From a bacterium (GTDB lineage: Bacteria > SAR324 > NAC60-12): a stretch of DNA of 64,000 nucleotides. Shown here piece after piece: positions 1 to 64,000 of the stretch. The translations under genes were made by a program, and so were the position numbers. The notes under the pieces are model-generated. The model made no database searches, was not told where the DNA came from, and saw nothing but the letters and a program-made list of their open reading frames with translations. Position 1 is the first letter of the stretch. Every line of letters starts with the position of its first letter. Location of the stretch: NCBI GenBank assembly GCA_965205865.1, contig CBDBHR010000030.1, positions 992,001 through 1,056,000 on the forward strand, in the 5' to 3' direction.

Positions 1-2
1 CT

Positions 3-923
3 CAAGCCGGCGGAGGCAGTGATCTGAATTCCCTCGACGTGGTAAGGAGCCTCCAGCGGACCAACCCCGAAATCGAGATATGGCCATATTACCAGCGGGC
101 GTTTACGGTCTATACTCTGAACATTCGCAATCCGCCCTTGGACGACGTCAAGGTGCGCCACGCACTGCAGATGGCACTGGATCTCGAGACAATTAACGAT
201 ACCTACCATGGCGGTTATGCAAGGTGGGAACCTATGGGGGGACTTGCCGTCGAGCCGTATCTCTTCCCATTTGAAGAGTGGCCCGAAGAGCTCAAGCAAT
301 ACTACCGGTATGACCCGCAAGGTGCCGAGAAGCTCCTTGATGAGGCTGGATATCCGCGCGGCGCGGACGGCGTTCGATTCAAGCTCACCCATGACCACCG
401 CGACATCATGGATTTGGGCTATGCGGAAATAGCTGCCGGCTACTGGGCTGAGATTGGCATTGAGGTACAGATTAATGTAGTACCCGGGTTGACTTGGTGG
501 GGTAACAGAGGAGGGTCTGGTGGAGATGAGGGAGACATTAATTATGAGATGAGCACAGGCGACAGTGGCTTTTATAGCTCCCCTACCGTGTGGATAGGCT
601 TTTATACCACGACCTTAACGTCACTACGCGAATACCAGGGCGGAAACAACACGGGCGGAAAGAAGACCCCTGAGTTGACCGCCGCCTATGATGCCTTTAT
701 CGCCGCTACCACCCATGAGGAGCAGATGAGGGCATTCAGAGAGTATGATTTGATCCTCTTAAAGCAGCACAATCAGATATGGGGTCCCATGGCTCCAAGG
801 TATCAGGCGAACCAGCCGTGGGTCAAAGGTTTTAACGGTGAAATGATGCTGGAAGAATCGGGCGTAAATGACGTCCTCGTCCACCTTTGGATTGACCAGG
901 AATTGAAGGACAGGAGCCAGTAA
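3..923 (+). CDS. Family-5 ABC transporter solute-binding protein, C-terminal part (5' end outside the window)
   Basis: Frame is open from the window start; motifs PLDDVKVRHALQMALD, YDPQGAEKLLDEAGY and QPWVKGFNGE are shared with the three other SBPs in the window. Confidence 0.9.
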   Translation, partial: QAGGGSDLNSLDVVRSLQRTNPEIEIWPYYQRAFTVYTLNIRNPPLDDVKVRHALQMALDLETINDTYHGGYARWEPMGGLAVEPYLFPFEEWPEELKQYYRYDPQGAEKLLDEAGYPRGADGVRFKLTHDHRDIMDLGYAEIAAGYWAEIGIEVQINVVPGLTWWGNRGGSGGDEGDINYEMSTGDSGFYSSPTVWIGFYTTTLTSLREYQGGNNTGGKKTPELTAAYDAFIAATTHEEQMRAFREYDLILLKQHNQIWGPMAPRYQANQPWVKGFNGEMMLEESGVNDVLVHLWIDQELKDRSQ

Positions 924-943
924 TAGGCCGACTGGAAGCACTT

Positions 944-971
944 GTGGAGCGGGCAGTACTGCCCGCTCCAC
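944..971. repeat. Perfect 28-bp palindrome (REP-like or intercistronic stem-loop)
   Basis: GTGGAGCGGGCAGT-ACTGCCCGCTCCAC lies between the SBP and the permease. Confidence 0.7.
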
Positions 972-1022
972 TCCAGGATACCCCGCGTTTCCCTGCCAAT
1001 TTTAAAAATGATGAGATCTCCC

Positions 1023-1979
1023 ATGAGTCCCTATCTCACCAGGCGGTTGTTGCTGATCCTCCCCACGCTGTTCATTTTGAGCATCCTGGTCTTTCTCTCG
1101 GTCCGCTTCATCCCAGGCGACGTCATCGACATCATGGCCAGCCGTATGGGGTCTGCCGGCGGCGAAGTTGACCGTGAAGCTCTTGAGCGTATGCTGGGAT
1201 TAGACGTGCCTGTCTACCTGCAGTATGGACGCTGGATCGGCGGCATCCTCCTGCGCGGCACCCTGGGCGAGTCCCTGATGGGGGGTTGGCGGATCGAGGA
1301 GCGGCTCTTCGATCGTTTGCCCGTCACCCTGGAGCTGGGCGTCCTGGCCATCCTCATTGGGCTGGTGATCGCGCTGCCCGTCGGCATTTACTCGGCGATT
1401 CGCCAGGATACGGCCGCCGACTACGCGGGGCGCTCTATTGCCATCATCGGCCTGGCAACGCCCAACTTCTGGCTCGCCCTCATGGTCATGATCTACCCGG
1501 CCATCTGGTGGGGTTGGTCGCCACCGATGGAGCTGATTCCTTTCACCGAAGACCCGCTGGGGAATCTCGGCATGTTCCTCATTCCCAGCCTGATTCTGGG
1601 GACGGCCTCGGCGGCTGCGACCATGCGGATGACGCGCACCATGATGCTGGAGGTGCTCCGGCAGGACTATATCCGCACCGCCTGGTCCAAGGGACTCAAG
1701 GAGCGGGTCGTGATTATCCGACATACCATCAAAAATGCCCTCATCCCGGTGGTGTCCCTGATCGGCCTGCAGTTGCCCCTGCTGGTTGGCGGCGCCGTGA
1801 TCATGGAGAACATCTTTAACCTACCGGGGATCGGTCGCCTCTTGCTTAAGGCACTCGAAGTCAGAGACTACCCGGTGGTCTCCGGAGTCAACCTGTTTTT
1901 CGCCACCGGGGTGGTGCTGTTCAATCTCCTGATCGACTTGATTTATCCCTATTTGGACCCGAGGGTGAGGTATGAGTGA
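1023..1979 (+). CDS. Peptide/nickel ABC transporter permease, OppB/DppB type
   Basis: YLTRRLLLILPTL N-terminus, EAA loop DYIRTAWSKGL, C-terminal LDPRVRY; start moved to ATG 1023 by comparison with the paralogue at 33091-34056. Confidence 0.92.
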   Translation: MSPYLTRRLLLILPTLFILSILVFLSVRFIPGDVIDIMASRMGSAGGEVDREALERMLGLDVPVYLQYGRWIGGILLRGTLGESLMGGWRIEERLFDRLPVTLELGVLAILIGLVIALPVGIYSAIRQDTAADYAGRSIAIIGLATPNFWLALMVMIYPAIWWGWSPPMELIPFTEDPLGNLGMFLIPSLILGTASAAATMRMTRTMMLEVLRQDYIRTAWSKGLKERVVIIRHTIKNALIPVVSLIGLQLPLLVGGAVIMENIFNLPGIGRLLLKALEVRDYPVVSGVNLFFATGVVLFNLLIDLIYPYLDPRVRYE

Positions 1980-2159
1980 GGGGATTAGCTGAAACGATCT
2001 GCCGCCCTGTTAGGTAGGGCCGGTGGTCGGAATGCCGCACCACCGTCATTCCGGCTACGCACCTGCCAAGACGGATCGTGCGTTTCTGGTAAATGTGGGT
2101 TTGAGATTCGTCTGTAAGAAGAAGTCCCGGAGGGACTGTATTATAGAACAATCCGCAAA

Positions 2160-3131
2160 ATGAATAACACCCAAGAAACACCATCCACAGTCAGTGAACC
2201 CAAGCGACGGGGCCGGCTGGCTGCATTCTTTATCAGGCTGTGGCGGGAGAAACCCCTGGGGACTGCCTGCGGGATGATCCTGTTGATCTTGATTCTGGTG
2301 GCGATCTTCGCCGATGCTCTGGCTCCTTATGGCTATATGGAAATACACCTGGTAGACAGGATGCAGGGCTCATCAGCCCGGTATCTGCTGGGGACCGACT
2401 ACGTGGGGCGAGACTTATTGAGCCGCCTGATCCACGGGGCTCGTCTTTCGTTAACGGTCGGTCTGGCAGCGACCACGCTTAATGGGGTGGTCGCTGTCCT
2501 GATCGGTGGCATTTCCGGATTTCTGGGAGGGAAATGGGACCTGGTGGTGCAGCGCTTTGTCGATGCCTGGATGGCTTTTCCGGGACTGCTGCTCTTGTTA
2601 ACGATCATGTCCATCGTGGGACGGGGTGTCTTCCAGATCATCGTGGTCCTGGGGATTGCCGGCGGCATCGTCAGCTCAAGAGTCGTCAGAGGCGCCGTGA
2701 TTGACATCAAAGAGAATGACTATTTTCTGGCAGCCAAAGCTATAGGCACCCCCACAAGCCAAATCCTGGTCCGCCATGTGCTGCCCAATATTATGGCGCC
2801 CCTCCTCATCATCTTCTCCATCAACATCGGGGGGGTGATTATGTCTGAGGCGTCGCTGAGCTTCCTGGGATTCGGTCTGCCCGTCGACTTTCCCAGCTGG
2901 GGAGGGATGCTCAGCCGGGAAGGGCGCAGATACATGGAGGCGGCGCCTTGGTTGGCGCTCTGGCCGGGGATTTGCTTGACGATTGTCGTCTACTCCTTCA
3001 ACATGTTCGGCGATGCCATGCGGGACCTGCTCGATCCCAGGCTCAGGGGCGGAGAGGGCCGTTACGGCACTGCGATGGTGAAACGCAAACGAGGATTCCT
3101 CTCCAGACTGATCAACCCTTTCAAATGGTAA
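2160..3131 (+). CDS. Peptide/nickel ABC transporter permease, OppC/DppC type
   Basis: LLGTDYVGRDLLSRL, RHVLPN, GDAMRDLLDPR. Confidence 0.92.
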   Translation: MNNTQETPSTVSEPKRRGRLAAFFIRLWREKPLGTACGMILLILILVAIFADALAPYGYMEIHLVDRMQGSSARYLLGTDYVGRDLLSRLIHGARLSLTVGLAATTLNGVVAVLIGGISGFLGGKWDLVVQRFVDAWMAFPGLLLLLTIMSIVGRGVFQIIVVLGIAGGIVSSRVVRGAVIDIKENDYFLAAKAIGTPTSQILVRHVLPNIMAPLLIIFSINIGGVIMSEASLSFLGFGLPVDFPSWGGMLSREGRRYMEAAPWLALWPGICLTIVVYSFNMFGDAMRDLLDPRLRGGEGRYGTAMVKRKRGFLSRLINPFKW

Positions 3132-3177
3132 GCGCACCAAAGGAACTCGTCCCTTTTTCCTTCCTGAGAATCGCTGT

Positions 3178-3435
3178 TCATTCTTCCTTACCTGATCGGT
3201 CAACTTTTTCGATTTTCCAGTGTGCTTCAATAGTATCCACAGACAAATCAGCACCACAACTCCATTCAATAAAATAGCCACCATTGGAAATCCGCATGAA
3301 TTCTTTTGGATTTTTCAAATCACGAAACACTTCATATTCCAAGTAGGGGCTAACGTCAAAAGTGCCAACACGACCGTCCTCAGCTACAATATGTAGAATC
3401 AAATTATCTTGTATGTCAACTTCAGCTATTTTCAT
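3178..3435 (-). CDS. DUF2442-family protein (putative antitoxin of a DUF4160/DUF2442 pair)
   Basis: FDVSPYL...GYFIEWSCGADLSVDTI; its ATG overlaps the natural TGA of the DUF4160 gene. Confidence 0.75.
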   Translation of the reverse strand: MKIAEVDIQDNLILHIVAEDGRVGTFDVSPYLEYEVFRDLKNPKEFMRISNGGYFIEWSCGADLSVDTIEAHWKIEKVDRSGKEE

Positions 3436-3704
3436 TGGTCAAGTCCTCTAATCGGGAATGGTTTCTTACCATTTATTGCCAACTCCCAATCGGCAAGCAA
3501 ATCTTATTGGTGAATCTCAATCCATGCGACTACCAACTTGTGCTTTTTGGAAGGAAGTTTCCCAGTCAGCAGAGTCCTATCAGGAATTGAGTAGACGGCC
3601 ACTTGCCCCTGGTAATCGGCATGTATATGTGGTTTATGATGTTTTTCTATATCACGAAAAAACATCCGAACAAGAATTCCATAGAACATCGATATTGTTG
3701 GCAT
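3432..3704 (-). pseudogene. DUF4160-family protein interrupted by an in-frame TAA
   Basis: MPTISMFYGI...HHKPHIHADY...WIEIHQ, TAA at 3504-3506, then in-frame DLLADWELAINGKKPFPIRGLDQ ending in a TGA that overlaps the DUF2442 ATG. Confidence 0.8.
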
Positions 3705-4243
3705 TCTTTTTCCTCTTTATAGGGGGCTAGTAGTATTTCATCCTGATATTATATTCGCTTTACAGAAGCGCACAACAAGTCGTTAACTCGTTTCCGTATA
3801 ATTTGATATTCTGAAAACCGTTTGACAAGCCATAGGGCGATGCAGTCCAATTTTCCAACTGGATAATATCACGGAATGATTAGTTATACAGAAAAATGAA
3901 TCGTGTTCATGATAAAGGTCCCTTCTCAAATGACACGCTTATTTGAAACGGTTTCAGAGCAGCATACTATTCCTCTGGCGGAGCATTCTTCGTATTGAAA
4001 TAGGGGCAAATCGTACTCCCTTTTGATTAAACTTCTTGTAATTCAAGGTTCTCTTTTCGTGAGGAATCAAGATAAGCCAAAATCGTTTGCTCCGCTAATT
4101 CTGTCAGATGAACTGGCTCAAAATAACCGCGCGGATATAAATAATCTACCCCGCCCGAAGGGTCGAGCTTGCTCGACAGCTTGCTGCGGGGATTTTTATT
4201 GAAAATTTTTGGAAAAATCGCTGTGGTCAAGGTCTGTTGAATG

Positions 4244-4426
4244 CTATGTTTCATTCGTTAGCATTTTAATGATGTATTTTACCAAATGATCTTTGATCTC
4301 TCGGTGACGTGGGACTGGTTGAGATACTTTTGTTTGCGGATTTTGATACCAATCATGATTCCCTCCATGCCGTATCAAAACGCAACCCATATTTTCCAGT
4401 TTTTTGAGGAGATCTCTTCGTTTCAT
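4244..4426 (-). CDS. hicA: HicA-family mRNA interferase toxin
   Basis: 60 aa; RHGGNHDWY and VPRHREI motifs. Confidence 0.85.
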   Translation of the reverse strand: MKRRDLLKKLENMGCVLIRHGGNHDWYQNPQTKVSQPVPRHREIKDHLVKYIIKMLTNET

Positions 4427-4614
4427 GCAACGTCCAATTCGGCGATCCTGCGAACACAGGGAATTTGACCGCTAATGAGTTCTTGAAAAATATCTTTTAG
4501 GTTTTCCTGTAATTCTTCTAACGTCTCTCCTTGAGTCATGTAATCCGGAAATTCCTCCAAATAGCCTAACCACATCTCTTCATCTCGCCAATAAACATAC
4601 TTTTTCTTTTCCAT
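4423..4614 (-). CDS. hicB: Short HicB-family antitoxin (no C-terminal DNA-binding domain)
   Basis: FPDYMTQGETLEELQENL; 4-bp overlap with hicA; gene order hicB-hicA. Confidence 0.8.
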   Translation of the reverse strand: MEKKKYVYWRDEEMWLGYLEEFPDYMTQGETLEELQENLKDIFQELISGQIPCVRRIAELDVA

Positions 4615-4908
4615 TGTTTTCCTCCTGAATATCCAGAGTGATATCCTTATGATTTTAGACCAATATTTTTTGAGTTCGCATACTGAGCAGCGCTATATTA
4701 TACCTTTAATATCTCCCGCCAGAAAGTTAATTATTTTCATAGGGAAAAACATTTCGGTGCTCACCCGCTAGTGTATTGCTCGATTAATACATTAGCGACG
4801 GTTGTCTTGCCTACGCCAACTGCCTTGGCCATCGAACGCGTGCTCCAAATTTCGCCCCTACAGAGAAATCTCAGAGGAGTGAGATGCTCTTTGAGAACCC
4901 GCATCTGC

Positions 4909-5364
4909 TTACTTTTCGTCGCTTGTTGGCTTATGCCAATGGCGACGCTGATGTTTATTTGCCTTTTGTTGGGCCCATGTTTGGATGGACTCTCGAATGA
5001 TTTCTCCCAAATCCTGAATCTCAAAAGCTCCTTTACGCCAGAAATCCCGGAAGGCTTTGGGGTCAAAACCTGCATCACAGAGGCCTTGCCAATCAGCAGG
5101 CTGCTCCACTTCGTCCCGATAATAAGCTGCCAATTGGCGGCAGGCGATGGCTGCCACTTTCAACGAGCTGTCCTCGGGTAGTTTCTCAAAAACCGTGGAA
5201 ACAGTTGCATCCAGTTCATTCAATCTTGTCAGAATGCGGTTGTACTGCGCCACGCAATACTCAGCTGCTTCTTCATCTCTTCCCGCCCAGTCAGGCTGCA
5301 AAACCACTCGAGCTGTTTGACGAAGGACGTTCACCAGTTTGGTCAACTCTTGCTCTTTTTCCAT
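4909..5364 (-). CDS. Hypothetical helical protein
   Basis: 151-aa ORF with upstream AGGAAG purine-rich RBS; no family recognised. Confidence 0.6.
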   Translation of the reverse strand: MEKEQELTKLVNVLRQTARVVLQPDWAGRDEEAAEYCVAQYNRILTRLNELDATVSTVFEKLPEDSSLKVAAIACRQLAAYYRDEVEQPADWQGLCDAGFDPKAFRDFWRKGAFEIQDLGEIIRESIQTWAQQKANKHQRRHWHKPTSDEK

Positions 5365-5507
5365 GGATATCTTCCTTTCTAAAATTTTTCAGTTGTTTAC
5401 GGAATAATTGCTTTTCGTGAAAGAGGGAAAAAATCGATTTTGGCTCCCAAGCTATCGTTTGACCGGTCGGGTGGGAAGCCTGCTTTTAACTTTATCGGAG
5501 TACGAAT

Positions 5508-6629
5508 CTATTGCGGTTGGGGGCTTTGCGCTAAGCGGACTTTCACGGTTCTTTCCTGTTTTTCACGAATGAATCGGATTTCAACCTGCTCATCAAGCTG
5601 ATACGATTCGATGGTATCGGCCAAATCTTCAAGAGTCTGCACCGGTTTGTTGTCAATGGCAACAATAATGTCTCCACCCCAGGGAATCACATAATTTCTG
5701 ATACGAACCCGACGGGTCGCACCTCTCAAACCGGCATGCTGCGCAGGAGAATTGGGGATTGTATTAACGATCAACATCCCTTTCTCAATATTCACTCCCA
5801 AGGAAAGCAGACGGCGGGTTTCCAGGGTTTCCACTCCCAACCAGGTTCGCCGCACATATCCATGAGCAATCAAATCGGGTACTACCTTTTTGATCGTATT
5901 GCTGGGAACCGCGAAGCCAATGCCGACACTGCCCGTTGATCCGATAATAGCAGTATTGATTCCAATCACTTTACCCGCCGAGTTCAATAATGGACCTCCT
6001 GAATTTCCGGGATTGATAGCCGCATCGGATTGAATCACCCGGTCGATTTTCCTGCCGTTGCGGGCTTGTATTGTTCTGCCCAATGCACTGATAATTCCAG
6101 TGGTCAAAGTCTGAGTAAGGCCAAAAGGATTGCCCAGAGCAAGGACTTTCTGTCCCACAAGCAGTTGGGAAGAATCCCCCAATTCCAAAATGGATAAATC
6201 GTTTGGGGGGTTGTTGATTTTAATCACCGCTAAGTCATTATTTGGGTCCACTCCTACCATTTCTGCCTCCAATTGGGTGTTGTCTGCAAGAGTGACGGTC
6301 AATTCCTGGGCATTTTCGATAACATGGTAATTGGTCAAGATGAAGCCGCGCGGGTCGATAATAAAACCGGAACCTGCGCCGGAAGCAGGTTGGGTTCCGT
6401 AGAAAAAATCATATTGGACTATAATGCTGGTGATGTTGACGACGGCGGAGCCTTTTGATTTGTAAATATCGATGTTCTGCTGCTCGTCTGATTTATAGAT
6501 AACGATCTTTTGCGGCTCCGTTTCCTTGACTTCGTTGGCGCCGTAGGGAAAAATCCGGAGCAACGCCAAGACGATCAAACCCAGCAACATGCTCCAGAAA
6601 GCATAACGTGTAAATTCGTTCAATCGCAT
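5508..6629 (-). CDS. HtrA/DegQ-type trypsin-like serine protease with one PDZ domain
   Basis: N-terminal TM segment; TNYHV, NDLAVIK and INPGNSGGPL catalytic triad; C-terminal PDZ (GDIIVAIDNK). Confidence 0.93.
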   Translation of the reverse strand: MRLNEFTRYAFWSMLLGLIVLALLRIFPYGANEVKETEPQKIVIYKSDEQQNIDIYKSKGSAVVNITSIIVQYDFFYGTQPASGAGSGFIIDPRGFILTNYHVIENAQELTVTLADNTQLEAEMVGVDPNNDLAVIKINNPPNDLSILELGDSSQLLVGQKVLALGNPFGLTQTLTTGIISALGRTIQARNGRKIDRVIQSDAAINPGNSGGPLLNSAGKVIGINTAIIGSTGSVGIGFAVPSNTIKKVVPDLIAHGYVRRTWLGVETLETRRLLSLGVNIEKGMLIVNTIPNSPAQHAGLRGATRRVRIRNYVIPWGGDIIVAIDNKPVQTLEDLADTIESYQLDEQVEIRFIREKQERTVKVRLAQSPQPQ

Positions 6630-6779
6630 ACCAAGACTTTCTCCAATGAATGAATTTTCTTGAAATAAAAAATTGTCATTTTATTTTTCCAATGGTTCTG
6701 ACATTTTTTTAATTCTTAATAAATTGAAAATAAATCATTTCAAATACTTAGAAAAAGTATCTGAATTATTTACAACTCT

Positions 6780-6963
6780 GAGTCAGTTTCTCAGTTTGAA
6801 ATAATTCAAGCAATCCCGATGACTGTGTCATGCCTGACTTGATCAGGCATCCAGAAGTTCATCAGCAAATACTCTGGATTCCTGGTCAAGCCAGGAATGA
6901 CATTAGAAACACTGAGAAAGCCTCTATTAGTTTTTTCCGTTTCTAAAACTGTAGGGAGTATTG
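6780..6963. repeat. Solo copy of the ~182-bp palindromic element that is arrayed at 30147-30898
   Basis: Near-identical to the array unit, GAGTCAGTTTCTCAG...GTAGGGAGTATTG. Confidence 0.9.
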
Positions 6964-7419
6964 TTTATCAATAATTTCAGTGTATTAAATTTTTCCAACA
7001 AATGATTTGTTTTTAGCTATAGTATATGAGATAAGAATAATCTTATAGTGGCATGTGATTTTCTTTTTTTGCCATTCCTGGCTTGACCGGGAACCCGGGG
7101 GTAAACCATGCTATGCGCTACCCGGCCCGGATCTGGTCCGAGATGATAAGTCATTGAATTATTGATCATTCAAAAAAGACAGAGAAAATCACGCCCAAGT
7201 ACATATTCAAGCTAACCGACTGATAGAAACTCAAAAATGATCTTTCCTCCCCGCATAATGAAATCATGCTATCGGTTCAATGGCATTGCAAACAAGTGGA
7301 ATGCGTGTTCAGCGGGGGGCTGAGCACGTGATTCATGAAAACTTCCAGTTCACTCTTCCAGACATTCGTTTCTCATTTTCAAATATTGAAAACAAACAAC
7401 ACCTCTGAAGGAGAGCAAG

Positions 7420-8430
7420 ATGGCTAAGGGGTCAGGATATCCTCCATTTTACCGGTCATTGAAGAACGAGAATTTGTATCCTGAGGCAACCAGGAAAATC
7501 AAATTTTCAGAAACCCGCACCTCTTATTTTTTTATCACGGGGAGCACTTATTACAAGATCAAAAAAAATGATCACGATTACTCCAGCCCTGCTGTTACTG
7601 AAGCATTTTTGAATGAGGAACTGAAGCTGGGTCGAATATATGCGGGTAATGTCTATCAGGAAGTCGTTCCCGTGGTTGAGCAAGACGGGGATTATTTTTT
7701 TAGAGCGGCAGGTAAAGTCGCGACTTATGCATTGAAAATGGAGCAACTGAGTGAACGATATTTCCTCTCCTCTTTGCTTGAGCGAGATAAAACGTCTTCC
7801 GGCGACGTCGTATGCATTGCCGAGCAACTGGCGCTTGTTCATAGTGAGCATCCCGTGGAGGGACGAGGGGAAGCAGGACGCCCGGAAAATTTATATGATT
7901 TATGTGAGGATATGCTCTATCAAAGCCAAAAATACCTCAATACAACCGTCACGCAACCCATGTTGGACATCATCAGGAGACCCCTGGAAAAATTTGTAGA
8001 AGAACAACGAAAATTGTTTTCACGCCGTTTGAAGAAAAAAAGGATAGTGCAAGGCCATGGTGCCGTCCTGCCCGAACATATTCACATTAAAGACACAGAA
8101 GTATATTTCATCAGCCCTCGAGAATTGCATCGTAAGTTTTGTCTTTTGGATGCGGCCAATGATGTCGCGTATTTGGCAGTGGAGTTTGCCAGGCTCCAGC
8201 AGGTGGAATGGATGGATCTATTCATAAAACGCTACGTTGCAGCCGCAAAAGATCGGGAATTGCCGACAATCTTACCCACCTATCAAACTTTCGTGGCCCT
8301 CAAACAGGGGGTCACTCATTCAGAATGGATGACCGAAACTGAAGGGAAAAAACAAGCTGAACAAGCGCGGATAGCATCCGATTACTTCAATCTGGCAGTG
8401 CGGTTTTCTCGTGAAATTCCCAAATTGTAA
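7420..8430 (+). CDS. Aminoglycoside-phosphotransferase/kinase-like protein (COG2187 type), catalytic motifs degenerate
   Basis: ETRTS...YYKIKK, EELKLGR, HGAVLPEHI where HGDLHxxNI is expected, DAANDVAYL. Confidence 0.65.
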   Translation: MAKGSGYPPFYRSLKNENLYPEATRKIKFSETRTSYFFITGSTYYKIKKNDHDYSSPAVTEAFLNEELKLGRIYAGNVYQEVVPVVEQDGDYFFRAAGKVATYALKMEQLSERYFLSSLLERDKTSSGDVVCIAEQLALVHSEHPVEGRGEAGRPENLYDLCEDMLYQSQKYLNTTVTQPMLDIIRRPLEKFVEEQRKLFSRRLKKKRIVQGHGAVLPEHIHIKDTEVYFISPRELHRKFCLLDAANDVAYLAVEFARLQQVEWMDLFIKRYVAAAKDRELPTILPTYQTFVALKQGVTHSEWMTETEGKKQAEQARIASDYFNLAVRFSREIPKL

Positions 8431-8519
8431 TGATTCTGAAACCCTCAATAACTTCTCCCTGACATTTCCCAACTCCTGAAAACAATGACGATTGGCCTTT
8501 GAATGGAACACATGCGAGA

Positions 8520-9203
8520 ATGAGCTCATTGAAAATCACATTAAAAGCGGCAGCAACCCTGGATGGAAAAATCGCCACAAAAACCGGACGGTCCAAATGG
8601 ATCACCGGAGAGGAAGCAAGAAAGGTGTCACACATGCTGCGAAGCGAGCATGACGCCATCGTGGTGGGAATCAATACCGTGCTCGCCGATAATCCTCAAC
8701 TGACAACTCGTGACGTCCCTGGCGGGCAATCTCCAATGAGGATCATCCTGGATTCACAATGCCGGATTCCTCTTGATAGCGCCTGCCTGGTGGACGATGG
8801 TGTCCTTTGTCTGGTTGTGGTGGGCTCCAAGAGTTCGCAATCCAAAAGAAAAGGATTGCAAAAACAGAGTGCCGCCCGAAAACACATCCGTCTCCTGCTA
8901 GCCCCAACCCCGCAGCCACAAATCAAATGGTTGCTTCCGCAACTTGCGCAGTATAAAATAACTCGTCTTTTGGTTGAGGGAGGAAGCCGGGTACACGCTG
9001 GTTTCATTCGGGAAAATTGCGCAGATCATCTGGTCCTCTTTCTTTCCGGTAAGCTGATAGGAGGAAATGAAGCGCTTTCCTGGTGTGGTGATATGAACGG
9101 CATGGAACTGGAGAAAGCACCCCGGTTAAAAATTCAATCCATACGCATGGTTGGAAAGGATTTAATGATTCATGCCGATTTTATGAGGGAATTATATGAG
9201 TAA
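8520..9203 (+). CDS. ribD: RibD C-terminal pyrimidine reductase domain only
   Basis: AATLDGKIA...[27 protein letters not shown]; no N-terminal HAE/PCxxC deaminase domain; overlaps ribBA. Confidence 0.85.
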
Positions 9204-10422
9204 AGAGGAGAATCTCCCCCTGCGCTTTGATACTATTGAAGAAGCAATCGCCGACGTCCACAAAGGGAAATTGTTCATATTAATGGATGATCCGGATAGG
9301 GAAAATGAAGGCGACTTGGTTTGCGCCGCCGAGAAAGTGACAGCTGAGATTATCAATTTCATGGCCAAATATGGGCGCGGTCTGATTTGCCTGGCTCTGG
9401 ATTCAGCAAGGGTCAATCAGTTGAAACTGCCACTGATGGTTCAGCACAATGAAGCGGAATTTGGTACCAATTTCACCGTCAGTATTGAAGCGGCATCGGG
9501 AGTGACGACCGGTATTTCAGCGGCAGACCGCGCTCGCACGATTCAAGTGGCAATGGCTCCCAATGCAGTTGCGCAAGACTTGCACCGTCCAGGGCATATT
9601 TTCCCTTTACTCGCGCAAGATGGTGGTGTGTTGAAACGTGCGGGCCAAACAGAAGGTTCTGTTGATATCACCCGGATGGCGGGATTGTCTCCAGGTGGGG
9701 TGGTTTGTGAAATTCTCAATGAAGATGGCACCATGGCCCGCTATCCTCAATTGAGGAAGTTTGCGGACAAACACGATTTTAAACTGATCACCATTGCAGA
9801 TTTGATTCGCTACCGCAAAAGAACCGAGGTTCTTGTCAAACGACAAGCAGAGGCAAATTTACCGACTGTTTTTGGCGAATTCAGAATTGTTGCCTTCCAA
9901 AACATCCTGGACGATAGCGATTATGTGGCCTTGGTGAAAGGCCATTGGCAGGAAAATGAACCTGTTTTGGTCCGGGTACACTCCCAGTGCTTGACCGGCG
10001 ATGTTTTCGGTTCCTTTCGCTGTGATTGCGGAATGCAGCTGTATGCAGCCATGAAGAAAGTGGGTCAGGAAGGAAAAGGCATCGTCCTTTATTTGCCCCA
10101 AGAAGGACGGGGAATTGGATTGATTAATAAAATCAGAGCATATGGCCTGCAAGAGCAAGGAAACGACACCGTGGAGGCCAATCATAAACTCGGCTTCAGT
10201 GAGGACCTGAGAGATTATGGAATCGGGGCTCAGATCTTATCCATTCTGGGTGTGAGAAAAATGCGGCTGATGACCAATAATCCCAAAAAAATCGTAGGCG
10301 TGCAAGGCCATGATCTGGAAGTCGTAGAGCGGGTGCCCCTGGAAATCAAGGCCCATCCTCAAAATGAAGACTATCTTTTGACGAAGAAATTGAAAATGGG
10401 GCACATGCTGAAAAGAATTTAG
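9196..10422 (+). CDS. ribBA: Bifunctional DHBP synthase / GTP cyclohydrolase II
   Basis: [51 protein letters not shown]. Confidence 0.97.
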
Positions 10423-10477
10423 GAAATGCAAACGGCAATGGAACCCACATTCCTTATGCGGTGATTCCCGGACAATC

Positions 10478-11320
10478 GTGAAATCTCGAGAAACAACCAA
10501 ACGATTCCATCGAATCGTCAGAAACCCGGCGCTGCAAACGGCTCCGACGTCGGCCTCCTCCGAATTACTTTATGGAATTTTGCCTGTCCGGCAAGCTCTC
10601 TTGCATCGCAAGCGCGCCTTGATTTCCCTTGCCATCAAAGAGCGCTTTGCTTCAAAGCGTTTGAAGGAACTGCGGGACATGGCGGAAAAAATCGGCGTGC
10701 CTGTCCATTTTTTGAATCAGTCCCGGTTGGATGCGCTTTGCCCCGCGATTCCTCATCAAGGAGCGGTTTTGACTTGTGGCATGTTGCCTTATGCCGACCA
10801 CGACCTGCCGGATGCACCACTTCAGTTGCCCGGGGCAAGTCAATTCCCCATTTATGTGGCTCTGGATCAGATTGAAGATCCACACAACTTAGGAGCCATT
10901 GTGCGTTCATGCGCTTTTTTTGATGTTTCCGGAGTGATTGTCCCCCGCCAACGTTCCTCTCCTTTGAACCCTGTCGTTTCCAAAAGCTCCGCCGGTGTTG
11001 TGGAGTCTTTTCCCGTAATTGCGGTTGCCAACCTTTCTCGGTTCTTGAAAACGCAAAAAAAGAAAGGCTATTGGATAGTTGGCTTGGACACGGAAGCGGA
11101 GATGCCCATGACGACTCTGTTCCATGACCGTCCCTATATCCTGGTTGTGGGCAATGAGGGTCGGGGAATGCGCCAGCTGGTCAAATCGATCTGTGATTGG
11201 CAGGTCACGATTCAAGGAAACATGAAAGGGGCGGCCCTCAACGTGAGCAATGCCACCGCCATTGCCCTCTATCAACTGACACATCGACGGTCCGCCAATA
11301 CGGCTTCCTTTTCTCTTTGA
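10478..11320 (+). CDS. rlmB: 23S rRNA 2'-O-methyltransferase, TrmH/SpoU family (RlmB-like)
   Basis: HQG, DPHNLGAIVRS, VGNEGRG, LNVSNA. Confidence 0.85.
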   Translation: MKSRETTKRFHRIVRNPALQTAPTSASSELLYGILPVRQALLHRKRALISLAIKERFASKRLKELRDMAEKIGVPVHFLNQSRLDALCPAIPHQGAVLTCGMLPYADHDLPDAPLQLPGASQFPIYVALDQIEDPHNLGAIVRSCAFFDVSGVIVPRQRSSPLNPVVSKSSAGVVESFPVIAVANLSRFLKTQKKKGYWIVGLDTEAEMPMTTLFHDRPYILVVGNEGRGMRQLVKSICDWQVTIQGNMKGAALNVSNATAIALYQLTHRRSANTASFSL

Positions 11321-11321
11321 C

Positions 11322-12452
11322 TCAGCCGTCCACCTGAAAGCGCCGCATTCGGATATTGAGCAGTAAACCGATTCCAAACATCATGGACAGCATTGAAGAA
11401 CCGCCATAGCTGAAAAAAGGAAGCGGCACTCCGACAACCGGCATCAACCCCAAAACCATCCCGATGTTGATCAGCACGTGGGAGGTGATGACGGAAACAA
11501 TGCCAACCACCAGAATCGCACTGGAGCGGTCCTTGGTTTTCAAAATCCCGGTCAACGCCCAGAGAATGAGAAAAAGGAAGAGGGTCAAGACCGCTAAGCC
11601 TCCACTGAATCCCCATTCTTCGGTAAAAACGGAGAATATAAAATCGGTATGATGGGCGGGAAGAAAGTTCAGTTTTCCTTGGGTTCCCTGCTCGAATCCT
11701 TTCCCCCAGATACGACCGCTGCCAATAGCAATCATGGATTGGATCACCTGGTATCCGGCACCGAGCGCATCCCGTTCCGGGTTGATGAACGTCAAGATGC
11801 GGTCCTGCTGATAAGGTTTAAGAATGGGATTCAAAAGATAAGGAATGCCGAACCAGGCCACAATTGAAGAGAGCATCAAAAGGAATCCGATGGCCAGCAT
11901 TGTCAACTTGCGAATACCAACTAAAAAAATGACGAAACTATAGGTAATCAGGAGCAACAACGCCGTTCCCAAATCAGGCTGCCTCAAAATCAGGACGAAG
12001 TGGATCATGACCAGGACGGTGGGCCAGATCAGTTCGATGAAACCTATATTTCCAATTCGACGCGCATCTCGAAAATGATGGGCCAACACCAAGACCAGGG
12101 TGAATTTTGAAAATTCGGACGGTTGTACAAAAACCCCCCCCAAATCAAGCCACCGTTTGACCGGTGTTCCAGGACCTCCTACTCCAATCAGCAAAACCAG
12201 AACCAGCAAGAGTAAAATCCCGGTATGGAGCAAAATTCCCCATTTGATGAGAATCCGATAGTGAATCAACGTGGTGCAAAAAGCGACTCCCACTCCCAGG
12301 AATATCCAGTACAGTTGACGAAATTTGTAGTTCGCCATTTCAGGTGTTCCGATGGTAGCCGAATGAATGGCAGCGAGGCCAATGGTACAAATCACCAGCA
12401 CTATGCCACACAAAATCCAATCAAAATTGGACAACAATCGCCTATCAAACAT
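11322..12452 (-). CDS. rodA: Rod shape-determining SEDS protein RodA
   Basis: QPSEF, QPDLGT, GYQVIQSMIAIGSG, HTDFIFS, SYGGSS. Confidence 0.92.
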   Translation of the reverse strand: MFDRRLLSNFDWILCGIVLVICTIGLAAIHSATIGTPEMANYKFRQLYWIFLGVGVAFCTTLIHYRILIKWGILLHTGILLLLVLVLLIGVGGPGTPVKRWLDLGGVFVQPSEFSKFTLVLVLAHHFRDARRIGNIGFIELIWPTVLVMIHFVLILRQPDLGTALLLLITYSFVIFLVGIRKLTMLAIGFLLMLSSIVAWFGIPYLLNPILKPYQQDRILTFINPERDALGAGYQVIQSMIAIGSGRIWGKGFEQGTQGKLNFLPAHHTDFIFSVFTEEWGFSGGLAVLTLFLFLILWALTGILKTKDRSSAILVVGIVSVITSHVLINIGMVLGLMPVVGVPLPFFSYGGSSMLSMMFGIGLLLNIRMRRFQVDG

Positions 12453-12784
12453 TATTCCAACCCTGCACCATCCATTTCAAACAACCACTGCGCCAACCTA
12501 TCCCGTCCTTAAACCATTTATTGCATTTGATAGAGTTCCCTCCAATTGCTCTTTAAAATTGGTTTCGCTCCGGGAACAACCGGGAATACTCAGAGGGAAT
12601 CAGAAAAAGGTAGCAGAGGTCAATGGAAAAGTCATCATCCCCTTATGGCTATATGGGAAAATTGATGGACAAAATATAATTTCATTGATATAAACATTAG
12701 ATACCGGTTGCTGTTGATGCGAGTATTTTCAGAGCAGGAATCGGCTTGTGAACCAGTATTTTAATCTTCTAAAAAATCTTTTTT

Positions 12785-13153
12785 ATGATTACGCTTACAA
12801 CGGCAGCTGCAAAAGAAATCAAGAAAATCATGGCAGAACAACATCTTCCCCACGAGGTCAAGATCCGTGTTGGGGTTAAAGGAGGAGGATGTTCCGGTTT
12901 TACTTATACCTTTGAATTCGATTCGAAAAAACGCAAGTTTGACCTAGAATTTGAATCTCGGGATTTGCGGATTTTGGTGGACAAGAAGAGTAATTTGTAT
13001 ATCAAGGACACTGAAATCGACTGGAGTTATGGCTTGATGGATCGTGGATTGAGATTCAACAATCCAGGTGCAAAAAGCTCCTGCGGCTGCAAAACATCCT
13101 TCATGTTCGAACCCCCGGAAGAGATGGCAAGGCTGCCCACTCCCTGGAATTGA
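12785..13153 (+). CDS. IscA/HesB-family A-type Fe-S carrier
   Basis: GGGCSG and CGC motifs. Confidence 0.92.
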   Translation: MITLTTAAAKEIKKIMAEQHLPHEVKIRVGVKGGGCSGFTYTFEFDSKKRKFDLEFESRDLRILVDKKSNLYIKDTEIDWSYGLMDRGLRFNNPGAKSSCGCKTSFMFEPPEEMARLPTPWN

Positions 13154-13177
13154 TTCCCATTATCTCTTGAAAGTAAT

Positions 13178-13432
13178 ATGAACGGACCCTTTGGTCAATC
13201 CATTGAAGAACAGGTAAAAACCTGCATAGAAACTGCGATTCCTCAGTCACGGGCGCAAGTGCGCAGCAACGGTAATCATTTTGAGATTACGGTGGTTTCT
13301 CCCGCGTTTGAAGGCAAGGGATTGTTGGACAAACAGCGCATGGTCTATTCGGCAATTGCATCCTTCATGTCCGGCCCCAATGCACCCATTCATGCCGTGG
13401 ACCGTTTACGAACTCTCTGTTCTGAGACATGA
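13178..13432 (+). CDS. BolA/IbaG-family protein
   Basis: HFEITVVSPAFEGK...QRMVY...IHA. Confidence 0.88.
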   Translation: MNGPFGQSIEEQVKTCIETAIPQSRAQVRSNGNHFEITVVSPAFEGKGLLDKQRMVYSAIASFMSGPNAPIHAVDRLRTLCSET

Positions 13433-13548
13433 CAAACCGGCTTATTCCTTGCCAATGCAGCGACTTTTTTCCCCTCTGATTCGATACTTTTCTTCAATAG
13501 GAAGCAAAAAGCGAAGCACTATGCGATCATTTTTAATATGGAAAATTC

Positions 13549-13863
13549 ATGAAAATTGAAGGCAAGCGAGTTACCTTCTCAAAAAAACCGGATGTGAAAT
13601 ATTCGGGTAACCTCATTCAAACAACCGAAGACCAAATCACCTTGGAAGGTGTGGACGAGGATTCATACATAAAAATTTATTCTCCATTTCGTGGAATTGC
13701 CCAATTGCTGCTCTTTGAGAACGGAAAATGGATTGATGCCCAAAGTGGTTCTTCCCAATTTGATTTTTCTTCGCTGGGACTTGGCGATCTTCCGGATTCG
13801 GACAATTTGGAGGAGAGTGCGGAGCAAGCGGAAGACCTGAAGAAAAAAGAGGATTTGCTTTAA
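13549..13863 (+). CDS. Hypothetical acidic protein
   Basis: 104-aa ORF directly upstream of gyrA; no family recognised. Confidence 0.6.
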   Translation: MKIEGKRVTFSKKPDVKYSGNLIQTTEDQITLEGVDEDSYIKIYSPFRGIAQLLLFENGKWIDAQSGSSQFDFSSLGLGDLPDSDNLEESAEQAEDLKKKEDLL

Positions 13864-13876
13864 TCGTGAATTGACG

Positions 13877-16327
13877 ATGACTGAGAAAATCATTGAGACG
13901 GATATCTCCCGGGAGATGCGCGATTCTTATTTGGAATACGCCATGAGCGTCATTATCGGACGCGCATTACCGGACGTCCGCGATGGTCTTAAACCCGTAC
14001 ATCGCCGAACTTTGTTTTCTATGACCGAGCAAGGCAATGACTACAATAAACCTTACCGAAAATCGGCGAGGGTGGTGGGGGACGTGATAGGTAAATACCA
14101 TCCTCATGGGGAGACTGCCGTTTACGATACCATCGTCCGCATGGCGCAACATTTTTCCATGCGTTATCCCTTGGTAGATGGTCAGGGAAATTTTGGTTCA
14201 GTCGATGGAGATTCTGCCGCTGCCATGCGTTACACGGAAATACGCATGGAACGTATCACCCACGAAATGATGACGGATCTGGAAAAAGATACGGTGGAGT
14301 TTGTCCCCAATTATGACGAGTCCTTCGAGGAGCCCAGCGTTCTGCCTACTAAAATACCCAATTTGCTGGTCAACGGTTCCTCGGGAATTGCCGTAGGAAT
14401 GGCAAGCAATATTCCTCCTCACAATCTCAGCGAAGTGATGAATGGTCTGCTTTATTATATGGACAACCAGAACAATGCGTCACTGCCTGAATTGATGGCG
14501 CATTTGCCCGGACCGGATTTTCCCACCGGAGGGCGAATCATGGGAAGATCCGGTATTTATGGCGCATACCAAAGCGGAAGAGGGATCATCGTGGTGCGGG
14601 CGCAAACCCACTTTGAGAAGGGACATGGAGATACGGAAAATATTATTGTGACGGAGTTGCCCTATATGGTCAACAAAGCCAATCTGATTGAAAAAATTGC
14701 CGGACTCGTACGCGACAAAAAAATCGAAGGTATTTCGGATTTACGGGATGAATCGGACCGCAAAGGGATGCGCATTTACATCCAGGTCAAACGTAATGAT
14801 AATCCGGAAGTCGTTTTGAGCAGTCTTTATAAACATACCGCCATGCAGTCTTCGTTTGGCATTATCATGCTCGCTATCGTCGATCAGCAGCCCAAAGTAT
14901 TGCCCTTGCCGCAAATCCTTCGTTTGTTCTTGGAACATCGCATGTTGATTGTCGGGCGAAGGATCCGGTATGAATTGAATCAGGCAGAAGCCAAAGCTCA
15001 TATTCTGTTAGGATTGACCATCGCTCTTTCTCACCTGGATGCAGTGATCGAACAGATACGCAATGCGGAGAATGGGGCGGTTGCCAAAGAGGAGTTGGTC
15101 GAAAATTTCAACCTTTCAGACAAGCAGGCTCAGGCCATTCTGGATATGAGGTTGCAACGTCTGACAGGATTGGAACGAGAAAAAGTTTTTCAGGATTTCG
15201 AGAAACTGAAAAAAGAGATTCAAACATTTCAGGAGATCCTTGCCGACGACCGACGTATTTTGGACATTATCCGGCAAGAATGCCTGGAAATCCGAGATAG
15301 ATACGGAGATCCCCGCCGTACCGAGATTTCTGAAGAAGACAGTTCCATTGCAATCGAGGAATTGATTACCCGTGAAGACATGGTGGTCACCATTTCCCAC
15401 AGTGGCTACATCAAGCGCAGTTCTGTCAGTGAATACCGCGTGCAACGCCGTGGCGGAAAAGGGCGGATAGGCATGAGCATAAAAGATGAAGATTTTGTGG
15501 AAAAAATGTTCGTGGCATCCACGCATGATCACTTACTGATATTCACGACGTTTGGGCAAGTTTTCGCCATGAAGGTCTATGAATTGCCCCAGGCGGGTCC
15601 TGCCAGCAAAGGAAAAGCCATCGTCAATCTTTTGCCATTGAGGGCAGAAGAAAAAGTTTGCGCCTACCTCAATGCCCCTGAATTTACGGAGGATCGCCAT
15701 GTGTTGATGTGCACAGTCAATGGTCTCTGTAAAAAAACCAATCTCTATGCATTTCGTAAAGTGCGCGCCACCGGGATTCGGGCTATCACACTCTCTGAGA
15801 AAGACACCATGCTCTCAGCCCAACTGACAGACGGGAATCAGGAAGTTCTGTTTGCCACGCGGCTGGGGATGAGTTTAAGGATTCATGAAAGCCAGATCCG
15901 TGCGATGGGCCGGGAAGCTCGTGGGGTGATTGGGATACGAATGAAAGAGCAAGATCAGTTGGTCACCATGGAAGTTTTGCAGAAAACAGGAGCTATTCTG
16001 ACAGTGACCGAGAACGGTTATGGCAAAAAGACGCTGCTTGAAGACTACCCGCTTTCTAAAAATCGAGGCAACCAGGGAGTTCGTACCATCAAAACCTCCG
16101 AGCGGAATGGTCACGTTATTGGCGCCCTGGAAATCGGAGAAGATTATCAGGTCTTGCTCGTCACTCAATTTGGAAAAGTGATCCGTATCAAAACCGATCA
16201 AATCCCGGTCATTGGTCGCATTACCCAAGGGGTGCGGCTTTTCAATCTGGAAGAGCAAGAGAAGGTCATTGATCTTGCCCGGTTATTGGAAGAATCGGAT
16301 GAAGAAGAGGAGAAGGAGCCCCTCTGA
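13877..16327 (+). CDS. gyrA: DNA gyrase subunit A
   Basis: GKYHPHG, AAMRYTE catalytic Tyr, GyrA-box QRRGGKG, C-terminal beta-pinwheel repeats. Confidence 0.98.
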
Positions 16328-16389
16328 GGAGCAGCATTCCTCATTGCCCCGCGAAATGCTTTTCAAACCACGCATTTTGGGATTCCGGT

Positions 16390-16610
16390 AGTTTTTTTTG
16401 GCTTTGCCCGTGGATTTCTTCTTCCATTTTTTACGTCGATTAGCTGCCAGCTTGAATGCTTTTTCTTCTCCGTGTTTATTGATTGAAAACACGCGACATC
16501 GATGGATTCCGTATTCAGCGCTCCAAGATACCGAAGAAATACGCTGAAAATATCACCGCGATTCTTTTTCCTCGTCAGTGAACCCCAATCACTCGGATCT
16601 TGTTGCATTC
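16390..16610 (-). pseudogene. Frameshifted AP2-like DNA-binding domain remnant
   Basis: Fragments in different frames: VIGVH, TRKKNRG, SVSWSAEYG...RVFSINKHGEEKAFKLAANRRK; boundaries approximate. Confidence 0.45.
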
Positions 16611-17070
16611 GTCCCGTCTGACAATACGACGGACAGGATAGGACTATCCGATTTCCTAAATCAAGTCATCAAGGAACTCGATGGCTTGTTCCGGCACTAT
16701 TTTACTCCCATTGCATTTGAGATCATCGAACAACTCGGAATGATTGACGAAAGCAATTTCAGAGTGGAAAATACCAACGGAAAATCATAATTTTGCTGGC
16801 AAACAGGGAATCAGCAGATGTTCATGGCGCATCCGATAGTCCGGCCAATTTAAGAAAAAAATTCATTCGTGGGCACTATTTTTTTTCTAATGAAATCATA
16901 ACGATAGTTATAAAAATATGATTTTTTTAGCAATTTTTTTTAGGGTTTTTAATCAAATATTTGGGGCTAACAATCTGATATTTAAGGGTATCTTTTTCGT
17001 TGCTTTCCCATTCAGGATTCTCTATTGTGTGGGTACTTCACAAAAAAAGAGGGATATCGACTGAATCAGT

Positions 17071-17118
17071 ATCGACCACAAGGAGGTGGCACTCAATCGA
17101 CCACAAGGAGGTGGTACT
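17071..17118 (+). promoter_or_regulatory. Two tandem 23-bp repeats, each a CCAC-AAGGAG-GTGG hairpin (CsrA/RsmA-type site)
   Basis: ATCGACCACAAGGAGGTGG(C/T)ACT at 17071-17093 and 17096-17118, upstream of the dnaA-like gene. Confidence 0.55.
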
Positions 17119-17163
17119 AATAGCAAAAGGTAATTTCAAGTCAAGCGAGATCGAGTAATCCAA

Positions 17164-18693
17164 ATGGAAGTGGATTTGGGGAAGAGGATGGATCTGAATA
17201 AAAGATGGTCGCTGCTTAAAGAACAACTTTGCAAAGAGTTGAAACCCGAACAGTATGAAGGGTGGATCGATCAAATTGTCTTGGCAGAAGCTTCTATCAG
17301 GAAAATCATTATTGCAGGCATTCCCCATCCTCTCTTTAGAGATGATATTGCAAGCAACTATGATCGCTTGTTTCGCAGGCTCCTCAACGAAATCTTTCCG
17401 GAAATCGCCCCTGTTTATAAGAAAAGAATCAAATACTGCGTGGGGACGTGCGATGTTGATCAAAAAGATCCTGTCCAAACGGAATTTGTTTTTGAAGAAT
17501 CCAGTGATGATATTTCTTCGGAAGAATTGCTGATCAGCGGCTCCAATCCTTCAGGGAAAAAAGCAAGAGCCATACTTGCCGGCAAGAAAGTCATTCCTCT
17601 ACAGACGTCGGATTTCGCCGCATTATTCAATCCCAAACACTCTCTGGATTCTTTAATTGTCAGTGAACACAACAAACTGGCTTATGAAGCGGCCCGGCAC
17701 ATTATTCATGCTCCTGGCGCTTCATACAATCCATTTTATATTTACGGAGAATTAGGGTTGGGCAAGACGCATCTACTGGAAGCCATCGGGCGGGCTTTTT
17801 TCCAGTTGCATCCGGGTTCCACCGTGATCTATCTCACTGCAGAATCTTTTTTGAATGATTATGTAGAACATATCCAGCAAAAGAAAATGAGCAATTTTCG
17901 ACAGCGGTACCGTAAAATGGATATGGTTTTGATTGATCGCGTGCAATTCATTTCAGGCGCCAAATATTTTCAGGAAGAGTTGTATCATACCATTGAATCC
18001 CTACAAAAAGCGGGGAAACAGGTTGTGGTGACCTGCAATCAGCTCAGTCGAAATATAAAAGAAATGAATCCCTCCCTCAGTTCCCTGTTGGAATCGGGAT
18101 TGATGGTGGAGATCACTAATCCGGACCTGGAAACCCGAATGGCGATTCTACGGAACCGGGCACGGAGGGATCATGTGAAACTCCCTCCGGAAGTTTGTTA
18201 TTTCATTGCCCAGCATATCACCACGAATGTTCGGAAAATGGAAAGTGCCCTGATCCGCTTGGGAGCGCATGCTTCCCTCCTTGGTCAAAAGATCACACTG
18301 GAATTTGCAAAAAGGAATTTGTCCGATCTGCTGGAAACTCCCTTTCATGAAGACCAAGTTGATCTGATTCTTCAAAAAATCTGTACCATGTCTCAGGTAT
18401 CTCGCTCTGATCTCAAATCAGGAGTGCGTGCCAGTCACGTGGTTTGCGCAAGACTGATGGGCATGTATTTGCTGAAAGAGTTGACGGATTTGTCCCTCAC
18501 TGAAATTGGCGCTCAATTTGGCAATCGGACCCATTCTGCCATTCATGACTCTATTAAACGGATTCGTAAAAGAATGGAAACGGACGACGTGTTGTGTCAA
18601 CAGCTTCAATTGCTGAAAGAGGATCTATCCCGGACCTGCGCAAAGCCAATGAAGATCCCTCGAAAGACCTGCGAAATGAAGCAACTCCCATGA
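17164..18693 (+). CDS. dnaA: DnaA-family protein, atypical paralogue
   Basis: All four DnaA domains are recognisable (YNPFYIYGELGLGKTHLL, NVRKMESAL, SLTEIGAQFG), but Walker B, sensor 1, arginine finger and DnaA-box reading residues are altered. Confidence 0.85.
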   Translation: MEVDLGKRMDLNKRWSLLKEQLCKELKPEQYEGWIDQIVLAEASIRKIIIAGIPHPLFRDDIASNYDRLFRRLLNEIFPEIAPVYKKRIKYCVGTCDVDQKDPVQTEFVFEESSDDISSEELLISGSNPSGKKARAILAGKKVIPLQTSDFAALFNPKHSLDSLIVSEHNKLAYEAARHIIHAPGASYNPFYIYGELGLGKTHLLEAIGRAFFQLHPGSTVIYLTAESFLNDYVEHIQQKKMSNFRQRYRKMDMVLIDRVQFISGAKYFQEELYHTIESLQKAGKQVVVTCNQLSRNIKEMNPSLSSLLESGLMVEITNPDLETRMAILRNRARRDHVKLPPEVCYFIAQHITTNVRKMESALIRLGAHASLLGQKITLEFAKRNLSDLLETPFHEDQVDLILQKICTMSQVSRSDLKSGVRASHVVCARLMGMYLLKELTDLSLTEIGAQFGNRTHSAIHDSIKRIRKRMETDDVLCQQLQLLKEDLSRTCAKPMKIPRKTCEMKQLP

Positions 18694-18707
18694 AAATCAG
18701 ATGCTCT

Positions 18708-19709
18708 TCATTTCTCTGTTGTAATCATTCCTTTGAAAAACAAACCAAATTCTCCGGGAAGATAATCCTGGATCATGCCAAAATAGCGATTCCACGGAGC
18801 AACGGGCAGACGTTCGCGGCTTTGATAATACAGGGAGGTTTCACTGTGCTTCCAGCGTTCCTGTAAGAATGTTTTTAAAGGAGACTCCTCGCTCAAGCCT
18901 TCCAATACGATCACGCGCGAGCCTGAACCCGTAGCGTATTTTTCAAAATGCGCCACAATTTCTGCGCCTTTGTCTGCAGCCAGGTAACGTTCTAAAAGGA
19001 GGGTCGCCTGGTAATCAATTTTGATCCAATTGGTCAAATCCAACAACTCCAAATGTACTTCTGCATCCATTTTATTGGAATCATCCAGCACGAAGCCGAT
19101 TTCCAGGTCCTGGGCCAGGGTACGAATCGTCTTCAAATAATCTTTGGTGACATGTTCGCTCAGCTCCAGGTAAAAAAGGCGTTTATATTCGGGAAACAGT
19201 TGGAGGAGCAGTTTCAAGGCCATCGGGTAGTTCAAATAGTCCGCGTCCACATTTTGGGTGAACCGCAGCGTGCCCAGGTTTTCATGGGAAAGGTCGGTTT
19301 GCTGCTTCAAGAGACGCAAAGTGACCAAGGCTGCAATCAGGGACGCAAAACGCACCAGGACAGAAGAAATTCGTAATGCTTGGCATTGTTGCAGAATTCC
19401 ACCAAAACTGCGGCCTTCCCGGTCGATGGACAGCATTTCAAATCCCTTCGTTAAAGGATAGACGTCGTGGGCGGTAAGGACATCTACCGATTCGGCCTTC
19501 ACCGAAAACCATTTGAGATAATTTTTTGCGCGTTCACTCAGTTTTTGCCATTCTCTTGTCATCAGAATGGAGAGTAATTTTTCTATAATGGAAGGGAAGC
19601 AGGTCAGGGGGATGTTGGGTGGGACTAACAGTACAGCGGATTCGGCAAGCTTGTCATCATCCAGCATGTCTCCTATTTCAGCAGCTAAATCCAGGGAAGA
19701 TAAACTCAT
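18708..19709 (-). CDS. Stand-alone EAL-domain (c-di-GMP phosphodiesterase-like) protein
   Basis: Motifs in the expected order: GFEMLS, TQNVD, LELSE, VLDDS, WIKID, LEGL, YQ. Confidence 0.6.
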   Translation of the reverse strand: MSLSSLDLAAEIGDMLDDDKLAESAVLLVPPNIPLTCFPSIIEKLLSILMTREWQKLSERAKNYLKWFSVKAESVDVLTAHDVYPLTKGFEMLSIDREGRSFGGILQQCQALRISSVLVRFASLIAALVTLRLLKQQTDLSHENLGTLRFTQNVDADYLNYPMALKLLLQLFPEYKRLFYLELSEHVTKDYLKTIRTLAQDLEIGFVLDDSNKMDAEVHLELLDLTNWIKIDYQATLLLERYLAADKGAEIVAHFEKYATGSGSRVIVLEGLSEESPLKTFLQERWKHSETSLYYQSRERLPVAPWNRYFGMIQDYLPGEFGLFFKGMITTEK

Positions 19710-19770
19710 AGAATGGTCTTTATGGGAACTGCAACATTTTTTTGCGCAGAGACAAACGATATCCAGGAAA

Positions 19771-21126
19771 TCAGACGTTCTCTCGAAGAGTCAAATTGGC
19801 GAATTTGGTGTATTTTCCAATGAAAGCCAGTCGTTTGGTTCCGGTTTCCCCATTGCGATGCTTGGCCACCATAATTTCTGCAATTCCCTGGTCTTCGGTC
19901 TCTTCGTTATAAACTTCATCGCGATAAATGAAGATGATAATATCCGCATCCTGCTCGATGGCGCCAGATTCGCGTAAATCCGCCATCGAGGGATGTTTAT
20001 CCGTTCGCCGCTCCAAATCCCGATTCAGTTGGGAAACAGCAAGCAGGGGGACATTGAATTCTTTGGCAATGGCTTTGAGGTTCCTTGAAATTTCTGCAAT
20101 TTCCTGTTCCCGGGAATTGAGACGGATAGTGCTATGCATGAGTTGCAAGTAATCCACGAGTACCAGCCCGATTTCTCCATATTCATTTTGCGCCTGCCGG
20201 ATGACTTTGCGTATATGCATGGGGGAAATGGTTCCTTGGTCATCAATCAATAAAGGAGCCTTCATTATTTTTGCGGCTGCCGTGGATAAACTGTCCCAAT
20301 CTGTTTGAGCCAAACGTCCCGTCTGCAATTTATGGGAATCCACTCTCCCCTCACTGCACAAAAGCCGCATTGCAATATGTTCTTTGGGCATTTCCAGACT
20401 GAATATAAGCACCGGACGATTTCCTTCGCCATGAACGGAGGCATAAAAACCAATATTCATAGCAAATGCCGTCTTTCCCATAGAAGGACGAGCCGCGAGG
20501 ACGATCAAATCCCCTTTTTGCAGTCCATGGGTCAATTCATCTAATTCTGTGAATCCTGTTGGAATACCGGTGATGGTTTGCGGCGATTGGGAGCGTTTTT
20601 CCAGGAGATCAATATAATCATGAAGCACGGCGCTCAGGTGATCATAACTCTTTTGAAAGTCAATTTTAGATTCAAGCTGATGGAGGGTTGCTGTTGCCTG
20701 CTCGATGAGGAATTCGACATTTTCCGGAGATTCCGTCCCCTGTTTGGCAATTTCATTGGCAGCTATGATCAATTCACGCAATCGCCCTTTTTCACGGACA
20801 ATTTGCGCATAATGCTCAACGTTCTCTACAACCGGCGTGGCTTGAGTCAACTCAACGAGATAATTCACGCCTCCTGTTTGCTCGAGCAAATTTCGGTCTT
20901 TTAAAAAAGTACCCAGGGTGACTTCATCAACAGGTTCATCTCTGTCTCTTAAATCTAAAGCTGCCTGGTATATTTTTTGATGGGCAGGAGAAAAAAAATC
21001 CGAGGAAACCAGCGTATCTGCGACTTGATAAAGGACTTCGTTCTTGATGATTATTGCCCCCAAAATCGCTTGTTCCGCCATTTTATCATGGGGTAATAAT
21101 TTCGACGGAAAGTCTTGTGAAGCCAT
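19771..21126 (-). CDS. dnaB: Replicative DNA helicase
   Basis: AARPSMGKT, VDYLQL, SQLNR, DLRESGAIEQDAD, KHRNG; no intein. Confidence 0.98.
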   Translation of the reverse strand: MASQDFPSKLLPHDKMAEQAILGAIIIKNEVLYQVADTLVSSDFFSPAHQKIYQAALDLRDRDEPVDEVTLGTFLKDRNLLEQTGGVNYLVELTQATPVVENVEHYAQIVREKGRLRELIIAANEIAKQGTESPENVEFLIEQATATLHQLESKIDFQKSYDHLSAVLHDYIDLLEKRSQSPQTITGIPTGFTELDELTHGLQKGDLIVLAARPSMGKTAFAMNIGFYASVHGEGNRPVLIFSLEMPKEHIAMRLLCSEGRVDSHKLQTGRLAQTDWDSLSTAAAKIMKAPLLIDDQGTISPMHIRKVIRQAQNEYGEIGLVLVDYLQLMHSTIRLNSREQEIAEISRNLKAIAKEFNVPLLAVSQLNRDLERRTDKHPSMADLRESGAIEQDADIIIFIYRDEVYNEETEDQGIAEIMVAKHRNGETGTKRLAFIGKYTKFANLTLRENV

Positions 21127-21195
21127 AAATACTCCTGCAAAAGAGCATTGGATACAAATGCGTCAAATCACACCCGATGCATTGCTTACAATACG

Positions 21196-21753
21196 TCAAG
21201 AGAGAGTTTCCACGCTTGAAGACGCCTCGTCAGCTTCTTCGGACTCGCTCGCTTCTCCATGTTCAGGGGCTAAGGGCGGGGCTACTTGTGAATCAGAAGG
21301 AAGATTCTCGAATTCAGCAATCACTTTGATATCGATGTCCACCTTCACTTCCGTATGCAACTTGATACCGACTTTATGGATGCCAATTGCTTTGATGGGC
21401 TCATGTGGCACAATATTTCGGCGTGACACATCAAAACCTTGTTCCTGCAGCAGGTCCATAATCTCTTTGTTTGTCACCGAACCGAATAATCGCCCTTCCG
21501 GCCCTGCTTTTTTGGGGATCTCCAATTTCAAGACGACCAGTTTGGCTGCTTCTCCATTGGCATTTTCAATAGCAGCTTGTCTTAATTTTTTAAAAAATTG
21601 CATGCGATGCTGCAATTCCTTGGATTTCTTACCGGAAGCCAGGATGGCTTTGCCTTGGGGAAGCAGATAATTGCGCGCATAACCAGGCTTGACTTGAACC
21701 AGATCACCCAACACTCCCAAGTTGGGGTCGTCTTCTACTAAAATGATTTTCAC
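21196..21753 (-). CDS. rplI: 50S ribosomal protein L9
   Basis: VKPGYARNYLLP, GRLFGSVT. Confidence 0.97.
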   Translation of the reverse strand: MKIILVEDDPNLGVLGDLVQVKPGYARNYLLPQGKAILASGKKSKELQHRMQFFKKLRQAAIENANGEAAKLVVLKLEIPKKAGPEGRLFGSVTNKEIMDLLQEQGFDVSRRNIVPHEPIKAIGIHKVGIKLHTEVKVDIDIKVIAEFENLPSDSQVAPPLAPEHGEASESEEADEASSSVETLS

Positions 21754-21825
21754 GATTGAATCTCTCGTGTGAAATGGAAAATTCAGACCTCCCGACCTTC
21801 TCTTTGGAAAAGTCGAGGTGATCTT

Positions 21826-22083
21826 TTACGAACCTTGAGCGATATAGCCTTCCGTATAGGAGAGGAGCGCCAGATTACGCGCCCGTTTTACCTCGACCTT
21901 CAACATCCGCTGATAAGGTGCTGAAACTCCTGAAATACGGCTTGGCACGATTTTGCCGGCATCAGTAACATAATCTTTCAACAAGTCGACGTCTTTGTAA
22001 TTGATAGTCCGGATTCCTGCTTCTTTGAAGGGACAGAATTTTCGTTTACGAGGGATGACTTTTCGTCTTCTTCTATGAACCAT
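21826..22083 (-). CDS. rpsR: 30S ribosomal protein S18
   Basis: INYKDVDLLKDY...GKIVPSRISG...KRAR. Confidence 0.97.
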   Translation of the reverse strand: MVHRRRRKVIPRKRKFCPFKEAGIRTINYKDVDLLKDYVTDAGKIVPSRISGVSAPYQRMLKVEVKRARNLALLSYTEGYIAQGS

Positions 22084-22588
22084 TTTGTTCTTCCTCAGTT
22101 ACAGGGGTTTTTTCAGAGTCATTGCTGATTGCTTCGACGGTTTTTTCTTCAGAAGCGTCTGTTTCCGGCTCCTCTGTCTTTGCATCACTCGTGACTTTGT
22201 TGCTTTCTGGTTTGGCTTCCTTGTCAGGGGGCTTTTTTTCGTAGGCAACTTCCTGATGGCGCAATTCTAAAAATCGTTGATATTCTAACTGGATGTCTTC
22301 TATTCTAATCGTCTGGAATCGCATGATTTCTTCAATGAAGCGGTATTGCTGATTCAATTCCTTCAGCATCTCTTCGTCTCCCGTGATGTAGAGCAGATGA
22401 TAGACACCGTGGTTTTTTTTGTTGATCGGATAAGCCAGCCGTCGACGTCCCCAATGGTGATACTGCTGGATTGCGCCGCCTTGATGCGTGACCGTGTTTT
22501 TTACTTTATCCAGAATTCCGGACAATGCCTCTTCTGATAAATCGGGATCGGTTATAAAAACAGATTCATATCCTTGCATAAATTTCAT
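22073..22588 (-). CDS. rpsF: 30S ribosomal protein S6 with acidic tail
   Basis: YESVFI, WGRRRLAYPI; the true start may be the Met a few codons downstream. Confidence 0.95.
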   Translation of the reverse strand: MKFMQGYESVFITDPDLSEEALSGILDKVKNTVTHQGGAIQQYHHWGRRRLAYPINKKNHGVYHLLYITGDEEMLKELNQQYRFIEEIMRFQTIRIEDIQLEYQRFLELRHQEVAYEKKPPDKEAKPESNKVTSDAKTEEPETDASEEKTVEAISNDSEKTPVTEEEQNGS

Positions 22589-22686
22589 TCCCTTTCAAGT
22601 TCAGCCTGCTTTGAGCAAGCCAGTAAAATTGATATCCGGTTCGATGACCTCCAAAGGCCAATGTTTCTCTGACTCGGCAAGACTTT

Positions 22687-23262
22687 TTATTGTTCTTCAC
22701 TTGGCAAACTGAACGAGGTGTTTTCAAAAATAGAGTCGTTGATGAATCGCATCAGAAAGTGGATGACGGAGTCCTGGGTTTTTTGAAATTTCTGCCTGTC
22801 TCCACTCCGCCAGCTGCTTAAAACATAATCACGGGGCGTCACTCCTTCAGGGGGACGGTCAATTCCCAAACGTATCCGTTTGAAGCTCTCGGTTCCGAGT
22901 TGTTCGATGATGGAGCGCACGCCATTGTGTCCCCCATGCCCCCCCTCGAGGCGCAAACGCGCTTTCCCCAAAGGGAGATCCAGATCGTCATGAATGACCA
23001 CCATTTCTTCTTCCACCGGAATTTTGAAAAACCGGGAACAGGCATAAACCGTCTGGCCGCTGTTGTTCATAAAGGTCATCGGTTTCATCAAGATATATCG
23101 TGTCCCCTGCCAGGCGGATTTTGTGATTGCCGCTTGGAATTTTTTATTAAATGATGGCGCCTCCAAGCGTCGGGCCAGTTGGTCAATCACCATGAATCCG
23201 GCATTGTGTAACTGACCTTGATAGGCAATACCCGGATTCCCCAATCCGACAATCAGTTTCAT
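22687..23262 (-). CDS. pth: Peptidyl-tRNA hydrolase
   Basis: LIVGLGNPG, HNAGF, KPMTFMNNSG, GGHNG. Confidence 0.96.
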   Translation of the reverse strand: MKLIVGLGNPGIAYQGQLHNAGFMVIDQLARRLEAPSFNKKFQAAITKSAWQGTRYILMKPMTFMNNSGQTVYACSRFFKIPVEEEMVVIHDDLDLPLGKARLRLEGGHGGHNGVRSIIEQLGTESFKRIRLGIDRPPEGVTPRDYVLSSWRSGDRQKFQKTQDSVIHFLMRFINDSIFENTSFSLPSEEQ

Positions 23263-23843
23263 TCATCTTCTTCTGTTGTGTTGCGACCAATGATTGTCGC
23301 AATGCTATAATTTTCTTTGGCGTTAATGGATACGGAGTCAGGGCAATTCACGTTTTGTACGCGGACGGTTTGATGAAAGTCTAAATTTGAAACGTCCACC
23401 TCGAGCACTCTGGGAATATAGGAAGGTAAACAGGTGATAGGAATTTCGCGAACAACCATTTGTATGATCCCTCCCTTTTCCTCTCCAGGCGAAGATCCGA
23501 TGGTTTTGAGGGGAACTTTCAAGTTGATGGGTTTTTCAGCATCCAACTTGCGGAAATCCAAATGGAACAATTCCCGTCGATACGGGTGTTTTTGTATCTC
23601 TTGAATCAAAACCCGGTGTTCCGTGGTTTTGCCCTCTTCATCAGTAATCCGCAAAGGAATCAATTGATGCAATCCATCCAGTCCTGAAATGAATCGCCGA
23701 GTGGTCTCCTCTTCCATTTCCAAGGCAATCATTTCCCCCACTCCATAAAGAATAGCCGGGATTTTATTCTGGTATCTCAAACGGCGACTGGCCTTTTTTC
23801 CCCTGGAGTGACGCACATTTGCCATCAATGATTCTACTGACAT
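23259..23843 (-). CDS. rplY: 50S ribosomal protein L25/Ctc
   Basis: SRRLRYQNKIPAILYG, HLDF, C-terminal Ctc domain. Confidence 0.95.
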   Translation of the reverse strand: MSVESLMANVRHSRGKKASRRLRYQNKIPAILYGVGEMIALEMEEETTRRFISGLDGLHQLIPLRITDEEGKTTEHRVLIQEIQKHPYRRELFHLDFRKLDAEKPINLKVPLKTIGSSPGEEKGGIIQMVVREIPITCLPSYIPRVLEVDVSNLDFHQTVRVQNVNCPDSVSINAKENYSIATIIGRNTTEEDE

Positions 23844-24011
23844 CCAAAGCTCCTCTTTTCATGGATTTTAAAAAACAAACTTCCCTTATACCTCATTTTG
23901 AAGGTTATCGTCAACAAATATTTAATTCCCAAGTAGAGCGATTATTGATGAAAAAATCCCTAGACCGTGGAAAAAAGTTTGTATTTCAGTGGCTGACGCA
24001 AAAATTACTCA

Positions 24012-24169
24012 GGAATGAAATTTAAATAAGTTAGAAGTATGGATACGCAAAATTAGGGTACACGTAACAGCAGGCATAAAACAGTAAAGTTGGGATGCGC
24101 AGCGGTGTACATGTCCCCTAATTTTGCTCACACCATTGGAAGAATTACAGGTTATTTAAGGTTTGTTTC
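24012..24169. mobile_element. 158-bp MITE, copy 1
   Basis: Imperfect terminal inverted repeats; flanked by a TCA direct repeat; near-identical inverted copies at 28455 and 50822. Confidence 0.85.
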
Positions 24170-24206
24170 TCAGAGCTTCAATACAACCCGACAGGTAAGG
24201 AGCTTC

Positions 24207-24380
24207 ATGGAAAAATATACAAGAATTCAGAGTAATAACAAGCAGATAATCGATGTGATTCAGTCAAGCGATGAACAATTGACAAGTAATGCCGGATTGG
24301 CCTTGTTTGCCCAGAATCCGCAAAGCATTCAACTGATGCCGATCATCGATGGGATATTTGGCTGGATGCGTAAAAAAATG
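24207..24380 (+). pseudogene. Transposase N-terminal fragment, IS1380-like
   Basis: EQLTSNAGLALFAQ motif, after which similarity is lost. Confidence 0.45.
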
Positions 24381-24571
24381 GATCAGCAAGGAAGGAAGAC
24401 AGAGGGCGCTGAAGACCCCCCACAAGCTCACCTCAGCGTTGACAAGCCTGTCGAATCTCCTAAACGAAAGATCTCTTGAATTGAAGTAATATTTCGATAT
24501 GGTATGATTTTTTGTATTTCCATATGGATTAATTTTTTTCACCCCTTGTACAGAGTTGAGTTATCACAAGC

Positions 24572-24720
24572 GTGAGAACAGCAATTTCACTGGAGCAAGG
24601 GTTTTTAAAGCGTATCAACGACCTTGCTCGAGAAATGGAGTTCTCCCCAAGTCGTTTATTTGCGCTTGCAGTAGAAGAATTTCTTCACAAAATTAAAAAT
24701 TATTGCGACAAATAAATGCG
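24572..24720 (+). pseudogene. Ribbon-helix-helix (CopG-like) antitoxin remnant
   Basis: VRTAISLEQGFLKRINDLAREMEFSPSRLFALAVEEFL, then a frameshift (LLRQINA continues in another frame). Confidence 0.5.
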
Positions 24721-24796
24721 GAAACGAGAATCAAGGATTTTATTGAAGAAGAAAATAGCGCAGCAAAGAGTGCCTGAAATCATAGAGAAAACCGAC

Positions 24797-25804
24797 ATGA
24801 GCAGCATTGAAAACAAATCCCTGAACCAGTGGCTGGAGCAAGAGACTCCGGAAACCGTGCTTGAACCCGAATTGCCCATCATTGATTCCCATCATCATCT
24901 ATGGGATCTTCGCAAATCCACCACAAACCCCCCTTCCCAATTTATGCAGAAGCTGTATCTCTGCGAAGAGTTTTCCAAGGATATCCGGGAAGGGGGGCAC
25001 CATATCGTACAGACCGTCTTTGCGCAGTGCCACGCCTTCTTTCGGGCTGATGGCCCTGAGGCCATGAAATGCGTCGGCGAGACAGAAGTGGTCCATGGGA
25101 TTGCCTCCATGAGCCGCTCCGGTTTGTATGGAAAACCTCGCCTGTGTACAGGCATTTTCGGAACGGCCGATCTCACTTCAGGGAAAGCGGTGGAAGCGGT
25201 ACTTCAGGCGCATTTGGCAGCCTCCCCCAACTTTCGTGGAATCCGCATGCCCTTCTCCAAAGACCTCAATGCCCAATTTCTTGAAGGATATCGGCTGCTG
25301 GGAAAGTATAACCTGAGCTACGACAACTACTCTCCGGATTATGAACGGCTCCCTCTGCTGGCAAAACTAGCCAGGCAAGTCCCCGAAGTCCCCATCATCG
25401 TCAATCACCTGGGGGGCAAGGTTGTTCCGGATGATGAGCAAAAGTGGCGTGAGTGTGTCAAAGCCATTGCTGAGTGCCCCAATGCTTACATGAAAACGGG
25501 GGGGGCTCAGCAACGGGTCGATCACTGGGAGCCGCCTTTCCACAGGCATCAACGGAAAACTCCGATCGGCTCTGAAGAATTATGTGAATTGCTGTATCCC
25601 TATTATTTATATGCAATCGAAACGTTTGGCCCGGAACGTTGTATGTTTGAGAGCAATTTCCCGGTTGATAAAGAGTGTGTTTCCTATCGCACCTTATGGA
25701 ATGCGTTTAAACTGATTGCCGCAAAAGCGGGCTTGAGTGAATCGGAGAAAACCCAAATGTTTAGCGGTACCGCCGTACGGGCTTACCGTTTGCCACCGAT
25801 ATGA
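24797..25804 (+). CDS. Amidohydrolase-2 family protein (sugar-lactonase-like)
   Basis: IIDSHHHLWD, VNHLGG, FESNFPVDK. Confidence 0.88.
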   Translation: MSSIENKSLNQWLEQETPETVLEPELPIIDSHHHLWDLRKSTTNPPSQFMQKLYLCEEFSKDIREGGHHIVQTVFAQCHAFFRADGPEAMKCVGETEVVHGIASMSRSGLYGKPRLCTGIFGTADLTSGKAVEAVLQAHLAASPNFRGIRMPFSKDLNAQFLEGYRLLGKYNLSYDNYSPDYERLPLLAKLARQVPEVPIIVNHLGGKVVPDDEQKWRECVKAIAECPNAYMKTGGAQQRVDHWEPPFHRHQRKTPIGSEELCELLYPYYLYAIETFGPERCMFESNFPVDKECVSYRTLWNAFKLIAAKAGLSESEKTQMFSGTAVRAYRLPPI

Positions 25805-26039
25805 AAGAGACAAAGATAACCTTGAGTTGCCAATAATGGCAGGTGTTATGAAGGCGCCGCCCGCTGGCCCGGACGAAATCCTGAAGGGCTGAGCTGTCTT
25901 GATGCGGATCACCCTGGAGGCTATCCGGAAAAACCCTCCCCCACGACTCGGAGGGGAGGATCTCAAACAAGAAACAAAAAAATTGTCGGAGGGCAAGCGG
26001 CCGTTGCCCTCCTGGAGTTGCTTGGCAATCAACCCAATG

Positions 26040-27866
26040 CTAATGCCCCATCTCCTTCTTCAGCTCCTGGTCGATCCAGAGGCGGGCGAAGATGGTGAAA
26101 TTTTGCATGCCGCCCAAGCCGGCTTCGCCGCCAAACCCTTTGACCCACGGCTGGTGCACCTGCCAGAAGGGAAAAAACGGTCCCCAGATGGCATAGAAAT
26201 TGTTGACCACGATCTGGTCCACCTCTTTGAGATACTTCCGCTGCTCCTCATAATTGGACGCTGCTTGGGCGGCGTCTATGGCGGCGTCCAGCTCCGGGTC
26301 CTTGACATTGGAAAAGTTCCACAATTGTGTCGAGTGAAAGCGACCTACTTGAGTCATCGGATCCGCCCTCGTGCCCATTATGGTACCGATGATTCCAAAA
26401 TTTCTATCCTTTATCGCAGCGCCAAAAGCGGCACCTACCTTGACATCAATCCTGGCATCAATGCCAATCTGACGAAAATATTCGGCGACCAATTCTGCCC
26501 AGCTGGGGTCGCTGCGCGCAAAGGAGACATAATCGGTCTTGAAGCCATCGGGGTAGCCTGCCTCCGCCAGCAGCTTTTTCGCACCTTCCGGGTCATAGGT
26601 ATGGTATTGCCTGACCTCTTCGGGCCACTCTTCAAAGGGGACATAATACCCTTTGAATTCAAGTCCATACAATCCCCGGGGCGTGATGTCTCCAATCCCC
26701 TTATAGTAGGTATTTTTAATGGTCTCCAGGTCCAGGGCCATCTGCATGGCCTGGCGCACCCGGATGTCGTCAAAGGGTTTGATCTGAGTGTTGACCCCGA
26801 AAGAATAGTTCGACCGTTCGACGTACTCATGAAACACGAGTTCGGGGTTGGTCCGCTTGAGGCTTTCAAACTGGTCGACATTTTGGATATAGGATTGGCC
26901 CTGCCAGCCGAGGTGATCCACCTTGCCCGAGCGTAGGGCTGCTATATAGCTTGCCGATTCCGCCATCAACAGAACCCTGAACCCGTCCATATAGGGCAAG
27001 CGGTTCTGCGGGAACTTCTCGTCATTGCTCCAGTAGTTCGGATTCTTTGTAAAGGACATCGAGACCCCCTCGTGCCGCCCGGTCATCTCAAAAGGCCCGG
27101 TGCCGGCCAGGTGCCTCCAGTTTTTCAGCACCTTATTTTCCCCTTCGCCATGTTGCTGGATGGTTTCGGGGGGAAAAATAAAGAGATTGGACCCGTCCAT
27201 GATAACGTTCGGGGCATTGAGGCGGGGCTCCGTCAGTTTAAAAACGATCGTATATTTGTCAGTGGCCGTGATCGACTCCAGCGGTAACTCCCCGAATACC
27301 CCTGCTTGTGGACTCGGTTTGCTGAAGCCACTGCCGCGTCCCAAATAACGGTGATAGTTCCATTCGATATCCTTGGCCGTCAATTCTCTCCCATTGGCCG
27401 GGGGCTTATCATGGAAGCGCACGCCCTTGCGGATGTAAAAGACGTACGTGAGCGGGTCGCTCTGCTCCCAGCCTTCCGCCAGGGCTCCCCGAATGGCGAA
27501 GAGCGGCAGCATATAGCCGCTCACCAAAGCATAGGAATCCCTCGGTTGGGCCCAGTCCGAGATGCCCAGTTTCTCGACAATACCACTGATTTCACCTGCT
27601 GCTCCTCCGCTCACCCAGGTATCAAAGACTTGACCCGGATCCTTCTTGGCCAAGGTCAAGCTCCCCCCATACTGGGGCGCATCCACCATCTTTTTGATGG
27701 AGGGGTCCCAGGCCATCTTTTTGGCCATCCCTGCCGATGGGAAGACCCCGAATGCGGCCACCATCAAGGTGAGAGTGAGCAACCAGGATTGCGTTTTTGC
27801 GGCAGACCGGGAGCCTGCCGGGTTCAGCCCCGCGATGGAGGCGACAAGTTTCTTTAACATACTCAT
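26040..27866 (-). CDS. Family-5 ABC solute-binding protein (orphan, no adjacent permease)
   Basis: Signal-like N-terminus, PQYGGSL, LAEGWEQ, GTGPF, VRQAMQMALD; RBS GAGGT before ATG 27866. Confidence 0.92.
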   Translation of the reverse strand: MSMLKKLVASIAGLNPAGSRSAAKTQSWLLTLTLMVAAFGVFPSAGMAKKMAWDPSIKKMVDAPQYGGSLTLAKKDPGQVFDTWVSGGAAGEISGIVEKLGISDWAQPRDSYALVSGYMLPLFAIRGALAEGWEQSDPLTYVFYIRKGVRFHDKPPANGRELTAKDIEWNYHRYLGRGSGFSKPSPQAGVFGELPLESITATDKYTIVFKLTEPRLNAPNVIMDGSNLFIFPPETIQQHGEGENKVLKNWRHLAGTGPFEMTGRHEGVSMSFTKNPNYWSNDEKFPQNRLPYMDGFRVLLMAESASYIAALRSGKVDHLGWQGQSYIQNVDQFESLKRTNPELVFHEYVERSNYSFGVNTQIKPFDDIRVRQAMQMALDLETIKNTYYKGIGDITPRGLYGLEFKGYYVPFEEWPEEVRQYHTYDPEGAKKLLAEAGYPDGFKTDYVSFARSDPSWAELVAEYFRQIGIDARIDVKVGAAFGAAIKDRNFGIIGTIMGTRADPMTQVGRFHSTQLWNFSNVKDPELDAAIDAAQAASNYEEQRKYLKEVDQIVVNNFYAIWGPFFPFWQVHQPWVKGFGGEAGLGGMQNFTIFARLWIDQELKKEMGH

Positions 27867-28091
27867 ATTTACCTCTTTTGATTGAGAGTGACAAGAACGA
27901 TTCACCCCCCATGAGGTGAATCGGCTCCCCGCTCCCCGCTTTCGCGGGGACAAGTTTGCGGGGACAAGCTTTTTTGCAGCAGACACAACGTCTGCCGCGG
28001 GCAGCCCTACCAAGAGGGTCAATAATTTGCTTACAACCATAACTCCTCCGATCGGGAACCCTCTCCTTCACCAACACAACTTGCTGAAGGC

Positions 28092-28120
28092 ACGATACTA
28101 GCACTACTACGCAATGTCAA
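28092..28120 (-). promoter_or_regulatory. Putative sigma70 promoter of the SBP gene
   Basis: TTGACA-17 bp-TATCGT on the minus strand. Confidence 0.5.
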
Positions 28121-28252
28121 CCCCCTGACATAAAATAAATGCGGGATTCGCAAAAAAAATCAATAAATCTGCTCAAATCCGGGGACAGTCAGAAGCCGTT
28201 CAGTTCAATAACGATGAAAAAGATTCCCAAGGAGGATCAATCGTTTTCACGT

Positions 28253-28396
28253 CCTCCCACGATATTGTTCAATCGATTGGGCGGGAACCCTCCCACGATA
28301 TTGTTCAATCGATTGGGCGGGAACCCTCCCACGATATTGTTCAATCGATTGGGCGGGAACCCTCCCACGCTTATTTTGAATCGATCGAGCGGGAAC
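28253..28396. repeat. 36-bp tandem repeat (three identical units plus one variant)
   Basis: CCTCCCACGATATTGTTCAATCGATTGGGCGGGAAC x3, no spacers. Confidence 0.95.
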
Positions 28397-28454
28397 CTTC
28401 TCCTTCCTTTAAACAACAAGGCATAATTTTATCAATTCAACTACGCAACCTTAA

Positions 28455-28612
28455 GGAACAAACCTTAAATAACCTGTAATTTTTCCAATGGTGTGAGCAA
28501 AATTGGGGGACATGTACACCGCTGCGCATCCCAACTCTACTGTTTTATGCCTGCTGTTACGTGTCCCCTAATTTTGCGTATCCATACTTCTAACTTATTT
28601 GAATTTCATTCC
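28455..28612. mobile_element. 158-bp MITE, copy 2
   Basis: GGAACAAACC...TTCATTCC flanked by TAA/TAA. Confidence 0.88.
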
Positions 28613-28867
28613 TAAGTCCCAAATGAAAAAAGTGCGGGATTCGCAAAAAAATTTAAAAACAACCAAATCAATGAAGGAGAGGATTGATTTTTTTTGAAAA
28701 TGTAGGATGGTAAATGGCTGGGTTGGGGAGATTCTCGTAAAATAGAGGCATTTTCCGGAAAATACGCTTGGAATCCTTTACTTCAACCCGAGTTGCAGCG
28801 ATTCTGGAAAAGCAGCAGCTTTTTAAGATGATTTTCGTGCCCGGGGAATCCAATCATTTGAAATTGA

Positions 28868-29498
28868 GCGGGTTATTTCCGCATTGTTTATTGCTGCGCT
28901 GAAGAAACCATCCACCGCACCCTCCCCCATTTTGAAAGACTGGCACGGAAATTCGGGCTTTGCTGACATCACCCGCGATTGCTTTGCTTCTTAATTTAAT
29001 TGTTCCACTTTCCCCGCTTCGTCTCGAGAGCATGGTCAAAGTTCAAGCGATTCTAAAGCACCGCTTTTCCATCGACCCAATGTCCCCGGAGACACTAACG
29101 GAGTCGCCTCGTCCCGTGCCGTAGCGGTGTCTCGGCGCGGGTCGGATATGACTGGCGCCCTTGCAACGAAGCGGTGGAGTGTCGGACGGCGGCAGCCGTC
29201 ACCTCAAATGAGGTAGGGACGGTACTGAAAGGGGACGGTCTGCACCGTTTTGTTGGGCATTTTGATTAGTATGGAGGCTCAGCCGGGCCTTCATAACCAC
29301 ACATACCAAGTCTGGGAGAATTGACCAGTGGTGACGGTTCACCATATTCCTTGTGTGAATGTCCATCAGCATGATTGTCACATAAGTAACCAGCCTCGTC
29401 ATGTTCATAGAGACATTCCATACACAGCCATGAAGCAGGTTGGTCACATTCGATACAACCAGCATCTGGTAATTCATTACGACTCATTAAAAATACGG
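28868..29498. repeat. Duplicate of about 40167-40798 (3' end of the aminotransferase gene, intergenic region and 3' end of the next gene)
   Basis: Near-identical sequence, including the aminotransferase tail EETIH...HFERLARKFGLC-stop. Confidence 0.9.
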
Positions 29499-29949
29499 GA
29501 TTTTTTGAAAGAGCTTTACCTGTGCGTTGCCCTATTACCCTGACCAGAGTTTCAGAAGAAGTCCCAAAATCGTAAATATGAGTGAATTCCGCTCCTTTCT
29601 GAAAAAGCCGACTCACTGGAGTCTCCATGGAGATCTCGTCACCTTTCCACCCACCTATGGAAAATTGACTCAGATGCCCACAACATTCTAACCAAATACG
29701 ACGCAAATAATTATCTAAATCCAATAATTTAGACAAGCTTTTCATTTCCAAATGCAGCCAAAACTCTTTTTGCCATGAATCTTGAATTTGTAAATGATAA
29801 ATTTCCTGTGCTTTTCCTGATTTTTTATTAACAATTTCAATTATTTTTTTATATTCCGGGCAACTTGAAAAGTGCTTTGTAATTCCTCCTCTTGTCATTG
29901 TTTTACCACAAAATTGACACACTCCTCGTGAGGGATTTTCTGATGGCAT
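29266..29949 (-). CDS. Cys/His-rich hypothetical protein with a pRiA4b ORF-3-like core
   Basis: N-terminal CxxC...HxxxC, WLECCGHLSQF, YDFG motif, C-terminal CxxC pairs and NSPRLGMCGY. Confidence 0.7.
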   Translation of the reverse strand: MPSENPSRGVCQFCGKTMTRGGITKHFSSCPEYKKIIEIVNKKSGKAQEIYHLQIQDSWQKEFWLHLEMKSLSKLLDLDNYLRRIWLECCGHLSQFSIGGWKGDEISMETPVSRLFQKGAEFTHIYDFGTSSETLVRVIGQRTGKALSKNPVFLMSRNELPDAGCIECDQPASWLCMECLYEHDEAGYLCDNHADGHSHKEYGEPSPLVNSPRLGMCGYEGPAEPPY

Positions 29950-30146
29950 TTGACCTCCTGCATATGATTATTTTAACCCAGGTTGAGCGATTCACAATAA
30001 AAATGCTCTCGAGCATAGGGAGAAAGTGTTGTATTGCGGTGAGTAACATAAAAATATCCACAAAATCCAACACAATCCGACAGGCAGAGAACCTTATGGA
30101 AGACAATAAAACAGTTCAGCGCAAAAAGAAACAGAAAGATGTCCTC

Positions 30147-30898
30147 TTCTAAAACTGTAGGGAGTATCGAGTCAGTTTCTCAGTTTGAAATAATTCAAGC
30201 AATCCCGATGACTGTGTCATGCCTGACTTGATCAGGCATCCGGAAGTTCATCAGCAAATACTCCGGATTCCTGGTCAAGCCAGGAATGACGTTGGAAAGA
30301 CTGAGAAAGCCTCTATTGGTTTTTCCGTTTCTAAAACTGTAGGGAGTATCGAGTCAGTTTCTCAGTTTGAAATAATTCAAGCAATCCCGATGACTGTGTC
30401 ATGCCTGACTTGATCAGGCATCCGGAAGTTCATCAGCAAATACTCCGGATTCCTGGTCAAGCCAGGAATGACGTTGGAAAGACTGAGAAAGCCTCTATTG
30501 GTTTTTCCGTTTCTAAAACTGTAGGGAGTATCGAGTCAGTTTCTCAGTTTGAAATAATTCAAGCAATCCCGATGACTGTGTCATGCCTGACTTGATCAGG
30601 CATCCGGAAGTACATCAGCAAATACTCCGGATTCCTGGTCAAGCCAGGAATGACGTTAGAAAGACTGAGAAAGCCTCTATTGGTTTTTCCGTTTCTAAAA
30701 CTGTAGGGAGTATTGAGTCAGTTTCTCAGTTTGAAATAATTCAAGCAATCCCGATGACTGTGTCATGCCTGACTTGATCAGGCATCCGGAAGTTCATCAG
30801 CAAATACTCTGGATTCCTGGTCAAGCCAGGAATGACGTTGGAAAGACTGAGAAAGCCTCTATTGGTTTTTTCCGTTTCTAAAACTGTAGGGAGTATTG
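30147..30898. repeat. Head-to-tail tandem array of four ~182-bp palindromic units
   Basis: Period 182 bp; core GTCATGCCTGACTTGATCAGGCATCC...GGATTCCTGGTCAAGCCAGGAATGAC. Confidence 0.95.
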
Positions 30899-30982
30899 GT
30901 TAAGTCATTTAACCAATTGCGAACTTGAGAGACCTGAATAGTTACTAAAAAATATAAAATTCGGCATTTTTATAAAAAAAGT

Positions 30983-31020
30983 TTGACATCTTGTTAGCAC
31001 TCCTCTATTATGAGTGCTAA
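30983..31020 (+). promoter_or_regulatory. sigma70 promoter overlapped by a perfect CIRCE (HrcA operator)
   Basis: TTGACA 30983-30988, 17 bp, TATTAT 31006-31011; TTAGCACTC-N9-GAGTGCTAA at 30994-31020. Confidence 0.95.
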
Positions 31021-31073
31021 CAAGTTAAATAAATCAATTTTTTCAACAATCATATCATAAAGAAGGAGGACCT

Positions 31074-31493
31074 ATGTGGTTAGTTCCGATTCATTCCGGA
31101 AGAGTTACGCCGGGAATTCATTCAATGTTGGATGAATTTTTCCGGGGTTATAAGGCGGCGGAGTCGTCGTCGTTTTCTCCTCAACTGGATATCAAGGAAG
31201 ATGAGAAGGCCTACCATATTTTAGTAGAAGTTCCTGGCATCGACAAAGAAGACCTGGATGTTTCCTTGAAGGACAATGTTTTGACCGTCAAGGGAGAGAA
31301 GAAGCAAGAAACGAAAGAGGATAAGGACGGATACTGCAGGGTAGAGCGCACTTATGGTTCTTTCCTGCGTACGATCCGTTTGCCCGAAAATACCAAATGG
31401 GATCAGGTGGAAGCCCGTTTGGACAAGGGGATTTTGCAAATCATCCTTCCGAAGGCCGAGCAAGTAGAGAGGAAGCGGATCACGGTCAATTAA
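31074..31493 (+). CDS. Hsp20/alpha-crystallin small heat shock protein
   Basis: EVPGIDKEDL, ERTYGSFLRTIRLP, DKGILQIILPK; strong AGGAGG RBS. Confidence 0.95.
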   Translation: MWLVPIHSGRVTPGIHSMLDEFFRGYKAAESSSFSPQLDIKEDEKAYHILVEVPGIDKEDLDVSLKDNVLTVKGEKKQETKEDKDGYCRVERTYGSFLRTIRLPENTKWDQVEARLDKGILQIILPKAEQVERKRITVN

Positions 31494-31518
31494 TGACCTG
31501 ATGCGACTGATTTTCCGG

Positions 31519-31560
31519 AAAAAGCCGGTGGGGCCCCGAGCCTCACCGGCTTTTCTATTT
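31519..31560 (+). terminator. Intrinsic terminator after hsp20, possibly bidirectional
   Basis: AAAAGCCGGTG...CACCGGCTTTT stem with T-tract. Confidence 0.75.
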
Positions 31561-31673
31561 TGAGGCAAAGAACATTATAACATACCCTCCAACATTAAAG
31601 AGGTCCCCATGAGGATGATTGTGGCAACCGCAGTGAGAAAATTCTCAAAGGGATTTTAACAATTTTTTTCCGC

Positions 31674-32645
31674 TTACCCGTTGAAAGGGTTGATCAGCCG
31701 GGACAGGAGACCTCGTTTGCGTTTCACCTTCGTGGTGCCGTAACTTCCCTGGCCACCTCGTAATCGGGGATCGAGCAGATCGCGCATGGCATCGCCGAAC
31801 ATGTTGAGAGAGTAGACGACAATCGTCAGGCAAAGCCCTGGCCAGATCGCCAGCCGTGGCGCCACCTCCATGTACTGACGCCCTTCCCGGCTGAGCAGAC
31901 CACCCCAGCTGGGAATGTTCGGTGGCAGACCGAATCCGAGGAAGCTTAAGGAAGCCTCCGCCATAATCACCCCCCCGATGTTGATGCTGAAGATGATGAT
32001 GAGGGGCGCGATAATATTGGGCAGGACATGGCGAATGAGGATTAGGCTTGTGGGGGTACCCACGGCCTGAGCTGCCAGAAAATAGTCATTCTCTTTGATA
32101 GCGATCACGGCGCTTCTGATCACTCGGGAGCCGCTGATGCCTCCGGCGATCCCCAGCACCAGTATCATCTGTGGCAAACCCCGCCCCGCTATGGACATTA
32201 TCGTCAACAAGACGAGCAGTCCCGGGAACGCCATCCAGGCATCGACAAATCGTTGCGCAGTCAGGTCCAATTTACCCCCAACGAATCCGGAAATGCCGCC
32301 TATCAGGAGAGCGACGACCACATTAACCGTGGTCGCGGCCAGACCGACCAGTATGGAAAGACGAGCCCCGACGATCAGGCGGCTCAAGAAGTCTCGCCCC
32401 AACTGGTCGGTCCCCAGCAGATACTGGGTTGATGGGCCCTGCAGCCGGTCTTCCAGGTGCATTTTATCATAACGATAAGGAGCCAGAACATCGGCGAAGA
32501 TCGCTACAAAAATCAAGATCAAGATGATAATCCCGCCGAAGGTGCCCAGGGGTTTTTCCTTGAGAAGCCTGATGAAGAGATCCACAAACCAACCCCGTCG
32601 TTTGGGCTCACTTACTGCCGAGGGTATCTCTTGCGTGTTGTTCAT
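31674..32645 (-). CDS. ABC permease, OppC/DppC type
   Basis: Close paralogue of 2160-3131. Confidence 0.92.
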   Translation of the reverse strand: MNNTQEIPSAVSEPKRRGWFVDLFIRLLKEKPLGTFGGIIILILIFVAIFADVLAPYRYDKMHLEDRLQGPSTQYLLGTDQLGRDFLSRLIVGARLSILVGLAATTVNVVVALLIGGISGFVGGKLDLTAQRFVDAWMAFPGLLVLLTIMSIAGRGLPQMILVLGIAGGISGSRVIRSAVIAIKENDYFLAAQAVGTPTSLILIRHVLPNIIAPLIIIFSINIGGVIMAEASLSFLGFGLPPNIPSWGGLLSREGRQYMEVAPRLAIWPGLCLTIVVYSLNMFGDAMRDLLDPRLRGGQGSYGTTKVKRKRGLLSRLINPFNG

Positions 32646-32668
32646 ATCCTTGATTTTTCTATAATTCA

Positions 32669-32929
32669 GTCCTGGAGGGACGAAAGGAAGTAGCCCAGCG
32701 ATTCATCGCTGGGAAAGGTAACCCCCCCCCCTCCTCAGCTAGTCCCAGAGGGACGACACTTCTTCGATCTAGCGAGTTACTGCCAAATATAACGCTCATC
32801 AAATTCAAGATTATGCTTGCATGGGACATGAAACCTCATTGTTGTGTCGTCCCTCCGGGACTTTGAAGGAGACTGTCTTTTGTTCCCAGCGATGAATCGC
32901 TGGGCTACTTCCTTTCGTCCCTCCGGGAC
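32669..32929. mobile_element. REP-flanked IS200-like (TnpA/RAYT) remnant
   Basis: Inverted arms containing GTCCCxxxGGGAC and CCCAGCGATTCATCGCTGGG palindromes around a minus-strand fragment HNLEFDERYIWQ-stop. Confidence 0.55.
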
Positions 32930-33090
32930 TTCTTCTGACAGACGAATCTCAAACCTACATTTACCAGAAACGCACGATCCGTCTTGGCTGGGGCGTAACC
33001 GGAATGCCGATGGTGCCCATGCGTCGGACCGGGCATCCCGACCACCGGCCCTACCTAACAGGGCGGCGTTCCGCTTCAATCTAATCCCCT

Positions 33091-34056
33091 TTATTTATAC
33101 CGGATCCTGGGGTCCAAATAGGGATAAATCAGGTCGATCATCAGATTGACCGCGATCACCACGGTGGCGAAAAACAGGTTGACTCCGGAGACCACCGGGT
33201 AATCTCTGTTGGTGAGCGCAGTCAGCAGAAGACGACCGAGCCCCGGCAGGTTAAAGATGTACTCCATGATCACGGAGCCCCCGACCAGGAGAGGCAACTG
33301 CAGGCCGACCAGGGTCACGATCGGGATGAGGGCATTTTTGATGGTGTGCCGGATCACTACGACCCGCTCCCGGAGCCCCTTGGACCAGGCCGTTCGGATG
33401 TAATCCTGCCGCAACACCTCCAGCATCATCGTGCGCGTCATGCGCATGGTGGCCGCCGACATGGCCGTCCCCAGAATCAGGCTGGGAATGAAGAACACCG
33501 CGAGATTGCCCAGCGGGTCTTCGGAGAAAGGAATCAGCTCCGTCGGGGGCGACCAGCCCCACCAGATGGCCGGGAAGATAATGACCATCAGGGCCAGCCA
33601 GAAGTTGGGCGTGGCCAGGCCGATGATGGCGATGGTGCGCCCCGCGTAGTCGGCGGCCGTATCCTGGCGTATCGCCGAGTAGATGCCGACGGGCAGGGCT
33701 ATCAAGAGCGAGATTACGATTGCCAGGAGGCCCAGCTCAATGGTGACTGGCAATCTATCTAATATCTTCTTCTCGATCGCATAACCGCCCAGCAGTGATT
33801 CGCCAAGGCTGCCGTGCAGGAGAATATCTCTGATCCAGCGTCCATACTGGACGTAGACAGGCACGTCCAATCCCAGCATACGCTCAACCGCTTCACGGTC
33901 AATGTCCTCGCCGCCAGTGCCATACCATTCCATCCTACCCACTATTAAATCCACGACGTCGCCCGGGATGAAGCGCACCGAGAGAAAGACCAGGATAGTC
34001 AGGATGAACAGGGTGGGGATGAGGAGCAATACTCTTCTGATGATATAGGCTCTCAT
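33091..34056 (-). CDS. ABC permease, OppB/DppB type
   Basis: Close paralogue of 1023-1979. Confidence 0.92.
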   Translation of the reverse strand: MRAYIIRRVLLLIPTLFILTILVFLSVRFIPGDVVDLIVGRMEWYGTGGEDIDREAVERMLGLDVPVYVQYGRWIRDILLHGSLGESLLGGYAIEKKILDRLPVTIELGLLAIVISLLIALPVGIYSAIRQDTAADYAGRTIAIIGLATPNFWLALMVIIFPAIWWGWSPPTELIPFSEDPLGNLAVFFIPSLILGTAMSAATMRMTRTMMLEVLRQDYIRTAWSKGLRERVVVIRHTIKNALIPIVTLVGLQLPLLVGGSVIMEYIFNLPGLGRLLLTALTNRDYPVVSGVNLFFATVVIAVNLMIDLIYPYLDPRIRYK

Positions 34057-34119
34057 GGGAAACCCCCTCCCCTAACCCCTCCCGCCAGGGGAGGGGAAAC
34101 AAGGTTTTAACATGGCTTT

Positions 34120-36015
34120 CTAATGCCCCATTTCTTTCTTCAGGTCCTGGTCAATCCAGAGACGGGTGAAGGGGGTATTATGTTGACCGACTCCCAACCA
34201 GAGTTCACCGTTATAACCTTTGACCCACGGCTGGTGCGCGTTAAACTGTGGGGTTTCGGGACCCCATATTGTCCAGTGCCTCTCTATCCCGTACATATTC
34301 AACTCCCTGACCATCCTCTGCTGCTCCTCAACGTCGGCAGTAGCCAGGGCGGCTTCAAACAAGGCGTCATATTCCGGTTCAGCTATTCCCCGCCAATTGC
34401 CTGGAGATTTCGAGTAATACTGGCGCATTGTCTCGACAGGTATCCACCTGCCGCCCGTTGCCCAAGCCCATAAACCTTCATAAGTCCCATCGTTTCTCAT
34501 CGGGATGGCCGCTTGTGAATCCATGAGATTAATCTCTGCCTCGATGCCAATCTCACGCCAGTATGCGACGGCTAATTCCAGGTAGTTCAGGTCGAACCGA
34601 TACGTGCCGTTCAGGACGGTCTTGAATCGAATGCCGTCCGAACCGAGCGGAAACCCAGCCTCATCAAGCAGCTTCCCGGCCCCTTCCGGGTCATAGGTAT
34701 AGCCTTTCCTGACCTCTTCGGGCCACTCTGCAAATGGGGTGGTATACCCTTTGATGTCTGCCGCCAGCAGCCCGGCAGGTTCCCAGTTTCCATAACCCTT
34801 AAAGAAGGTACGGTTAATAGTCTCGAGGTCCAGTGCCATCTGCATGGCCTTGCGCACCCTGATGTCGTCAAGGGGCGGCTTATCCACCACGTTAAAAGTG
34901 AAAGCATTATCCGAGCGATACCAATACGAGTGAAACACGAGTTCGGGATTGGTCTTCTTGAGGCTCTCTACCTGGTCGATAGACCTGAGTTGAGAGTCGC
35001 CGGGGGTCCCTGCGTAATCAACCTTAGCCGAGCGTAGTGCCGCTACGAATACGGCTGGTTCCGGCATAACCGCGCCCCTCAACTGGTCAATATAGGGCAG
35101 GCGATTCTCCGGGTATTTTTCGTCAAAGCCCCAGTAGTTGGGATTCTTGTCCCAGGTGATAGAGCTGTCCTCGACGAAGTCCGTCAGCATAAAAGGCCCG
35201 GTGCCGACCAGGTTCCTCCAATCCTTAACGTCGCCGTATTGCTCGAATACCTCGGGAGGGTACATAAAAGCATTGTAGTGGTCGACAATAAAGAACAGCG
35301 CAAGGGGCTGTGGCTCTTTCAGCTTCATCACAACCGTCGAATCATCGGTGGCCGTTATCGATTCCCACTGATAAGTGTGCAGTGGTCCAAACATGGTGCT
35401 ATGTTCGGTGAAGCCGCTGCCCAGACCCATCATGCGGTGAAAGTTATATTCGACGTCCTTGGCCGTAAATGCTCTGCCATTCATGGGGGCCTTGTCATGC
35501 CAGTGAACGCCCTGGCGGATTTTGAAGACATAGGTCAGCGGGTCGGGTTGCGACCAGCTTTCCGCCAGCGCCCCTTTTAAACCACTGAGAGGGACGTAGG
35601 TGGTTTTCCAGTCAACCACGTCCCGATCTATTCCCCAGTCCGCGATGCTGAGCTTCTCCAGCACGCCACTGATGAAGTGGCTCGCCCAGCCACTAATCAA
35701 ATAGACGTCCGTATGCTCACCAACCTGCTTGCGCACATAGGTCAATGTCCCGCCATACTCCGGCGCAGTCACCATATCACCGGTGGTGGGGTCTTTGACC
35801 ATTTTCTTCTCAGCCGCGACGGCTGAACTGACCCCGAGGACGGCCACCATCAGGGTCAGGATTAAAATAATCAATAATGATTGGATTGTTCTGATTTTTC
35901 TTTTTTCCATGATTCCTCCGCTTTCGTTTTGATTTGGGTTATGATTTTTTGGACGTTCCATTACTCCTCCTTTATTAGATGCGAATTGATTTTTATTGAT
36001 TTTATCTTTCATCAT
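34120..36015 (-). CDS. Family-5 ABC solute-binding protein
   Basis: PEYGGTL, LAESWSQ, GTGPF; the true start is probably MEKRK at about 35910 (GGAGG RBS). Confidence 0.92.
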   Translation of the reverse strand: MMKDKINKNQFASNKGGVMERPKNHNPNQNESGGIMEKRKIRTIQSLLIILILTLMVAVLGVSSAVAAEKKMVKDPTTGDMVTAPEYGGTLTYVRKQVGEHTDVYLISGWASHFISGVLEKLSIADWGIDRDVVDWKTTYVPLSGLKGALAESWSQPDPLTYVFKIRQGVHWHDKAPMNGRAFTAKDVEYNFHRMMGLGSGFTEHSTMFGPLHTYQWESITATDDSTVVMKLKEPQPLALFFIVDHYNAFMYPPEVFEQYGDVKDWRNLVGTGPFMLTDFVEDSSITWDKNPNYWGFDEKYPENRLPYIDQLRGAVMPEPAVFVAALRSAKVDYAGTPGDSQLRSIDQVESLKKTNPELVFHSYWYRSDNAFTFNVVDKPPLDDIRVRKAMQMALDLETINRTFFKGYGNWEPAGLLAADIKGYTTPFAEWPEEVRKGYTYDPEGAGKLLDEAGFPLGSDGIRFKTVLNGTYRFDLNYLELAVAYWREIGIEAEINLMDSQAAIPMRNDGTYEGLWAWATGGRWIPVETMRQYYSKSPGNWRGIAEPEYDALFEAALATADVEEQQRMVRELNMYGIERHWTIWGPETPQFNAHQPWVKGYNGELWLGVGQHNTPFTRLWIDQDLKKEMGH

Positions 36016-36016
36016 T

Positions 36017-36490
36017 TCTCCTTTTTCAGAAGTGATTTTTTTTTGATTTTACGTCTCATCCTGTCTCCTTTCATAAGAAATGACCGGTAAACCGGTGCGG
36101 TTAAAAAAATATTTTGGAGAGGATCCATCGTTTTCACATCTCCTTCCCTAAAACAACAAAGCATGATCTTAGCGCAAATATTATGAAGCCTCAAGCCCCA
36201 AATGAAAAAAAATGCGGAATTCGCAAAAAAAATTAAAAATCAATAAATCTCCTTTTTCAGAAGTGATTTTTTTTTGATTTTACGTCTCATCCTGTCTCCT
36301 TTCATAATAAATGACCGGTAAACCGGTGCGGTTAAAAAAATATTTTGGAGAGGATCCATCGTTTTCACATCATCTCCTTCCCTAAAATAACAAAGCATGA
36401 TCTTAGCACTACTATATTATTATGAAGCCTCAAGCTCCAAATGAAAAAAAATGCGGGATTCGCAAAAAAAATAAAAAATCAATAAATCTG
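36017..36490. repeat. Local ~230-bp tandem duplication of the SBP upstream region
   Basis: TCTCCTTTTTCAGAAGTG...AATCAATAAATCT occurs at about 36017 and again at about 36248. Confidence 0.85.
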
Positions 36491-37142
36491 CTCAAATCCG
36501 GGGACAGTCAGAAGCCGTTCAGTTCAATAACGTTGAAAAAGATTCCCAAGGAGGATCAATCGCTTTAACGTCCTCCCACGCCTATTTTGAATCGATCGAG
36601 CGGGAACCTTCTCCTTCCTTTAAACAACAAGGCATAATTTTATCAATTCAACTACGCAACCTCAAGTCCCAAATGAAAAAAAATGCGGGATTCGCAAAAA
36701 AATTTAAAAACAACCAAATCTCAATGAAGGAGAGGATTGATTTTTTTTGAAAATGTAGGATGGTAAATGGCTGGGTTGGGGGGGATTCTCGTAAAATAGA
36801 GGCATTTTCCGGAAAATACGTCTGGAATCCTTATACTTCAACCCGAGTTGAAGCGATTCTGGAAAAGCAGCAGCTTTTTAAGATGATTTTCGCGCCCGGG
36901 GAATCCAATCATTTGAATTTGAGTGGTATTTTGATATCGGATCTCATAAAAGTCTTGTCTCCTTGACAGATGCGTCCAAGATCAAACTTGATGTTTCGGG
37001 CCAAAATCGGCATTTTGTAATCTTTGTTCAAAAGAAAATCCATTGTCATGAGGAGAAGGCAATGGCATATGCATGCGGAAAATACCGCATGGGATGCGGG
37101 TTGCATATTTCGTTCTTGTCTCTTTTCAAAATCATATCTGAA

Positions 37143-39026
37143 ATGTCGACTATTAATAAATTTCTCAGCTTCTCCAGACGTCCCACACGGGTTGTTTCGC
37201 TGGGGTCACTGAAAATTGGAGGCGCAGAGTCCATTTGCATTCAATCCATGCTCACTTCCAACACCAGCGATCTCCCTCGGGTTCTCGAGGAGATTACGAC
37301 TCTTGCTGCTGCCCGTTGCAGGTTGATTCGTATCACGGTACCCAATCAGCGCGCCGTGGAGAGTTTACCAGCCATCCGCCAGGGTATGGAAGAACGAGGA
37401 ATTGAGATTCCGTTGGTAGCCGACATTCACTTCAACCCCAAACTGGCAATCGACAGCTGTGAATTTGTCGAGAAAGTTCGCATCAATCCGGGCAATTATG
37501 CGGACCGCAAGCGCTTTGAAATCCGCGAATACAGCGAGGCTCAGTATCAAGAGGAGCTGGAGCGGATTGAAGCAAGTCTGCTACCCTTGATCGCCAATCT
37601 GAAAAAATATAGCCGCGCCGTACGGATCGGCACCAATCATGGTTCCTTGTCCGACCGGTTACTCAATCGCTATGGAGACACGCCACAGGGGATGGCTGAA
37701 TCCGCTTTGGAATTTGTCCGCATCTTCCGCAAACACCATTTCAACGACATCATCCTCTCCATGAAATCCTCCATCCCCTCGGTGATGATACAGGCATACC
37801 GACTTCTGGTGGTTCGGATGGAACAAGAAGGGATGGACTATCCCCTGCACCTTGGCGTGACCGAAGCGGGCAATGGATTGGATGCCCGCATCAAAAGTGC
37901 CATCGGTATTGGCAGCCTGCTGATGGATGGGATAGGGGACACGATCCGGGTATCCTTGACGGAACCTGCAGAAAATGAAATTCCTGCTGCTCAATCAATT
38001 TTGCAAGGGCTGACTTGTTTCCGCAAGGAATCACCGGCCTGGCAAAATATAGTTTATGAGACCCCAATTTCGATTTCAAAACGCGCCACGCAGCCTGTCG
38101 TATTTAAACAAAAAAATGATGAATGTTTCACATCCTTACAATCCTTTCAAGCAGTCACGGTGGGGGGAGAAGCGCCTTTTGCATTCCTGGGAATCAGCAG
38201 CGGCGCGATCAAGAATCAAGAGTCCGCTTTTTTTGACAAGGTTTTAAGCATGCCACCCGGCGGAAGGACCGCAACATCCGATATTCTGCTATTTGAAGCA
38301 TTGCCCTCATCTTGGCGGGAGAAAAACAGCATCGTCGAGAGGGAGATCCCGCCGGTCATTCTTATGGAAGATCAGCAAATCGGAGAAAATGATTTTTCCG
38401 GAAAACTGGGCCTGTTGAGACGACAAAACGAAGCCAAACTTCTGCTGGTGCAAGGTTTCCAGCCACTTTTAGCGGTAAGATTTTTAGTGCAGTTGTTGCA
38501 AAATTGGAGATTGGACTGGCCTGTGGGGATCATTGCGTCGGATGGGGATGATTCCCGGCGTTGGTCTGGTTTGGCGGCGCAAGTGGGAAGTTTGATCGTA
38601 GACGGGCTGGTCGATTGTCTGGTTTGTCCCACGATCAAAACCGGAAAACCCATTTTCCGGTTTTGCCAGACGTTGCTACAAGCAACCCGTGCCCGGCTTT
38701 TCAAAGCGGATTTTATTTCCTGTCCTTCTTGTGGCCGCACTTTTTTTGATTTACAAACCACGACGGATGCTATCAGAGCATGCACGCAACATCTCAAAGG
38801 GATTAAAATAGGCGTCATGGGATGCGTCGTCAATGGTCCGGGAGAAATGGCGGATGCGGATTTCGGCTACATCGGTGCGGGAGAAGGAAAAATCAACCTC
38901 TATCGGAAACAGGAATGTGTGGCGCGTAACATTCCGCAAAACCAAGCTGTTGAGCATCTGATTGAATTGATCAAAGCAGATGGGAGATGGGTCGCGCCTC
39001 CCGGGGAATTATTGAATGAGCAATGA
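37143..39026 (+). CDS. ispG: (E)-4-hydroxy-3-methylbut-2-enyl diphosphate synthase, long three-domain form
   Basis: IQSM, VADIHF, RINPGN, RIGTNHGSL, HLGVTEAG, SCPSCGRT, MGCVVNGPGE; large insertion before the Fe-S domain. Confidence 0.95.
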   Translation: MSTINKFLSFSRRPTRVVSLGSLKIGGAESICIQSMLTSNTSDLPRVLEEITTLAAARCRLIRITVPNQRAVESLPAIRQGMEERGIEIPLVADIHFNPKLAIDSCEFVEKVRINPGNYADRKRFEIREYSEAQYQEELERIEASLLPLIANLKKYSRAVRIGTNHGSLSDRLLNRYGDTPQGMAESALEFVRIFRKHHFNDIILSMKSSIPSVMIQAYRLLVVRMEQEGMDYPLHLGVTEAGNGLDARIKSAIGIGSLLMDGIGDTIRVSLTEPAENEIPAAQSILQGLTCFRKESPAWQNIVYETPISISKRATQPVVFKQKNDECFTSLQSFQAVTVGGEAPFAFLGISSGAIKNQESAFFDKVLSMPPGGRTATSDILLFEALPSSWREKNSIVEREIPPVILMEDQQIGENDFSGKLGLLRRQNEAKLLLVQGFQPLLAVRFLVQLLQNWRLDWPVGIIASDGDDSRRWSGLAAQVGSLIVDGLVDCLVCPTIKTGKPIFRFCQTLLQATRARLFKADFISCPSCGRTFFDLQTTTDAIRACTQHLKGIKIGVMGCVVNGPGEMADADFGYIGAGEGKINLYRKQECVARNIPQNQAVEHLIELIKADGRWVAPPGELLNEQ

Positions 39027-39077
39027 TCAGGTGTCGAGTATGAAAATCCTGTTTAAAACCTGCGCCCAAAAGGAAAA

Positions 39078-40265
39078 ATGTCTATTGCCGAGAATGTGAA
39101 AGCCATGATGGAGACGGCATCATGGGTTCGTGAAATGTTTGAAAAAGGCCGACGCTTGAAAGAAATTCATGGTGAAGAGCAGGTCTTTGATTTTTCCCTG
39201 GGTAATCCTGTCATCGAACCCCCTGAACGGGTTTATCAGGTCTTGAAACAATTATTGCAAGCACGCCAACCCGGAGGCCACCGTTACATGCCCAATGCGG
39301 GACTCCCGGAGACCCGCGCCTTCATCGCGCAAACCCTTTCGCAGGAGACGGGATTCCCCTTTGAAACCGGAGATATCGTCATGTGCGTCGGTGCGGGAGG
39401 GGGTTTGAACTCATTGCTGAAAGCTCTGCTCGATCCGGGAGAAGAAGTGCTGACCTTGGCACCCTATTTCGTGGAATATGGCGTCTACGCTCAAAATCAT
39501 GGCGGAGTTCTGCGGGTTGCTGAAACCAATGAAATCTTTCAGATCGATTTTCAGCAAGTCCGTGAAACCCTCACTCCGCAAACCAAAATCATGCTGGTCA
39601 ATTCCCCCAACAACCCCACTGGAGCTGTTTATTCTCAGGAGCATATGAATCAGTTGGGAAAATTGCTGGCAGAAAAGGAGCAGGAATATGGTCACGCCAT
39701 TTATCTGGTTTCTGACGACCCCTACCGGCATCTCCTTTTCGACGGTTTGAAACCCTGCGACATTTTTCAAAGTCATACCAATGCAGTACTGGTCACCTCC
39801 CATTCCAAAGATCTGGGCCTGCCGGGAGAACGCATTGGATTCGTAGCGTTACATCCGGAAATCGAGGAACGCGCCAACCTGCAAAACGCCCTGACCCTCA
39901 CCACTCGTATTCTCGGATTTGTCAACGCCCCCGCCCTCATGCAGAGAATCCTGCCCCACCTCCAAGGCGCAAAAGTTTCCGCGGATGCCTATCAGCGTTT
40001 GAGGGATGTCTTCTGTGATGGTTTGTTGAAGATGGGATTTGACCTGACCGTTCCACAGGGTACGTTCTACGTCTTTCCCAAATCTCCGATTCCCGATGAC
40101 GTTGTATTTGTCAAAGAAGCCTTGACTGAAAATATTCTACTGGTACCTGGTTCCGGCTTTGGCAGAGCGGGTTATTTCCGCATTGCTTATTGCTGCGCTG
40201 AAGAAACCATCCACCGCGCCCTCCCCCATTTTGAAAGACTGGCACGGAAATTCGGGCTTTGCTGA
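39078..40265 (+). CDS. PLP-dependent class I/II (aspartate-type) aminotransferase
   Basis: NSPNNPTG, SDDPY, SHSKDLGLPGERIG. Confidence 0.93.
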   Translation: MSIAENVKAMMETASWVREMFEKGRRLKEIHGEEQVFDFSLGNPVIEPPERVYQVLKQLLQARQPGGHRYMPNAGLPETRAFIAQTLSQETGFPFETGDIVMCVGAGGGLNSLLKALLDPGEEVLTLAPYFVEYGVYAQNHGGVLRVAETNEIFQIDFQQVRETLTPQTKIMLVNSPNNPTGAVYSQEHMNQLGKLLAEKEQEYGHAIYLVSDDPYRHLLFDGLKPCDIFQSHTNAVLVTSHSKDLGLPGERIGFVALHPEIEERANLQNALTLTTRILGFVNAPALMQRILPHLQGAKVSADAYQRLRDVFCDGLLKMGFDLTVPQGTFYVFPKSPIPDDVVFVKEALTENILLVPGSGFGRAGYFRIAYCCAEETIHRALPHFERLARKFGLC

Positions 40266-40564
40266 CATCACCCGCGATTGCTTTGCTTCTTAATTTAATT
40301 GTTCCACTTTCCCCGCTTCGTCTCAAGAGCATGGTCAAAGTTCAAGCGATTCTAAAGCACCGCTTTTCCATTGACCCAATGTCACCGGAGACACTAACGG
40401 CGTCGCCTCGTCCCTTGCCGTAGCGGTGTCGCGGCGCGGGTCGGATATGACTGGCGCCCTTGCAACGAACCGGTGGAGTGTCGGACGGCGGCAGCCGTCA
40501 CCTCAAATGAGGTACGGACGGTACTGAAAGAGGACGGTCTGCACCGTTTTGTTGGGCATTTTGA

Positions 40565-40796
40565 TTAATATGGAGGCTCAGCCGGGCCTTGATAACCACA
40601 CATACCAAGTCTGGGAGAATTGACCAGTGGTAACGGTTCACCATATTCCTGGTGTGGATGTCCATCAGCATGATTGTCACATAAGAAACCAGCCTCGTCA
40701 TGTTCTTAGAGACATTCCATACACAGCCATGAAGCAGGTTGGTCACATTCGATACAACCAGCATCTGGTAATTCATTACGAGTCATTAAAAATACG
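40565..40796 (-). pseudogene. 3' remnant of the 29266-29949 gene, cut by an IS1-family element
   Basis: Near-identical to 29266-29498; similarity stops at the IS boundary. Confidence 0.85.
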
Positions 40797-41504
40797 GGTA
40801 GTCACCCTCTTAAGTGTTGTTTCGGTACAACAGCGAAGAGGAGCGACCTGATCGTGTGTGCCTGCCGTGCCAAGTTGGCGGCCATCGCCGGAGTTTGTTG
40901 AATCCACTGGGTTTTTCCAGCTTGCCGGCTGGGTTTTCTCAGGGACTTGTGCAAGCGCACAAAGTTGTAGTAGAGGTCTTCTCATGCGGTTGAAACTGCC
41001 AGCATCCGGACTTTTTTTGAGAAAGCGAGCGATTTTCTCACAAGCCGTCCGTTAAAATGCCTCATGGTGAGGTGCTTTCTCTCGCCATAAGCGGTGTTTT
41101 CTCCGAGCAACTGCCGGACGGCCTGCTCGGCGCCAAAGACGACTTTGGCCTCAATCTCCATCAAGCGGCCCCGCTTGTCACGATGCTTGATCATTCTACA
41201 ATCGCGATTTCTTCCGGGCTCAGCCTATATAGATCGTTGGCTGTCTGCTTCTCTTTGGGAAACCCCTGCTCGTTGACCAGGCATTCAGGGCTGATAAAAC
41301 TGAAGCGACAGCGATCCTTACCATTATCATGGTAATAAACAGCGAGTGCGCCATCAAGCCCGTTTTGCCAGCAATGCGTTGACAACCAGACACCTGACGA
41401 TGCGTGTTTTCCCCGTCAAATCTTTCCGCAATCAGCTTAAGCTTGATTAGCCCGTGATGTTAGAGCATAATTTATTACTAAAGTTGCCAATTGCGTGAAC
41501 CACC
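40797..41504 (-). mobile_element. Degenerate IS1-family element
   Basis: ENTAYGERKHLTMRHFNGRLVRKSLAFSKK fragment with stops and frameshifts; ends begin GGT (GGTAGTCAC / GTGAACCACC). Confidence 0.65.
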
Positions 41505-41555
41505 TCGCAAACTCTGTTATTTTACGGACTGAAATCGAACCAATTGGAATTTGAA

Positions 41556-42413
41556 ATGGAAATAACCACGGATATATATCTTGGCGACAGCAAAGAGCAA
41601 TTAAAACTGCTCAAAGATAATTCAGTTGATCTGATAGTCACTTCCCCACCCTATGCCGATCAACGTAGAGGTACATACGGTGGTATTCATGCTGATGATT
41701 ACGTTGAATGGTTTTTACCCATCTCCGAGCAACTATTACGCGTTTTGAAGTCTTCAGGAACCTTCATACTGAATATCAAAGAAAAAGCGATGAAAGGAGA
41801 ACGTTGTACTTATGTGATCGAACTGATTTTGGAAATGCGAAAACAAGGCTGGTTTTGGACGGAAGAATTTATATGGCATAAGAAAAATTGTTACCCTGGA
41901 AAGTGGCCTAATCGCTTTCGTGACGCATGGGAAAGACTGCTTCAATTCAACAAAAATCGCAAATTTTACATGTACCAGGAAGAAGTTATGGTTCCGGTAG
42001 GTGAATGGGCAACCACACGATTAAGGAACCTTTCCGAAACCGATAAAACCCGTGATGATTCAAAAGTTGGAAGTGGATTTGGTAAAAATGTTTCAAACTG
42101 GCTGCACCGGGATAAAACTTATCCAACGAATGTTTTGCACCTGGCCACTGAATGCAATAACAAAAATCACAGCGCCGCCTTTCCTGAAGCCTTACCGGAG
42201 TGGTTTATCAAATTATTTACGAAAGAAAGAGATCTGGTACTCGATCCCTTTATGGGGTCTGGAACTACTTTGTTTGTGGCAAACCGAATGAAACGGAACT
42301 CCGTCGGTATCGACGTGGTTCCTGAGTACTGTGAGATGGTTAGAAAAAGATTAAGACCCGTAGAATTATATCTATTGGAACCAACAGCAGAATATGAAAA
42401 AGCTCAACCTTGA
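41556..42413 (+). CDS. Beta-class amino-DNA methyltransferase (SPPY, probably m4C)
   Basis: Motif IV TSPPY precedes motif I DPFMGSG. Confidence 0.92.
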   Translation: MEITTDIYLGDSKEQLKLLKDNSVDLIVTSPPYADQRRGTYGGIHADDYVEWFLPISEQLLRVLKSSGTFILNIKEKAMKGERCTYVIELILEMRKQGWFWTEEFIWHKKNCYPGKWPNRFRDAWERLLQFNKNRKFYMYQEEVMVPVGEWATTRLRNLSETDKTRDDSKVGSGFGKNVSNWLHRDKTYPTNVLHLATECNNKNHSAAFPEALPEWFIKLFTKERDLVLDPFMGSGTTLFVANRMKRNSVGIDVVPEYCEMVRKRLRPVELYLLEPTAEYEKAQP

Positions 42414-43218
42414 AGATGTATTAAAATACGTTGAGGAAAATATTGTTTTTTTTCATACAAAACGAATTCAAAACCTTGACAAATTAAAGCTGTCAAAAGT
42501 TCTCAATCGAAAGAATCCTTATCTTTTCAAAGCGAAAAATGTGTTGACTGCCGAACAGATTGTAAGAGGATTGACGGACGCGCATATCTCATCGAATGAA
42601 GAAACTATTTTTGGTGATTGGCTGGAAGGGCTCGCCATTTTCATCAATAGAAAGGTTTACAATGGGTATAAGTCGGGTATCAGAGGTATTGATCTTGAAT
42701 TCGACAGCAACAATACCAGATATATCGTTACCATTAAATCAGGACCAAATTGGGGTAACAGCTCGCAACTGGCCAAAATGGTCTCGGATTTCAGAACTGC
42801 GAAAAAAGTCCTGAGAACCAGTAATTCAAACTTGAATATAATTGCTATAAACGGTTGTTGCTATGGGAGGGACAACAAACCGGATAAAGGAGATTATTTC
42901 AAATATTGTGGTCAACGATTCTGGGAGTTTATCTCCGGAGATAGTGAACTGTTCAAGGGAATCATTCAATCACTTGGACACAAAGCCAAGGAAAAAAATG
43001 ATGTTTTTATAGAAGCATATTCAAATATGCTCAATAAATTCACAAGAGAATTTGCAGAGACGTTTTGTAAAGATGATGGAAAGATTGATTGGGATAAATT
43101 AGTCCGCTACAACTCCGCAAAGCACTATTTTGACACTCTTATCTCCCTCCGACGACCTGATTTCTTAGGCGTATTGTCCAAGTATTCCGTACAGACGTAT
43201 CCGGTTTTCCTTTCATAA
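42394..43218 (+). CDS. Type II restriction endonuclease (EcoO109I/PmeII-like)
   Basis: KNPYLF, EETIFGDWLE, GIDLEF...IKSGPNWGNSSQ, CGQRFWEF; overlaps the methyltransferase. Confidence 0.8.
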   Translation: MKKLNLEDVLKYVEENIVFFHTKRIQNLDKLKLSKVLNRKNPYLFKAKNVLTAEQIVRGLTDAHISSNEETIFGDWLEGLAIFINRKVYNGYKSGIRGIDLEFDSNNTRYIVTIKSGPNWGNSSQLAKMVSDFRTAKKVLRTSNSNLNIIAINGCCYGRDNKPDKGDYFKYCGQRFWEFISGDSELFKGIIQSLGHKAKEKNDVFIEAYSNMLNKFTREFAETFCKDDGKIDWDKLVRYNSAKHYFDTLISLRRPDFLGVLSKYSVQTYPVFLS

Positions 43219-43500
43219 GATAATTCTGCCGTTCTTGTCGTGGTAGCCGTCGCAGGCGAAGGAAGAGGGCTACGAAGTAGTCGGTCGTAAAGTCGATCAG
43301 GTTGGTTTAACCGCCAAAGTGCTGGAGTTGGGTCAGGATTTCAAATTCGTCGGTTTCGTGAGTATACTTTTTAGCCTCGTTTAAAATTTCTTCTTGGACA
43401 ACCTCTATATCAAAATACTCCGACTCAACGCCATATTCACGGTAGAGGCTCGAGGATACTTTCTCATAGCATTCAGGTTCGCCACGGTAGATGTAATCGA
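43215..43500 (-). pseudogene. Frameshifted FRG-domain fragment, copy of the 5' part of the FRG-TPR gene
   Basis: Nucleotide similarity to about 61330-61610 (YRGEPECYEKVSSSLYREYGVES...). Confidence 0.8.
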
Positions 43501-43558
43501 TGTCGTTGAATAAATAAATGTCGATATAACCTGATACAATCCAAGAATACGGGAAAAG

Positions 43559-43980
43559 TCACTCCAGGGTTCTCAAAACCAAAGTAGATTCTGCGGCCAG
43601 TTCTTGAGCAATCAGTTTTTGCGCGTCTTTTTCCTTGGGCCAGCCGAGAATATCAGCATGTCGGGGAGGGGATTCGTTATTTCTTGTTTGCCAGTCCTGC
43701 AATCCGAAAAACAGAGAGGTCGCAGGAGGAGGAATGAATGCATTGAACTTCACGCATTTGTTTTCCAGGCTGAATGGATTGCTTTGCAGGAGATAGCGGG
43801 CCAATGTTTCAAGCGGTGGTTTATCCGGGGGGTGGCATGCTGAAAATTCCGGGAACAAACTCTACGAATATTCTTTAAAATGGTTTGGGGCAGTGCTTTG
43901 CCAAAATGTTTCGTACCGTGTATTTTATTGCTTCCAAACAGCCCGGCATAAACCATGGTTTTGTTTCTCGAGATGGATAT
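43559..43980 (-). pseudogene. Relics of two small conserved hypothetical genes
   Basis: MVYAGLFG...HGT tail (as near 44600 and 53100) followed by PPRHADILGWPKEKDAQKLIAQELA. Confidence 0.5.
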
Positions 43981-44219
43981 CATCCCATCAGTTTTTGTGC
44001 GGTAAAACTGATCGCAATGGCAATACCAATATTGCTGGTGACCAGTCCGACTCCCCATTTCAACATACCATTTTCTAAGCGTCCCATTTCACGCATTATT
44101 TCCGTTCTGAGATTAGCAATATCTTCCTTGGTTGCCATCTGTTCTATAATTGTTTCCAACCGGATTAAGCGATTTTCCATGTATCCACCTCCATAATCTC
44201 TCTTAATATCAGTCATCAC
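43980..44219 (-). CDS. Small coiled-coil protein with C-terminal TM segment (DUF1640-like)
   Basis: ATKEDIANLRTEI followed by a hydrophobic tail. Confidence 0.55.
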   Translation of the reverse strand: MMTDIKRDYGGGYMENRLIRLETIIEQMATKEDIANLRTEIMREMGRLENGMLKWGVGLVTSNIGIAIAISFTAQKLMG

Positions 44220-44459
44220 ATTCTTTTTTGCTACCTCTGTAATGCTCTTTTAATTTTATTTATTAGATCACATTCTTTACTTGACAAATTTTCTGAAACA
44301 GAAATTCCACCTGATGATGTAATGAGTCACCAAATTATACACCAACATGAAGCATAATTGGAATAGTTTTTATTAAAGATATCAAAAGGAATTTTTCTAT
44401 TCAGTCCCTGACGAGTTCGTATGAATCAATCCAAATCACTTTCCAAAACTCATGGAATA

Positions 44460-44845
44460 ACTATCCAAAGGGTGACATGCTGAGAATTGTGGGAATAAAC
44501 TCTGTGAATATTTTCTAAAATGATTTGGGGCAGTTCTTCGCCAAAGCATTCGGTACCATGTGTTTTTTGGTTTCCAAAAAGACCGGCATAGACCATTGTT
44601 CCGTCTGTCTCAAAACTCACGGAAAATACCCGGCGAGGTTGTTAGTACCATTCAAATGCGACCATGCCATCAGGTTCCACGGCAACTTCCGGTGCCGGAA
44701 CCGTACTGGGTAGCATATCAAGAAATCTCAGCGATTCGTCACAAGATTTCCTATCTATTCTTGTAGCGCCATAACCATCCCAATCGTCCTCACCGCATTC
44801 TGCGATGGCATTCCTTAAAGCCCTGAGTGTTTCCCTGTTCATCAC
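44460..44845 (-). pseudogene. DDWDGYGA-motif hypothetical gene with a premature TAA
   Basis: After FEWY, TAA at 44642-44644 (AAA in the 53 kb copy); the frame continues QPRRVFSVSFETDGTMVYAGLFG. Confidence 0.7.
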
Positions 44846-44847
44846 TT

Positions 44848-45075
44848 CTATCCCCCCAATATGGTTGCGAGGTCTGGTGGCAGTTTGATCCCGTTTTTCT
44901 GCTCGAAGTCTTTCACGCTTTCGTAGTCGTTATGAAAGGCGGTGATGATGTCCAACCCTCTCTCGCTGGCAGCAGTCAGATCGGACCTTGCTTTTTCCCA
45001 TTCTTTCAGATGTAAGCAGGCCTTGCCACGATTGTTATAAACCATGGTATAGTTTGGGTTCAGTGCTATAGCCTT
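44848..45075 (-). pseudogene. C-terminal remnant of an FRG-TPR-type gene
   Basis: EWEKARSDLTAA...NDYESVKDFEQKNGIKLPPD matches 59020-59200. Confidence 0.8.
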
Positions 45076-45239
45076 TCAAGATGGCATGGTCATACTCTCC
45101 CTAATGGAGGTAAGCATACAAGACACCATTGAACTTACTTACAGCATGAGATACCACAATGCTATGCATTTCATTTTGAAAAAAATCCCGTTTGTGGAGT
45201 GGACATTCGCTTTTTGAGGAAACGGTCAATTCCGACTTG

Positions 45240-46247
45240 TCACAAATTTGCTACTTGCGCGATTTTTTCAGCCAGAACCTTGAAATCCTTATACGAGTCG
45301 CGGGCAGCTGCAGCGTGGGCGCCTATGGCTCCGTCGGCAGTAGTGAGTTGAAAAACGGGCTTGTGCGCTTCCTGGGCCATTGGCACCAGACTCCGGTAGC
45401 GCTTGACGGTGGCGAGGGCAAAATTTTCATCTTCCGCCGGTGTCTGGGGATAGGGTCCTTCGTTGTTGCCCATCAGGTTCCGGGAATATTCTTCCGGCAT
45501 TCGATTCACCCACTTGTCATAAGCCCTGACAGGGCGGTCCAGGCGCAAGCCATGTTGTTGTACTACGTAACCGACGGGTCGCATGCCTCCGTTTGGCAGT
45601 GAAAACCCGGGTTGTGCCCAATTGTCCTTCCGTTGATTCCACTCCTTTCTCCATCGAACCAGAGTCGGGCCAAGATTGCGCAGCCCCTGCAGTGAAAACA
45701 GGTCTGCCCCCAGCGGAACGATAATGTAATCGGTCGCAATCAACGCTGAACGGTTGATAGCCCCCAAATTCGGGCCCACGTCGACCAGGATGACGGAGGC
45801 ATTCATGCGACGCGCTCCTTCTTGCATGATGGTCGAAAACGCTGTCAAAATACGGAAAGGACGGTACAGGTGACTGGAACCCAATGCGTTGGGCCATTCC
45901 GACGACAAGGCATCTTCAAATCCGGCCAGCGTCAGGTCTCCCGGTATCAGGTTCAGTGTGGGCGTGATTTTCACCAGCGTTGGGTCTTTGATGTCACCAA
46001 CTGCCAGCAACGGTTGAATACACTGCATGATGGTTTTAGTAGACGTTCGCGCAGCCCTGCCTTCATCCCACAACTGTTCCAACTGCCCTTCGTCAAGAAA
46101 TGCGGCGGTGAGATTCGCCTGCGGGTCAAGGTCACAGGCAAGCACCCGATAATCGATTTCCGAAAACATCCACGCCAGATGGTAGACCAGCGACGTTTTG
46201 CCAACACCGCTTTTGTTGTTGAAAAAAGTTAAAACGGGGATCGTCAT
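45240..46247 (-). CDS. Orphan ParA/Soj-family ATPase
   Basis: FNNKSGVGKTS, CDLDPQANL, LVDVGPNLG; no parB nearby. Confidence 0.88.
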   Translation of the reverse strand: MTIPVLTFFNNKSGVGKTSLVYHLAWMFSEIDYRVLACDLDPQANLTAAFLDEGQLEQLWDEGRAARTSTKTIMQCIQPLLAVGDIKDPTLVKITPTLNLIPGDLTLAGFEDALSSEWPNALGSSHLYRPFRILTAFSTIMQEGARRMNASVILVDVGPNLGAINRSALIATDYIIVPLGADLFSLQGLRNLGPTLVRWRKEWNQRKDNWAQPGFSLPNGGMRPVGYVVQQHGLRLDRPVRAYDKWVNRMPEEYSRNLMGNNEGPYPQTPAEDENFALATVKRYRSLVPMAQEAHKPVFQLTTADGAIGAHAAAARDSYKDFKVLAEKIAQVANL

Positions 46248-46266
46248 GGTCTTCCTCTTCCGGTTT

Positions 46267-47472
46267 TCACGCCGATTTTATCGTTACCTGTACGTGATTG
46301 TCGTGAACTTTAAATTCCGGTTCCGGATGACCTGCCGCATTCAACTGCTTTCTGGCTATTGGTATCCCCATGCCATAATGCTGTACATAACCGAGGGTTC
46401 TCATCGCTTCAGCCAGATTAGGGTTGCGATAATCGGTAAATCCGGGCTGGCCGAAATTCTCAGCCGTTACCGTCCCGAAGGCGCTGCCGGGACTTAAAAC
46501 TTCGATGCGGTCGTTGAACCAGGACAGATGAACCGGCGCATTGGTTGCTTCGTAGGTTCTATGCATAATAGCATTCCGGATGATCTGTTGCAACGCCGGG
46601 ATGGGATAGAGTACTGTTCGCTGTTCGACTGCGCTGGCAGTAAAATTGACTGCGATTCGATTGTGGGCCCTCAGTTTATCGTCCGGACGGCGAAGCAGGT
46701 CCGGAATGGCACCGCCAATATCCTCGCTGTCCGGAATATCATCCGTTAGCTCGCTGCCATCAATTCTGAGGAATTGCAGATAGGCGCCGGGTACAAAATC
46801 CTGTGGGTTCTTTCCAATAGTGAGGATGCCCAGGATGGTGGCAACAGGCTGGTCGGCGGCAACGATCATTTTCGTTGTGGCCAACTGCTCCTCCCGGTTG
46901 CGGTCGTTTGCGATCCGTACCTCTTCAGAAAATGCCTGCGCCAGGTATTCGTTCTCAAACTGAGTCAGGTTCAGGTCTGGCACGCCAGCAGTAGGGACCG
47001 GCTGGACATCGAAGGGGCGGTCGCCGTGCCGACGTTTTTCGTTGAGAATCCTTTCATCCTGTGCCGTAGCGATGGAGCGGCGCGGGCCGGTACGGATATG
47101 AATAGCGCCTTTGCAGCGAACCGGCGGAGAGTTGGATGGCTGCACGGTAACCACCGCCACCTCCTTACCGCTCAGTGTGTATTTTTCTACCGTCAGCGAT
47201 GGCGGCGGCACGATATTGCCGTCAGTTTTCATATCGGCCAACTGCTGGAGCAATTGGTTCGTGACCAAAAGGTTGCCGATCGTTCTATCATCCTTCACCC
47301 CCACAAAAACCAGACCGGGCTTTTCATGGTTGGGCAAATCGTTGGCAAAGGCGCAGATGGCCTCCCTGATTCTTGTGGGAGCGTCACCGGACAATGACTC
47401 CTTGAACTCGACGCAGTCGGATTCACCGTCTCTGATTATTTGTAACAGTTCCTTATTCGTAAAATCTGGCAT
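46267..47472 (-). CDS. Schlafen/AlbA_2 plus HATPase-like (RecG C-terminal type) protein
   Basis: ESDCVEFKES, CAFAND, VGVKDD; NAIMHRTY, RIEVLSPG, YRNPNLAE; start MPDFTN at 47472. Confidence 0.82.
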   Translation of the reverse strand: MPDFTNKELLQIIRDGESDCVEFKESLSGDAPTRIREAICAFANDLPNHEKPGLVFVGVKDDRTIGNLLVTNQLLQQLADMKTDGNIVPPPSLTVEKYTLSGKEVAVVTVQPSNSPPVRCKGAIHIRTGPRRSIATAQDERILNEKRRHGDRPFDVQPVPTAGVPDLNLTQFENEYLAQAFSEEVRIANDRNREEQLATTKMIVAADQPVATILGILTIGKNPQDFVPGAYLQFLRIDGSELTDDIPDSEDIGGAIPDLLRRPDDKLRAHNRIAVNFTASAVEQRTVLYPIPALQQIIRNAIMHRTYEATNAPVHLSWFNDRIEVLSPGSAFGTVTAENFGQPGFTDYRNPNLAEAMRTLGYVQHYGMGIPIARKQLNAAGHPEPEFKVHDNHVQVTIKSA

Positions 47473-47477
47473 GGCGA

Positions 47478-48260
47478 TTATCCGTCGACCAGGAGAGGCA
47501 ACTGCAGGCCGACCAGGGTCACGATCGGGATGAGGGCATTTTTGATGGTGTGCCGGATCACTACGACCCGCTCCCGGAGCCCCTTGGACCAGGCCGTTCG
47601 GATGTAATCCTGCCGCAACACCTCCAGCATCATCGTGCGCGTCATGCGCATGGTGGCCGCCGACATGGCCGTCCCCAGAATCAGGCTGGGAATGAAGAAC
47701 ACCGCGAGATTGCCCAGCGGGTCTTCGGAGAAAGGAATCAGCTCCGTCGGGGGCGACCAGCCCCACCAGATGGCCGGGAAGATAATGACCATCAGGGCCA
47801 GCCAGAAGTTAGGCGTGGCCAAGCCGATGATGGCCAGGGTGCGCCCCGCGTAGTCGGCGGCCGTATCCTGGCGTATCGCCGAGTAGATGCCGACGGGCAG
47901 GGCTATCAAGAGCGAGATTACGATTGCCAGGACGCCCAGCTCAATGGTGACCGGCAATCTATCTAATATCTTCTCCTCGATCGCATAACTGCCCAGCAGT
48001 GATTCGCCAAGGGTGCCGTGCAGGAGAATATCTCTGATCCAGCGTCCATACTGGACGTAGACAGGCACGTCCAATCCCAGCATACGCTCAACCGCTTCAC
48101 GGTCAATCTCCTCGCCGCCAGTGCCATACCATTCCATCCTACCCACTATTAAATCCACGACGTCGCCCGGGATGAAGCGCACCGAGAGAAAGACCAGGAT
48201 AGTCAGGATGAACAGGGTGGGGATAAGGAGCAATACCCTTCTGATGATATAGGCTCTCAT
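47478..48260 (-). pseudogene. 3'-truncated OppB-type permease, duplicate of 33091-34056
   Basis: Near-identical until LPLLV, then similarity stops; the last ~60 codons are missing. Confidence 0.88.
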
Positions 48261-48323
48261 GGGAAACCCCCTCCCCTAACCCCTCCCGCCAGGGGAGGGG
48301 AAACAAGGTTTTAACATGGCTTT

Positions 48324-50219
48324 CTAATGCCCCATTTCTTTCTTCAGGTCCTTGTCAATCCAGAGGCGGGTGAAGATGGTGTTAAATTGACCGATTCCCA
48401 AGAAGAGTTCACCGTTATAACCTTTGACCCACGGCTGGTGCACGTTAAACTGTGGGGTTTCGGGACCCCATATTACCCAGTGCCTCTCTATCCCGTACAT
48501 ATCCAACTCCCTGACCATCCTCTGCTGCTCCTCAACGTCGGCAGTGGCCAGGGCGGTTTCAAACAAGGCGTCATATTCCGGGGCAACGATGCCCCGCCAG
48601 TTGCGTGGAGCTTTCGAGTAATACATGCGCATTCTCTCGACAGGTATATACCTGACGCCCGTTGACCAAGCCCAGAAACCTTTATAAGTCCCATCGTTTC
48701 TCATCGGGTTGGCCGCTTGTGAATCCATGAGATTAATCTCTGCCTCGATGCCAATCTCACGCCAGTATGCGGCGGCTAATTCCAGATAGTTCAGGTCGTA
48801 CCGATACGTACTGTTGAGGACGGTTTTGAATCGAATGCCGTCCGAGCCGAGCGGAAACCCAGCCTCATCAAGCAGCTTCCCGGCCCCTTCCGGGTCATAG
48901 GTATAGCCTTTCCTGACCTCCTCGGGCCACTCTGCAAATGGGGTGGTATACCCTTTGATGTCTGCCGCTACCAGCCCGGCAGGTTCCCAGTTTCCATAAC
49001 CCTTAAAGAAGGTACGGTTAATGGTCTCGAGGTCCAGTGCCATCTGCATGGCCTTGCGCACCCTGACGTCGTCAAAGGGCGGCTTATCCACCACGTTAAA
49101 AGTGAAAGCATTATCCGAGCGATACCAATACGGGTGAATCACGAGTTCGGGGTTGGTCTTCTTGAGGCTCTCTATCTGGTCGATAGTCCTGAGTTGAGAG
49201 TCGCCGGGAGTCCCTGCGTAATCAACCTTAGCCGAGCGTAGGGCCGCCACGAATACGGCTGGTTCCGGCATAACCGCGCCCCGCAACTGGTCAATATAGG
49301 GCAGGCGGTTCTCCGGGTATTTTTCGTCAAAGCCCCAGTAGTTGGGATTCTTGTCCCAGGTGATAGAGCTGTCCTCGACGAAGTCAGTCAGCATAAAGGG
49401 CCCGGTGCCGACCAGGTTCCTCCAATCCTTAACGTCGCCGTATTGCTCGAATACCTCGGGGGGGTACATAAAAACATTGAAGTGGTCGACAATAAAGTAC
49501 AGCGCCAGGGGCTGCGGCTCCTTCAGCTTCATCACAACCGTCGAATCGTCGGTAGCCGTGACCGAATCCCACTGATACGTGTGCAGTGGTCCAAACATGG
49601 TGCTATGTTCAGTGTAGCCGCTGCCCAGACCCATCGCGCGGTGAAAGTTATATTCGACGTCCTTAGCCGTAAATGCTCTGCCATTCATGGGGGCCTTATC
49701 ATGCCAGTGAACGCCCTGGCGGATTTTGAAGACATAGGTCAGCGGGTCGGGTTGCGACCAGCTTTCCGCCAGCGCCCCTTTTAAGCCATGGAGAGGAATG
49801 TACGTTGTTTTCCAGTCCACCACGTCCCGATCTATTCCCCAGTCCGCGATGCTGAGCTTCTCCAGCACGCCACTGATGAAGTGGGACGCCCAGCCACCAA
49901 TGAAATAGACGTCCGTATGCTCACCCACCTGCTTGCGCACATAGGTCAATGTCCCGCCATACTCCGGAGCGGTTACCATCTCCCCGGTGGTGGGATCTGT
50001 GACCATCTTTTTCTCAGCCGCCATGGCTGGACTGACCCCGAGGACGGCCACCATCAGGGTCAGGATTAAAATAATCAATAATGATTGGATTGTTCTGATT
50101 TTTCTTTTTTCCATGATTCCTCCGCTTTCGTTTTGATTTGGGTTATGATTCTTTGGACGTTCCATTACTCCTCCTTTATTAGATGCGAATTGATTTTTAT
50201 TGATTTTATCTTTCATCAT
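48324..50219 (-). CDS. Family-5 ABC solute-binding protein, recent paralogue of 34120-36015
   Basis: Same 631-aa ORF length with clustered substitutions. Confidence 0.92.
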   Translation of the reverse strand: MMKDKINKNQFASNKGGVMERPKNHNPNQNESGGIMEKRKIRTIQSLLIILILTLMVAVLGVSPAMAAEKKMVTDPTTGEMVTAPEYGGTLTYVRKQVGEHTDVYFIGGWASHFISGVLEKLSIADWGIDRDVVDWKTTYIPLHGLKGALAESWSQPDPLTYVFKIRQGVHWHDKAPMNGRAFTAKDVEYNFHRAMGLGSGYTEHSTMFGPLHTYQWDSVTATDDSTVVMKLKEPQPLALYFIVDHFNVFMYPPEVFEQYGDVKDWRNLVGTGPFMLTDFVEDSSITWDKNPNYWGFDEKYPENRLPYIDQLRGAVMPEPAVFVAALRSAKVDYAGTPGDSQLRTIDQIESLKKTNPELVIHPYWYRSDNAFTFNVVDKPPFDDVRVRKAMQMALDLETINRTFFKGYGNWEPAGLVAADIKGYTTPFAEWPEEVRKGYTYDPEGAGKLLDEAGFPLGSDGIRFKTVLNSTYRYDLNYLELAAAYWREIGIEAEINLMDSQAANPMRNDGTYKGFWAWSTGVRYIPVERMRMYYSKAPRNWRGIVAPEYDALFETALATADVEEQQRMVRELDMYGIERHWVIWGPETPQFNVHQPWVKGYNGELFLGIGQFNTIFTRLWIDKDLKKEMGH

Positions 50220-50821
50220 TTCTCCTTTTTCAGAAGTGAATTTTTTATTGATTCTACGTCTCGTCTGTCTCCTTTCATAAGAAATGACCGGTAAACCGGT
50301 GCGGTTAAAAAATATTTTGGAGAGAATCCATCGTTTTCACATCATCTCCTTCCCTAAAACAACTAGGCATGATCTTAGCGCAAATATTATGAAGCCTCAA
50401 GCCTCAAATGAAAAAAATGTGGAATTCGCAAAAAAATTTAAAAAATCAATAAATCTGCTCAAATCCGGGGACAGTCAGAAGCCGCTCAGTTCAATAACGT
50501 TGAAAAAAGATTCCCGGGGAGGATCCATCGTTTTAACGTCCTTCCACGATATTGTTTAATCGATCGAGAACCCTCCCACGGTATTGTTTAATCGATCGAG
50601 CGGCAAACCTTTCTTTCACTAAAATAACTTAATGATGGCATGGTTGTAGCAAACTGTACGACGCAATGTCAACCCCCTGATGAAAAATGAATGCGGAATT
50701 CGTAAAAAAAAATAAAAAATCAATAAATCCGCTCAATTCGGGAAATCCGTTCCTTGATGATATGGATAAAGCAAAAGGAGCTATTGGGGAACAAATACGG
50801 AAGATTAAAAAAATTCTTTTA

Positions 50822-50979
50822 GGAACAAACCTTAAATAACCTGTAATTCTTCCAATGGTGTGAGCAAAATTTGGGGACATGTACACCGCTGCGCATCCCA
50901 ACTCTACTGTTATATGCCTGCTGTTACGTGTCCCCTGATTTTGCGTATCCATACTTCTAACTTATTTAAATTTCATTCC
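50822..50979. mobile_element. 158-bp MITE, copy 3
   Basis: Flanked by TTA/TTA. Confidence 0.88.
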
Positions 50980-51417
50980 TTAGCGGTCCATTTTCGGCAT
51001 GAACGAAAAGAGGAGTTCTAAGCTTTTTCCTGGGTTCTGTCATGATGGGGCATGAATGCATTGGACTTTCTACGATCGTTTTCCCTGGCGAATTGATCGT
51101 TTTGAAAAAACTCCGGATTGTTTTTGGGGTCAAGCTTGAAAGTTTGGAAAAGAGGGATTCATTTCTCAACAACTCTTATTTTTCCCTTCAAAATCGGAAA
51201 ATTCACTGGAATCGGCAAGACAAGAGTTCAGTCAGTAGTTGGTCCGTCAAATGATTTCCACCTTAATGAGAAGCAACGGGTTTTAACCAATTTTCGGTTT
51301 TTAGCTCAGGATTGAATTTCTGGAATGTGGGATAGAGTTGGTCGGCACTCACTAAAATACACGATTTTGTGATAGCCGTACTGGCCAGCATGAGGTCGAT
51401 ATTGTGCTTTTTAAGGA

Positions 51418-51550
51418 AATTCAAAATCTTGACAAATTAAAGCTGTCAAAAGTCCTCGAACGAAAGAATCCTTATCTTTTCAAAGCGAAATATGTGTCGA
51501 CTGCCGAACAGATTGTAAGAGGATTGACGGACGCGCATATTTCATCGAAT
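51418..51550 (+). pseudogene. Fragment of the restriction endonuclease gene
   Basis: Matches about 42465-42597 (IQNLDKLKLSKV...DAHISSN). Confidence 0.85.
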
Positions 51551-51584
51551 TTAGTCTAATTTGCAGAGATGGGCTTAGGAGTGC

Positions 51585-52007
51585 ATGATTGAAAAAGATA
51601 AATATGGAGTTTTTATCTCCCATGGGAGTGCAGACACATGGATTGCAAGACAGATGGCACGTTGTATTTAAGATTGTGATGCCGCTACATTTTTAGATGA
51701 AGCGGATATCTCCAAAGGGGATAACTTCAAGGAAGTCATTCATAAAGAATTTTGTAAAAGTAAGGAATTAGTCGCCCTGTTTACTCCTTGGTCAGTGAAA
51801 AGATTCTGGGTATGGGTTGAAATTGGCGCAGCATGGGGACAAGGAAAACGTATTATAGTGGTACTTCATGGACTGACCCAATCCGAATTGGAAGAATTGG
51901 GAGGAAGTAAAGCAATCTTAGAAGATATTAATATCCTCGAACTCAATAATTTTGACAGGTACATTGATGAATTGAAGGAAAGAGTGAAAAAGGAGCAAAA
52001 TGCATAA
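51585..52007 (+). pseudogene. TIR-domain protein with an in-frame TAA at codon 29
   Basis: AGGAG RBS; MIEKDKYGVFISHGSADTWIA...CI, TAA at 51669-51671, then DCDAATFLDEADISKG...WVWVEIGAA. Confidence 0.8.
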
Positions 52008-52395
52008 AGTATTTCTATCCTACAGTTATAATGATGCCGGTTTTGCCGTTCAACTTCAGAAAGCCTTAGGAGAAAGGATGGTAAAGGGATTTTTAGACAA
52101 GAATGATCTCGCCATCGGATCAGAACTGAGCAATACGATACGTGAAGAGATTAAAAAAGCGAGTGCGGTTGTTGTACTTTTATCAGAGGCTTCGAGCAAT
52201 AATGCTCATGTTCTTTTTGAGGTTGGAGCAGCGGAAGGACTAGGGAAAAAGATCATTTCTATCATTCTGCCCGAGATGGAAATGCAGGCATTGCCTGAGG
52301 TATTGCATGATATCCAGGTACTGGATGCGCGAGAAAAATCGATTCAGGAGATTGTTCGAGAACTTGGAACTACTTTGTCGCACCCCATCAATTAA
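52000..52395 (+). CDS. Stand-alone TIR-domain protein
   Basis: VFLSYS, GFLDKNDL, VLFEVGAA (catalytic Glu position); overlaps the first TIR gene. Confidence 0.85.
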   Translation: MHKVFLSYSYNDAGFAVQLQKALGERMVKGFLDKNDLAIGSELSNTIREEIKKASAVVVLLSEASSNNAHVLFEVGAAEGLGKKIISIILPEMEMQALPEVLHDIQVLDAREKSIQEIVRELGTTLSHPIN

Positions 52396-52516
52396 TCTGC
52401 TTAATTTTAAAACCACATCTCGATGCTCATTCTCACTCAAATATCCATGGATTCGATGATCAAAATCTGATTTCAGAATGATTGGATGCCATGGGTACAA
52501 AAATCATCTTACAATA

Positions 52517-52884
52517 ACCTGAGTTCGAGATAAGAATTTTGCAGTACCTTCGCGGGACTCGTCGCTCGGGGCAAGACGAGCATGGTGTGATTTTACGGGT
52601 TCAAACTGCATCTGGTGGCCAATGATTCCGGGGAGCTTTTAGCTTTTTTCCTCAACACGGGCATGAGAAAACGCTTCATTATTGAAACCATCAACGACCA
52701 ACTGAAAAATATTTCACAAATTGAGCATTCCAGACATCGTAGTGTCAAAAACTTTATGGCTGATTTACTCGCCGGCTTAATTGCTTATACTTGGCAACCG
52801 AAAACCTGCCAACCGACGCTCAATATAGGATTGAAAGAGGCGACGCAGCTTCAAATCATTTAGCTCGTTATCTCGAACTCGGGT
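52517..52884 (+). mobile_element. Internally deleted IS982-family element
   Basis: Terminal inverted repeats ACCTGAGTTCGAGATAA / TTATCTCGAACTCGGGT; fragments FYGFKLHL and [24 protein letters not shown]. Confidence 0.8.
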
Positions 52885-52989
52885 TAAAAACGTCAAAAAG
52901 TATTTTTCCATTCAGTCCCTGACGAGATCGTATGAATCCATCCAAAACACCTTGCAAAATTCATGGAAAAACTATCCAAAGAGAGGCAA

Positions 52990-53510
52990 GCTAAGAATTG
53001 CGGGAATCGATTCTATGAATATTTTCTAAAATGATTTGGGGCAGTTGCTCGCCAAAGTACTCCGTACCATGTGTTTTACTGTTTCCAAACAGACCGGCAT
53101 AGACAATTGTTCCGTCTGTGAAAGAGGCGACGCAGCTTCAAAACTCGAACGGAAAACACATTCCGTCGAGGTTGTTTGTACCATTCAAATGCGACCATGC
53201 CATCAGGTTCCACGGCAACTTCCGGTGCCGGAATTGTGCAACTTCCGGTGCCGGGTAACATATCAAGAAATCTCAGCGATTCTTCACAAGATTTCCTATC
53301 TATTCTTTTAGCGCCATAACCATCCCAATCGTCCTCACTGCATTCCGCGATGGCGTTCCACAAAGCCCTGAGTGTTTCCCTGTTCATCACTTCTATCCCC
53401 CCAACATGGCTGCGATGTCTGGTGGCAGTTTGACCCCGTTTTTCTGCTCGAAGTCTGCCACGCTTTTGTAGTCGTTATGAAATGCGGCGACGATATCCAC
53501 CCCCTTGCCT
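52990..53510 (-). pseudogene. Second relic of the TPR tail plus DDWDGYGA gene
   Basis: Similar to about 44460-44960, with small internal duplications and frameshifts. Confidence 0.7.
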
Positions 53511-53558
53511 TTACAGTAGTTAGATCTGAATGGTTTGTGACGGACCACTTGAGAAATA

Positions 53559-55058
53559 TTACAAAGTTTCAAAGAAATGCTGAATGTATTGTATGATAAC
53601 AGGATTGCGTAACCAAGGATTTTGTAACTCAAAAATTCTCCGGTTCGTCCAACTTTCCCACGATGTTTCCATTTGTCCGCGTGTGACATTTAAGCTGGTC
53701 CATAGTTCTTCGATCTCTGTCTGATCTCGAAGCATTGAGATTGCACGCATGCTTATGTCTTCTCCTTCGTAAATAAAAACTAATGGGACATTAGGAAACC
53801 AATGGGCGTTTGTACTCAACATTTCTTGCTTACCAGAAGCAATTATCGCCGCTAATTCGTGAATGTGAAGCGCTACATAATATGCAACCAGTGAAGATCG
53901 GTATTCCAAGTCATCCGTAAATATTTCAGATAACCATTCCCATCTTTCATAAGCGGAAATTATATATTTCCAACTTTCACCAGAATTTTCACCGAGTGAT
54001 TTACATACGCCCATCAGTCTATACTCTTCCCATATATCACAGAATACAGCATCGTTATAGGGTGAAGGAACTTTCACTTTCGCAAGTGCCAGGGCCAGGT
54101 TTATTTGCTTCGTACTGAGACTCAAAGCACCGTGCAGACTATGGTACACGTATCCAAGAGCGTTGGGAATATCAATCCAGACAATGTAACCACTGCGATT
54201 CCATTCAGCAATGTTGAGCAGGTCATCAAGCAAAGACTTTTGATCTTTGAATTGGTCTCTGCCGGATTCGACCCCCGCTAGTGCCACGGCAATCAGGGGC
54301 GAGACAATATCAACCGCTTTATCCACTACCTGAACCAAATCTTTTTTTTCTGGGAGTTGTTCCTCTAATTCATTTTGCCGCCATTGTACAAAAGATTTGA
54401 AGATACCTGGCCGAATGCGTTTGAGGAGTTGTCGCCACCCAAGTACATCTGCGGCACGGGCTAAATCAATTGCTGTTGAGTATGCTTGCGTCACGGATTC
54501 GACCCGATCCGGGATTTCAGGGGGTTGAGTTTCTGATCTCGTAAAAGGCGGTGCTTCTTCCCCGGAAGGAAGTCTGGCAAATGGACTTTTGCCCAGATTC
54601 GGTTTCTGTACCATTGGCACTTGGTGGAGTTCATGGAGCAATACTTTGAATTTTTCATCGAATTGACTCTCATCTGTAAAGTCGATATAAATTCGTGTTC
54701 CGAAAAATACTGGCACTTTTTCTTTTCCTGAAGCCTGACGAACTATAGGAATAAACTTGTTGGTTCCCAAGTCCTGAACAAGCTGCGCCGTCACAATGAG
54801 CCTTTCATATCCGACTCCACCTTCGCCGGCGCTCGCCTTTCTCACGTAACTGTCCGTACAGATGACCAAAACCCTGCCGGAATCCTTGACGCCAGCGTCG
54901 ATGAATCGAGTCATATCATCTCCCGGGTGGAGGTCCCACTGGTCAAGTATAACGTCAATGCCGTTGTTACGCAGTTTTGCGCCAAGTTCTGATACCCATT
55001 GTTTATGCGTTGGTGAGTCGTGAGAATATGAAATAAACACTTTGGGATATTCTGTCAC
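53559..55058 (-). CDS. SEFIR/TIR-domain protein with an uncharacterised helical C-terminal region
   Basis: PKVFISYSHDS...VILDQWDL...GGVGYE...KFIPIVR. Confidence 0.85.
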   Translation of the reverse strand: MTEYPKVFISYSHDSPTHKQWVSELGAKLRNNGIDVILDQWDLHPGDDMTRFIDAGVKDSGRVLVICTDSYVRKASAGEGGVGYERLIVTAQLVQDLGTNKFIPIVRQASGKEKVPVFFGTRIYIDFTDESQFDEKFKVLLHELHQVPMVQKPNLGKSPFARLPSGEEAPPFTRSETQPPEIPDRVESVTQAYSTAIDLARAADVLGWRQLLKRIRPGIFKSFVQWRQNELEEQLPEKKDLVQVVDKAVDIVSPLIAVALAGVESGRDQFKDQKSLLDDLLNIAEWNRSGYIVWIDIPNALGYVYHSLHGALSLSTKQINLALALAKVKVPSPYNDAVFCDIWEEYRLMGVCKSLGENSGESWKYIISAYERWEWLSEIFTDDLEYRSSLVAYYVALHIHELAAIIASGKQEMLSTNAHWFPNVPLVFIYEGEDISMRAISMLRDQTEIEELWTSLNVTRGQMETSWESWTNRRIFELQNPWLRNPVIIQYIQHFFETL

Positions 55059-55218
55059 TTTTTATCTCCGGTTTCGAAAGGAACGAGTCATAACACCAGT
55101 CTCTTCATGGTATGTTGCAGATAGATATTTCTCTCTTGGATTTTAACCGATCGAGGGTAGATCCTCAAGGGAATGTCCCAATCGATATAAAGAGAACAAC
55201 AGTCGGCTATCTATGAGA

Positions 55219-55247
55219 TTGACACTCTGAATGTTGATTGCTATATT
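55219..55247 (+). promoter_or_regulatory. sigma70 promoter of the Ubl operon
   Basis: TTGACA-17 bp-TATATT. Confidence 0.7.
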
Positions 55248-55315
55248 TTGGATTGTTACTCACTATAGTGGTCGGGCGATAATTTTTGGAACAGTTTGAC
55301 ATCAGGAGACCTAAA

Positions 55316-55573
55316 ATGGCTGAAAAGGAAAAAAACAAAGAGAGTCGTTCTTTTAAGCTCAAAGTGAATGGCATTGAAATCGACGTTTCGTGTCAGAAAC
55401 TCATTGCGAAAGACATTTTGAAACTCGCAGAAGAAAAAGGAGCTATCCCCGGTAAAGCGGAAGATTATATCTTGCAGGGAGACAAAGGACAGTATAAAGA
55501 CGATGACTTGGTCGATCTGGAGGAAGACAACCTATTCATTACGATTCCCGACAAACCCACCCCGATAGCGTAG
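55316..55573 (+). CDS. Ubiquitin-like (multiubiquitin-type beta-grasp) protein
   Basis: FKLKVNG...ILKLA...YIL...DDLVDL...FIT pattern; AGGAG RBS; first gene upstream of E2 and E1. Confidence 0.72.
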   Translation: MAEKEKNKESRSFKLKVNGIEIDVSCQKLIAKDILKLAEEKGAIPGKAEDYILQGDKGQYKDDDLVDLEEDNLFITIPDKPTPIA

Positions 55574-55585
55574 CCTTTTCTTAAG

Positions 55586-55960
55586 ATGTCCAACAGTATC
55601 GAACAGGTAATAGCCGAATTGGAAGCCTTGGGGCATGAGACCTCGCTGTTTGATAGCCCACAAGGAAAAGCGGTTTCCTTCGACTACACCGTCGAGACAG
55701 GTCCCTACAAAGGTAAACAAGTCAGGCTGGGCATCAGCTTCCAGGGAAGCGAACGTTATCCCGAATATCCCCCCCACTGGATTCATGTATCTCCGCCAAT
55801 TGACGATGGCAGAGGCGGCGTGGTCGAAAAATACGACGTAAACGGGCGCGAATGGCTCGCAATGAGCAGACCTCCTGGGGAAATATGGGACCGGCTACCG
55901 ACAAAGCACATGGCTGCTTACCTGAACGAACATTTACGACGAATCTGGAAAAACGTATGA
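55586..55960 (+). CDS. Prokaryotic E2/UBC-like protein without cysteine
   Basis: YPEYPPHWIH and WLAMSRP motifs; position between Ubl and E1. Confidence 0.7.
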   Translation: MSNSIEQVIAELEALGHETSLFDSPQGKAVSFDYTVETGPYKGKQVRLGISFQGSERYPEYPPHWIHVSPPIDDGRGGVVEKYDVNGREWLAMSRPPGEIWDRLPTKHMAAYLNEHLRRIWKNV

Positions 55961-57390
55961 GGTTCGAGACGGTTCTCACCGCCGAGGCGGATTCAACCTC
56001 CAGCGAGCACTTGTTGCAGCATTACCGGGGCAACAAAATTCAGGAAGATCTTTGCTTCGCCCTATGGCGTCCTTCTACAGGACGGTTGCGCCGCACCGCG
56101 TTGATTGACGAAATCATACTTCCCCAAGAAAGTGAGCGTATCCTGCATGGTAATGCCAGCTTCGAACCACACTACCTCGCGCGGGCGATGAAAATAGCGC
56201 GTAAAAAAAAAGTGGGTCTGGCTTTTATGCATAGCCACCCGAATCCTGGATGGCAGGGGATGAGTTGTGCTGATATCGAAGCAGAGCGGGATGTTCTGGC
56301 GTACCCGGCGGGGGCGACGGGCTTACCGTTGGTGGGATTGACAATCGGTACCGATGGTTATTGGAGCGCGCGCTTCTGGGAGAGAGACGCCAGCAAGTCG
56401 GGTGAGCAGGTTGGACAAATGCGCCGTCATTGGTGCGAGAAAGTTCGCGTCGTCGGACCCCAGTTCTACAAGAATTACTTCAATGACAATATCGCGCCTT
56501 CCCCGCTGCGGAGAAATATTCTCAGGCGTACTTTCGACACATGGGGACGCGAATCGCAAAACACGATTGCACGTTTGAAAGTTGGTATTGTCGGACTTGG
56601 CAGCGTCGGTTGCATCGTCGCGGAAGCCATCGCTCGAATCGGAATCGCGCATATTACGCTGATCGATCCTGATAAAGTCGAAGAGCACAACCTCGACCGT
56701 CTGCTTTACGGAACTATAAAGGATATCGGTAAATTAAAGGTTGATTTAGCGGCGCAAGCGATGCGGCGAAATACTACCGCAGAAAGCATCCAAATAACTA
56801 CTTTGCCGGTTTCAGTTCACAACGAATCGGCTTATAAAGCCGCCCTGGATTGCGACGTACTTTTCAGTTGCGTCGACCGGCCGGTTGCCCGAGACGTTTT
56901 GAATTATATCGCGATTGCTCATTTGATTCCGGTCATTGATGGCGGAATTGCCGTAGAAACCGACAGACGACAAGACCGCTTGTTTTCGGCGCATTGGCGT
57001 GCGCACGTCGTCACGCCGTATCATCAATGCCTGCGTTGCAACGGGCAATACAATTCCAGCATGGTGGTAATGGAATTGGACGGGTCGCTCGACGATCCGT
57101 CTTATATCAGCAATTTGCCTCCTGAAGAGCGGGGCGGTAACCAGAATGTTTTTCCATTCAGCTTGGGCGTTGCCGGGATGGAAGTGAATTTGATGCTACG
57201 CTACCTGCTCGCCTGCGAGTGGTGGCCATTGGTGGGACAACAGGACTACCAATTCGTGGCCGCTGGAACACGCATCATCAATGGTGAATGTCACCCCAAC
57301 TGCTCAATCCATCAACGTCGTGCGCAAGGGGATGCGGAAAACCCACACTACTTAATCGCAGAACGCACGGAATCGCCAAAATCCGGATAG
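55957..57390 (+). CDS. JAB/MPN peptidase fused to a ThiF/E1 adenylation domain
   Basis: QED...MHSHP...MSCAD (JAB); VGLGSVG, DPDKVEEHNLDR, SCVDR, CLRC and a C-terminal CxxxC (E1); ATGA overlap with E2. Confidence 0.88.
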   Translation: MRFETVLTAEADSTSSEHLLQHYRGNKIQEDLCFALWRPSTGRLRRTALIDEIILPQESERILHGNASFEPHYLARAMKIARKKKVGLAFMHSHPNPGWQGMSCADIEAERDVLAYPAGATGLPLVGLTIGTDGYWSARFWERDASKSGEQVGQMRRHWCEKVRVVGPQFYKNYFNDNIAPSPLRRNILRRTFDTWGRESQNTIARLKVGIVGLGSVGCIVAEAIARIGIAHITLIDPDKVEEHNLDRLLYGTIKDIGKLKVDLAAQAMRRNTTAESIQITTLPVSVHNESAYKAALDCDVLFSCVDRPVARDVLNYIAIAHLIPVIDGGIAVETDRRQDRLFSAHWRAHVVTPYHQCLRCNGQYNSSMVVMELDGSLDDPSYISNLPPEERGGNQNVFPFSLGVAGMEVNLMLRYLLACEWWPLVGQQDYQFVAAGTRIINGECHPNCSIHQRRAQGDAENPHYLIAERTESPKSG

Positions 57391-57412
57391 CGTACAATTT
57401 GGCGACACTTCG

Positions 57413-58868
57413 TCAAGATTTTCTATAAGGTATCGAGGACATCTTGATTTCTGGACCAAGCAATCCTGCCTTTTGAAGCAAGATTTTGAGGCAATTGCGA
57501 ACATTATTGGGATCAGGCACACGTGGACCTAGTGTGATCAAGCTATCTGAGTCTAATATCTCTTTAACTCGGAGAGCCTCGTCCTCGTAGTAGTGTCTTA
57601 TGCGAGTAGGTATATTGCTTTGGCCCTTGTAGTCAATAAAGATCCTGTCTTTATCAGTATCTGATTCTGGAATAACAAAACGGCATTCGTTTTCATACTG
57701 GTACGCTTTATCCTTAAACAAATATCGGATCTTTTCCAAGTATCCTACAATTCTCCCTACCAATTTTTCTTGAACATCTATAATTGGTTGTCCGCTAATG
57801 CTTACCAACGGATTCAAAGTTTCATATAAAGTATCCAAGACAGACTTCGATGGCTAAAAAAGTAGTGTCTTATGCGAGTAGGTATATTGCTTTGGCCCTT
57901 GTAGTCAATAAAGATCCTGTCTTTATCAGTATCTGATTCTGGAATAACAAAACGGCATTCGTTTTCATACTGGTACGCTTTATAGCCTTAAACAAATATC
58001 GGATCTTTTCCAAGTATCCTACAATTCTCCCTACCAATTTTTCTTGAACATCTATAATTGGTTGTCCGCTAATGCTTACCAACGGATTCAAAGTTTCATA
58101 TAAAGTATCCAAGACAGACTTAAGAAGCTGATCAGTACGCTTCACCTCATCAGTGCCATATAGGACTCTCAGCAATCGATTACCCGGGACGCTTAGCTTT
58201 AAAGAGCAACCTTCGCCATCTTTTCCGTAGGCACACCAATACACGAGGTCGTCGCTCACATCCCTTTCAATATCGGGACATGGAGCAATGAATGAGGTGA
58301 TATAAGCATGAGGCGCGTTTCTTGCTTTCAACAATTCATGTTCTTTCACGAGGTTCAGATTCCGGTTAAAATATATACCTTCATCCGGGTCGTTGAAATG
58401 GACGGAATCATACAATCTTAAAGAAGCGCTTCGTCCTTCCACAGAATCTACCAAGTTCATTAAGAGAGAGTTCAACTCGTCATAGAATCCCAATTTAGCA
58501 GTCCGTCTTTCCATCAAAGCGTTTCTATGTACTGGTTCATCATAGTACTCTTCGAATAATTTTCGCAACGATTCGATCCGTCTTTCCACTGAAGCATTCT
58601 GAAGCATGGATATGAGTGTATCGAGACTCGTATAGTGAATGACAGAAACCTTTTTCCTGCTTTCATGTTCCTCGAACCTGTGACGATTTTCGATTTTGTA
58701 GAGCAAGTTTTTCAACACCTCATCCAGCGCTGGAAAAACAATTTCGGTTACATACAACATACCTTGTTCAGGATTTCTTTCTAAGTATTCAGGATTTTTC
58801 TTAAAGTGTTGCAGACCTGCTGTTACTTGCGCTTTTAACTTTTCCATTTTCTCATCTGTATTGCTCAC
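57413..58868 (-). pseudogene. DUF2971-family protein disrupted by an internal ~260-bp duplication and a frameshift
   Basis: HYTS, NDPDEG, YITSF, WCAYG, YENECRF; 57589-57847 duplicates 57861-58121. Confidence 0.75.
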
Positions 58869-59019
58869 TCAGTTACTCCTTATGGCTGGGCGAAGTTGCT
58901 GTCTTGGTATAAAACCAATTCGCCAGTGTAAACATAATTATGTGTCAATGCTGTCCTTTAAGTATACGAAACTACAAGGGATCTTAACGGATATAATCTT
59001 CCAGGTGATTCGTAGAAAT

Positions 59020-61705
59020 TCATACCTGCTGTCTCGTCAACATGGCCGCAAGGTCTGGCGGCAGTGTGATCCCATTTTTCTGTTCGAAGTCTTTCACGCT
59101 TTCGTAGTCGTTTTGAAATGAAGCGATGATGTCCACCCCCCTTTCTCTGGCAGCAGTCAGATCGGATCTGGCTTTTTCCCATTCTTGCAGATGTAACCAG
59201 GCCTCGCCACGATTGTGATAAGCCTTGCCATCATCCGGTTTCAGTTCTATGGCATTGTCAAAGTCCAAGATGGCATGCTCATAATCACCTTTTCGGTAGT
59301 AAGTAACTCCGCGATTGTAATAAGCTTCAGTATCATCTGGATTTAGTTCTATGGCCTTGTCACAGTCTGCGATGGCACGGTCAAACTCTCCTTTATGGCC
59401 GTAAGCAGTGCCACGATATTTATAAGCTTCAGCATCACCCGGATTTAGTTCTATGGCCTTGTCACAGTCTGCGATGGCACGGTCATGCTTTCCTTTACAA
59501 ATATAAGCAGTGCCACGATATTTATAAGCTTCAGCATAGTCTGGTTTCAGTTCTATGGCCTTGTCAAAGTCCAAAATGGCACAGTAATGCTCGCCTTTAT
59601 GGCCGTAAGCAAGGCCACGCTAATATCCTTAACTCTCTGTTGTAATAAGCTATAGCATCATCGGGGTTCAGTTCTGTGACCTTGTTATAGTCTGCAATGG
59701 CACGGGCAGATTCACCTGTTTTGCTGTAAGCATTTCCACGATTCTTATAAGCATTGTCAAAGTTTGGATTTAGTGCTATGGCCTTGTCAAAATCCACAAT
59801 GGCACAGTCATGCTCGCCATTACGATTGTAAGTGATACCGCGGCTGTAATAAGCTTCAGAATCATCTGGTTTCAGTTCTATGGCTTTGTTAAAGTTTGCG
59901 ATTGCATGGGTATACTCTCCTTTATAGTCGTAAGCATATCCACGATTCTTATAAGCTTCAGAATCATCTGGTTTCAGTGTTATGGCCTTGTCAAAGTCAA
60001 CAATGGCACAGCCATGCTCTCTTTTATGGCCGAAAGCAAGGCCACGGTTGTAGTAAGCCTTGGCAAAGTTTGGTCTCCGCGCAACTGCCTTATAATAATC
60101 CTGAATTGCATTGTCATACTCGCCTATATTGCTATAAGCATTGCCACGATTGTTATAAGCCTCGGCAAAGTCTGGTTTTAGTTCTATGGCCTTGTTAAAG
60201 TCTGCAATAGCAGGGGCAGACTTCCCTGTCTTGTTGTAAGCACTGCCTCGGTTGTTATAAGCTTCGGCATAGTCTGGTTTCAGTTCTATCGTCTTGTTAA
60301 AGTCTAGAATTGCACGGTCATGCTCGCCTTTACGGTCGTAAACAAGACCACGATTGAAATAAGCCACGGTATATTCTGGGTTCAGTGCTATGGCCTTGTT
60401 ATAGTCTACGATGGCACGGTCGTGCTCGCCTTTACGGCCGTAAGCAAGACCACGGCTGTAGTAGCCGGCTGCATCATTCGGGTTTAGTGCTATAGCCTTG
60501 TTATAGTCTGCGATTGCACGGTCATACTCGCCTTTATCGAAGTAAGTAGCACCACGATTTATATAGGCTTCGGCAAAATTCGGGTTCAATTCTATGGTCT
60601 TGCTATAGTCTGCGATAGCACGGGCAGACTCGTCTGTATTCTTGTAAGCAAGACCACGGTTGTAGTAGCCGGCCGCATCATTTGGGTTTAGTGCTATAGC
60701 CTTGTTATAGTCTGCGATAGCACGGTCATACTCCCATTTATCAAAGTAAGCATTGCCACGGCTATAGTAACAGGCTGCATCATTTGAGTCCAGTTCTATA
60801 GCTTTGTTCAAGTCCTTGATGGCACGGGCAGACTCACCAGTATTGTTGTAAGCAACACCACGATTCATATAAGGTAAGGCAAAGTCTGGTCGCATTGCTA
60901 TGGCCTTGGTACAGTCTTGAATGCTATGGTCATACTCGCCTGTTTTGCCATAAACACCACCACGATTCGTATAAGCCTCGACAAAATCTGGTTTCAGAGT
61001 TATGGCCTCAGTGTAATGACATATAGCTTTGTCGTGATCTCCTTTGTCTTGGCAGGTCAACCCTTTATAAAACTCCATATTGGCACTCCGGTGTATGTCG
61101 CGATGTTTGATGAATCCCTGAAGGTCGTTGTAGATGGTTGCGGTAGACAAACCATGGTACTTTTGCAGGTGCTCCAAGATAGGTTGTTTGAGGTCTTTCG
61201 GGATAGAGATTACATCGTCTGGTTCAAGAAAACCCTGCGGTGGTCGCACGAAGAGGCTCTTTTGGGCGATTACGCGATTTCTGGGATTCAGAGGATGATT
61301 GATGTGTTTTTCTACCGGTTCCCTTTTTTGCAAGATAATCCTTCCGTCTCTGTCCTGGGAGCCGTCGCAGGCGAAGAAAAGGGCTATGAGGTAGTCGGTC
61401 GTAAAGTCGATCAGGTTGGTTTTTCCGCCAAAGTGTTGCAGTTCGGTCAGGATTTCAAATTCGTCGTTTTCGTGAGTATACTTTTTAGCCTCTTTCAGAA
61501 TTTCCCTTTGGACAGCCTCTATATCAAAATGCTCTGACTCAACGCCATATTCACGGTAGAGGCTCGAGGAGACTTTCTCGTAGCATTCTGGTTCGCCGCG
61601 GTAAATGCAGTCACCGTCGGCTGATTTTTCCGCAATCTCGTGGATTATTTCCAAAACCTCGCTGAGTGAGTCGCTTTGAGTATTGGATGTGTCTGGTGCG
61701 TTCAT
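59020..61705 (-). pseudogene. FRG-domain plus multi-TPR protein split by a 19-bp insertion (ORFs 59597-61705 and 59020-59574)
   Basis: YRGE, LQHFGGKTNLIDFT, IALFFAC, RVIAQKSLF, then many 34-aa TPRs; the 702-aa upstream part may still be expressed. Confidence 0.85.
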
Positions 61706-61783
61706 GATTTGTCCTCCATCTTGGTAAGTCCTTGACTGTCTGAGTTGTGGGTTGTCACAGACAAATTATACAGAAATCAAACA

Positions 61784-63328
61784 TCATTGAACATCATTCC
61801 TTGTCGGTTCTTTTGACATAGCTTTTTTGTATTCGACAATCCATTTTTCGGCTTCCTCCCTGGTATATGCCCCGGTATTATCGTGGTTATTTTCTGGTAG
61901 ATTATTGCTTATCGGCTTGCCAATATGTGGTTCCAACTTCTTTCGCAATTCCCTCGCTTTTTCATCGGACAATTCTTCGACGATGGAGTCGAGTTCTTTA
62001 TTCGTTAATCCACCCGCGAAAATTACTGTGGATAGGTCACTCTGCTGGTCGATTGATTGTCTCATAATTTTTTCAAACTCAACGTATTGATACAATTGAC
62101 ATCTAACCCCTTGCAATTGGGTCCCAATTAGATTAGCTTCTTGTAACTGTGCCACGCTAAGAATAGCCCCTTGTAACTTTGCCAGAGTGAGATCAACCCC
62201 TTGTAATTGTGTCCCCATCATTTCTGCCCCGTACAATATTGCACCGTAAAGGGAAGCCCCGTGCAACTTTGCACTGTTAAGTGTAGCCCCATGCAATTGT
62301 GCCTTGTAAAGAATAGCCCCTTGCAGGTGAGTGTTAGTCAAATTAACCTCATGAAGGTGCGCACCGAACAAAATAACCTCTTGTAACTGCGCTTCTATAA
62401 GAACAGTCTTTTGTAAGCTCGCTCGGGTCAGATTGGCCTTTCTCAATCGAGCTCCTCTGAGATTGGCTCCGTTGAGCCAGCTTTCCTGCAAGTTGATAGG
62501 AAGACCTTCGAAAACGTCATGATCCTGCACGAAAAGGAGGGTCAACAGGCTTTGCATTTCTTGGGAGGGTTTCGACTGGTGGGTATTGCGATACTTGTCA
62601 TCGCCCGTCGTGCGGCGAATATGGGCGCATAAAATGTCCAAGACGGTTTGACGCAAATCCGGGGTGTCCTGTGCCAGATGAAAGCGCTCGTCGGCGCCGT
62701 CCGAACTGCGCATCCTTTGGAGAGCTTCCTTCTTAGTGTCTTGCGCCAGATGAAAGAGTTCATAGGCACCCCCCAGGCGCACGGAATCCGAGTCGTTTCC
62801 CAGGTGCTCGATGGCATTTTTAAGGCGTTCCTGTCGCAGCCCCTTTTCGGTGTTCTGAACTGTGCCTTCCATCGCATTGGCTCGTCTGTAGGACATCAAG
62901 GCTTGCAGAGCGACCAACACGCCACCCATACCGATTCCGAGAAATGTGAGGATTTCGTTTTTTTGCTTTCGCTCGGTTAAGCCTAAAAGCGTACCAATAT
63001 ACTCTTCAACAGTCTTGGAAAACATGACGGACACGAAACCCACCAGCAGCAAAACAAGGAGACCGATAATACTGACCATCAAGGTTGAAGAAGAAAAAAA
63101 GCGCCGAAAGATCAAAGAGAGATTCCTCGAAAATTTCCGGACAGTGTGACGAAACCAATGGTAACTACGACGAATCCGAGATTGGGTTTCAAAGACACCG
63201 ATAAGAAAAATTTTAGAAAATTTCATCACATATTTCCGGATAGTGTGATGAAATCGATGGTAAACACGGTGCATCCAAGATCGGATTTTAAGGTATGAAG
63301 GTATCTTGCTTTTGGAATTCTCTGTCAT
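61784..63328 (-). CDS. Membrane-anchored pentapeptide-repeat protein
   Basis: Two hydrophobic segments, AIEHLG...VRLGGAYEL, long A(x)L(x)G pentapeptide run. Confidence 0.85.
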   Translation of the reverse strand: MTENSKSKIPSYLKIRSWMHRVYHRFHHTIRKYVMKFSKIFLIGVFETQSRIRRSYHWFRHTVRKFSRNLSLIFRRFFSSSTLMVSIIGLLVLLLVGFVSVMFSKTVEEYIGTLLGLTERKQKNEILTFLGIGMGGVLVALQALMSYRRANAMEGTVQNTEKGLRQERLKNAIEHLGNDSDSVRLGGAYELFHLAQDTKKEALQRMRSSDGADERFHLAQDTPDLRQTVLDILCAHIRRTTGDDKYRNTHQSKPSQEMQSLLTLLFVQDHDVFEGLPINLQESWLNGANLRGARLRKANLTRASLQKTVLIEAQLQEVILFGAHLHEVNLTNTHLQGAILYKAQLHGATLNSAKLHGASLYGAILYGAEMMGTQLQGVDLTLAKLQGAILSVAQLQEANLIGTQLQGVRCQLYQYVEFEKIMRQSIDQQSDLSTVIFAGGLTNKELDSIVEELSDEKARELRKKLEPHIGKPISNNLPENNHDNTGAYTREEAEKWIVEYKKAMSKEPTRNDVQ

Positions 63329-63418
63329 CTTTTATTTTCCGTTTTGATAGGATGGTGCGCCTCGTTTACTTTGAAATATTCTTCGACAATTTATCTTAGA
63401 TCCTACAGTAACGAGCAA

Positions 63419-64000
63419 TCACTCAGTGAGGTGACAGATTCCATCGAATTGGATGATATAGGGCTCAACATTTGAATATTGCTTACGACGCTGTCCTTTG
63501 AATTTGACCCGCAACTTCTTTGATTTCAGAAGTATCAAATCTAATTTGAGTATATCTTCACACGTATTTGAAAGTTGCAAATAGAGCACGGATACCAATC
63601 GGACGAATTTTTGGAATCTTTCCGTCTCTCTTCCATAGGATCGATAGAGATCCGGGATTGGAGATTCGGAAAATTGGAGGATATTTTCATATTGTGATGA
63701 AGTACGACCAAGAATTTGATTCTCTAGCAGTTGATTGTATACATTGATTGTATAAGGATTAGTGGTTTCCGGCTTTTCATTAAGAAGAATCCTTTTTGCA
63801 CGTATTTCAGCAATCTCATCTGGTGAAATGCCGGCTAACCCTATCTCCTTGGATAGACCGAAGTTTTGCCTTCCACTATCTTCCTTCAGAACGACTTCCC
63901 AAACGGTTTGAGAACCGGACATGGTTTGAGTCACCTCCTGTGGACTGACCCACGCTGCATCTTCCTCTAATGCAAAAGCAAAATTAGGACGAGCAAACCT
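63419..64000 (-). CDS. Hypothetical protein, C-terminal part (5' end outside the window)
   Basis: Frame is open from 64000 to the stop at 63419. Confidence 0.65.
   Translation of the reverse strand, partial: RFARPNFAFALEEDAAWVSPQEVTQTMSGSQTVWEVVLKEDSGRQNFGLSKEIGLAGISPDEIAEIRAKRILLNEKPETTNPYTINVYNQLLENQILGRTSSQYENILQFSESPIPDLYRSYGRETERFQKFVRLVSVLYLQLSNTCEDILKLDLILLKSKKLRVKFKGQRRKQYSNVEPYIIQFDGICHLTE

Follow-up and report, generated by a model that had tools for sequence, protein, structure and literature searches.

The DnaA protein encoded in a 64-kb stretch of SAR324 genomic DNA, referred to here as the window, has lost several residues of the ATP switch, which raises the question of whether it can still act as the initiator of chromosome replication. 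This switch, comprising the arginine finger, Walker B and the sensors, underlies the textbook view of once-per-cycle origin firing, and mutation of its residues kills DnaA in Escherichia coli and Bacillus subtilis.

Gene, domain architecture and fold of the window DnaA

The dnaA orthologue is a 509-aa open reading frame on the forward strand (17164..18693). Judging from the sequence, its true start is probably M9 (ATG at 17188), giving a protein of 501 aa, since M9 is near-invariant in the alignment and the relatives P0008 and P0014 begin at this residue. The protein scores 394.4 bits against TIGR00362, above the equivalog cut-off of 343.9, which is passed in 38 of the 88 phylum genomes searched, many members of the order of the window DnaA falling below it. 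Pfam matches to DnaA_N, Bac_DnaA, Hda_lid and Bac_DnaA_C define a four-domain architecture with a linker, and the phmmer alignment with B. subtilis DnaA (PDB 8btg) is ungapped (E 2.8e-76). In the AlphaFold model (mean pLDDT 82), domains I, III and IV are confident while the linker (residues 99-150) is disordered, and domain III superposes on 2z4r_A with a TM score of 0.95 and an rmsd of 1.2 Å. Motif residues were mapped by alignment with the B. subtilis (8btg) and E. coli K-12 proteins, and equivalent positions are given in E. coli numbering unless stated otherwise.

Switch residues are lost while the trio-capture pocket is kept

All motifs of domain III described here lie on the forward strand. 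The Walker A P-loop GELGLGKT (residues 196-203; 17749..17772) is intact, with K201 and T202 in place, and the K178-equivalent is kept in 20 of 20 members of the window's family (f1). In the Walker B segment MVLIDR (17923..17940), D258 matches the retained D235 of E. coli, but the second Asp, D236, is replaced by R259, so the hhhhDD pattern is broken. Sensor 1 reads CNQ instead of SDR (18034..18042), with N292 at the position of D269. Box VII, PSLSSL (18070..18087), carries S304 for R281, S306 for K283 and L308 for the arginine finger R285. Sensor 2, NVR (18226..18234), keeps its Arg (R357, equivalent to R334), a residue found in just six of the 20 f1 members, the window DnaA included.

These are the states that an earlier note on this DNA had reported by eye, namely GLGKT and NVR intact, LIDDIQ changed to LIDRVQ, SDR to CNQ and DRLKSRF to PSLSSLL with both Arg lost; the alignments with the B. 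subtilis and E. coli proteins agree with it on every motif that it named and on the reading frame. Its reading of the changes as disabling is likewise upheld. Of 101 DnaAs from other lineages, all have D236, 100 each have D269, R285 and D433, and 99 have R281; the substitutions therefore lie far beyond chance variation.

The initiator-specific motif region (17842..17979) tells a different story. B. subtilis residues E183, N187, I190, I193, R202 and E228, whose roles in nucleobase capture are described in PMC10721633, map to E227, N231, V234, I237, R246 and E272, and all six DnaA-trio capture residues are kept. The Lys that contacts phosphate (K222 in B. subtilis, K243 in E. coli) has given way to A266. 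In sum, the protein retains its P-loop and first Walker B Asp, the ISM/trio pocket and the helix-turn-helix, along with domain I and the residues of the AID-1 and AID-2 interfaces.

A single, vertically inherited orthologue

The earlier note had taken the protein for a DnaA paralogue that was not the initiator but had been repurposed, for instance as a filament cap or inhibitor. In the genome that contains the window (G000, 92% complete), only one DnaA scores above the cut-offs for Bac_DnaA and TIGR00362, two weaker Bac_DnaA matches being IstB-like. A second, canonical dnaA next to dnaN, which that note had suggested looking for, was not found in G000: dnaN lies 260 kb away (G000:C30:749704) without an adjoining dnaA. 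A one-contig, 4.26-Mb genome of the same genus (G001) also has a single DnaA. In the phylum, 76 of 88 genomes have a DnaA match, and 75 of these 76 have exactly one copy; the sole exception is G046, where a 10.7-kb contig encodes a further, canonical DnaA; this copy is probably bin contamination, given its different GC content and its position nearest to non-SAR324 DnaAs. In the phylogenetic tree, all 54 rows of the window DnaA's order form one clade (SH-aLRT 99), inside which the window DnaA branches. It is thus a single, vertically inherited orthologue and not a paralogue, and no canonical DnaA was found for it to cap or inhibit. The earlier note had also named, as speaking against its own reading, the case in which this is the only dnaA of a complete genome; here the single copy stands, both in the one-contig G001 and in G000, completeness holding for the latter only to the 92% given. 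Searches of G000 returned no Orc1/Cdc6-type initiator above the cut-off and no Hda.

Graded decay of the switch under purifying selection

The loss of switch residues is lineage-wide and graded, being absent in the sister orders, partial in the sister family and strongest in the window's family, which is what the phylogeny and conservation test proposed by the earlier note has brought out. All seven genomes sampled from the sister orders have a fully canonical DnaA and keep the dnaA-dnaN-recF-gyrB order. Among the 10 loci of the sister family f2, none retains R281, five retain D236, and all 10 retain R285 and R334. In f1 (20 loci), D269 and R281 are kept in none, K243 in one, R334 in six, R285 in 10 and D236 in 13, the finger position being occupied by Arg in 10, Lys in seven, Leu in two and Gln in one. 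We also aligned 145 representatives at 50% identity of the best 150 matches among 1.84 billion proteins. Seven of the 145 deviate at two or more of the five catalytic sites. The SAR324-order clade contains six of these seven; in the remaining one, P0205, a fragment of 295 aa, gaps in the alignment account for the deviations.

Features of an initiator persist in the same family. K178, R227, R399 and H434 are kept in 20 of 20 f1 members, L290 in 18 and E204 in 17. Of the trio-capture residues (B. subtilis numbering), R202 and E228 are kept in all 20 and E183 and N187 in 17 each, and the positions of I190 and I193 are hydrophobic in all 20. Outside f1, three of the six positions vary (R202 as R/K/H/Q, I190 as I/V and I193 as I/L). 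The dN/dS ratio, another measurement that the earlier note had called for, is 0.175 for dnaA when compared with a genome of the same genus, falling to 0.12 in domain III and 0.086 in domain I, and the 11 neighbouring genes range from 0.04 to 0.25; dnaA is under purifying selection and is a functional gene. Nor are the substitutions peculiar to this assembly, an alternative that the earlier note had raised: besides occurring in relatives, the same codons are present at the changed sites in DNA contigs of two other studies, where the coding sequence differs only at 18637, 18640 and 18671. RNA-library contigs of two studies cover parts of dnaA; the region 16417-17099 has no coverage in them.

Gene neighbourhood and upstream elements

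The upstream neighbour of dnaA is gyrA (13871..16327, forward strand), and the gyrA-orf70-dnaA order occurs in three of the 30 loci compared. Downstream, as the earlier note had observed, no dnaN follows. The next gene is convergent (18708..19709, reverse strand); it encodes a degenerate EAL-like protein of 333 aa and is the last gene of an rpsR-rplI-dnaB run. We considered it as a conserved DnaA partner and rejected it, as it adjoins dnaA in this genus only.

Upstream of dnaA lies an AT-rich, non-coding, single-copy element of about 150 nt (16888..17033, forward strand), which alignments show to be conserved in seven genera. An nhmmer search with it gave one match in the genome (E 2.7e-34) and seven loci at E ≤ 1e-13. 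The element contains an inverted TGAAATCATAA / TATGATTTTT pair (16891-16901 and 16917-16926), TTTAATCAAAT (16948-16958), TTGGGGCTAA (16961-16970) and, read by eye, a sigma-70-like TTGCTT-N17-TATTGT (17000-17028), and it is a candidate promoter/operator of dnaA. Its reading as an RNA was discarded, there being no Rfam match, a consensus fold of -1.3 kcal/mol and no compensatory pairs. The dnaA leader further carries two tandem 25-nt copies of ATCGACCACAAGGAGGTGG (17071..17118, forward strand); the leader of G001 has one degenerate copy only, so this duplication is specific to the window species.

Recognition helix and origin module

The helix-turn-helix of domain IV (18358..18564, forward strand; Bac_DnaA_C 69.6 bits) keeps R422 and H457, the equivalents of R399 and H434. 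Its recognition-helix signature (18526-18552, forward strand) reads RTHSAIHDS where the canonical protein has RDHTTVLHA, as the earlier note had stated and the alignments confirm; relative to E. coli, T456 takes the place of D433, S458 of T435, A459 of T436 and D462 of H439. A new DNA specificity, as suggested in that note, remains a plausible reading of the helix. The T436A change and the loss of classical boxes beside the trios, described below, suggest that the window DnaA probably recognises a changed box. Candidate target sequences for domain IV are TTATCAACA, AATATCAATAAC and TGAAATCATAA.

Canonical box clusters are missing, which bears out what the earlier note had seen in the window. 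Allowing at most one mismatch, TTATCCACA has 12 matches in the 64-kb window against 15.5 expected, and nowhere in the 4.74-Mb G000 assembly do three or more such boxes fall within 400 bp. Upstream of dnaA, no canonical DnaA-box cluster occurs in any of 29 loci.

The region upstream of dnaN, by comparison, carries a box-plus-trio unwinding module in many relatives. In the BUS definition of oriC, a DnaA box with at most two mismatches is followed, after a spacer of 0-16 nt, by at least three NAN trios of consensus 3'-GAT-5' (PMC8287927). Runs of three or more TA[C/T/A] units, which are (GAT)n on the other strand, were found in 17 of 27 family loci, and 16 of these 17 runs sit 18-27 nt before the dnaN ATG; for scale, the entire 4.74-Mb G000 contains just 16 (TAC)3+/(GTA)3+ runs. 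Every one of the 11 genomes with T436 has one to three TC[A/G]AC[A/C] boxes in the last 90 nt before dnaN (3-12 within 450 nt). These boxes lie between -32 and -56 nt, except that one genome has a third box, at -87. Seven of seven genomes of the window's subclade lack the family box beside dnaN, and T436A is found in this same subclade. G000 itself has no TC[A/G]AC[A/C] box in the 90 nt before dnaN, and thus none within 16 nt of trios. Trios nonetheless persist upstream of dnaN in five of the seven subclade genomes: those of G001 are clear (TACTACTACTAT), whereas those of G000 are degenerate (TAC TGA TAT TAC GAT GAA, in which one break precedes four consecutive NAN, not of the GAT type). In addition, AATATCAATAAC is conserved 41-42 nt upstream of the trios in four genera.

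Other searches did not locate an origin. De novo 8-mer clustering in intergenic DNA gave no origin-like cluster, its output consisting only of a CRISPR-like array, (CCCAGTT)n microsatellites and a 182-nt tandem repeat. A position weight matrix built from AAATCA-type motifs upstream of dnaA was set aside, its top clusters being the AT-rich leaders of two paralogous transporter genes. Enrichment of 7-mers in the seven dnaN-upstream regions of the subclade and in six dnaA-upstream regions showed nothing beyond block-shuffled controls; the top 7-mers, ATCAATA and AAAATCA, occur in five of seven and six of six regions against block-shuffled 95% values of 7 and 6, and serve as a lead only for a box motif. 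Nor did the family box TTNTC[A/G]ACA and WTATCARTA form origin-like clusters in G000. GC and gene-strand skews are weak and irregular in both genomes. On contig C30 of G000, the cumulative skew peaks at about 640 kb, with only small local minima near dnaN and dnaA. For G001, 60 sampled sites followed by a contiguous reading of 452 kb gave a broad cumulative minimum at 1.51-1.53 Mb; dnaN is 60-80 kb and dnaA 260-280 kb distant from it. Very AT-rich spacers occur in G001 at 1.4896-1.4900 and 1.4990-1.4994 Mb, the second beside a restriction-enzyme-like fragment. Neither box clusters nor trios nor skew pinpointed the replication origin in G000 or G001.

A probable initiator with a decayed ATP switch

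On balance, we lean towards the view that the window DnaA is still the chromosomal replication initiator, in a variant form with a decayed ATP switch, because the initiator-specific pocket for single-stranded DnaA-trios has been retained. In this SAR324 lineage, the onset of replication may not depend on the usual ATP switch. Going by the residues lost and kept, nucleotide would probably still be bound, as a structural cofactor; its hydrolysis at a useful rate is probably impossible, and the γ-phosphate of the neighbour is probably not read via an arginine finger. Contacts independent of the nucleotide would then carry the assembly of filaments on single-stranded DnaA-trios, and the timing of initiation would need a control other than the ATP/ADP cycle, no Hda being present. 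PMC8287927 reports that BUS scaffolds are unwound by the DnaAs of H. pylori, S. elongatus and D. radiodurans with ADP as with ATP. PMC5742627 describes R285 of E. coli as required for ATP-dependent oligomerisation and unwinding, and B. subtilis R264A is described as inactive (PMC10721633, PMC8287927). Given that the finger is required in both species, a Leu at its position should be crippling unless compensated.

The ancestral origin would have been a box-plus-trio unwinding module directly upstream of dnaN, as seen in relatives and presumed for G000. At the base of the window's family, dnaA would have moved away from this module, and in the window's subclade T436A would have altered the recognition helix while the trios lost their neighbouring classical boxes. 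If helix and origin did co-evolve, sites for domain IV are expected in the spacer upstream of dnaN, at about 749.4-749.7 kb on C30 of G000 and about 1.4542 Mb in G001, and in the 16888-17033 element. The combined proposal, an initiator without ATP hydrolysis or finger sensing for which the ATP/ADP cycle is dispensable, with a nucleotide-independent trio filament and with helix and boxes co-evolved to a new box, is put forward tentatively.

The main alternative is that DnaA no longer initiates, the subclade replicating independently of DnaA and oriC and retaining the protein for binding a new target sequence, as a nucleoid protein or a transcription factor. This would account for the weak, irregular skew of G000 and the one-contig G001, the lack of a box cluster anywhere in G000, the boxes missing beside dnaN in seven of seven subclade genomes and the decaying trios of G000, the loss of the arginine finger and other switch residues, and the conserved operator-like element upstream of dnaA itself; irregular-skew cyanobacteria that replicate without DnaA, some of them keeping dnaA, offer a precedent (PMC7198777). 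We nevertheless consider it unlikely, as the six trio-capture residues are kept in 17-20 of the 20 f1 members, three of them varying outside f1. Such a capture pocket exists only between protomers of the initiator filament. Domain I, the helicase-loading hub of DnaA, is with domain III the most constrained part of the protein (dN/dS 0.086 and 0.12), and beside dnaN the trios in five of seven subclade genomes, with AATATCAATAAC conserved 41-42 nt upstream in four genera, also speak against an abandoned origin.

Alternatively, the switch could still work through compensating residues, with ATP regulating the protein as in any DnaA but by rewired chemistry. The compensation might come from R259 in cis, from K267 adjacent to the missing equivalent of K243 or from a different basic residue in the role of trans finger; the P-loop, D258, E227 (equivalent to E204) and sensor 2 R357 are present, in 13 of 20 family members a Lys or Arg comes directly after the site of the lost Lys, and Lys stands at the finger position in seven of 20 relatives. 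What makes this improbable is that the replacements within the one family are inconsistent (R/N/G/E/D at 236, L/Q/K/R at 285 and R/G/S/Q/T/C/A at 334), which indicates relaxed constraint and not a new fixed solution, and that no Hda is present to drive hydrolysis. Finally, the earlier note's paralogue capping or inhibiting filaments of a canonical DnaA encoded elsewhere is hardly credible: the motif losses would suit a filament-poisoning subunit and G000 is only 92% complete, but no second DnaA was found in G000, in the one-contig G001 or in 75 of 76 phylum genomes with a match, and the window DnaA branches as an orthologue inside the order clade.

Significance and comparison with known systems

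In a whole family of uncultivated, abundant bacteria, the switch residues of the sole DnaA have drifted while the parts that grip origin DNA are kept. If the preferred reading of a switch-decayed initiator is true, a widespread marine and sponge-associated lineage would be able to dispense with the DnaA-ATP/ADP cycle, which is regarded as the replication switch of all bacteria; the protein would be a natural system separating filament assembly from ATP sensing, and would show that replication timing can be controlled without this cycle. If the protein is not the initiator, SAR324 would be the second bacterial group, after some cyanobacteria, to abandon DnaA-oriC initiation. In both cases, the series from the canonical sister orders through the intermediate f2 to the window's family supplies ready comparison proteins. 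A literature search found no relevant report on SAR324 DnaA, and no natural DnaA without an arginine finger appeared among the listed papers on the DnaA arginine finger.

With the canonical initiators of E. coli and B. subtilis (TIGR00362; 8btg, 2z4r, 2hcb), the window DnaA shares the domain III fold (TM 0.94-0.95), four domains, an equivalog-level score, single-copy orthology, the P-loop, the ISM/trio pocket, AID-1/2 and R399/H434 of the helix-turn-helix. It differs from them in lacking D236, D269, R281, R285 and K243, in the helix changes D433T, T435S, T436A and H439D, and in the location of its gene, which is linked neither to dnaN nor to a canonical box cluster. Hda and the chlamydial second DnaA belong to the same AAA+ clade, but identity with either was rejected: TIGR03420 gives 100.6 bits against a cut-off of 194.8, with domains I and IV present, and NF009087 gives 157 against 657. 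The laboratory mutants E. coli R285A and B. subtilis R264A lack the Arg at the position where the window DnaA has Leu, and are described as forming no ATP-specific complexes and unwinding no origin (PMC5742627 and PMC10721633); here, by contrast, the loss is natural, fixed in several species and found in a sole DnaA under purifying selection.

The boxes, spacer and trios of BUS origins (Pelliciari et al. 2021, PMC8287927; 2023, PMC10721633) recur in the SAR324 family as two co-oriented boxes, a 1-5 nt spacer and three to five (GAT) trios directly upstream of dnaN. The family box consensus, TTNTC[A/G]ACA, departs from BUS in that position 6 is not C, and the window's subclade has no boxes, its sole conserved element, AATATCAATAAC, lying 41-42 nt from the trios and so beyond the 16-nt spacer limit (PMC8287927). 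As here, some cyanobacteria with DnaA-oriC-independent replication keep dnaA, have an irregular skew and show no obvious oriC by dnaA (Ohbayashi et al. 2020, PMC7198777).

A further parallel is Thermotoga maritima DnaA (2z4r), whose recognition helix, RSHPVVVDS, likewise departs from RDHTTV. Unlike the window DnaA, it keeps the Walker B DD, sensor 1 and both box VII arginines. We know of no report of ATPase-motif loss in the DnaAs of the DnaA-independent cyanobacteria. T. maritima DnaA binds a non-canonical 12-mer box, and its altered helix and altered box together set a precedent for the co-evolution of domain IV and its boxes, of which the paired change of recognition helix and origin box in SAR324 would provide a testable case.

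The DnaA protein and its altered residues

The dnaA ORF of the window (17164-18693, + strand, 509 aa, to which residue numbers refer) is matched by all four Pfam domains, namely DnaA_N, Bac_DnaA (165.6 bits), Hda_lid and Bac_DnaA_C (69.6 bits), and scores 394.4 bits with the NCBIfam equivalog model TIGR00362, above its cut-off of 343.9. The closest solved structure is that of B. subtilis DnaA (8btg, E 2.8e-76). The AlphaFold model is confident in domains I, III and IV and disordered in the linker (99-150), and its domain III superposes on those of T. maritima and B. subtilis with TM scores of 0.95 and 0.94, respectively. The true start is probably M9 (17188), since this Met is nearly invariant in alignment A3 and the relatives P0008 and P0014 start there.

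An earlier note, made from the sequence alone, had read several initiator motifs as disabled, and we confirmed these readings: the AAA+ core aligns ungapped with B. subtilis DnaA and was also checked against E. coli K-12 DnaA. The residues K201/T202, E227, D258, R357, R422 and H457 are kept (K178/T179, E204, D235, R334, R399 and H434 in E. coli numbering, used below for DnaA positions). The AAA+ residues D236, K243, D269 and R281 are replaced by R259, A266, N292 and S304, and the arginine finger R285 by L308; in domain IV, D433, T435, T436 and H439 have become T456, S458, A459 and D462. Across other lineages, these positions are near-invariant (101 DnaAs, P0020-P0120): D236 is found in all 101, K243, D269, R285 and D433 in 100 each and R281 in 99, while R334 (sensor 2), kept in the window DnaA, is found in 100. 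As described in PMC5742627, R285 senses ATP on the adjacent protomer and is essential to the intrinsic ATPase, R281 stabilises the oligomer, R334 is required for hydrolysis, and the DnaA box is read by R399 and helix 434-451.

Within the window's family (f1), the losses are selective. K178 and R227 (AID-1) are retained in 20/20 DnaAs, L290 (AID-2) in 18 and E204 in 17, and R399, H434 and R432 in all 20. In the cryo-EM unwinding complex of B. subtilis, DnaA-trio bases are captured between neighbouring protomers by E183, N187, I190, I193, R202 and E228 (PMC10721633), which map to E227, N231, V234, I237, R246 and E272 of the window DnaA. In f1, E183 and N187 are each kept in 17/20, R202 and E228 in all, and I190 and I193 are hydrophobic throughout; position R202 is more constant than in the outgroup (R, K, H or Q). 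The phosphate-contact Lys (B. subtilis K222, E. coli K243) has been lost, with Lys or Arg at the next position in 13/20. The trio pocket, present only where an initiator filament has formed on single strands of the origin, is thus strongly constrained, its capture residues being kept in 17-20 of the 20 proteins.

Copy number and integrity of dnaA

Contrary to its description in the earlier note, this gene is not a paralogue. The window DnaA is the only TIGR00362 match above cut-off in its genome (G000; 30 contigs, 91.9% complete), and the same-genus relative G001, a single 4.26-Mb contig, has exactly one DnaA. Other DnaA-model matches in G000 are weak AAA+ matches, two of them (to Bac_DnaA) being IstB-like proteins, or are confined to domain IV. 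The latter comprise multi-copy Y1-transposase fusions and one stand-alone HTH protein. The fusion is a 330-aa IS200-like transposase joined to a DnaA domain-IV HTH (L012:1492-2484, - strand, and about 14 further sites); the stand-alone DnaA_C protein has 173 aa (46 bits; L018:1267-1788, + strand). A single DnaA match is found in 36/41 genomes of the order, the five without a match being 73-93% complete, and 76/88 genomes of the phylum have a match, exactly one in 75 of the 76. In the exception, G046, a 10.7-kb contig encodes an additional DnaA that is fully canonical, likely a contamination because its GC content is 41% (36% on the SAR324-type contig) and its nearest DnaAs, at 43% identity, are from outside SAR324. 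Close homologues of the window DnaA are publicly named 'SAR324 cluster bacterium'.

The gene is alive and its sequence is genuine. Compared with the same-genus genome (78% amino-acid identity), dnaA has a dN/dS of 0.175 overall, with 0.086 in domain I, 0.53 in the linker, 0.12 in domain III and 0.26 in domain IV; eleven genes near it range from 0.04 to 0.25 (gyrA 0.06, dnaB 0.11). This stretch of DNA occurs in 20 public runs from 12 studies. In two other studies, DNA contigs span dnaA completely; the only differences within the CDS are at 18637, 18640 and 18671, so that every motif codon is identical. RNA-library contigs from two studies span parts of dnaA, among them the codons of Walker B and sensor 1, possibly owing to DNA carry-over; the finger codon lies outside their coverage.

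Distribution of the changes across the lineage

The substitutions are not unique to this assembly, and the decay of the switch residues is lineage-wide and graded, with losses running through f1 and partly through its sister family (f2). In other orders of the same class, all catalytic residues are canonical (7/7 genomes sampled), and in three loci scanned downstream of dnaA, dnaN follows in all, recF in two, and gyrB in the one locus reaching that far. In f2 (10 loci), R281 is absent from all and D236 is present in five, R285 and R334 are kept in all 10, and dnaN follows dnaA in nine, the tenth locus being cut by a contig end. In f1 (20 loci), D269, R281 and F46 are lost throughout, and K243 remains in one, R334 in six and D236 in 13; the finger position is Arg in 10, Lys in seven, Leu in two and Gln in one. 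No dnaN was found in the f1 dnaA flanks by a scan of 58 of the 123 flank ORFs (f1 and other; DnaA, shadow and small ORFs left out), and in 28 f1 genomes it lies on other contigs or far from dnaA.

The order's 54 rows all fall into one clade (SH-aLRT 99) of a 64-row maximum-likelihood tree (LG+G4, quick search); Leu and Gln at the finger position lie within one 12-row group (support 88), and 15/17 rows of a clade with support 99 have Asn or Arg at position 236. A wide survey covered 145 of the best 150 50%-identity representatives among 1.84 billion proteins, leaving out two very long ones and three already counted. Two or more of D236, D269, R281, R285 and R334 deviate in seven, of which six lie within the order's clade; in the seventh, P0205, a fragment of 295 aa, the apparent deviations are gaps in the alignment. 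A single site deviates in each of three further proteins.

Candidate origin sequences and skew

In G000 (4.74 Mb), dnaN lies on the same contig as dnaA, 260 kb away; the spacer before it is 320 bp long, and its GC falls as low as 19.5%. In 27 family loci, the about 60 nt preceding dnaN hold a module matching the 'basal unwinding system', as defined with a 16-nt limit in PMC8287927: two co-oriented boxes (for example, TTATCAACA-AG-TTGTCAACA or TTTTCGACAGGTTTTCGACA) are followed, after a short spacer, by TACTACTAC..., whose complementary strand reads 3'-(GAT)n-5'. Runs of three or more TA[C/T/A] occur in 17/27 loci, 16 of them 18-27 nt 5' of the dnaN ATG; the whole of G000 contains only 16 (TAC)3+/(GTA)3+ runs. 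In f2, the same boxes and CTAC start lie in the dnaA-dnaN spacer, so that dnaA-origin-dnaN was the ancestral arrangement, from which dnaA departed at the base of f1.

Co-variation between the DNA-reading helix and the boxes was followed in 18 genomes with both dnaA and dnaN. All 11 with T436 have one to three TC[A/G]AC[A/C] boxes in the 90 nt before dnaN (3-12 in 450 nt), at -32 to -56 nt in all but one, which has a third box at -87. In all seven with T436A, which make up the window's subclade, such boxes are absent from the 90 nt and number 0-2 in the 450 nt, equal to the background of 0.11 per 90 nt per strand; as they form one clade, this is one evolutionary event and not seven. Trios persist in five of the seven, with TACTACTACTAT in the sister species G001, and are degenerate in G000 (TAC TGA TAT TAC GAT). 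A box-like AATATCAATAAC lies 41-42 nt 5' of the trios in four subclade genera, beyond the published 16-nt limit.

Skew is weak. On contig C30 of G000, the cumulative curves for GC and gene strand peak near 600-640 kb and show small local minima at about 750 and about 950 kb. In G001, the global GC-skew minimum is near 1.5 Mb (60 samples); a contiguous 452-kb read places it at about 1.53 Mb (GC skew) or 1.51 Mb (strand bias). There, dnaN (1.453 Mb) is closer to the minimum than dnaA (1.795 Mb), and neither is at it. Close to the minimum, a spacer between divergent genes (G001 1,499,033-1,499,403; L167:19033-19403), with GC down to 13% and two AATATCAA motifs, adjoins a restriction-enzyme-like fragment and is a possible alternative origin candidate. 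No Hda scored above cut-off (best non-DnaA match 26.8 bits versus 194.8) and no Orc1/Cdc6-type protein was found; a DciA-type domain (28 bits, cut-off 24) and a 313-aa IstB/DnaC-like protein are present.

The dnaA upstream region and other features

The 836-bp gyrA-dnaA spacer contains an AT-rich element of 150 nt (16888-17033), present once in the genome and conserved across seven genera whose DnaAs are 42-78% identical. It shows no RNA fold and no Rfam match. Its motifs are TGAAATCATAA as an inverted pair, TTTAATCAAAT, TTGGGGCTAA and a promoter-like TTGCTT-N17-TATTGT, the last read by eye and not listed by the consensus scanner. The element moves with dnaA between neighbourhoods, gyrA being upstream in only 3/30 loci. 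In our reading it is the dnaA promoter, carrying putative operator sites, possibly for DnaA itself. A new DnaA box of the AAATCA/ATCAATA type is no more than a lead, as its enrichment did not reach significance. In the same interval, a 70-aa ORF (16578-16790, + strand) without a Pfam family is matched at the equivalent position in another genus (L030) by a counterpart with 44% identity, and may be a real small gene.

Several other features were recorded. After dnaB, a 333-aa gene (18708-19709, - strand) without a Pfam match has a protein-atlas feature score of 0.98 to 'EAL domain-containing protein' clusters and looks like a degenerate EAL domain. Two paralogous 631-aa genes (34120-36015 and 48324-50219, both - strand) show, by eye, a signal peptide and solute-binding-protein-like features; in their near-identical, AT-rich leaders (35860-36120 and 50060-50330), GGAG-ATG mini-starts recur several times and a 47-nt sequence is repeated in tandem. 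A 32-36-nt repeat, CCTCCCACGATATTGTT(C/T)AATCGAT..., occurs in four tandem copies at 28253-28397 and two at 50540-50600. A non-coding 182-nt unit is repeated 4.1 times at 30147-30896 (98% identity); the genome-wide scan flagged it too, as an 8-mer cluster at G000:C30:1021968-1023058. The long array of 102-nt (34-codon) repeats at 59229-60873 (69-81% identity) is probably a TPR-type repeat protein gene. Elsewhere in G000, intergenic (CCCAGTT)n microsatellites of about 10 units lie at C30:196300-196390 and at least six other sites (C29:425449, C29:690236, C30:1250407, C30:775653, C26:157310 and C30:397328), and about 26 evenly spaced units in 1.8 kb of non-coding DNA (C27:226243-228070) look like a CRISPR array.

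Discussion

The most economical reading is that the sole DnaA is functional and that its residues for hydrolysing and sensing ATP have drifted under relaxed constraint, as seen in the variable replacements at the same sites across one family. Constraint persists on nucleotide binding, the AID-1/2 residues of the filament interface, domain I, the HTH and the trio pocket, which points to an initiator that would still build its filament on origin single strands but no longer use the ATP/ADP cycle. We infer that the window DnaA binds nucleotide, lacks hydrolysis and self-assembles. The serious rival is that the subclade may have abandoned DnaA-oriC initiation, as shown for some cyanobacteria with irregular skew (PMC7198777), and retained DnaA for some other function in DNA binding. 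In its favour are the loss of boxes in the subclade, the decaying trios of G000 and the weak skew; conservation of the trio pocket and the tightly constrained domains I and III speak against it. Other basic residues could possibly compensate for the lost switch residues, but the inconsistency of the replacements argues against this. In the literature searched, we found no published report on a SAR324 DnaA and, among the matches listed, none of a natural DnaA without an arginine finger. For an initiator that does without the ATP/ADP cycle there is a partial precedent: according to PMC8287927, DnaA proteins from H. pylori, S. elongatus and D. radiodurans unwound their scaffolds not only with ATP but also with ADP.

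Follow-up and report, generated by a model that had tools for sequence, protein, structure and literature searches.

An alanine-ended ubiquitin-like protein in a putative Bub-related conjugation operon of a SAR324 bacterium

The ubiquitin-like proteins (Ubls) known to undergo activation by an E1 all have, to our knowledge, glycine as their last residue. In the stretch of SAR324 DNA analysed here (64,000 nt, hereafter the window), a gene for a small Ubl that ends in alanine is followed by genes for an E2-like protein and a JAB-E1 fusion, and the question is what kind of system these genes encode. The Ubl is a beta-grasp protein with a conserved x-Val/Ile-Ala end, the E2-like protein is a cysteine-free protein of the UBC fold, and the JAB-E1 protein is homologous to BubCD with its sites intact. 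The operon probably encodes a Bub-related module for Ubl conjugation, from a separate and as yet uncatalogued clade that we call VA-type.

Layout of the operon

The features of the locus are listed in Table 1. A 12-nt spacer lies between the Ubl gene and the E2 gene, and the ATG of the JAB-E1 gene overlaps the E2 stop codon (ATGA). A first-pass annotation had described an 85-aa Ubl with a PTPIA end and no terminal Gly, a 124-aa Cys-free E2-like protein with the motif WLAMSR, a coupled JAB-ThiF fusion with intact HSH...S..D and GLGSVG motifs, and a consensus promoter, and all of these were found in place. The motif residues of the fusion are H92-S93-H94...S103..D106, and the promoter sequence matches the consensus at 11 of 12 positions, with TG ahead of the -10 box. 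Seven promoter-like sites occur between 54900 and 59000, the mean for shuffled sequence being 6.9, and only this one, the best of the seven, scores above 9/12. The terminator-like hairpin has 8 pairs, 3 of them GC.

Table 1. Features of the operon and its surroundings (window positions, or residues where stated)
Feature	Position	Strand	Remark
DDE transposase remnant (IS remnant)	52615-52863		last 31 positions of DDE transposase model
SEFIR/TIR gene	53559-55058		long open frame
Sigma-70-like promoter	55219-55247	+	TTGACA / 17-nt spacer / TATATT, extended -10 TG; consensus match only
Ubl gene	55316-55573	+	85 aa, C-terminus ...DKPTPIA-stop
E2-like gene	55586-55960	+	124 aa, Cys-free, WLAMSR with Ser94
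JAB-E1 fusion gene	55957-57390	+	477 aa
JAB/JAMM domain	~residues 1-180 of JAB-E1		E30, H92, H94, S103, D106
E1 domain	~residues 190-477 of JAB-E1		GLGSVG 213-218, R248, D307, CxxC 358/361, C445/C449
Terminator-like hairpin and T run	57398-57417	+	8 nt past E1 stop; pattern match only
Convergent DUF2971-family (predicted ART-like) gene	57413-58868	-	split in this assembly
DUF2971 fragment, 141 aa	57413-57838	-	aligns to residues 212-352 of the L001 protein
DUF2971 fragment, 332 aa	57870-58868	-	aligns to residues 1-253 of the L001 protein
FRG-TPR gene	59597-61705		long open frame

The order of the Ubl, E2 and JAB-E1 genes was identical in all 29 related loci, which argues that the operon is more than a chance arrangement. 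Measured against the closest relative (L001), dN/dS was 0.38 for the Ubl, 0.22 for the E1 and lowest for the E2 (0.09). The locus had been read as an intact three-gene unit; the three core genes are indeed intact and keep their order, but a DUF2971 gene is linked to them in 27 of the 29 loci (it is absent at L010 and L021), so that the unit does not consist of these three genes alone.

The JAB-E1 fusion and the alanine end of the Ubl

The best PDB sequence match of the JAB-E1 protein was Citrobacter BubCD (9ea4_A, E 5.5e-24), which has the same fused architecture (477 vs 458 aa) and aligned over JAB residues 37-103 and E1 residues 202-336; with Pseudanabaena BubCD it shares 27% identity over residues 39-417 (E 8e-28). 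The JAMM and adenylation residues are invariant across 30 E1s. As in Bub, the E1 crossover loop (residues 362-400) lacks Cys and holds an invariant Tyr, Tyr383, found in 30/30 E1s and retained by the actinobacterial relatives within DDP(T/A)YI or DNPGYI. Tyr383 is a candidate counterpart of BubCD Y370; the pairwise alignment with Pseudanabaena BubCD sets it one column from a Tyr. In the E1 tree, the VA-type sequences formed a clade (93/90) separate from that of canonical Bub (100/99). Among Pfam models, ThiF matched residues 193-363 (E 4.5e-32), while Prok-JAB (PF14464) did not match the window protein but did match the one canonical control E1 scanned.

Two other assignments of the fusion were rejected. 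A sulfur-carrier function of the ThiF/MoeB kind was discarded because all NCBIfam ThiF/MoeB models scored far under their cut-offs (best TIGR02356, 74 bits against 275); the partner Ubl, in contrast to the GG-ended ThiS and MoaD, has a terminal Ala and is accompanied by an E2 and a JAB domain. A CBASS assignment was discarded as well, since PADLOC matched the ThiF part only, through its E1-E2 (Cap2) models (best E 2.2e-18), and gave nothing for the Ubl or the E2-like protein. The Bil and ISG15-like models of PADLOC matched no window protein. Present Pfam and PADLOC models detect neither the E2 nor the JAB domain, so that VA-type operons are for now annotated only as "ThiF family" and hypothetical proteins.

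For the two small proteins, profile searches of the PDB gave only chance-level rows (best E 0.051 for the Ubl; best E 1.5 for the E2-like protein, BubB not appearing), and a fold comparison was therefore needed. The Ubl model (pLDDT 83.1) is a single beta-grasp domain, with strands and helix within residues 13-78, a low-confidence N-terminus (residues 1-8), and a tail, DKPTPIA, running to Ala85. In the fold comparison (VIA) it matched 9d5b_A (Z 8.7) and BubA (9eav_C, Z 8.1, rmsd 2.5, 67 aligned), and its best Foldseek match was again BubA (9ea8_B, E 3.4e-3). The beta-grasp fold supposed for this small ORF is thus borne out, its nearest neighbours being BubA and multi-ubiquitin proteins. Pfam Multi_ubiq (PF14452) scored the window Ubl below threshold (E 0.13; 12.9 bits, cut-off 24.5) and matched 3 of 31 family Ubls at E <= 0.01. 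An hhalign comparison of the Ubl profile with BubAB was discarded, as it aligned the wrong region (probability 1.8%).

The Ala end is a family trait and not a peculiarity of one copy. Residues N18, G19, A43, L53, T82 and A85 are invariant in the Ubl alignment (A2). In the 29 related loci, 28 of the 34 Ubl copies stop exactly at x-V-A, five loci have tails of 2-8 residues beyond the Ala, and at L002 the Ubl continues in frame into the E2. A survey of homologues, one of the checks proposed for this locus, gave the same picture: 110 of 120 database representatives are Ala-ended, the other 10 carry x-V-A plus a tail of 1-13 residues, and none has Gly at the terminal-Ala column. The VA end also occurs in all six actinobacterial plasmid operons, whose E1s are 35-41% identical, and the clade with Ala-ended Ubls spans at least eight phyla. 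Eleven longer representatives are Ubl-E2 fusions with TPVA, PLA or TPVS at the junction. In contrast, the Gly conserved in Bub was present in the Ubls of all four canonical controls (L031, L036, L038 and L039).

Such occasional Ubl-E2 fusions, a feature shared with Bub, imply processing by the JAB domain. Two actinobacterial Ubls end in GGVA, and trimming of VA by the JAB domain to expose Gly was considered; it was rejected because TP, TQ, AP or AD precede VA in most Ubls, and tails and fusions start directly after the Ala. The sole precedent that we found for Ala at an adenylated residue is the CD-NTases of type II CBASS, in which a C-terminal Gly or Ala is conserved according to a commentary (PMC10449767) on the work of Jenson et al.

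The linked DUF2971 gene and the cysteine-free E2-like protein

The gene that converges on the operon belongs to a family with the invariant residues H78-Y79-T80, S-F and E260/E262/R264 (E-x-E-x-R). These seem to fit the H-Y-E type motif given in one study (PMC12522546) for DUF2971 (PF11185), a predicted DarT/AbiGi-like ADP-ribosyltransferase family. At E <= 0.01, PF11185 matched 12 of the 23 proteins in the linked family (best 6.3e-6); the L001 copy fell just short of the cut-off (20.0 bits, cut-off 22), and 25 of 30 ESM-Atlas feature matches were DUF2971 clusters. The L001 member differs in carrying an additional helical N-terminus of ~70 residues.

This N-terminus is a predicted binding site for the Ubl. 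Three predictions of the Ubl-DUF2971 complex gave ipSAE values of 0.73, 0.73 and 0.74, against 0.00 for the best control; in a calibration set up differently from the present predictions, which used three chains and custom alignments, 116 of the 157 solved complexes attained the mark applied, as did 2 of the 215 mismatched pairs. The runs have at least 44% of contacts in common, with a partner pLDDT of at least 78, and place Ubl residues 16, 18-20, 44-46, 54-56, 73-78, 80 and 82-83 against DUF2971 residues 10-47. A control in which only the E2 was swapped, the Ubl and the DUF2971 protein being kept, also gave 0.00, although the confident interface consists of these two proteins only. With its N-terminal helices predicted to hold the Ubl, and with the gene linked to the operon where BubE is absent (see below), the DUF2971 protein is the best candidate for a target, reader or regulated effector of the module. 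The abstracts and passages of the DUF2971 literature that we found contain no tie to Ubl systems.

The predicted contact also bears on a different reading, in which the Ubl acts chiefly by regulating the DUF2971 enzyme non-covalently, in the manner of an antitoxin or chaperone, and the JAB-E1 and E2 serve to set the amount of free Ubl through processing, adenylation or self-conjugation and not to tag foreign targets. The predicted interface, with its separation from the controls, involves the Ubl tail and its beta-sheet face (residues 44-46, 54-56 and 73-83), the linkage is nearly constant, and the H-Y-T and E-x-E-x-R residues are kept in what is predicted to be a relative of DarT, itself the toxin of toxin-antitoxin systems. 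The beta-sheet face and tail are also the face that Ubls use for E1 binding. However, L010, L021 and six actinobacterial VA-type operons (no DUF2971 within 2.5-4 kb flanks) keep Ubl, E2 and E1 without this gene, which indicates that the core module works without it; convergent orientation is atypical of toxin-antitoxin pairs, and the E2-swap control scored zero. We consider a mainly regulatory Ubl unlikely, and conjugation remains the preferred reading.

In the assembly, a tandem duplication (57589-57847 / 57861-58121, with repeats spaced by 274 and 272) interrupts the DUF2971 gene. A public contig (run X1) joins 57711 to 57986 and thereby has an un-duplicated, open form of 393 codons, and none of the public contigs compared covers the duplication junction (57744-57928); as contigs collapse repeats, this missing coverage neither proves nor excludes the duplication. 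It is thus possible that the split arose in assembly or belongs to a minority allele.

Conjugation through the E2-like protein would depend on a nucleophile other than Cys. Its model (pLDDT 89.0, pTM 0.81) has a UBC fold lacking the two C-terminal helices, and the top match in the fold comparison (VIA) was BubB (9eav_D, Z 8.8, rmsd 4.0, 114 aligned), followed by E2, UEV and Atg3 chains at Z 5-8, in agreement with the UBC-like nature proposed for the middle ORF. Foldseek returned no match for this model at E <= 0.001. Prok-E2_E (PF14462) did not match the window protein at the gathering cut-off, and at E <= 0.01 it matched 2 of 46 family members against 4/4 canonical E2s. Across these 46 sequences, down to 36% identity, only P59, P63, H64, S94 and W101 are invariant, with His64 in PPHW and Ser94 in MSRPP (motif S-R-P-P). 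A weak hhalign alignment (E 0.0024, probability 12%, 42 columns) sets YPEYPPH...W.AMSR on the BubB sequence YPDAPPD...WQRWSRH, placing Ser94 on the Ser of WSRH, Pro96 in the His column of Ser-x-His and His64 in the Asp column of PPD; BubB Asp299 maps ambiguously, to either of two columns. The Ser of WLAMSR, put forward earlier as nucleophile, therefore holds up as a candidate position, being one of five invariant residues and aligned with the BubB Ser.

It might be argued that the E2-like protein is instead a non-catalytic adaptor of the UEV/RWD kind, with its Ser and His structural or used for binding, and that the E1 itself passes on the Ubl or goes no further than its adenylation. The protein has no Cys at all and lacks the accessory His of the Bub Ser-x-His, UEV domains are among its fold matches (Tsg101 Z 6.0, VPS37A Z 5.2, Vps23 Z 5.2), and the "6E" E2s were formerly predicted to be inactive (bioRxiv 10.1101/2024.11.21.623953). 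Nevertheless, BubB, the closest fold match, has the same Cys-free arrangement and was shown to be catalytic through Ser333, Ser94 and His64 are among the few residues that never vary, and the E2-like gene has the lowest dN/dS of the three. An adaptor role is thus improbable.

By analogy with the biochemistry of the Citrobacter Bub system, a catalytic E2 suggests the following pathway: i) where the Ubl is tailed or fused to E2, the JAB domain would cut directly after the Ala, ii) the E1 domain would adenylate the carboxylate of Ala85, iii) the Ubl would pass as an oxyester to Tyr383 and then to Ser94 of the E2, and iv) it would end up on a target lysine. We infer the activation of Ala and its transfer via Ser from this analogy.

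Relation to known systems and genomic setting

The Type I Bub operon, formerly "6E.1"/DUF6527, encodes BubAB, BubCD and BubE (Ye, Gong, Chambers and Corbett, bioRxiv 10.1101/2024.11.21.623953; PDB 9ea4, 9ea8, 9eae, 9eav), and according to these authors bubE is present in all Bub operons. Their catalogue was compiled from operons with DUF6527, so that VA-type operons are not expected in it. Besides the JAB-E1 features described above, the window operon shares with Bub a Multi_ubiq-like beta-grasp Ubl, an E2 of truncated UBC fold that lacks Cys and has an invariant Ser within W-x-x-x-S-R, and a setting of mobile elements and defence islands, in which ImmA/IrrE-type regulators adjoin the actinobacterial relatives. 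It differs in five respects: i) the VA-type Ubl ends in Ala (Ser in some distant fusions), ii) Ubl and E2 are mostly separate genes, whereas they are fused as BubAB in Type I, iii) the E2 has Pro at the His of the BubB Ser-x-His, and PPHW, with its invariant His64, stands in place of the BubB PPD, iv) the Pfam models Prok-E2_E and Prok-JAB match the canonical Bub proteins but not those of the window, and v) DUF6527/BubE is missing and a DUF2971 gene is linked instead. The second difference is not a strict one, since Ubl and E2 are likewise separate in the canonical DUF6527 operons L036, L038 and L039. As to the fifth, DUF6527 (PF20137) gave 0 matches in the window's own genome, which is 91.9% complete, the Caulobacter control being positive, and it was absent among 129 flanking ORFs of 28 loci. 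The proposal that this is a Bub-like variant therefore fits, its nearest matches being BubA, BubB and BubCD, with the correction that DUF6527/BubE is missing.

Two other known systems were compared. Type II CBASS, with Cap2 and Cap3, likewise combines E1-type adenylation of a protein C-terminus ending in Gly or Ala with a JAB peptidase, but its CD-NTase is absent here, where the substrate is a dedicated beta-grasp Ubl, and Cap2 is an E2-E1 fusion with catalytic cysteines and not a JAB-E1 fusion. The antiphage system Bil (BilABCD, bacterial ISG15-like) resembles the module in having Ubl, E2, JAB and E1 in a single locus in a defence setting, and in an E2 thought to choose targets without an E3; its JAB and E1 are separate, however, and its E1 has tandem adenylation domains and a Cys domain (IAD-AAD-CYS), working with a Cys-using E2 and a Gly-ended Ubl (bioRxiv 10.1101/2024.11.21.623953), whereas the window has a single ThiF domain fused to JAB. 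A literature search on bacterial multiubiquitin and Prok-E2 systems returned only papers on eukaryotic multiubiquitination.

An Ala conserved throughout a clade raises the question of how the E1 pocket, the JAB peptidase and an oxyester relay accommodate a side chain on the reactive residue, and an Ala-ended tag could be orthogonal to Gly-specific deconjugases. In place of BubE, the clade has a tightly linked enzyme that is predicted to be ART-like and to bind the Ubl through its N-terminus. This offers a concrete candidate effector or target, which bears on the open role and targets of the Bub pathway: the authors of that work report that canonical Bub has so far given no phage protection and that its targets are not known (bioRxiv 10.1101/2024.11.21.623953). 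More tentatively, the VA-type module might represent a fourth bacterial kind, an orthogonal Ala-Ubl pathway with a Tyr/Ser oxyester relay in which the Ubl is read or delivered by the N-terminal helices of DUF2971 and tagging is coupled to ADP-ribosylation in a mobile immune module; we regard this as possible but doubtful.

In the window, bSEFIR, TIR and FRG-TPR genes adjoin the module. Restriction-modification, DarT, TIR, GmrSD or FRG neighbours were present in 14 of 28 loci, the other 14 having no recognizable defence neighbour. The module was found in metagenome-assembled genomes from many phyla, often in defence islands, and must be horizontally mobile, since the phyla are mixed in the tree. 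This movement between phyla and the frequent location in defence islands make an anti-phage or stress role most likely. That several neighbours are pseudogenes, as had been stated, holds for the transposase remnant and, in the assembly, for the split DUF2971 gene, but the SEFIR/TIR and FRG-TPR genes are open, as is the DUF2971 form on the public contig. The DUF2971 duplication of 274 bp, the nearby IS remnant and the mobility of the module might suggest that in this genome it is a decaying element carried along by a mobile defence island, with a broken partner and no present function. This is very unlikely, because the core genes are all open with every invariant residue kept and dN/dS of 0.09-0.38, and the partner is open on a public contig, the junction being uncovered. 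The sister group of the VA-type clade is carried on actinobacterial plasmids.

Gene organization and annotation of the operon

The Ubl, E2-like and JAB-E1 genes of the window are tightly packed on the + strand and are preceded by a promoter-like site which was the top scorer among the 7 detected in a scan of positions 54900–59000. The first-pass annotation had described a three-gene operon with a promoter, an Ala-ended Ubl, a cysteine-free E2 with a WLAMSR motif and a fusion with intact JAMM and GLGSVG motifs, and all of these elements were found in the window. The fusion has the JAMM residues (E30, H92-S-H94, S103 and D106) and a GLGSVG nucleotide loop, and both motifs are unchanged in all 30 relatives compared.

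Features of the operon and its surroundings (positions in the window; L001 is the closest relative of the module)
Feature	Position	Strand	Remarks
IS remnant	52615–52863	+	82-aa ORF, matching only the final 31 positions of the DDE_Tnp_1_3 transposase model
Promoter-like site	55219–55247	+	TTGACA, 17-nt spacer, TATATT; 11/12 consensus matches, TG extension
Ubl	55316–55573	+	85 aa, C-terminus DKPTPIA
E2-like protein	55586–55960	+	124 aa, no cysteine, WLAMSR present
JAB-E1 fusion	55957–57390	+	477 aa, ATG overlapping E2 stop
Terminator-like hairpin	3' of E1 stop	+	pattern match
DUF2971 part	57413–57838		aligns to L001 212–352
DUF2971 part	57870–58868		aligns to L001 1–253

The Pfam scan gave only ThiF for the fusion (E 4.5e-32), with no JAB match, and no match for the E2; Multi_ubiq was below threshold on the Ubl (E 0.13). 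PADLOC returned only Cap2-type E1-E2 models, which matched the ThiF part. An NCBIfam ThiF/MoeB identity of the fusion was rejected, the scores being far under the cut-offs.

Relationship to the Bub pathway

The Ubl-like and E2-like assignments made at first pass agree with the predicted models. The Ubl model (pLDDT 83.1) is a β-grasp whose top VIA matches, 9d5b_A (Z 8.7), 9cd2_B (8.6), 9d59_A (8.3) and 9eav_C (Z 8.1; rmsd 2.5, 67 residues), are multi-ubiquitin and BubA structures, with ubiquitin, NEDD8 and ISG15 ranking lower; the best Foldseek match was 9ea8_B (E 3.4e-3). The E2 model (pLDDT 89.0, pTM 0.81) has a UBC fold without the two C-terminal helices, and VIA placed Citrobacter BubB nearest (9eav_D; Z 8.8, rmsd 4.0, 114 aligned), followed by dozens of E2, UEV and Atg3 chains at Z 5–8; Foldseek alone was weak (BubB at rank 2, E 0.068). 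By sequence, the fusion matched Citrobacter BubCD best in the PDB (E 5.5e-24), and the alignment took in both domains.

In Type I Bub, the JAB domain of BubCD cuts the Ubl-E2 fusion BubAB after a conserved Gly, BubCD has no catalytic Cys and an invariant crossover-loop Tyr, and BubB catalysis involves Ser333 with His335 and Asp299 (bioRxiv 10.1101/2024.11.21.623953). The crossover loop of the window-family E1 (362–400) has no Cys and carries an invariant Tyr383 in DDPSYI; this Tyr alone is kept by the actinobacterial relatives described below. Among 46 E2 sequences with identity down to 36%, only P59, P63, H64, S94 and W101 are invariant. Alignment with Pseudanabaena BubAB using hhalign set YPEYPPH...W.AMSRP onto YPDAPPD...WQRWSRH; it is weak (E 0.0024, probability 12%) but falls exactly on the motifs, so that Ser94 corresponds to the BubB Ser. 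The His of the BubB Ser-x-His is replaced by Pro96 in the window E2, and the Asp position is held by His64, the equivalence of the BubB Asp to D299 being ambiguous. A further difference is that bubE (DUF6527) is stated for every Bub operon (bioRxiv 10.1101/2024.11.21.623953), whereas neither the window's genome (91.9% complete) nor the 129 flanking ORFs of 28 related loci contain DUF6527.

A tblastn search of the fusion against plasmids gave 141 records. Six actinobacterial plasmid operons (Nocardioides, two Rhodococcus, M. avium, Pseudarthrobacter and Clavibacter) form a sister group that shares the three-gene set with the window, with E1s 35–41% identical to that of the window and no DUF6527. 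Their Ubls consist of one or two β-grasp domains ending in PVA, PVA, DVA, PVA, GVA and GVA, PPHW and HSR motifs occur in the E2s, and ImmA/IrrE or HigA-type regulators are often nearby. Four canonical DUF6527 operons, also on plasmids, served as controls: Pseudanabaena, listed in the Bub preprint (bioRxiv 10.1101/2024.11.21.623953), Celeribacter, Bradyrhizobium and Acidiphilium. In all four, the Ubl end or junction is a Gly and the E2 contains WSRH. Pfam Prok-E2_E matched 4/4 canonical E2s (E 1e-20 to 1e-53), 0/4 actinobacterial E2s and 2/46 of the wider family, and left the window E2 unmatched. A long branch of the E1 tree sets the canonical clade (support 100/99) apart from a group containing the VA clade, i.e. 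relatives with Ubls ending in x-Val/Ile-Ala (93/90, not starred), and two haloarchaeal forms. As the published Bub catalogue, according to its methods, was assembled from DUF6527-containing operons, the VA-type clade was probably never in it.

The haloarchaeal plasmid loci L035 (Halorarius) and L037 (Haloprofundus) carry a more distant Ubl-E2-JAB/E1 trio with different Ubl tails (…RGQVFI and …KGSGRS), WSR or WSH motifs in the E2, no DUF6527, and adjacent helicase or RNase H-like genes; they may form a separate clade. An S8 peptidase and AAA ATPase pair, possibly a recurrent companion, lies directly upstream of both the VA-type locus L012 (2–3242) and the canonical locus L038 (1–1375).

Distribution of the module and the alanine end of the Ubl

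A scan of one genome per species yielded 29 loci, with E1s 61–89% identical and the order Ubl, E2, E1 kept in all 29. Record titles and the E1 tree assign them to phyla of which eight are named: Latescibacterota, Chloroflexota, Nitrospirota, Pseudomonadota, Acidobacteriota, Binatota, Thermodesulfobacteriota and Actinomycetota. Because the phyla are thoroughly intermixed on short branches of the tree (MAG clade support 98/98), the sequences indicate that the module has spread horizontally in recent times. The dN/dS values against the closest relative were 0.38 (Ubl), 0.09 (E2) and 0.22 (E1). Three of the 29 host MAGs (L015, L024 and L029) bear sponge-derived taxon names (Spongiihabitans, Spongiisociaceae and Poriferihabitaceae).

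The 29 loci hold 34 Ubl copies, with two each in five loci; 28 of the copies stop right after x-V-A, and tails of 2–8 residues beyond the Ala occur in five loci (L015, L029, L022, L023 and L024). In L002 (3366–4004), the Ubl frame has no stop and runs into the E2 (PVA-TIPEMS...), a natural BubAB-like fusion inside the MAG clade. Among the best 120 database Ubl representatives, 110 end in Ala (PVA 80 times, QVA 23 times), the remaining 10 continue for 1–13 residues past x-V-A, and none has Gly at the Ala column. The close homologues therefore end in Ala and not in Gly, as expected if the terminus noticed at first pass were no mutation, and the Ala terminus is a trait of the family. A profile search with the E2 alignment over 1.84 billion representatives turned up just 101 proteins at E <= 0.001; 11 of them are longer, with the E2 placed C-terminally, and their Ubl-E2 junctions read TPVA (3), PLA (1), TPVS (3) and TTVT (1), the others being unclear. 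Since conservation ends at the Ala and is followed by variable tails or fusion, the pattern resembles that of a JAB-processed precursor. The second Ubl genes lie in L003, L004, L006, L008 and L019, and every copy there ends in x-V-A; in L006 (777–1868) and L008 (2521–3616) the second gene sits after the E2, about 390 nt before the E1, where there may be a second E2 copy.

The gene content, homology to Bub, folds, invariant residues, Ala terminus, DUF2971 linkage and mobility are established by the analysis. A scheme is proposed in which i) the JAB domain would cut the Ubl precursor after the Ala, ii) the E1 would adenylate this Ala, iii) an oxyester relay would run from Tyr383 to Ser94, iv) the Ubl would be transferred to a target lysine, and v) DUF2971 would have a role in the module, which may function in defence. 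The only precedent found for Ala at the C-terminus of an E1-activated protein is in type II CBASS, where the CD-NTases have Gly or Ala as their last residue (PMC10449767). The Bub-type Ubl pathway, of which the module is a variant, is already known; neither a clade of Ala-ended Ubls nor a connection of a Ubl with DUF2971 was described in the open-access literature searched.

The DUF2971 gene and the defence neighbourhood

ORF clustering showed that in 27 of the 29 loci (all but L010 and L021) the E1 is immediately followed by a gene of 316–409 aa. This gene is convergent in 26 loci, where its 3' end abuts or overlaps the E1, and co-directional in L024. The L001 member scored 20.0 bits with Pfam DUF2971 (cut-off 22), 12 of 23 members matched the model at E <= 0.01, and 25 of 30 ESM-Atlas feature matches were DUF2971 clusters, by which the gene is assigned to DUF2971. 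A 2025 survey predicts these proteins to be DarT/AbiGi-like ADP-ribosyltransferases (PMC12522546). The invariant motifs (H78-Y79-T80, N-D-P-x-E-G, S-F and E260-x-E262-x-R264) are compatible with an active enzyme.

Complex prediction for the cognate L001 E2, Ubl and DUF2971 gave ipSAE values of 0.73, 0.73 and 0.74 (best of three controls 0.00), using three chains and custom alignments, in both of which the calibration differs; there, the ipSAE mark was reached by 116/157 solved complexes and 2/215 mismatched pairs. The runs share at least 44% of contacts, with partner pLDDT at least 78, and the predicted interface joins Ubl residues 16, 18–20 (including the invariant N18 and G19), 44–46, 54–56, 73–78, 80 and 82–83 to DUF2971 residues 10–47. 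When only the E2 was swapped, the Ubl-DUF2971 score of 0.73 fell to 0.00, even though the confident interface does not include the E2. We know of no solved complex resembling this pair, so that a high ipSAE is unlikely to come from a memorised structure. The modelling thus supports, as a prediction, binding of the Ubl to its DUF2971 partner.

In the window, the DUF2971 gene is split by a tandem duplication of about 274 bp (57589–57847 and 57861–58121; spacings 274 and 272), with copies 99–100% identical. A 2002-nt contig of X1, a public sequencing run, joins 57711 to 57986, and this un-duplicated form is open over 393 codons; 2 letters at 57984 are missing from two contigs of other runs. None of the aligned contigs covers the duplication junction, and since contigs collapse repeats, the duplication could exist as assembled, could represent a minority allele or could stem from an assembly error.

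FRG-TPR (PDC-S15), bSEFIR/TIR (PADLOC 4e-72) and small TIR genes flank the window module, and the IS remnant lies within this island. Clear defence neighbours (type I RM, DarT-Macro, Eco57I or Type ISP, GmrSD, TIR/SEFIR, FRG-TPR, Fic and REase-ARP) occur in 14 of the 28 related loci with flanks, the module often being sandwiched by hsdM and hsdS where type I RM adjoins; the other 14 have only housekeeping, unknown or ambiguous neighbours. In L002, L004, L010, L014, L016 and L027, the module is often inside type I RM operons, with hsdM upstream and hsdS/hsdR downstream, and in L004, L010 and L016 it adjoins DarT-Macro (DarTG) pairs, as though it occupied a cargo slot in defence islands centred on RM. 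Two otherwise different ORFs of the window, 53393–53689 (-) and 59020–59574 (-), the longer encoding a TPR protein, share a near-identical C-terminal peptide of about 25 residues (…DFEQKNG.(K/T)LPPD.AAML…), and a similar peptide is found in an ORF overlapping 58861–59121.
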